A stretch of DNA of 63,446 nucleotides, counting the filler, from Dugesia japonica (lineage: Eukaryota), in the NCBI GenBank assembly GCA_001938525.1. It is 6 parts of 6 records of this genome, joined end to end, with 100 filler letters (N's around TTAATTAATTAA, not from the genome) between each part and the next. Parts side by side here need not be neighbours in the genome. Positions count along the whole stretch, not along the records: positions 31,665 to 41,255 come from MQRL01624836.1; 5 more parts are not named here. One strand, given 5' to 3'. Positions 1-63,446 of this stretch are shown piece by piece. Numbering within the stretch: position 1 is the first letter of the stretch; each line of letters opens with the position of its first letter. Both the position numbers and the translations under genes were made by a program. Under the pieces are notes generated by a model. It ran no database searches. It was not told where the DNA came from and was given only the letters and a program-made list of their open reading frames with translations.

Positions 1-28235: not shown

Positions 28236-29199
28236 AATTTTCGATTTTTTTTATATAATTTTTTGAAAAATTTTTTAGGCTTGTACTGTAAAAGGCTTCA
28301 TGCTGTCTATATCTATATACTTTCACATTATTTTTTAAAATATTATTTTTACTATTATTTTAAAATTAAGTTTGTTTGAATAATATCGGCAATCCATTAT
28401 TTTTCAATTTTCAAGAAATATTTCAATCATAGTCGTCACCTAAATTTTTATTGGATATTTTGATAATAAGGCATATTTTGATAAAAACACATCTTGATAA
28501 CAAGGTACAGCTTGATTAACAGGAATATTTGGAACAGCGGTCATATTTTGACAATAAGTCATATTTTTATTATTTTGCATTTTGTTATAAATCTAAATAA
28601 AAAATTAGAAATGTCTTACTAAGTAAATGTTTTCTAGAATTATGTTCAAATAAATTATATGCTCCGTTTATATACCAAATGGGTACATAATTAAAACAAA
28701 TAATTTAAATGTAAATTGAAACAAAACAAAAATATTTTTCATATCAGTTTTTATTAATAATAACTTAATTAATATTTAAATAATATACAATAATAAATAA
28801 AACTTTACAAGATATAATAATTAAATAACATCCGGTAACGAAATGATTAAATCAATTAACAGAAATAGAAATACTTAATTCTACTAAGGAAAATTAAAAT
28901 TAAATAATTAAATCAAGAAAAAAATTAAAATTTGAACCAAAATTTTGACAATGAAATTTAAAACAAATAATTAAGCCAAATAATGAAAATGAAATGTAAA
29001 ATAAATAACTAGACCAAATAACTAGACTCTATAAAAACCAAAAATTAATCGTAATCAATCGCATGAGACCGTGATCGAGTTCCCGAGAGATCAAATCAAC
29101 ATATGGTTCTCTGTTCATTCACCGCACTGCTATCATCGTTTGACATCACTTCCGTCTCCGTATTTCCTTGTCCAGAATTTAAATTTCACCACTGGATGT

Positions 29200-30470
29200 T
29201 TTTGCTCTTTAATATTTAGTTTTCATCTAATAATGATTTTGTCAACATTAACTCATTAAAGTTTCTCATCGCCGGGTATCTTCGATCCAACCATAAGGTA
29301 AAATAGGATAAAGAGAACTAATATATTTATCTCTTACTCTAATAGAAATAAAATAAGAAGATTTAATAGAGATGAACGGAAAATTAATAGATTGAATACA
29401 TAAAATGTTCACCCATATTATATTATGGTTTATTTTAAACTGATAATATAAATATTTATTTATCCAGTTTTGAAAATATAATCGGGAATAAAATAGAACA
29501 TTGTTCATACAAAAAATCTAAATCTATAATTTCTTGTACCTTTTATATGAACAGAGATGATTTATTAATTAACGAAGAACAGGATATATTAATCCAGTCC
29601 CATCCTTTAAATTGTTTTAATAATAGTAGAATTAATTATGAAGAAATGTATAAGTTTAAATAATGTAATCGATGATAAAATGAACAGTTTAAAAGGAAGG
29701 AATTGAACAAAAATAGGTTTTAAAGAAATTTCATTAGAACCAATTAGAGTTAAATTTCTACGTGGAGGACTTGTTTTAAATCTCCATTTTAGATCCAACT
29801 CAATCATAAATATTAAAACAAAGGATAATTTCGGTTTTTTTGCATAAGATTGCATATTATTTCCTCAACATGATAATTCACATCATAAAAGTGAATTTAA
29901 ATATTATAGAAAATATTTTAAATCAATAAATCCTTATGTATTATTAAAAAACGGAATAGATTTAAATTGAAGACAAATTTTCCGATAAGTAAAATTAACA
30001 TTATGAAAAAATTATTCAACATTTTAATAAATGTCTTTGAATTGGATTTAAAACCGAATGAAAATAATATATTACACCGAAAACGTTAAATATCTTTACC
30101 ATTGCATAATTCTAATTACGAAGTAAAAACTAATGGTTTCCAATGTGACGTTTTAAATGATTTTCACGATCATTACACTTATTTTCATAATTTAAGGTAT
30201 ATTAAACCTGACTGTAATAATATATCTGTTAATAAATGTAAACCATATCTAGTATTTTATGAAGGATACTACTTCTGGATTAAAAGATTAATGAGTTTTC
30301 TCAATGAGGAATCTTCAGATACTGGAAGTAATGCATATTTATGTGACAGATTATTCGAGTAAAATAGATAATTATACAACACAAAGAGTTTTGTGAATAA
30401 ATAAATTTAGATTAATTTCCCAGTTGATATACTAAAACAAAATCTAGAAAGAAAAATAACATTATTTGAA
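29200..30470 (+). pseudogene. N-terminal remnant of a second Polinton pPolB
   Basis: Degenerate frame KGRN*TKIGFKEISLEPIRVKFLRGGLVLNLHFRSNSIINIKTKDNF...INVFE...HYTYFHNL parallels GATYRKLPF..IVNIENDDNKCF..INVFE..HYVLCKNL of the first pPolB. Confidence 0.55.
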
Positions 30471-30489
30471 AAATGATCAGCAATAGTGG

Positions 30490-30790
30490 GATAGTAGCGC
30501 ATTGGAACAAAGCCCCCCCCAGGTAGAAAATTTTTCAAGGTTAGTTTTCTAGTATACATCATTCTTATTGACTGAAATAATTCAAGGTCAAATTTTCAAG
30601 GTCAGTGTTCTAGTATACTTAATTCTTATTGGCTGAAATAATTCAAGGTCAAATTTTTTTAGGTAAGTGATCAAGTCGAAATTCTGATTGGTCGAAATTT
30701 TCAAGGTCGAATAGATGTAGGTCAAGGTTAAATGAAAGTAGGTCAACTATCATCTCGACAGACTTCATATTTAAATTTCCCGCGCAGACT
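30490..30790. promoter_or_regulatory. Probable Polinton terminal region with repeated CAAGGTCA, ATTGG and E2F-like motifs
   Basis: Begins AGTAG then a C-tract; CAAGGTCA at 30583, 30597 and 30644; ATTGG at 30628 and 30687; TTTCCCGCGC at 30776. Confidence 0.55.
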
Positions 30791-31039
30791 TAATATTTTT
30801 TGTTTTAATTTTTAATTTTGTTTGTTTAAATAAATTGATTTTTATGACTTGTTTAAATTTACTTATTTTTGAGATTTTTATTTAAATTAAGTGATTATTA
30901 TGGAATTTTCATAAAAAATCGATGGAAAACTTATTTCGTTTAAATTTTTTTTGATTTAATAAATAGTTGACTTTTGTAGAAATTGTAAAATTTGATTTAC
31001 TTTTGTATTTTTTTTGTTTAATTTTTCTTTTTCTTTTTT

Positions 31040-31451
31040 TTAACATATATTTAATTTTTATGTTGTCAACATATCCATGATAATGTAAATTCTTGAGACC
31101 AAATATGACAACTTTTCCAGATGAAAATACATTAACACATATAGTATCATATTTTGTAAGACGTAATGCTAGAAACAATTCATGTTCAAACCAACATTTT
31201 ATTATCTTTACCAATTTTTACAAATTAATTTGATTAAAATGATTACGATTGTTAACGATTGCAACCGAATGGTTTTAATATCGTATTGTAACTTGTTCAT
31301 TACTATTGGTTCTTTGAATCCCATTATTTGAAAGTTCCCGGATTTAACGAATACTCAAGTATATTTTCCACTTTGTCAACTAATTGTGAAGGTTTTCCAA
31401 TTGAAAATTTCATTTGGAAACTTTCCCTTTGTAATTAATATTAGCAATCAT
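31040..31451 (-). pseudogene. TBP-like gene, copy 1 (disrupted)
   Basis: MIANINYKG..MKFSIGKP..FVKSGNFQIMG..IRLQSLTIV..WFEHELFLALRLTKYDTICVNVFSSGKVVIFGLK; matches TBP YEPELFPGL and IFxSGKVVxTG. Confidence 0.75.
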
Positions 31452-31479
31452 AATTATGGTTTTCAAGAAATCTTTGGTA

Positions 31480-31564
31480 CATATATTATTGAATTCATTT
31501 AATATAAAAGCTTTGATCAAAATTTTAGGTTTTAATTATTGATATTGGATAACAATTCGATATT
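31480..31564. repeat. Penelope pseudo-LTR-related fragment (same family as 12190-12280, 44590-44740, 62560-62780)
   Basis: Shared GAATTCATTTAA.ATAAAAGCTT.GATCAAAA sequence. Confidence 0.7.
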
Positions 31565-31664
31565 NNNNNNNNNNNNNNNNNNNNNNNNNNNNNNNNNNNN
31601 NNNNNNNNTTAATTAATTAANNNNNNNNNNNNNNNNNNNNNNNNNNNNNNNNNNNNNNNNNNNN

Positions 31665-31818
31665 ATTCTGTTTGAGATCCATTTATAAAAAACTCTACAT
31701 CGCTTTGTGATTCAGAAATTGAATTCATAGGAAAGACACCTTCGAAAGTACCACTTTCAATTACAGCTTGAGGAGATGATCGATCAAAAATAAATAATTC
31801 AGTTTTACCGCAAATCAT
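31665..31818 (-). CDS. Polinton major capsid protein (double jelly-roll/hexon-like), N-terminus
   Basis: MICGKTELFIFDRSSPQAVIESGTFEGVFPMNSI..DVEFFING matches the Polinton MCP start (C.KSELDLF..P.Q..IE.G...P...IEF.I.G); truncated by the gap. Confidence 0.8.
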
Positions 31819-31819
31819 T

Positions 31820-32258
31820 TATCAAATATTGTTCCATGACGTTTCATTCGTTTGTTTATACGTGATGCATGTGATTTTTTGCTTTTTTTATTAGTTGGTT
31901 CTGTTTTAGATTGATTCTTTAGCATATTAATTATTTCAGAAGGGATTTTTTTTAGTTATACTTTGTGGAAATATACTCGCTACTTCTGGAATCATACTGG
32001 ATACTCCAGTAGATAGAAAGAAACTACATTTCCAAGTTCAGCTAATGCATTTGATTTTAATGTGGTTAGTATATTTCCGTCATTAGCTAGTACATCCTGA
32101 GCTGTTTTCATACCAAAAGAACCAATACGTCTAAGAATAGGTAAAGCAAATCTCCCTATTTTTCGTAACCAACCAGATCCATATTGTTTTCCAAGAAAGT
32201 AAGGTAATTCTCCACCTGCATGACTAGTACTATACAATGATACAATATCAGGATTCAT
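31820..32258 (-). CDS. Polinton/adintovirus core protein (pX-like)
   Basis: AGGELPYFLGKQYGSGWLRKIGRFALPILRRIG amphipathic basic segment, located between penton and MCP; basic tail after a frameshift. Confidence 0.7.
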
Positions 32259-33326
32259 TATTAAATTTTCTAAAATGTAACGTTAAATGTGTTTTTGAAT
32301 GTTGAGCAAAGTTGATTAGTTTTCCACTATCATCACGTATATTAATTTCTATATTGTTTATATATGATGAAGAAATATGTAAATACATTGGATGATCAAC
32401 AATTATTTGAACTACCTCATCATTTTCAAGTTCTTATATCCATACTGCTTTCAATAAAGAAACATTAACATCCCCTATAATTATAGGTTCAACAATGCTA
32501 CAATAGATGAACATTTCATTATAACACTTTAACATTTTAGGTTTCTTATTACTTTTATATAGCAGTTGTTTATCATTAATTTGTATTCGAGTATATTGCG
32601 ATTCTTTTAATCCTAATGATTTTGTTAAGATTTTATCGAATTTAACACTTTTAGTTCTGTTTGCCAATGTAAATTTGAATCGTTTATCTTGCTTTCATGA
32701 AAACGTTTTAAATAACACTGGAAAGTGTTTCTTAATATAATCATTATGTTGTTTTATATCTTTTATATACAATTCGAATTCGAATTGAAAAGCATGTTTA
32801 TTTACAATCGGATAATAATATTTAATTTTTTCAATTGTATCATCGTCTTTAAAGTGGTGAAAGCCAAGAAAAAATGTTTTATCTCCAAAATTCTTACTAG
32901 TATAAAAAACTAATGTATCCTCATCACTTACATATTCACCGCTAAAACGTAAAAATATCTTTATAGTTTCCCGATTTTCAAATAATAAACTGTGGTAAGT
33001 AATATCACTAGAAAAACTTAACGTTTTCTTTCGATCATCGTATAACTGTTTCCTTGTTATTTTTATATTTGTCTTGATAATTAACAGTTAAAAGAATTTT
33101 CTTTTCTTTATTGTATTATTTCCTTCTCAATTAGTTTAAGTAATTCATATTCAATCCTTGATTGACTGTAAATCGGCTTGGCTGAATATACAAAGGCAAC
33201 TTCCCATCCACCATCCATTTAAATTGGATTTTGAAGCTCATCAATGTAATTACTAGAAATATTATTTAGATGAATTAGTAGACTGCTATTACTAGGTAAA
33301 AGTGTAAAGAAATTATTAGATTTCAT
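32248..33326 (-). pseudogene. Polinton minor capsid protein (penton-like)
   Basis: FFTLLPSNSS..NPI*MDGGWEVA at the start; FIYCSIVEPIIIGD..LLK..PMY..IEINIRDDSGKLINF..LTLHFR at the end. Confidence 0.85.
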
Positions 33327-33329
33327 CGT

Positions 33330-33739
33330 AATTTGCGTCTTGTTTGTCTATTTGTATTGGTAATATCCAACTTGGATTTCGTATTCATATCATTTTACAT
33401 AGTATTGTTTAGTCTTTCAGTTCCCTTAGATTAAAATGCAACAGCTATTGTAAATCTATTGAATACAAACGATAAATAACAAAAATATACTTGTAAAATT
33501 TATTAATCTTTGAGTCTAGAATCATTTTCATTAGATACATTTTACCATAAATCATCAATACTATGTGCTTTATATGCTCTTGTTGGAAATTCTTTCAACA
33601 TTGACTTGTTCAGGCTGTACGCTAGCTGTACAGGTAATCACCTTTTCGTCTTTCTTTGCTTTTTTTGATCTGCTTTCATCAACTTCTTTACTCTTTAAAG
33701 ACCTGCTAAGTTTTTTGGATTTGTCTATATTGTTTTCAT
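33330..33739 (-). pseudogene. Polinton integrase, internally deleted (N-terminus plus chromodomain remnant)
   Basis: MKTI*TNPKNLAG..*LPVQLAYSLNKSMLKEFPTRAYKAHSIDDLW; QYYVK*YEY..SWI chromodomain-like end. Confidence 0.75.
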
Positions 33740-33864
33740 TTTTCGCTCCATTACAATCTGAAGCAAATTTCAGGTTAAAGTTAGGTAATGATTGCAATCC
33801 ACCTATTGCTCATTTGAGTTAATTATTAATATTACTGTTATAAAGTCAACCATTGCTTATTTAA

Positions 33865-34163
33865 AATGAGCTAAGCCTAATGCAGCCCTTGAAATTGGTA
33901 GCCCTCTCCTTGATGGTTCATTACTCGTCTCATTGATTTTCTATTTTTTGTGTTTACAAGCTTTAATAAAGCCTTTTTAATGTTTTTTCAATGTTTTCTT
34001 TTTGGCTGCACTCAAATCTACATTGTCACGAACAATATTTATAATAATTGTAATTAAATAATCTATAACATATGGTGGGAATGATTGCAAAATTCTTGTT
34101 CTAAAAGGTTTTGATTATTTAATAAAAGCTGTAAAAAACAGAATGATTCTTTGTAGTTTCATC
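33865..34163 (-). pseudogene. Polinton pVII-like core protein
   Basis: FPPYVIDYLITIIINIVRDNVDL..KLVNTKNRKSMRR..QG; homologous to 38337-38621. Confidence 0.7.
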
Positions 34164-34198
34164 TTTTTTCATTTAAATAATACATACCATTAATTTGT

Positions 34199-34435
34199 TT
34201 ATAATAATCTATATTTTTTGTTCATCATTTTTAGCTTCTTTCCACTCTTTTTTGTATGTTTTTTAAACATATTCATTTGTTTCCTTTTATTTACTTGTTG
34301 CTTCTTATTTATATGATGTTTCTTATTCGAATGTTTCTTCTTTTTTCCATACTTTTTCTTCTCAAAAGATATTTTTTTATGTTTAATAAGACCATCAGTT
34401 ACTTGATTAACTATAAATGTTTTTAATTTTGTCAT
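34199..34435 (-). CDS. Small lysine-rich Polinton ORF
   Basis: Intact 78-aa, extremely basic ORF between the ATPase and the pVII-like gene, co-oriented with them. Confidence 0.5.
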   Translation of the reverse strand: MTKLKTFIVNQVTDGLIKHKKISFEKKKYGKKKKHSNKKHHINKKQQVNKRKQMNMFKKHTKKSGKKLKMMNKKYRLL

Positions 34436-34562
34436 TTTTAAAATATTATGAAAAATTACCTGATTTTTTTATATACTNNNNNNNNNNNNNNNNNNNNNNN
34501 NNNNNNNNNNNNNNNNNNNNNNNNNNNNNNNNNNNNNNNNNNNNNNNNNNNNNNNNNNNNNN

Positions 34563-35090
34563 GAGGTTTTTTGTTTCATCTTGAAATAATTCAATAAAAA
34601 GGTGTCTCTTATTTGGATATGCTTGTCTTGCTGGAAAATCAACAACAGTTTAATCTATAGGATTTTTGAATAGAACCAAATATTGTACGTTTCAATTACG
34701 GGTTCTACGACTATCCCCTTGATAAAATAGATTTTGGGTAATAAATATAACAGCCATATTACAATGTCTCAATATTTTTGTGAACAAATTATTGAAATCT
34801 TTTTCTTTATTTGCCTCCTGATACAGATCATCAACAATAATAACATCACTTGGTCTTAATCTTTTGCTCCAATTAGAATCAAAACCATTTATAATTTTTT
34901 TTAATACTACAAAATTCAGATTTAGTCAATCCATGCTACTCACCTGTACCCATATGCCAGTATATGTTTTTAAATTTTGACTTGAATAACTTTGATTTCA
35001 ATAATTGCCATACAAACAGTTTTTTCCGGCTACCACTAGGTCCAACAATTTGATAGACTGCATCATTTCTTAATTTCTCTATCTTGTTTT
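34563..35090 (-). pseudogene. Polinton packaging ATPase (A32/FtsK-HerA family)
   Basis: IVGPSGSRK Walker A; VIIVDD Walker B; LFTKILRH..VIFITQNLF; YLVLFKNP..ARQAYP. Confidence 0.9.
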
Positions 35091-35180
35091 ATTTTATTTT
35101 TACATTATTTAAATGTATTTTAACGAATAAATTAAATTAACTAGATCAAAACCCCAATGTTCATCATTAATTCATTAATT

Positions 35181-35625
35181 ATGATAACCAATATTAATTA
35201 CCGAGGTGAAATGTCGCAAGAAGTAACAAAGAAAATGAGCTTTTCTATAGGCAAACCATGTCAATTTCAAGTCCAAAGTGATAAATTTACAATTATAATC
35301 TTCAGATCTGGAAAATGTAGAATAACGGGTTGTAAGAAACCATTGAAGCCGTATGATTTGAACCCCTATGATATAAAAAATGTACAATTAAAATCGTTAA
35401 CAATTGTCGTAAATATGATAGTTTCAATAAATGTTTATAAATTAGCAATAATAGTCAACTGTTTGTTCGAACCAGAGTTATTTCCCGCTCGTAAAATATA
35501 ACCCTTTATATGTAAATGTGTTCTCAACAGGAAAACTAATAATATTTGGACTTAAAAATTTATATTTTCAAGGATATGTGAATAAAATTACTTCAAATCT
35601 ATTCAATTTGCTTGATAAAATTTAG
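35181..35625 (+). pseudogene. TBP-like gene, copy 2 (one frameshift near 35490)
   Basis: MITNINYRG..IIIFRSGKCRITG..LKSLTIVVNM..INVYKLA..FEPELFPA / VKYNPLYVNVFSTGKLIIFGLK..LDKI*: two TBP repeats. Confidence 0.82.
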
Positions 35626-36318
35626 AAAATTCGCAGCACGGATGCAAAACCTTTACAATTCAAGTACAAAAAATAGATATTTAAATTTCAAATAATTAAT
35701 ATATTATGTTGTGGTTTTTATTATGTATATATATAATACATTTCATTATTATTTCTTGTAATTAAAAAATGAATTCATCAAATACAGGAAAAATGAAGAT
35801 AATGGAAGAGCAATTTAGTAAAGGAGATTGGTAATTTATTAATTATATGATTTTATTACTAAAATTTATTTAGGATTGCTTACAGACAAATTAGAAAAAC
35901 GAAGAATGCTCGATAAAGAAAGAAAACCGATGCCCTCGGACTCTATTGTTAATCAGTACATGGATGCTTGGATAATTGTTTTTCATTTTTTTTATAATTA
36001 TTAAATTAAATAAGGTTTTTTAAAATACTAAGTAAACAACATTTTGAATAAATTAATGCGCGATAATTTATTTTATGAACATACATTTTGTAGGGTGACC
36101 TCTTATTACACCGTTAATATGTAAATAATATACTCATAAACCATCTAATACAAGGTTACTGTGTAAATAATGTATTCATAAACCTTATAATAGATGGTTG
36201 CTATGTAAAAATACAAGAAAGAAACAAAATTATTATTCAAATCTATTTATTAATCAACAAAATAATAATAATTACATTAATTCCAACCAAAGAAATAAAA
36301 TATCACAATGGATGACAA

Positions 36319-36582
36319 TCAAGTTACAACAATAAATTTATTTCTCTTTTTGATCTTCAATTCGTCCTTAATTTTGTCCATAAATATTGATCGTACAATG
36401 AATTCAACATATTCATGTTTGCTCAATAGACCATTGCCGATCCTGCTTAGGAATTGAATGCCATCAACGGATCCACTGGTAATTTTATCTGCCAATTTTT
36501 TAATCTCTCTTTCCACTTGATTCATTTCGTCAATGGATCCACTGGTGATTGCATCTGTAATTCCTCTTTCGACTTGGTTCAT
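36319..36582 (-). CDS. Small unknown ORF with an internal duplication and an upstream TATA box
   Basis: Intact 87 aa with MNQVER..ITSGS repeated twice; two TATATAAA upstream on the minus strand; flanked by related repeat arrays. Confidence 0.5.
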   Translation of the reverse strand: MNQVERGITDAITSGSIDEMNQVEREIKKLADKITSGSVDGIQFLSRIGNGLLSKHEYVEFIVRSIFMDKIKDELKIKKRNKFIVVT

Positions 36583-36749
36583 TTTAATAATTGTAAAAGT
36601 GACTTATTTTACGAAACCTGCTGTTTATATACTTGTTGTTTATATACAAACTCGTTATATGTTAGTTTTTATTGGTTGTTACATGCTTTAAAGGAAATGA
36701 ATGGTTATTATTAATTTTAATTTAATTGATTGGGTGTAATTTGTTTTAA

Positions 36750-36955
36750 ATGACAAGGTAACTATGCAAATAATACACTCATAAACCCTATAATACAGGG
36801 TTTAGCGTACAGCCATGTAAGTAATACAAGGTAACTATGTAAATAATATACTCAGAAACCCAATATTACAGGGGTACTATGTAAATAATGCATGTTTGCT
36901 ATGTAAATAATACAAAGTAACTATACAAATAATATACTCATTAATCCTATACAAT
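36750..36955. repeat. GTAACTATGTAAATAATATACTCATAAACC repeat array (also 36115-36210)
   Basis: Several diverged direct copies on both sides of the 36319-36582 ORF. Confidence 0.7.
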
Positions 36956-37689
36956 CATAAAAATATTTTCTTATAAGTTTTTATATAGACTTATTTGTTA
37001 TATATGGAAAGGTTCCATGAATTTATGATTTTTATGAAAAAATGTTCTATGTTTTTATCATATTGTTCTCAGAAATGTTCTTAGCTAATATGCTTTTATT
37101 AAAAATTGCATGATTAATGTTTTTTTTGTATAGAAAATTGTCACTGGTAATGTTTTTTTATAGAAAATTATCTAGCTAATATGTTTTTATGACACAAGTT
37201 CTATGTTTTTATCATCAAAGAAAAGTTTTAATTTGAATATTTTATCATATAAATATCACAAAGACTCCCCTCTTTTAGTTTTTTGATAGATATATTTTAT
37301 CTTTGGTTATTTTTAATAGTTATATTTTATGAGATTCTAAAGGATTCCATATTTGCAGCAGCTGAAGAATATGAAAATACAGCGTAACTATGAACACAAT
37401 ACATAAAAAAATTTCAAATTAATATTATATAAATTTCATATTAGCATAATTGCATTTAATATTAAAAATTATAATATGAAATTAAAATTTTTAAACACAA
37501 TTATGGTAATTAAAATTAAACAATCAATATATTTATTGATTGTTTAATTCAAATTACCATAATTGTAATTATAACGAGTTTGTTATGAAAATAAAAATGG
37601 CGAGTTTATTATTTTCTTTATATGTTAAATTTGAAATGAATATTTTTTAAAAGTTAACTTAATGTTAATGTTCAGTGATTTGTATGATT

Positions 37690-38276
37690 ATAACTATCGA
37701 TTACTTTCGGTAATACATGTATCCAGGTTTTATTAACAGTAAGTACAAAGTACTTTTTCAATGCATCTCTCAATGTTCTATTAAATCTTTCAACATATGC
37801 TGCTTTGTATTGTGAAAANNNNNNNNNNNNNNNNNNNNNNNNNNNNNNNNNNNATATTCTTAACTTTTGAATTATAAAATTCTTTTCCTAAATCAGTTTG
37901 CAAATTATCTGGATGACCGTTGTTAAACATTATCTTGATTGCAGCTTCCATTTCGATAAATAATTTTGATTTTATAGGTACATCTCTTGCAAATCTACTA
38001 AATACATCGATATATGTTAAAATATACTTGTATTCTTTATTAATTCTTGAATATGGAATCATCTCCATCAAATCCATTTGTCATAAATCATCAATACCAT
38101 ATGTTTTATACGGTTTTGTTGGGAATCTTTTCAACATTGGTTTGTTCAGATCGTACGCTAACTGGATCGATAACCACTGTTTCATTTCGCTTTTTGAATT
38201 TTTTGTTGCTTTCTATAACTTTTCCACTCCTTTGAACCCTGTTGGATTTTTTGAGTCTGTCCATATTGTTTCCATT
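37690..38276 (-). pseudogene. Second Polinton integrase (rve) fragment
   Basis: METIWTDSKNPTGFKGVEKL..WL..DL*QMDL..YILTYIDVFSRFA..LQTDLGKEF..VERFNRT. Confidence 0.9.
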
Positions 38277-38336
38277 ACAACCGTTTGAGAAAAACCTTAG
38301 ATAAATTTGTGATAATGACTCTAAATTACACATTTT

Positions 38337-38621
38337 TTATAATATATTTTTGAATCCTAATGCTGCTAATGCTATTGGTAATAATGCAGCAATGAATTCA
38401 CCCTTTTGTTTATAGATTATTTTTCTCATTAATTTCTTATTCTTAGTTTTTACAATTGAAAGAAACGGCTTTTTATGATGTTGTAAAATAAGGTTTTTAT
38501 CTTGGTTGAGAATTACATTTCCTCGAACAATATTTACAACAATCTCTAATAAATCATCAATAACAAACTTTGGAAANNNNNNNNNNNNNNNNNNNNNNGA
38601 CTCTTGTGGAGCTTTTAACAA
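38337..38621 (-). CDS. Second Polinton pVII-like core protein
   Basis: EIVVNIVRGNVIL..KQKGEFIAALLPIAL, upstream of the integrase as in the first copy. Confidence 0.7.
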   Translation of the reverse strand: MLKAPQEXXXXXXXXFPKFVIDDLLEIVVNIVRGNVILNQDKNLILQHHKKPFLSIVKTKNKKLMRKIIYKQKGEFIAALLPIALAALGFKNIL

Positions 38622-39009
38622 TAATTTTAAATAAGAAAAAGTTATATAGAAAAAACAAATACTTTATTTGAGAGTCCCCGAGGAACATTACAAAATAATA
38701 AAAAACACAAGTATATATCAAAATTAAAAATGATAACGAAATTTTTAAAACTAAAATTTATTTAATAAAAAATCTGATCAATCAGTCTGTTTTGTTTGTT
38801 ATCTGGTTAACTTTTTCAAACTTTTTTATGTGATGATTATTTTTAGACTTTTTAATTGGTAATAATTTCAAGTTTCTTAGTTAATGATTATTTTTAATCT
38901 ATTTAGTTGGTGATAATTTTTAAGACTTTTAGATTGCGAAAGTAGATCAATCAATCCCTAGAGTACAATTTCATTTAAATTAGTTAATCTCATATGATAA
39001 AAACACAAG

Positions 39010-39160
39010 TCGCTGGTTGACAGCGGTCAGATATTTGGTTGACAGTGGTCAGAGGTTGGTTAACATTACTCAGATTTCGGTTGACAGTGCTCAGATTTCG
39101 GTTAACAGTGCTCAGATTTCGGTTGACAATACTCATAGTTTGGTTGATAGTGCTCAGACT
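39010..39160. repeat. 21-bp minisatellite GGTTGACAGTGCTCAGATTTC
   Basis: About 7 tandem diverged units. Confidence 0.85.
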
Positions 39161-39554
39161 TTTGAAGGTTGTGGTCAATTATTTATTCACAAGGGTAATT
39201 TCTCGATGATTTGAGGTAATAGTTTTCTTGGTAATGGTTATTTGGTCAATTATTTTATTTAAATTAGTTAATCCAATATTATAAAAATACAAGTTGCTCA
39301 TGGGTCCATTAAAAATTAGTTGACTTTATTTATAAAACATTAATACATTTTATGTGTCCATTACAAGTTCGAGAATAGTGCAATATGAATACCACTGACA
39401 TAACATTATAATATTACTCAAAAATCGGAATACATGAAAATTATTGATTCTTATACTAACAAGTTTCATGACCCACTAATGTATTCATGTGATTACATGG
39501 TAAAAATTGGTTTCAATTGTAAGTATTATAGGGGAGAATATCTAAACAAGAATA

Positions 39555-39870
39555 TCTTGACAAACACAAGTCTCACTATTATTAAGTATTAACATACACA
39601 ATGCTCGCTATCATTAAGTCTCACCATACAAGATTACTCGTTACCAACAAATATTAACATGTACAATAATCACTACCAACGGCTATATTAACACAATGTT
39701 TGCTATCATTAAGTCTTACCAAACAAAATACTCATTATCATTAAATATTAATATGTATAATACTCACTATCAATGACTCTTAACAAGCACGTCTCTTGCT
39801 ATTACCAAGTCTTAACATATACAACTCTCATTATGATCAAGTATTAACATACACAATACTCGCTATCATC
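39555..39870. repeat. ~33-bp degenerate tandem repeat (AAGTATTAACATACACAATACTCGCTATCATT)
   Basis: About 9 diverged tandem units. Confidence 0.75.
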
Positions 39871-41749
39871 ATCATCTACCTATTGATTATCCAGTTAATG
39901 GTTTAATCTGTTCATCACTTATACCTCATAGTCAACCCTATATTCACACTGACGATATAGTTTACCATTAATAACCGGTTAATTATTCAAATATTTTCAC
40001 CTTAATATAGAAAATAGAAAATAGTCTTTGAAAATGGACCTTCAAATAGGCTTTAATAACCAATTAATCATCAATTTGTAATATAAATTTATTCTTTCTT
40101 TCATTGAAATTCTAACGAATTCTTCATGAACCTAAAATTTAATTTTGAAATTAATAAATTAATTAAATTTTCAAAGACATTTTATTCAATCAATTAAAAT
40201 TTAGAATCAACATAAACAAAATTTTAAATAAATCTTAAATATTATTAAATATTTAATACATTAAGTATTTATAATACACGAATAAAATATTGTAATATCC
40301 TAATGGAAAATAAAAAATTTTCTTTATTTTTTAACTAAATAAGTTTTTTATTCTTTATAATTAATTTTAAATACTATTAAAAATTTTCTTTAATGTTAAA
40401 GCTTTTTTTTATAAAGTAGCATCTAACACAAGGTGGCCCCCGTTAGGACCACCAACTTTTAAAAGTGAAAAATTTATACCCCCATATTTTCAGGCTTTAT
40501 CAAATAAAAGGAAGATTTATTTTCGACACGTATAAAAATGTTTATACTCAAAATGGGATTAATTGCCATTTATGTTTTTTCGGGAAATTAAATATCTCGA
40601 TAATTTTACGCTTTCAAAGATGCGATGCCTAAGCGGAATGTCACGCAAGGCGGCAATTTTTCATAACACAAATACAATAAATATATATACAAAATTAATG
40701 TTTCACGAAAAAATTTGTAAATAAAAGCATGGAACAGGCGCTTTAAAATTTTCGCCGAATGTGATTTTACTCCATTTATCTTTTTAAAAATAATTTAGCC
40801 TAATTTTCCGCATTATGAAGCTAAATAATCTCGCAAATTTTATTTTGGTTTTTACAAATGTCGAGCGTTAATACTCATTTTAGAAGAATGGATGGCCATA
40901 GATAATACTTTAGCTCTTTAATAATTTAACTTAAATAAAAAACTATATATTTAGAACCAACAACATTGGACTTTATTTTAGTCGCCAATATTCCAATAAA
41001 AAGAGAAAGAGGAAAAAGTGGTCCTTATAAAGTTTATGATGTTTCTAAGTTCAAGAAAAGGGACTTCTTTAAAGTTTATGAAGTTTTTGTACTCAAGAAA
41101 AAGGAAATAAAATTTACAAGAACAATATTTGGATAAATTTTATTTTAGCTTCTAAAAAAGGTCAATACCTAATTCTCATTAACACTTTACCTTTTGAAGA
41201 ACATCAATTTAGAGACGATTTATTTAGTGAATTAATAGTAGATGATTTTAATCGCNNNNNNNNNNNNNNNNNNNNNNNNNNNNNNNNNNNNNNNNNNNNT
41301 TAATTAATTAANNNNNNNNNNNNNNNNNNNNNNNNNNNNNNNNNNNNNNNNNNNNAAATTTACCTCTTCGTAACTAAAATTTTTTGTCAAAAATTAATTT
41401 ATGTTTTGCTTTATCTGCCGATTTGATTACCTGGTTGCAATTATATAATTGTCCAACCAATCAAATAGTATCTAACAGATAGCATTTTAAAATGAACATA
41501 TATCACCAAATTTGGACATTCTTAATTTTGCAAGAACAATCTCTCGTGTGACTGTTATTAGTCACACTGATGAAATAATTTAATGGCTGTAAACAAAGGC
41601 CAATTAAGAAAAATATAATTATTATTATATTTTATTATTATTATACTTACTATTATACTTATTATTATTTTTTTTCTTAATTATTATTTAACTGGGTATT
41701 ATTATCATATTATTATAAAAACATAAAAGAAAATAAGGTTTGGGATAGG

Positions 41750-44310
41750 ATTCACATAAACCCTCACACCTGTAAAGCTGTCTCCCGAATACTAACTCTT
41801 CTGGACCACATTTTGTAGTTTTCTGTTTAGTCACATTAAGTGTAAACTCTACTTCCGACAGGATTTCTTCCCAATCAGTAATTCTTCTTTCTCGCATTGA
41901 TGAGTTCAACAGATCCATAATCGTCCAAAATTTGCTTTCAATTTGACCGTTAGTCTTATGATGATATGGACTTGACACTTGCCATGTAATCTTTGCTTTA
42001 TCTTCGAACTCTTTCATTTCTTTTCTTTTAAATACCCTCCCGCAATCAGAACGTATNACTCTTGGACATCCAAACTTCAGAATCCAATGCTTTATAAATA
42101 TCGTTTCGAATCTTAACGTTATCCTGTATAGTTAAACTCAATAATACTGCAAACTTTGTAAATTGCTCAATCATGTCAAGGATGTATTTCTTCCTATTCT
42201 TCGTATCCTTCAATAGGTCACAAATATCTATAAACATCACTTCAAACGGAGCAACACTGTCTGATTCTTTGGGTATTTTGCGTCTTTTACTTGTCGAAAC
42301 TTTGGATTTTTGACAGAAAATATAGCTTCTTATAATCTCTTTAATTCTTGATCTTAACTGTTTCCTTTCGTATCTTGAGAAAATATATTCCTCCGATTTC
42401 TCTATGCCTGCATGACATAATGATTTATGAATCTCCATAATCTTCTGCTCAATTATCTCCAAGTCTTCTTCAACATTTTATTTCCGCTTCTACTCATTTA
42501 TTCTCTCAATTTTTCCTAGTCTCTTAGTCTTTAATTTTCACATCTTTGCCTCCTCATTTATCAATTGGCACTGAACGTATTTGTCACAGTTCAATTTACT
42601 TAATCCATTTGCATTGCCATGATTCTAACGTTTTCTGAATTCTAATTTTATCTCCAAACTATCTAGGAAATTAATCCAGATTTGTAATCGGCTTTTTTGT
42701 ATGCAACATGAACGTGATCGCTTTGTTATCCATTCTTAAAATAAATCGTCTGTATAAATAATGTCTAAAGTTTAAACAAAAGTAATATACTGTCAGTAGT
42801 TCCTTACGAGTTATGCAGTATCTTTGCTCATAGGTAGACAATGCATGAGACCGGTACGTTATGACTCTTTAATTTCCGTCTTCATCCCTCGCGACAGCAC
42901 TGCACTAATTGTTCCGAAGCTCGTATCAGTTTCTAAAAAAAACTCTTCGTGCAGATTTGTATATGCTAAAATTGGTGTAGAGATTAAAGCCTTCTTCATT
43001 TCTTTAAACACATCCGATAACTCTAAAGACCAAACTATCTTTGTATTACCTTGACTGCTACATAGTTGCTCTAATTTTCTAGCTTTATTTGCATTTCCAT
43101 GATTGAACTGTCTATAATAATAACACATGCCCAGGAAGCTATGTAATTTCATCACACATGATGGTTTTCCAAAACCTTGAATAGCTTCTATTTTTACCGA
43201 ATCCATATGAATTCCTTCTGAACTGATAATGTATCCTAAGAATTTAATTTCTTTCTGAGCACTTTTCTGGGTAAATAATGCCTGTCTCACTAATGTTGTC
43301 CAACACTCTTTTTAAGATTTCATAATGTTCCTCTCGTGTCTTAGAAAAAATTAATATATCATCTAAATATACCATTGATCCCTTGATGTCTTTCATCAAC
43401 TTTGCCAGCAGCTCATGAAACGTATCAGACGCTGCTGCTATCCCAAACAGCATTCTGTTGAAACAGTACTGACCCTGTTTAGTTGAGAATGCTGTCTTTT
43501 CCTGCAATTCATTGTCTAACTCTACTTGGTAATAAGCATTACCAAGATCTATTGTGCTGAAGTAAGTCATCCAATACAACATATCTAGCATCTCTTCGAT
43601 ATTTGGCATTGAAAACACCTGTTTCTCTGTAATAGCGTTCAGCTTCCTGAAATCTAAACATAACCGGAGATCCTGTTTATCTTTTGTCCATATGCATACT
43701 AATGGTGAATTCCATTGAGAATTTCCTTGTCTTATTATTCTATTATCAAACAGGTTTTTAATTGCTTCGTCAATTTTGCTCTCCAATTTTTTCGGTTGTC
43801 TGTTGGGTTTCGTTTTCATTGGCTCTCCTATCATAATGATCTTGTGTTTAACAATATTTCCTTCCTCTCTCTGTCTACAAACCGCATTTGACTGATCATC
43901 TCCTTTCCAATTTATCGTACTGTCTGCTTTCCTCCATCGTTCGTCTGTACCAACTTGTTTCCCGAAATTAGCGTCTATATTGCAAATATACTTCTTGGAT
44001 TCTTCATTACTGCTATTTGAATCTCGTTGTATGAGTACAAATCCGAACGCATTCATGAATTCCATACTAACTATAATATCCTGTACTACTTATTGCACTA
44101 CCCAAAATAATTCCATTCTTTTCGTCCTTTCAATTGCAACGGCAATCAAATTGTACCCAATGTCCCCAATAAACTGCTGTTCGCACACCGACGTTTTATC
44201 CCGCAACATTCCACTGACACTTTCTAAACTTCGCCCAGCATTCTCTACTCATTACGTTTACTCTTGCCCCCGAATCTAACAAACAGTCCCACCACTGATC
44301 TCCCATCCCT
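41750..44310 (-). mobile_element. Ty3/Gypsy pol remnant (protease-RT-RNaseH-integrase)
   Basis: LLDSGA; WNSPLVCI..LRLCLDFRKLN; YLDDILIFS; LETDTS..GAVL-like RNaseH; HKSLCHAG..C zinc-binding motif; SSPYHHKTNGQIE integrase; PR-RT-RH-INT order. Confidence 0.95.
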
Positions 44311-44589
44311 ACCTAAAATAATACCTTATAATTCTGCCGAATGTGATTTAGTTATTTGAAATTAATAATAACATATATTAGTTCTTCATTATTAATAAAA
44401 TACGTATCGTATTTATTGTTAATTAAACTTCACCAATTAAACTTTGGAATCCTATAATCTGCATTCAAAAATGGTTAAGAAATAATCAGTTAGGCACAAA
44501 CATGAAGATCCGAGAATGCAGACTTCCAGAAGTTTAAGTGGACCTTGTCTAAAAGCTCTTATAAAAAATTTAAATAGTATAATTTTGTT

Positions 44590-44740
44590 ACAATTACAAT
44601 TATTGCGAGAATAATTGTTAAACCTAACCATTGATCGTTTTTCAAAATTCATTAAAATAAAAGCTTCGATCAAAAATTTTTAATTGTGTGTTTGATAATA
44701 ATTCTAATTTTCAACTTTGTCTCCGTCAGGAATTGACTAA
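44590..44740 (-). mobile_element. Penelope pseudo-LTR fragment with a degenerate hammerhead
   Basis: Minus strand AATTC-CTGACGG-AGACAAAGTT-GAAA-ATTA-GAATT; flank homologous to 12190-12310. Confidence 0.6.
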
Positions 44741-44769
44741 AGAGTCAATTATAATTATTATACAGCCAT

Positions 44770-45820
44770 TATATAAATTCGAGACATGGAAATTTGGCGT
44801 AGAGAACCCTAACTTTGAAGTTGAAAAACAAATATTTCGAGAAATATGACAAGAATATTAAAATGAATAATAAAAATAATATACAATACCATAATATTGT
44901 TGGGGTGAAACACCTGGTACGGAGAATGAGAATGGCGGTAGGTAAAGCTGAAAGTGAAAAGATAGTCACCAAACGAGGAAACAAAGAATTTAGACAAAGG
45001 AAAGTCATAGTTCAGTGAAAGAAAGAAATAATAAAGGGGGAACGAAGAGTGGCAGTTAAAACCAACGTAAAAACCAGCAAAATCTAAAATTACAGCGAGA
45101 AATAACTCAGAAACAAGAAAGCCAATAAAGAAGAAAAGAAGTAATAGAAGATATCAGCCGAAATAAAGAAAATAACGAATAACAAATAGTTCATTAGACA
45201 AAACTAAGAAAATCATATTGAACTAATAATTGGTGAAAGAGAAAATAAATAAAAGGAATTAATTAAATTAATTAATGAAAGAAAAAAAGACGAAATTAAA
45301 TTAAATATAGATTAGAAAAACAAATATTTAAGAAGAAAATAAAGTAAATAATTTATTTATTTAAATAAAATAAATAATACGAATTAAAATGATTTATTTT
45401 TAAAAGAAAATTAAATATTTGGTGAAATATGGCAAAAACGACGACTTCCCAGGGTGAAAAATTAGCAAATATGACAATTTTGGTCAAAAAATATCGGAGA
45501 TTTCGAAAATCTAAGTTAAAAAATCATAGAAGACTGGGGGAAAAGATACAAGGGTTTGAAGATTGACCAATGGTTTTGTAATCCAAAAATATCAACCAAT
45601 AAGAAGNACTCATGTGACGATCAAGCCAATAAAAGCATTAGAAAAATCGTATGATGTCAAATAACCAATGAAAGGAACGAGGGTATGAAAAGAAACCGGT
45701 ATAAATACCGATGTTATTTTCATCAAAAGGCAGCTAAAAAACAATCAAAACTTATTCTCAAGCAAATTTTGGATCGGAATTTATCTCAAGAGGTATTACT
45801 CGTTTTAAAATTGGTGATTT
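44770..45820 (+). mobile_element. Non-coding interspersed repeat (LTR-like family)
   Basis: GGGGTGAAACACC motif, purine-rich body, CCAAT cluster and GGTATAAATACC TATA box; layout shared with 51760-52760. Confidence 0.45.
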
Positions 45821-46579
45821 ATAAAGGTTTCCGACTTGATCGATTACAGAAATTATAGGACCCAACATAATGGTTAAGTGGAAAACAATTGGTAGTCATA
45901 ATAAGCCAAATAATTCCTGTGTGCTTGCTCCAGANNNNNNNNNNNNNNNNNNNNNNNNNNNNNNNNNNNNNNNNNNNNNNNNNNNNNNNNNNNNNNNNNN
46001 NNNNNNNNNNNNNNNNNNNNNNNNNNNNNNNNNNNNNNNNNNNNNNNNNNNNNNNNNNNNNNNNNNNNNNNNNNNNNNNAACTGACACCAATGATTAGAA
46101 CTAAAATTAACTCACCTTTTTAGGAACTAAGTAATAAGTAAAATGATAAATTATAAACGTTCATACTAGGAACAACTACCTAACATATTATGGTTCTCCA
46201 CTCATGATAAATTAAAACAGGGATTTTTCAACTAGATTAACTTCTCATTTCTAGTAAGCAGTGCCTCTCATGTAGTGTTATTGACTCGAAATAATGATGA
46301 AATTTGGTGCGAATGTGGAGGTTATGTAATAATTGTGTTGGTGACAAATCGTGTTGATACAATTGACAGTTTTTTGACAACATTTAATTGACCACAAGGA
46401 GGGGTATGAATTATTTTTCCTTACCTTAAAAAATTAGTTTATCGCTAATTCTAAAATAAATCGAAACTTTGTCGAAAATCGAGGAATAACAGGATAGAAA
46501 AGAAAGTTATTTACTATTTTTTTTATAAACTCATGTTTGAATTTTAATCGGAGTATCCTTCCTTAAAAATTAAAAACCA

Positions 46580-47050
46580 GTCGATGATCGAAATGGTTAT
46601 AGTTGTTGTAATTAAACAAAGAGGAGATTGACGAGAATTAAAATTGATGGAGCGAAATGATGAAAAGTTGTAATCCAAAATGAGAAGCTGTAAATGTCTA
46701 TGAGCAAATGATACAATAAAAAATTGAGAACCAAAATTGATGGATCAAAATGATGCCAAAGTTGTTCAAGAAGGTATCGTTAAAATTGGAGCGAGGTTTG
46801 TTTTTGAGAAAATGTAGTTATCATTTATGCAAAAGTTGTTCGAGAAAACACAGTTAAAATTAAAGCAAAATTATTGGAGAAAAAATGAGCCGAATTATCC
46901 GACATCATGAATGGAAAACTTGTTCGAGAGAATATCGTTAAAATTAGAAAAGGTTATTTGAGAAAATATGATCAACAAGAAAAAGAAAATTGTTCGAGAA
47001 AACAGCGTTGACATGAGAGTCAAATTATTTGAGAAAATCTGATCATCGTG
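46580..47050. repeat. Degenerate ~60-70-bp tandem repeat (AAAGTTGTTCGAGAAAA..GTTAAAATT)
   Basis: Recurrent GTTGTTCGAGA and TTATTTGAGAAAAT units. Confidence 0.6.
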
Positions 47051-48889
47051 AAATAACTAGTAGACGAGGTCTCCAGACGTTTGCTTTTTGGGAGCTTGAT
47101 TATTGTTAACAGAGATTGTTAGAAGTACCTTTTGTTTTCTTTTCGGTCTTGATTATATTGTTGTCGTCTCAAATACTGATATTAAAAATGAGAATAAATT
47201 TGTTATCATTATATCAGTTTTTTTGGTTATTATTAATTTTGTTTTACTATTAAAATCTGGAAGTTAAACATTTGATATATTAAAACGTATAGATATTGAC
47301 TGGTGTCTTAAAAAACAGAAGTACGTTAGTCCGGTAAAGTGTTCAATGGAATCAATTATTAACTTCATGACGAAAATCGAATGATAGAAAAATACGTACA
47401 GAGCTCCGTATGACTGAGAACTAGAAAAGATGGTGACATCAAATCTTCATCTTCTCTGGTTCGCATTCGAGGAGCGCGGACGAAGAAATTATAGGCCGCA
47501 GGCCGAAAAACTCGTTCTACGATTTTAATTCTTGTTTTGTGATCACAGTTGCATTTTATATTTAACTCAGATTAATTTAAAATGGTAATCGATATTAAAG
47601 CACAAGAACGGTGGCAGAGAAACGAAGTATTAATACTAAGCAAAATATTGATTGTCATTAACATCTATGCAAATAAAAGACGCGATAACGCAAAGTCGCG
47701 CTGAACTCGGAAAGAAGGAGCATAATACAGAGGTGTTGTAAATACTTGAAAATTCTAGGTATATCCGTAGACCAAAGATGAAAGCGAGAAATCAAGTGTG
47801 AGAATGAGAGTCGGCTGTGGGAAGCAAATTAAAGGAATTTAAATAACAAAAGCTTAGAATCCCAAAAAATTTTAAAATAAAAATTTTTTGGTAATATTGT
47901 TATTGTCAACATCGATTAATTTATGATTTAATATATAAGATATTTAAAGTCAAACTTTCTAAAACAAAAGAATGAAATTATCATTTAAAGGATTTGCACA
48001 ATGTCTAAGGCTGACAGACGCTTTTTCAGGGGGTTAATGTCTGTGAAAATAGGCAACGCTCCAGGTAGTTTTCTAATTAGCACGACATTATTGACTGGAT
48101 TGTGTTCATTATCTAGTGAAAGTATTCATGTGTAGTAAAAGTAACTACGTTTTACGTTTAATAATTACAAAGCTGAAAACATCAAAGATAAAAGCGGTAT
48201 AATAAATCACTTAAGATATGTAAAGAAATTATCCAGAAAAATTATTTGTTATTTTATTTTATACAAAGGACATTGGAAAAAATTACATGCTAGACGTTTC
48301 GATTCTCACAACTGTATATAAATAAATAATTGTGATAGTTTGCTTTATATCATTTGATCAATATCAAAGTTAATTAGAATTGCAGTTTCCGAAGAAAAAC
48401 TAAATTATCAAACTACTTAACAATTGTTAAGTAGTAAAATTAATTAAAATATTTCATAAAATCCTAAATTGTGAAATAGAAATTTCAGTAAATGTTTAAA
48501 AATTAATTAAATGTAATAATAGATTACTATTATGATACTGATTAATAATTTCTAGGTAATTGTAGGCATAGAAAGAGAAATGTTTTTAACGTCATGCTGG
48601 TCTGATTCAATCGGTAAGCTAGTTAATGAAAATCATTCACAAATAAATGACTGAACTTTGGAGACAGTTGTAAAATGAGTTCTAATAAATTATTCAAGTA
48701 GTTGTTTTTTTCTCATCCCTAATTACAATTTCTGGAAATTCATTATAGTTTTTTTTTTTAAAAATAATTTATTATCCAATGATTAAATCAACTAAAATGT
48801 CATAAGTGTTTTTATTTATTACATGGAAGTGAGAAAATTATTTCAATTAGAAATTTAACATAGACAACAAAAAATTCGTTAAAACGATA

Positions 48890-49250
48890 GCTGGCCGTAG
48901 CAAATGGCACAATTTAAATGAATAAAGTCAACAATCACAGCTTCTGGTTATTTCTATCTAGTTGCTGGGTGCTGCTGTTGCCACTTAAATTCGAACAAAG
49001 ATAAAACACATAGTTTGTCCGTGTGTCTATTATAAATACTAGTAAAACACACACACCACAGCAAGTAATTGTCGTTTTAATTATAAATCCAGCTGTCCTG
49101 TGAGTGATTTATGTGAGCGCAGGTGTTCAATAGCATCTGTCAATAGCATCCGGGCAGTATACACACCCGATCCATGAATATACTGGTAGATAAGGGATCG
49201 AATAAATGATTATCTAATCAACTCCAGCTGTATCCGCCAGTGGCTTCTCA
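48890..49250. promoter_or_regulatory. Candidate 3' enhancer of atoh8 (E-box cluster)
   Basis: GC-richer island with CAAATG 48901, CAGCTG 49090, CAGGTG 49120, CATCTG 49134, CAGCTG 49225 and TGATTTAT 49105. Confidence 0.4.
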
Positions 49251-49440
49251 TGAAACTTTACATTATTGTGTAGCAACTAAATATCTTATCTATATTTCGG
49301 TTGTTTTATTTTCATGAAATTATAACTTATTATACAAATAACAAAATACATTTAAAAATAAAACAAAAATTATTATTTTATTAAATATTTACAAAATGTT
49401 ATCACAGCCTTTTTTTAATAATTTTATTGATAAAATAAAA

Positions 49441-49956
49441 TCATTTTTCTAATAAAAATTGTTTCATTTTACTTTCCTGGGCAATTGTTTTTGCCAGTTT
49501 ATTAACATAGTCATCAAATTGTTTTGAGGCACATTCAGCATTTAAGTCTTCGTTAATCAAATGGTTAAGTGATTCAATATAGCAACAAGCTATTCGTAAA
49601 ATACCTAGTTTTGACAATTTATATGAATTGTAATATGATGGTACTACTTGTCGAAGATTTTCAAAAGCTGAGCTGATTGTATGAACACGATTTCTTTCTC
49701 GGGCATTAGCTTCCATTCGACGGACTTGACGAACTTTTACTCGCTTTCTAACAGGAGAATTATTTGATTTATTTTCAGTTTTTTCACTAATAACACTTGC
49801 AGATTCAGAAAAATCAGATTGAGAATTGGATTTAGCATCACTGAACTCTACGGTTGGCTTGCGATTTGGTTCGAGATTTAGAGAAGTATTGTTAAGAATC
49901 ATCCAGGGAATTTTATTAAAATTATAAGCATTTAAATAGTCATTAGTGATCATCAT
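49441..49956 (-). CDS. atoh8: bHLH transcription factor, Atonal homolog 8 / Net family
   Basis: RRMEANARERNRVHTISSAFENLRQVVPSY..KLSKLGILRIACCYIESL is the Atoh8/Net-type bHLH (RVHTIS.AF, LRIAC.YI); intact 171-aa ORF. Confidence 0.92.
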   Translation of the reverse strand: MMITNDYLNAYNFNKIPWMILNNTSLNLEPNRKPTVEFSDAKSNSQSDFSESASVISEKTENKSNNSPVRKRVKVRQVRRMEANARERNRVHTISSAFENLRQVVPSYYNSYKLSKLGILRIACCYIESLNHLINEDLNAECASKQFDDYVNKLAKTIAQESKMKQFLLEK

Positions 49957-51213
49957 TGCGATCGAAAAATTGAAATTCTAAACAAATGAATATATATCAA
50001 ATTGAATTAATTCCGACCAATTAAAATCAAGCCAGTAATTTTAAAGCCAAAATGATAACAGATGTTACAATATTATTTAGCCGAGTACCGACAGATTGCA
50101 CTGATGCGTGTGTTGCTGTTTAACGTAGTTTTTTGTGTGCAACATCCTTATTGACATTTGATCACATGATAGCAAGCAGTTCTTTTAGATATAAATATGG
50201 TTCATTATTTTCAGAAAGATTTTTTTATTAAATTGATTGATTATACTTGGTAGCCAATTAGTTGTAAAAACAAAATTTGATACAAAAAAATAATTTCCAT
50301 TGACAAAGCGTTATTTGTGAAAATTTAGTTAACGCTAGAATTAATTTTTTTTCCATTTAAAAGAAAATTCATAAAAATCATAATTTTGAAACTTTACAAT
50401 GTTTACAGGGTATAATTTCAAATGTAATCAATCAAATACTTAGTAATTTCTAGATTCAATTTAGAAATTTATAGTTTTAGTTAATAAAATATAGTATGTC
50501 TATAGAGAGGTTGCTAATTAAAGGACGCTTTGCTTGTCTGGCTGTTTTGCACGTTACTGATCACAATAATAAAAATTTAATTCTAATATTGCGTATATAA
50601 AGATTAATTGAAAAGAAAGCCTGCAAATAGAATTTTTTAAAAAAAAATATTAACAAACTAGAAAAAAGTTGTACAAAATAAACTGCAATAGCAGTATTGT
50701 TTAAATATTATTCGAAATAAATTATGGTAAATGAATTAAATAAATAGAAAATCAATAATTTAAATATATAATTATCACATTTCCATCAAATAAAGAAACA
50801 TCAGTAAATAATTTATCGACCAACAGTTAATTTTTTATAATACCAATTAGAAAATTACTAACTTACTAAATTTTTCTGTGTAAATATTATTTAAAATAAA
50901 TAATATGAAAATAAAAAGAAATGGAAAAAATATTTAAAAATTACAAGTAGAAATAATTTACCAAGGAGTTGTGATTGAAATTCAATTATTTTTATATCCT
51001 TTTAGAAATATAAAAATAAATCAATCATAGTTTCTAAGAAAATTCTGATAGAAATTTTTCAGTCATTTGAACACGACTCCAAATTGATGTATAAATACCC
51101 GGCGCAGAATACAAAAAATAGGATAAAATAGACTTAGCTCAGAACAATGATTCATGTTAGCTCAATGTAAGATTTATAAAAAATTAAGTAATTTTTTTAT
51201 TATTTCTAGTTAG

Positions 51214-51700
51214 TTAACCACTTACTAGTTAGATTTTGGTGAGAAAGGTTGTCAGATATTTTTTTAAAATATTTTATTATAAATTTTATTCTTAGGTTTT
51301 TTTTACACTTCACATTAAATTGAAACTTTTTTATGAAAAAATTTCAAATTTTCTTTAAACGTTTTATTATAATTTTTTTCTGTTTTTTAAAATTTTATCA
51401 CAACAATCATGTAGGTTTACAATATTTAAAATTTTACGAAAATAATTTAATAAATTTTTCTTTGGTATGGTAAATTTTGAAACATTCAATACACAACCAT
51501 ACATCACAATTCGGACAGTAGAATCTCATCTCCTTTCGTATGGGTTTACCGTTTTCATTCCTATTTGAGCAACATACTTTGTACTGTCTATTAGGCCTTT
51601 CTTTATATATCAAGTATCCAAATGAATCATCAAAAAACCGAGATAAAATATTACACAAAATAATTATTCCCACATGTACTAGAAGTAAATTTGAAATTGG
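51214..51700 (-). mobile_element. piggyBac 3' end (C-terminal cysteine-rich domain and TTAA terminus)
   Basis: KVC..RKEMRFYCPNCDVWLCIECFKIYH CRD; TTAACC terminus at 51214. Confidence 0.8.
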
Positions 51701-51759
51701 TTATTATGTTCGAGTTGGAAAATCAATTAATAGCGCTGTTTTCAACAAGAATTTTAGTG

Positions 51760-52760
51760 TATGGGTTCCATCTAGGTAGCTCATTTTTAAGTTATATCTA
51801 GGGTGGTCTGGCCTAGTAAAACCCCGCGAAGAATTTAACCTAGTGTCCCTCCTCTAGATTTTCGGAATGGAGCTGGTGACTCGCAACCCCTATAGTTCGA
51901 GTGCCTGCTCGAATTCCTTTGGTTTGGGTTCATATTTCATCATACTCGCTTTAATTTATGAGGCACACTTAATTCTTATTGCTTTATTAGTTATCGGTGA
52001 TGATGACAGAGTTTCTGAATTTTAATCGTGTGTTGGGGTGTAACACTCGGTTTGAGAAGAAAAACAAAACCAGGGAGACATCAAAGAAGAAAAAAGTATC
52101 AAAAGGAGGTCGAAAGGATAATCAATTAGGAATGAGTGCAATAATTATTGATAAGAAAACGAATAAAGAATGAAATATGGAAGGAAGACATCAAATGGGT
52201 AAAATAGTGCCCGAAACCAGGTTATTAATTAAGAAAATTATTATCATTAAAAAGAAAATAAGATAATGATCAGGAAAATAATAATTAATTAATAAAGGAA
52301 AATTAATTAATTTTATCGAAAAATAAATTAAAATTAGGCAAAAATCTGTTCTTTACAGATAACTCAACTCAGAAAAATCATAGAAACTTGGTGCAAGAAA
52401 ATCTGAAAAGAAAATGTGACAGAGCAATAGGATTTTGCAATTAGAAAACTTCATCATCATCAAGAAGACCCTTACCGAGATTTGTAAAACGGACCAATGA
52501 AGGGTCAGAAAATAAAAATAAAACAAAGAACAGAAAATCACATGGTGACTTAAAAATAGCCACCAATGGAAGCTCTAAAAATCTATTAAAAAAATCTGAA
52601 AATTGGCACTATCGCTAATAAGAAATTTGAATTACAAATAGCCGATCAATGCGGAACGAATCGGGGTGTAATAAAAAATGGTATAAAACCCCCCCTGATT
52701 ATAGTAAAAAAAAACACCAAAAATCTTTAATAATTCAGCATAAAATTAGACATCAAATTT
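51760..52760 (+). mobile_element. Non-coding interspersed repeat (LTR-like family)
   Basis: TGGGGTGTAACACTCGG motif, purine-rich body, CCAAT boxes and GGTATAAAACCC box, as in 44770-45820. Confidence 0.45.
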
Positions 52761-55309
52761 GTTTGTCATAATAGTACTATCCGACTTATTCACATCCAGC
52801 GAAAAGAATATTTGTACCAAGAAAATTTTTTTTGCAATCAACCATCACCGTTAATCGTAAGTCGACAATTCTATTATTCTATCTAAATCTGAACTTATCA
52901 CGACATTGCAGAAGAAAATTACCTTACCAGGCGTTGAAAATTACCCAGGAAAAATCACTGTTGAATTTTAGTTGAAAAATCCATGTTGCAGAAAATCTTA
53001 AGTGAAAGTGAGTAATAGTTTAATTATGCTATGCAATTATTGTAATAATTAATAAAGCACTAATCAAACCAAATTTGTTTAATTTAAAAAAAATTATTTA
53101 ATTGAATAGGTGAATAAGAATCATCGTTGACTGACATTTGTACTATACGAGCAATCACCAGGATAGCAGCTAACATGTTTATGACCAGGTATACGAGCAG
53201 ATGCCAGAACATATCTCATCCGCATGGCAAATTTCTTATATCACAAATATCCATCCTGCGAGTAGATTTGTCCTCGTAAATTTTCAGTAAAAGTGAGATT
53301 TATGAGTCACAAATAGAATCATGTTACCACCACGTAAATGTTACACATACAAACTCGACAACCGAGAATTAGTATAAATGTTCAAGTTATATTTTGTCAG
53401 CATGCGCTGAGTTGGAATTATTAATGGCAAATCTCGTAATGATATATATTAATGATTGTCGCATAATTCTACATTAACCTGCTCGTAAATTGATCAGCAC
53501 GGTCATAACTATCTCACCCAGAACACATGGCACTATACAGGTGTGTCAATCGTCGTAGGTGTAATTAAACCAACACTTTGCCGCAATTCATTATTGCCCA
53601 CCGGTTTTTGCGAGAGACAGAGTTACAAATAAATTGCTGATCACTATCTAATGTTGCAGGAATATGAAAACCTGCTGTATTTCTACTAAGCATAGCAATG
53701 GAGTTGATATCCTTAATATCCTATTACTGTTCATTATTACTATTTCATTATTGAGTGATATCATTATTTGAAAATTAATATTTCGTCAGTTATCGGTATT
53801 ATTAATATTTCATTATTTATTTCGCGAATTATTGTTATTAATATTCAGTTAGTCATTAAATTTATTATTAAGTATTAATATTTCGTGAACTATGGTTATT
53901 ACCATTTATTATTAATGTTTCGTTAAATATTGTTATTACTCATTATCATTATGTAACTCCACCACGAATATTGGTATCGTGGGTATGAGTACTATCAGCA
54001 TTATCGGTAATACTGTTTTTCTTCCGTAGTAATACGATTCTTAGCAGCACTCATTATGGGTAATGTCTTTTTCCTCGTTATTATTACGTATTATGGATAC
54101 TACCTTCATTCCAATTTTCGTTAACTAGGGATTCCAATGGCCCTATGGTTTTTACGGAAGCTATTATTTTTACTAGCATCATAAAAAAATTACGGTCATC
54201 TTCCCGATAAATAGCATTGCCATCAGTAGGCTTTATCTGGATTATTAGGTCTGGCCGGTAGGTGTCAATGAATTTTTGTTTTTCTTTCAAGATGAGAAAA
54301 TTATTATTAATGTTCATACTGAGGTTATGATCACTNNNNNNNNNNNNNNNNNNATGCATATCTACGACGATTATCAACGCTAGTATTGCTGTTGGTTGAA
54401 TTTTGGTGTTTATTTCATTTATTTTTTTAATAACCATTGGAAGTAGTACCAAGTTGTAATCGGATCATAGATTATTATTATTTTAGGAAATGTCGAAGGA
54501 ACTGGTACGCACCTTGAGACTAATTAGAAAACAACGAAGNNNNNNNNNNNNNNNNNNNNNNNNNNNNNNNNNNNNNNNNNNNNNNNNNNGTGTCAATGAA
54601 TTTTTGTTTTTCTTTCAAGATGAGAAAATTATTATTAATGTTCATACTGAGGTTATGATCACTATACTCATAATGGGTATCATGCATATCTACGACGATT
54701 ATCAACGCTAGTATTGCTGTTGGTTGAATTTTGGTGTTTATTTCNTTTATTTTTTTAATAACCATTGGAAGTAGTACCAAGTTGTAATCGGANCATAGAT
54801 TATTATTATTTTAGGAAATGTCGAAGGAACTGGTACGCACCTTGAGACTAATTAGAAAACAACGAAGAACAGACAGGATAAAACAGCTTATAGCCCATTT
54901 TTCCGAAACAAGTGGAACACCCCGATGAAACCGATCTACAGTGTTTCGTAAAGATGTTCCCACTTACGTTTAATGTGGACCTGGATGCAGAAGCATAGTT
55001 TTTATCTTTTTCAACATGNNNNNNNNNNNNNNNNNNNNNNNNNNNNNNNNNNNNNNNNNNNNTTAATTAATTAANNNNNNNNNNNNNNNNNNNNNNNNNN
55101 NNNNNNNNNNNNNNNNNNCTTATATAGGTCTTTCGACTTCCGTGTCTACCTACACCATTATATTTGTCTTGATCTGGTGTTTCACCCCAACACACCAAAT
55201 GATAAAAATTAGATACGTGAATACTATAAAAGAAAATTTATCCTACATTTCTCTGAAACAAACCACAAATCTAAAAGATCCACCATTAAAAAACGATAAG
55301 ATAACTGCA

Positions 55310-55800
55310 AATGTTACAAATTCGTATCCGATCCATTAACTACATCCAACAGCTGTTCATTTGACAGTGAATATTGAAAATGGACAGCTCGTGTACTTCG
55401 TAACAGAAAATGCACGTGCGGGAGCATGATCACCACCACCAACCACGTTAACTATATTTTTCTCCTCGTGCTGGATTTATATGTTTGCAAAGACACTACT
55501 TTACTCTAAGGTACCAACATACTACACATTGAATGCATCAGAAAACAAGTTTCAACGTTGCAAACAAAATAAAGTAGTTGTAGGATACCCCAATTTATAT
55601 TCATATGACGAATTAGGCCATTTATACACTATTAACTCAAACAATGAAGAATGATTTGACTTGAAATTACTGTTAATCAACGAACGTGAACCGATATCAT
55701 TACGAGAATTGAGAACAGTAAATAATCAAGTATATGCAACTTATCATGAAGCTTGCCAAGAATTGAAAATTTTGGAAAATGAATACTACACTCGCTTATG
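55310..55800 (+). mobile_element. Helitron Rep/Helicase fragment
   Basis: PTAVHLTVNIENGQLVYF..PPTTLTIFF..FAKTLLYSKVPTYY..LGHLYTI..ATYHEACQEL, typical of the Helitron Rep-to-helicase linker. Confidence 0.85.
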
Positions 55801-57424
55801 ATTTGAATACTGCTCATTATATGCACATTATTTGCAATAATATTGACAACATGCTTCAATNAACAGAATTAAAATACAAACACTTTTTTATTTGAGTGGC
55901 ATTGCAACTCATGCCGGGGTAATCGCTAGCAATTTACAATTCACCGTTTAAGAAATTTTAATATTTAATAAAATTTAAAATCCAACCTTGAAATTAAAGT
56001 TTAAACTTAACCTCAAAAACGATCTTTACAAAATTAATAAAATTAAAATATTTAAATAAATTAAAATAGCTAACACTAACAAATTTATCAAATAACAATT
56101 ATCATCCCATAATTTCATAAAACAAATTTATTAAAAAATTTTCAGGTCATTTTAATTTAAAAACTTTTTAAAGAATAATAATCATTATTTTGTTCTTTAA
56201 ATTAATATTTAAAAAATTTTAAAATAGAATATTTAATGAAAACGTAAAGATTTTAAGACACCTAGCAACTGTCGACGATTCGAAAAACATTTTTACTGTA
56301 AAAGAAATAATTTATATTCAGAAATAATTCAAAACTTAATTGCTATGATAACAAAAAATTTGCGACTTTTTAACTTCGTATTTACCAAAATATTTAATGT
56401 AAACAAAGAAATTCTCATAAGGAACGGAAATAATTTATTTTAGTAAACTTTTTGTTTTAAAATTTCTTGTAAAATGAAACTTTTTAACAAATAATTTACA
56501 TCAAATAATATCACCTCTTGTTTCGACTTTTCATTTATTTTCAAAAAAGGAAAATCTGATTTTAAAGCTGAAAAAGTATTCTACCAGATAGAAAATTAAA
56601 TGAAAAAAATTAATCTATTATATATTTTATAATTATTTATCTAATTATTAAATATCAATGATTAATTTTAGAAGCGAAACTATAACCTATGGAAACACTC
56701 TAGAATGTATAAAAATTTGTAAAAAAAATAAAATAATAGTAAATTAATAATAAATTAATAGGAAAAAATAAGACTCAATAAAACAATTAAGATGTTGACT
56801 TCATTCACGATAAGAGTAACACTTATTGACAATATCGGTATACATGAATTGATATTTGTTTTCAAATAAACTGACAACAAATATTTATTAATTTACTCTA
56901 ATTCAAAATCTTGTTTTAATTTAATATTTAAACGACAGTTAGTTGGTAGATATGAGCGTACCAAACTATTGCCCCTCGAGCGGGAATACCCCAACATTTT
57001 AATTTTTTGTGCGGGGTAATAAGTCATAGGATATCCATCTTTTCCTTTTTTTCAAATCTTTTTTTAATTTTTTTTAGCGAAAATTTTAAAAGTCAATTTC
57101 ATTTTCAAGGTCAAGGGTAGTAACCCCCTTCTCACGGAAACACATTACTTTACAAATTTCTTTTGTAATTTTTGTTTATTTGAACACTTTTGAGAAAATT
57201 ATTGCTTTTTTTCAAATTATTTATTTAGTTATTTATTATTTTTTTAAAAAAAATGTTTTTTTAACCATGTCACTCAAAATATTATCCAGTGATAAATGGT
57301 TGTGTTTTTATTTAAACAGCTTGCCAATGGCATTTCTTTATTTATTTTGTATTTCAATTGCATTATAACAAATTATTTAAAATTTTACATTATAGAAATT
57401 AATTATATATTAAATAAAACAATG

Positions 57425-57830
57425 GTTTATGTAAATTCGGTAAATTATTTCCTCTGGAATGGACATTTTGGATGATTTTTGGGTGATTTGGTTAATTATT
57501 TTCTCGGTCTAGTTAGTTGGGTGATTTTTAGATGATTTTGTCAATTATTTCCTAAGCATGGATAAACTTGGTCAATTATTTACTCACGGTGGTTGATTTT
57601 GGATGGTTTTTGGCTTACTGTGGTCAATTATTTACTCAGAAGGGACAGTTTTAGATGAATTTGAGTGATCATTTCCTCGAATTTGAGCAGTTTGGGTTGA
57701 ATTTTTCCGAAATTCATGATAAAAGTTGATTTTTTTTAAATTATAAGTTTTAAAAATAAGTAAAAATTTTCTATAGAAATCCGGGTGAACCACCCATGTT
57801 TTTTAATAATATGAAAATTTTGAAAAAAAT
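57425..57830. repeat. Degenerate GGTCAATTATTT-unit satellite-like repeat (larger copy 60720-61480)
   Basis: Recurring GGTCAATTATTT(C/A)CTC units; both copies end in the same CCG.GT.AACC..CATGTT..TTAA..AATATGAAAATT sequence. Confidence 0.7.
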
Positions 57831-57869
57831 GAAACATACATTAGTTCACGTTATTATTGTTATTAATAA

Positions 57870-58195
57870 ATACCCTAATCAGTTAGTTGTTATTGAAATA
57901 TGATAGAAGACAAGTATATTGTAATTGGCAACCACGTCAGAACTGTAAATGCTGTGACAAGCCAACAGTATCAACGGAAAGGAATTTTAGATACGTTACG
58001 AAAAATAGCGTAAGAACTAAAAAATTTTAACGTCAGAAAATATGATATGAAAGGTGCAAAAGAAGCTTTGAAATGATTTAAGGATATCGAAGAGTGAACT
58101 ATCGTTTACGATTTCAATTTGTTGGATATCTTTGATCAACCCTTGTGGGATGAATCAGGAATTCTTTGGAAAGATTTTAAAAAGATTGAGATCAC
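57870..58195 (+). mobile_element. Gypsy LTR end/PBS/gag start, same family as 7290-7620
   Basis: Clear nucleotide similarity, including the TGGCAACCACG PBS. Confidence 0.9.
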
Positions 58196-58199
58196 GTCC

Positions 58200-60415
58200 T
58201 ATGTTTGTATCATTTGGTTTTCAGAAATGTTCTCAATCAAAATGTTTTTTTATTTATAATTGCAAAACTAATGAGATTTTTTAGTAATAATTGCATCGCT
58301 AATGAGACTTTTTATTAAAAATTTGCATCACTAATGATACTTTTATTTAAAATTGCGTCACTAATATGTTTTTATGAAAACAGTTCTATATTTTGATCAT
58401 CTTGTAAAGAAAGGTTTTAATTTGAATATTGTATAATGCAAATATCACAAAGACTCTGCTCTTTGGTTATTTTTAATAGTAATATTTTTTTATTATGTAA
58501 ATATCACAAAGACGTCCTTCTTTGAAGTATTTTTTTTGATAGATATATTTTCATAAATGCAACTCAGAAGCATTACAGTTGCAACACACATACACTGAAA
58601 ATCACATGCCTGGGAATTTTTTATTAATACATGCAATAAGTATGCGACTCAGATGCAACACTTTTACACTGAAAATCATAGGTTTGAGAATATTTAATAA
58701 ATTTCTCACCAAATAAAAGTTTTTAAAACTCAACATAGCCACCATTTATTTTTTTTAAAAATGCAATAGATATGCAACTCAGTTGCAACTCAGATGCAAC
58801 ACACATACATTAAAAATTACGTGCCTATGAATTTTAGACTGCCTCATACCTTGGAAAATATCAAGTCTGTCTCATTGCATGCTAAATATAGAGGCTCCCA
58901 TGTTAAATAAAATGGCTTCTTATTCAAAATTTCAAGACTGTTCATACCATGCAAAATACCAAGACTGCCCGATATCTTGTAATAATATCCCAAAAAATAT
59001 CAAGACTGCCCATAACTTGCATAAATTTCTTGTAATATTATCTTAAAAAATATCAAGACTGCCCATATCTTGTAATAATATCTTAAAAATATCAAGACTG
59101 TCCATCTTATGCAACATATAGAGACTCTGCATGCAAAATATCAAGACTACCCCATCTCTTACATAAAAAAGTAATTTAATTTAATTTAATTTAATTTAAT
59201 TTAATTGTAATAAATGATTTCCGCCCATTGCAATGAAAAATTTCTTTTTTTTCAATTTCATGCCAAAATAATTTTTTTGACTTTACCAGCAAAATAATTT
59301 TTTTTGAATTTGCCTTCAAAATAATTTTTTTTGAATTTCCCACTAAAATAACTTTTTTTTGAATTTTCCGCCAAAAAGATTTTTTTTAAATTTCCCGCCA
59401 AAAAAGTTTTCAAAAATATCAAGACTCTTCTCATCCCCAGTCGAAAATCTTATAAAACAACACTTCCCCGATCAAAATACCGAAAAAATAACCAAAAATA
59501 CATCAAAAACTCAAAAATGATATTACTTTCATTAAATTCATCAAATTAAGCAATATACGGAATTTTTTACTAAATTAATTATTTCAAAAATTTATGACGT
59601 CATAACGACCCGACAGAAAAATTTTCCACATACCAAACTCCACCTCACAAAAATTTTTTTTAACACACCTTTACTACTTACAAAATAAACCAATCAAAAA
59701 GTAGTTCTTAAAATAAAAAATCAAAGCACATTCGACAACCAACATCTTCACCATCATAATACCTCTCCAACAAGCCATCAAACAACAAATTCCATCAACA
59801 ACATAAAAAACTACAACCAAAACAAAAACCACCNNNNNNNNNNNNNNNNNNNNNNNNNNNNNNNNNNNNNNNNNNNNNNNNNNACCTCTCCAACAAGCCA
59901 TCAAACAACAAATTCCATCAACAACATAAAAAACTACAACCAAAACAAAAACCACCCCCGATAACTCCTATTTTGTTCCCGTGTGCCACTACCCTTGTGG
60001 TGAAAACCATTCATCCAAAGTCATAAGTCCTTTAGACAATATATAGACCAAATTTTTGTCTGACAAGAAATAAATCTTCAAAATTCAAAAAAAATTATCT
60101 CTAAGATCTCCAGCTACTCCTCCTCGTTTTTTTCAGTCTTTTACACACACACAACCACACACACAAACACAACTTGACCTACTTTTTAAAAAGCATCTTA
60201 ACAACCCAAACACAAAGAAATTTTTAAAAATACACACATATACCTTCAGGATTAAAAAAAACTAATCAGATCAAAAAAAAAATTGATACGATAAAAATAT
60301 TTTTGATCCCAAAAATCTTAGAAAAAAAATTGATCACAAAAATCATGGTTAAAAAAACGCAGCTTAAGCATAATGTGTTTCAGAGCCCATGGGGGAGGGG
60401 GGCTCAATAACTGCT
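58200..60415. mobile_element. Probable Polinton non-coding terminal arm with several repeat arrays
   Basis: 58200-58540 resembles 37040-37320 in the Polinton contig; arrays of TGCAACTCAGATGCAAC, AATATCAAGACTGCCCA and E2F-like units; ends in a G-tract..ACTGCT. Confidence 0.45.
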
Positions 60416-60449
60416 TAAAAATAATTGTGCCCGAATTTTGGCTCTACTG

Positions 60450-60712
60450 GTAAAAAGGATGGCTCGATAAGAATGTGCGTGGATTACAGACAAGTAAATT
60501 TGAGGACAGAAAAAGTCTCTTTTCCAATGCCAGACATTCAGTTATTATTAGATTTTTTATCTGGCTCGAAAATATTTTCATCGATTGATCTGGGCTAAGA
60601 TTTTTACCAAGTAGAATTAGCGGGAAAGTTAAGGGATGTCACTGCTTACAGTACAAAGGAATGTAAATTTAGATTTAACCAAATGCCTTTTGGATTAGCT
60701 ATAGCACCGGCC
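60450..60712 (+). mobile_element. Gypsy RT fragment, same family as 9175-9375
   Basis: KKDGSIRMCVDYRQVN..FPMP..FSSIDL..TAYST..FNQMPFG. Confidence 0.9.
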
Positions 60713-61969
60713 AAATAAGTGGCCGAATAAGTCTAATAAGGTTAATTATTTCCTCGGTGAAGTTGAATTAGGTCAAATTTTTGGCTGGTTCAGATGAATT
60801 TGGTTCAATATTTCATTGGAATTGTTTGGTTTGGATAATTTTTGAGTAATTTGATGGAATTTTTACTCCGTATTGGTCAGTTTGGGTAATTTTTGGATGA
60901 TTTAGTCCAATATTTCCGTGGAATTGCTCTGTTGGGGGTAATGTTTTGGTGAATTGGTCGAATAGTTCCTCGGAATTAGGATAAGGTTTGAATAATTAGG
61001 TCAATTATTTACTCGGTTTAGGTAATATTGGTCAAACTTTTCATTGGTGAGGTCGAATCTGAGCAAACTTGATCGGTTTAAGGTTAACTTGGTCAAATTT
61101 TTCATCGATCTTGTTAAATTTGGTTAATTTCTGGGAGATTTGGTCAATTAATTCCTTAGGAATGGTTAATTTGGGTCAGTTTTTGCCAATTTTGACAATT
61201 ATTTACCTAATTCAGGTAATATTAGTCTAATTTTTTCTCACATTAGTCTATTTTGGTCAATTTTGAACGATTTGGTCAATTATTTCCTCACAAGAGTAAG
61301 TTTTAGCTGAATTGGAATGATAAATTTTTCGGGCTTGCCAGTTTGGATTGAATTTTAACGAAATTCATTTGAAAAATTGAATTTGTTTAAATTTTCAAAA
61401 TTTTAAATTTTTTTATGGAAATGTTTTATAGGGATCCGAGTAAACCGTTCATGTTGTTTAAATAATATGAAAATTGAAAACTTTTTAAATGAAATTTTTA
61501 TGGGAATCAGGATGAACAGTCTAAAATTTTTAATCAATATGTTCTATATTTCAGATTTCAAAGATTTTTATACCAAACTGCTGAGAATTTTACGGCGATC
61601 ATTTTTCAGAAATAAAAGTTTTCAAAAATACTTTCCTTCTCAAATAGGTTAAAAAAGTATTTATTCAATAGAGAATTTTTCGCTGATTCCTAATATAATA
61701 GTTGATTGAATAAATACTTTTCAAATAATTACGAGAAAAATATCTAAACCATTAATTTTAAGTGAAAAATATAGTGACTTTAGACTTTGTAAATTAATTA
61801 GTGAAATTTAATCTTTTTACAATTAAAAAGATTAAAATACCTTTACAATTTTTTATTTTCAAGTAGGATAGTAACAATAAGATAATATTGTTGTTTAAAT
61901 ATTCAAAAAAGTGTTTTGTAATAAATCTTTGAAAAGTGTATTTATATATAATGAGTCAAGATGGTATTA

Positions 61970-63446
61970 TAACTGGTGACCACGCCGAAATCACAGTTCT
62001 CACAAAGAATCAGCAGAGAATGAAAATTGTGAAATCGTTGCCAAAGAATGTTCAAGAATAAATTTATCCAATAATAAAAAAGTTTTTTGGATACAAGGAA
62101 GAAGATGCGAAAGAGTGGATTCAATCAATTGAAGATTTTGTAAGTATAAATTCTTTAAATTTATGTCCAGCATTCAATCTATTGCTGCACAGTGACGCTA
62201 AGGAATTATGGATAGTCTTTAAAGAAACAATAAAGATTCCGTTAGATTAAGATACAAGAANTTGGTACAGTTCAAAGTACATCAAGTCAAAAACATTTTT
62301 GCAAAAGATCAACGATTTGAGCCAAGTTAATCAACAATAAAATGAAAGGTGTGAAAATTTTGCTAATGGAGTGAGGAAGTTGGTAAGAAAAGTTTGGTAG
62401 GTTAAGCAAACAGAAAACATGATCGTTAATGATATAATTTCAAAACGAATGTGCTCCGGGAAAGTAAAGGAGTCAATCGCAATGAACCCAGATATATCCT
62501 TGGAAAAAATAGAGAAATTGACGATAAATTTTGAAAGTTCAATGAGTTTTACAATTGCAATTATTACGATAATAATTGTTGGACTTAACCATTGATCGTT
62601 TTATAGAATTCATTTAATANNNNNNNNNNNNNNNNNNNNNNNNNNNNNNNNNNNNNNNNNNNNNNNNNNATAAAAGCTTTGATCAAAATTTAGGTTTTAA
62701 TTATTGATATTGGATAACAATTCAATATCAATAATTAAAACCTCAATTTTGATCAAAGCTTTTATATTAAATGAATTCTAGTTCAATGAGTATTGAAGAA
62801 AGGTCAGAAGTTATTGCAATTGAAGATAGCAAAAGAGAATATAGGCCGACATATGCAGCCATAATAGGAATTTAAAGGCCAATTAGACACAATATATCAC
62901 ATGTAATCAAACCATTGGTAAAAAGTCAAGGGAGACAGTATTCCAACTCAAATTGAGGACTGCATGATTCAGAGACAAGTCAACCTATGGAAAGATTGAA
63001 CCAATACGATAAGCTCCAAAGACCTGTGGTTTTCATGAAGCATATTGCAAGACGAATATATAACAGAGTGAAAGGGTTACTTGAGCCTAAATTCAACCAT
63101 GGTGAGTCCGGTTATGTCAGAAACAACTGTCTATTGAATAATTGTTGTTTGATAGGACAATCAATTTTTTAATAATTGCAGCTTATTGCAAAAAACACAA
63201 GAAAGGTTCAGTGTATTCATAGAGAAAATAATTTAGACGATCTAGCATATGGCTATGACGATATGAAACATGATGAAAGCAGAGATTTCTAAGAGAAATA
63301 GATTGGAGCTTTTATATATGGTCAAAACACAAATAGACAAGATCATAATTTAAATGACAGACGTTTCATGGCATACATTTCATCTGTGGAGTCGTTGAAT
63401 TAAATTCTACAAATGCAAGAAATCGAAATGCTTTGATGTTCAAGAA
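61970..63446 (+). mobile_element. Gypsy gag to protease start (related subfamily), interrupted by a Penelope fragment
   Basis: PBS-like TGGTGACCACGCC at ~61974; EDAKEWIQSIE gag start; RPVVFMKHIARRIYNR resembles ~8110-8160; protease-like start at ~63428. Confidence 0.75.

Follow-up and report, generated by a model that had tools for sequence, protein, structure and literature searches.

Does a Polinton carry a TATA-binding protein (TBP) of its own and, if it does, which genes would such a protein serve? The question is raised by a short broken gene in a 63,446-nt stretch of Dugesia japonica DNA (the window), which is AT-rich (26% GC) and contains many N gaps, and it matters because the timing of capsid production bears on whether Polintons should be seen as transposons or as viruses. 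A first-pass annotation had described a TBP-like gene of ~145 aa, interrupted by one frameshift and placed head-to-head with a packaging ATPase, and had guessed that its product could redirect or compete for host Pol II initiation, for example on late or structural promoters. Our analysis identifies 35181-35625 as the broken remnant of a TBP-fold gene that a broad Polinton/adintovirus clade conserves. For its intact relatives we favour, with a probability of roughly 60%, the role of an early-made TBP for late promoters, predicted to bind the box YATAAACR and to work through host TFIIB. The two features from which the analysis starts are:

35181-35625, plus strand: Polinton mini-TBP gene, copy 1, a pseudogene (PF00352 and a two-frame tblastn match to the intact homologue P0002).
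34572-35133, minus strand: A32-like packaging ATPase gene, decayed, in divergent orientation to the TBP gene (58% by tblastn, E 1e-47, to the ATPases of other loci).

Copy 1 has the expected size, ~147 codons, and a single frame break near 35485-35500, just 3' of the EPELFP stirrup. The intact homologue P0002 (150 aa) aligns with 35181-35522 in one frame (68%) and with 35488-35622 in another (76%, tblastn). With an X at the break, the translation matches Pfam PF00352 in two stretches (E 6.9e-10; 39.1 bits for a curated cut-off of 22.9 bits) and the archaeal TBP 1mp9 at E 9.5e-10; the motifs quoted earlier for the two TBP repeats are found in the translations. The placement of the gene needs correction. 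Its proposed start at 35090 falls within the ATPase, and the TBP match begins at 35181. There is indeed no N run between the two genes, and the first clearly recognisable ATPase stretch lies ~90 bp from the start of copy 1, as had been stated, but the matched 5' ends are only ~50 bp apart. The head-to-head arrangement is real at 34572-35625, whereas in most loci of the family TBP and ATPase are on the same strand and the position of TBP varies widely between elements; as a conserved layout we therefore reject it. Identity of copy 1 is 68-71% to intact relatives of ~150 aa, compared with ~16-22% to cellular TBPs, and the spacer between its anchor motifs, which holds helix H2, is 48 residues compared with 62 in canonical TBP. 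Several otherwise near-invariant family columns are changed in copy 1, and its F99 column holds Phe, though this column is not conserved in the relatives. The ATPase has stops, a frame change and a damaged Walker A motif in translation, with a weak Pox_A32 match (E 0.014). Copy 1 is a pseudogene inside a decayed element, and both TBP copies in the window are non-functional remnants.

The region from ~21.8 to 38.7 kb consists of pieces of several decayed Polinton-type elements. For comparison we used a metagenome scan in which 126 of 269 pattern matches were confirmed and the best 80 loci kept (the 80 best loci). The following pieces lie near copy 1, the genes among them being identified by tblastn against those of these loci; minor capsid, core and pX (and DEDD below) are tentative names of our own, based on gene position:

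31040-31451, minus strand: mini-TBP gene, copy 2, with several breaks and an approximate 3' end (PF00352 E 6.6e-4 on one fragment).
31666-31818, minus strand: major capsid gene of the double jelly-roll type, of which an N gap leaves the 5' end (tblastn E 1e-12).
31818-32258, minus strand: small pX/PZ-like virion gene (tblastn E 9e-34).
31853-31860, minus strand: YATAAACR box at -42 from the major capsid ATG (31818).
32266-33341, minus strand: putative minor capsid gene, decayed (tblastn E 2e-30 and 2e-9 to a cluster in 16/80 best loci).
32355-32362, minus strand: YATAAACR box at -104 from the pX-like ATG (32258).
33460-33760, minus strand: retroviral-type integrase, 5' fragments, decayed (tblastn E 2e-14; locus homologues match rve).
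33898-34195, minus strand: basic core-protein-like gene (C4core), decayed (tblastn E 3e-11).
34196-34203, minus strand: YATAAACR box at -41 from the core-gene ATG (34162).
36319-36582, minus strand: small conserved ORF, C10 (tblastn E 8e-10).
37675-38642, minus strand: piece of a related element, with a second integrase and a core-gene fragment (tblastn E 6e-58; rve E 2e-5).

Past one N gap, the minus strand thus reads core-like, integrase, putative minor capsid, pX-like and major capsid start. The same gene order is found in L008, L014, L043 and L050, though here all genes are broken. C4core has no Pfam match, and its cluster occurs in 20/80 best loci; the C10 cluster (11/80) adjoins TBP in other Polinton loci. 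The second integrase piece is 73% identical to the first copy at the nucleotide level and has a YATAAACR site at 38407-38414. Copy 2, which the first-pass annotation does not mention, matches another family member, P0007, at tblastn E 1e-34, and blastn finds no match between copies 1 and 2 at E 1e-5; copy 2 does not appear to be a recent duplicate of copy 1. It is separated from the major capsid start by N gaps (31565-31664), and lies downstream of that start across the gaps, a place that TBP also takes in L043 and L082. Within this scaffold with its many N gaps, we found no long inverted pair flanking the region and no AGTAGT end nearby that could represent the terminal inverted repeats and 6-bp target-site duplication of a Polinton. 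At lower coordinates, 21800-28300 is apparently a different Polinton. Its pPolB (24199-27880, minus strand) has N-terminal C2H2 fingers and is 30-39% identical to the enzymes of TBP-bearing elements, and may belong to another element; the plus-strand ORFs at 22325-24124 match no gene of the TBP-bearing elements, one of them having a faint likeness to protease (E 0.004). Repeat arrays, of 42/73 bp at 36094-36951 and of 35 bp at 28007-28211, sit at the edges of Polinton pieces and are possibly subterminal repeats.

Since both copies are broken, the gene has to be judged from its relatives. One search gave 53 candidates, of which 38 were relatives; the top one has 71% identity and ~150 aa. A profile search returned at least 150 proteins, most of them of the mini-TBP kind, and a third search 89. 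Family members are mostly 145-200 aa, and long-type TBPs are also present among the metagenome loci; a phage collection gave no match, and neither did a viral-contig scan with a single long-type query. The suggestion that homologues are linked to Polinton genes is borne out: a hallmark gene (ATPase, integrase, capsid, protease or pPolB) accompanies TBP in 42/80 best loci, rising to 28/37 for loci of at least 3 kb and 22/25 for those of at least 4 kb. By gene, the ATPase is found in 30/80 (Pox_A32 E 5e-6), the retroviral-type integrase in 17/80 (rve E 1e-12 to 2e-15), the double jelly-roll capsid in 12/80, the protease in 10/80 (weak Pfam match, E 7e-4 and 9e-3) and protein-primed PolB in 9/80 (DNA_pol_B_2 E 4e-23). 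Among the 36 loci without hallmark, PLA2, core or pX genes, 34 have other shared ORF families, and the remaining 2, both short, have none. Pfam supports the assignments of ATPase, integrase, pPolB, PLA2 and KilA-N, and weakly that of the protease. The capsid alignment found no match in the PDB by sequence, while a model of a capsid homologue (pLDDT 63) matches the PBCV-1, Sputnik and mavirus capsids (E 8e-14). A contig fetched through its capsid alone, L082, carries an intact TBP (E 3e-46); two other contigs fetched in the same way (5.0 and 1.5 kb) have no TBP, but neither is long enough to reach the place where it usually lies. L082 1-12666 is a near-complete Polinton filed within a bacterial metagenome-assembled genome, where it was probably mis-binned.

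Between family members, dN/dS is below 1 in 35/37 unsaturated, non-independent pairs, with a median of 0.18 (one further pair was saturated), which is what purifying selection on the TBP family in Polintons would produce and how we read it. TBP and ATPase distances are correlated (Mantel r 0.86 for 17 families drawn from 21 loci with both genes, 0/2000 permutations as high); this correlation means joint inheritance and no more, because kinship alone gives such an r. In a 65-row tree the family forms one side of a 100/99 branch opposite 14 canonical TBPs; the short forms are nested among the longer ones, in a tree that is midpoint-rooted, has a long stem and contains neither animal TBP nor TRF2. 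The first-pass annotation was right that a minimal viral TBP is Polinton-borne, and too narrow in ascribing it to this lineage, since it belongs to a broad Polinton clade. The same data bear on the alternative that copy 1 is a retrocopy or pseudogene of host TBP/TRF2 that landed beside Polinton debris. Copy 1 is indeed broken, and the scaffold is a host one, with a bHLH gene (49441-49977, minus strand; Pfam HLH E 2e-17) and a decayed Gypsy-type retroelement (41688-44279, minus strand; RVT_1 E 1e-20). However, its closeness to the intact 150-aa relatives rather than to cellular TBPs, the purifying selection on those relatives within Polintons and the tree branch all speak against such an origin, and the Polinton linkage of the relatives together with the intact TBP of L082 refutes it; we consider it extremely improbable.

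Several neighbours of TBP deserve mention. An ORF with acidic motifs resembling a DEDD exonuclease, so labelled by eye and with no Pfam match, occurs in 23/80 best loci (e.g. L024:56-646, L077:8276-8872 and 21 other loci), and is the commonest TBP neighbour after the ATPase. Other conserved ORFs adjoining TBP are L034:1588-2256 (C16), L008:1256-1882 (C5), L067:1-606 (C22) and L046:943-1794 (C18), none of which has a Pfam or Atlas match, C16 giving no usable match in the ESM Atlas; C16, with a host-type upstream motif in 5/8 families, could be an early partner. A canonical-type TBP on an unrelated large-virus contig (L001, 9635-10183), which also carries a family B polymerase and, by eye, a ribonucleotide reductase, was used as outgroup.

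What kind of TBP is this? The AlphaFold2 model of intact P0002 (pLDDT 94, pTM 0.84) is a ten-strand saddle. Its first helix has just 6 residues, and the long inter-repeat helix is missing: from strand 45-51 to strand 66-78 the chain forms no helix of 4 residues or longer. When searched with Foldseek against the PDB, all 44 of the matches listed at E ≤0.001 are TBPs, and TBPs alone appear down to E 6e-6. The two-repeat saddle is shared with cellular TBP (PF00352; 1ytb/1tbp, 1cdw, 1mp9) at TM-scores by query of 0.67-0.77, and viral TBPs in BFVD are 8-18% identical to P0002. Pfam, the model and Foldseek thus all return a TBP fold. In TBP the second-repeat stirrup binds TFIIB, and the convex surface used by TFIIA, TAND2 and Mot1 is helix H2. 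The first-pass annotation had noted the shortening of the helix between the repeats, which the family confirms, with a spacer of 46-63 residues in 69/70 complete locus copies (mostly 46-53, up to 63 in long types) and, in the P0002 model, no full-length H2; helix H1 of the first repeat is shortened too.

Residues were compared between 92 short-type proteins and a plant-type TBP, in a yeast numbering that agrees with the residues named in the excerpted text of PMC1636458 (A100, P191, I194, V203, L205) and with a DNA-contact list that agrees with Table 1 of PMC12529657. The percentages lean high, as the proteins were gathered with profiles of the same family: kept are E186 (99%), P187 (96%), E188 (98%), L189 (80%), F190 (100%) and P191 (96%), as well as F116 (98%), F207 (99%) and N69 (90%), and changed are V71N (93%), V122R (98%), T124M (100%), N159S (97%), I194R (93%), V203C (99%) and L205N (99%), with T215 also replaced. 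The claim that the stirrup and three of the four intercalating Phe are kept therefore holds for the family (F116, F190 and F207, 98-100%), and the short type has the complete TFIIB-side stirrup E186-P-E188-L189. The fourth Phe is absent as a family character: neither the 92 short nor the 37 long relatives conserve the F99 column, and the other three Phe are at 97-100% in these proteins. The canonical hydrophobic minor-groove face with N69/N159 and T124/T215 is also lost, N69 excepted. In the 37 longer proteins, which were grouped by eye, R122, M124 and N205 are at 100%, positions 71, 194 and 203 vary, and the stirrup is weaker (E186 70%, P187 41%). The backbone-contacting R196 is not conserved in the 92 short-type proteins, and because N159 and T124 are changed as well, DNA affinity may be low without partners. 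Positions I194, V203 and L205 are the three that define the altered-specificity mutant TBPm3 in the same passages of PMC1636458, and excerpts of PMC3142196 assign TAND2, Mot1 and TFIIA to the convex face of TBP.

From the 80 best loci we extracted, for each named ORF, the 100 nt that precede its first Met, dropping ORFs without an early Met or with less than 100 nt of flank, which gave 328 upstream regions and 226 family-gene pairs from 45 families with <70% TBP identity. The hexamer ATAAAC is present in 118 pairs compared with 22.7 in shuffles. Its extended form YATAAACR stands upstream of 76/101 virion-module pairs and of 0/45 TBP genes. By gene, it precedes the ATPase in 21/23, core in 14/17, major capsid in 8/10, pX in 5/5, PLA2 in 7/10, integrase in 10/16, minor capsid in 8/14, protease in 3/6 and pPolB in 1/4. 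The box is strand-specific (104 sense sites, 1 antisense) and peaks at -31 to -40 from the ATG; in a half-split test the top 6-mer recurred in 50/50, with held-out values of 0.83 sense and 0.02 antisense. Short-type (31/39) and long-type (25/39) elements both have it, and in L082 there are 10 sense and 2 antisense boxes. It is commoner just behind another gene (57/70 vs 19/34), yet is not tied to the end of the upstream gene. We also considered the box as a polyadenylation or 3'-end signal and rejected this, as TBP genes just behind another gene have it in 0/24. A host-type TATA plus an initiator-like motif, a pattern defined after inspection of the sequences, is instead found at 13/45 TBP genes and 2/101 virion genes. 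The guess of a link to late or structural promoters thus gains support from a positioned, strand-specific box upstream of virion and packaging genes that is absent upstream of TBP. Against reading it as late-only, the box also precedes genes that are not known to be late (DEDD-like 9/14, LRR 4/4).

Over the whole window YATAAACR is at chance (25 vs 22.6), which counts against it. From 31665 to 38700, however, the 7 sites all have the orientation of the genes, and three of them lie at -42 (capsid), -104 (pX) and -41 (core) from the gene starts; in other loci the box of the pX-like gene is at about -99. The decayed ATPase at 34572-35133 has no exact upstream box, its best sites having 2 mismatches. 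At 36622-36644 (minus strand) two tandem TATAAACA boxes, both of which read also as TATATAAA, lie upstream of C10, an ORF with YATAAACR in 0/5 other families. As to elements without TBP, scans of viral contigs for TBP-less Polintons with two capsid alignments and a pPolB fragment matched nothing, and an ATPase scan gave three loci without TBP (23-24%) with 1, 4 and 2 boxes, which are too remote to serve as a control. In the window, 21800-24150 has no YATAAACR on either strand, a single and weak TBP-less comparison.

How might protein and box fit together? We propose that TBP would be made early from a host-type promoter, since TBP genes are without YATAAACR and some have the host-type TATA and initiator-like motif. 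The protein would then bind YATAAACR upstream of capsid and packaging genes and hand the box to host TFIIB and Pol II, recruiting TFIIB through its intact stirrup, while loss of the convex helix would free it from control by TFIIA, TAF1 and Mot1. Passages of PMC1636458 and PMC3142196 place the 5' half of the box on the second repeat of TBP and the 3' half on the first. YATAAACR departs from TATAWAWR at base 1, and also at base 7 (C), which adjoins the kink due to F99 and F116; F99 is missing as a family character, Arg and Asn stand on the first-repeat face, and all three TBPm3 positions on the second repeat are changed. The remodelled first repeat is the half that would meet the 3' end of the box, so that the polar face and the lost F99 could suit the C at base 7, and the remodelled DNA face may also tolerate a C at base 1. 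Because the viral TBP is conserved and has a matching box, Polinton gene control becomes testable with one small protein and an 8-base motif; the protein is at the same time a natural experiment on TBP, with three altered-specificity positions changed and fixed and the regulatory surface cut down.

The box (CATAAACA or TATAAACA) could alternatively be read by host TBP/TFIID as a weak TATA element that works only on amplified viral DNA, the viral protein merely supplementing the host factor or acting elsewhere. YATAAACR is one base from canonical TATA, which counts against a dedicated factor, 69 of the 104 sense sites begin TATAAAC, and the box survey covers TBP-bearing loci; by its title, the PDB entry 1qn3 is a crystal structure of wild-type TBP with the adenovirus major late TATA in a C(-25) variant. 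However, the other 35 sites are CATAAAC, breaking the first T that Pro191 is said to require in the excerpts of PMC1636458, and ATAAA is followed by C in 95/133 cases upstream of virion genes but in 5/33 upstream of TBP-type genes. A mere supplement would not need the near-invariant polar changes on the DNA face either, and we regard host recognition as unlikely, though not negligibly so. A decoy, which would bind TFIIB or occupy host TATA boxes and so damp host transcription or antiviral genes, would account for the stirrup being the best-kept surface and for the lost convex helix, and has a precedent in the host paralogue TLF/TRF2, which according to passages of PMC3142196 can repress by sequestering a general factor. 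It leaves unexplained the dedicated box upstream of virion genes, the three intercalating Phe and the new near-invariant DNA-face residues, and seems to us improbable; of the two verbs of the original guess about host Pol II, "redirect" is better supported than "compete". We think still less of a DNA-bending role outside transcription, be it in replication, in integration or in packaging, for instance at element ends. TBP folds do bend DNA and TBP is often found beside the packaging ATPase, but its position differs widely between elements, the TFIIB-side stirrup is kept, and the enriched box is at promoter distance from start codons. The late-promoter TBP remains the reading that we prefer.

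The proposal resembles systems that are already known, namely herpesvirus TBPs with late boxes of their own and the TBP homologues of large DNA viruses. Relative to cellular TBP, the mini-TBP shares F116, F190, F207, N69 and an EPELFP stirrup of eukaryotic type, with Leu where archaeal chains have Gln, and differs in its length (~150 aa), its 16-22% identity, the missing F99, the polar DNA face, the shortened first-repeat H1 and H2 (48 residues between anchor motifs instead of 62) and in being encoded by a mobile element. Many large DNA viruses bring their own RNA polymerase; to our knowledge Polintons have none. The TBPs of Nucleocytoviricota, mirusviruses and nimaviruses share the fold, their best BFVD matches being 13-18% identical, and that of L001 and its relatives has a canonical DNA face and both helices and falls on the canonical side of the tree. 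TRF2 has lost most intercalating Phe, unlike the mini-TBP, which keeps three (TRF2 is absent from our tree). The metazoan paralogue TRF2/TLF/TBPL1 has a changed DNA specificity and still meets TFIIB in the text excerpted from PMC3142196, where it binds TFIIA and not TATA; the mini-TBP shortens the convex helix.

The closest parallel is with KSHV ORF24, EBV BcRF1 and HCMV UL87, which in the portions available of PMC12529657, PMC6541308, PMC7498053 and PMC4893493 are viral TBPs acting with TATT late promoters: a viral TBP mimic with a variant TATA box at late genes, as proposed here. The parallel is one of analogy, the box being YATAAACR rather than TATT and "late" a reading of gene type. From parts of PMC12529657, ORF24 and the mini-TBP both combine conserved Phe with a polar interface (V122, T124, V161 and L205 are polar in both), whereas ORF24 has 752 aa, keeps F99 and N159 and has its own Pol II-binding domain; a heading there predicts it to be incompatible with TFIIB, while the mini-TBP is a bare saddle with the TFIIB-side stirrup intact. 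The family members recovered, at mostly 145-200 aa, lack the large multidomain form with its Pol II-binding and extra DNA-binding domains, and structural similarity of the model to BcRF1 is weak (E 2e-3), so the likeness is probably convergent. On balance we place the mini-TBP in the TBP fold family, though not among canonical TBPs or homologues of ORF24, and consider it rather probable that it works like the herpesvirus proteins. For the more ambitious picture our leaning is slightly to the negative side: a large clade of animal Polintons would run an early/late cascade by a single 150-residue TBP of altered specificity that reads YATAAACR, recruits TFIIB and escapes TFIIA, TAF1 and Mot1, having evolved by stepwise loss of first-repeat helices and converged on the herpesvirus solution, and this would be the smallest viral pre-initiation device yet described; if that holds, the elements of this clade would be autonomous viruses with timed gene expression, and TBP and box a natural orthogonal protein-promoter pair. 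A TBP of Polinton-related elements has appeared in print as a figure-legend label, "TBP", for MELD viruses with an adintovirus-like PolB (Starrett et al. 2021; PMC8502044; preprint 10.1101/697771); in the text at hand it comes without distribution, residue or promoter analysis and possibly concerns the same family. The journal supplement text of PMC8502044 had no match for TBP or TATA, and the passages retrieved from PMC12220804 and PMC11131425 have no TBP. That label alone was found in a scope outside which lie subscription journals, Repbase reports and bioRxiv supplements.

RNA runs with the same species label (X1, X2, X5 and X9) were mapped to the TBP region. From X2, 1175 reads fit the region, 1004 of them <90% alike and hence from other copies. 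The X2 depth over TBP is 16-68 in one mate orientation and 7-17 in the other, and the lean is reversed over C10 on the opposite strand, which fits sense transcription of both genes. X1 (48 reads) and X5 (135 reads) have no clear strand lean, and X9 is made up of contigs and may include DNA. In X2, X3 and X4 the two strands of the structural genes are about equally covered, while coverage in X6 is thin; no usable start sites were obtained from reads over the TBP region or the structural genes. One sample thus contains some RNA of the TBP family, and the reads give no sign of a late programme. Reads of X2 from other copies lean antisense over the ATPase (34563-35073), which could reflect read-through or silencing precursors, and the repeat array at 36094-36951 has RNA reads on both strands. 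Elsewhere in the window, a GIY-YIG fragment lies at 12460-12777 on the minus strand.
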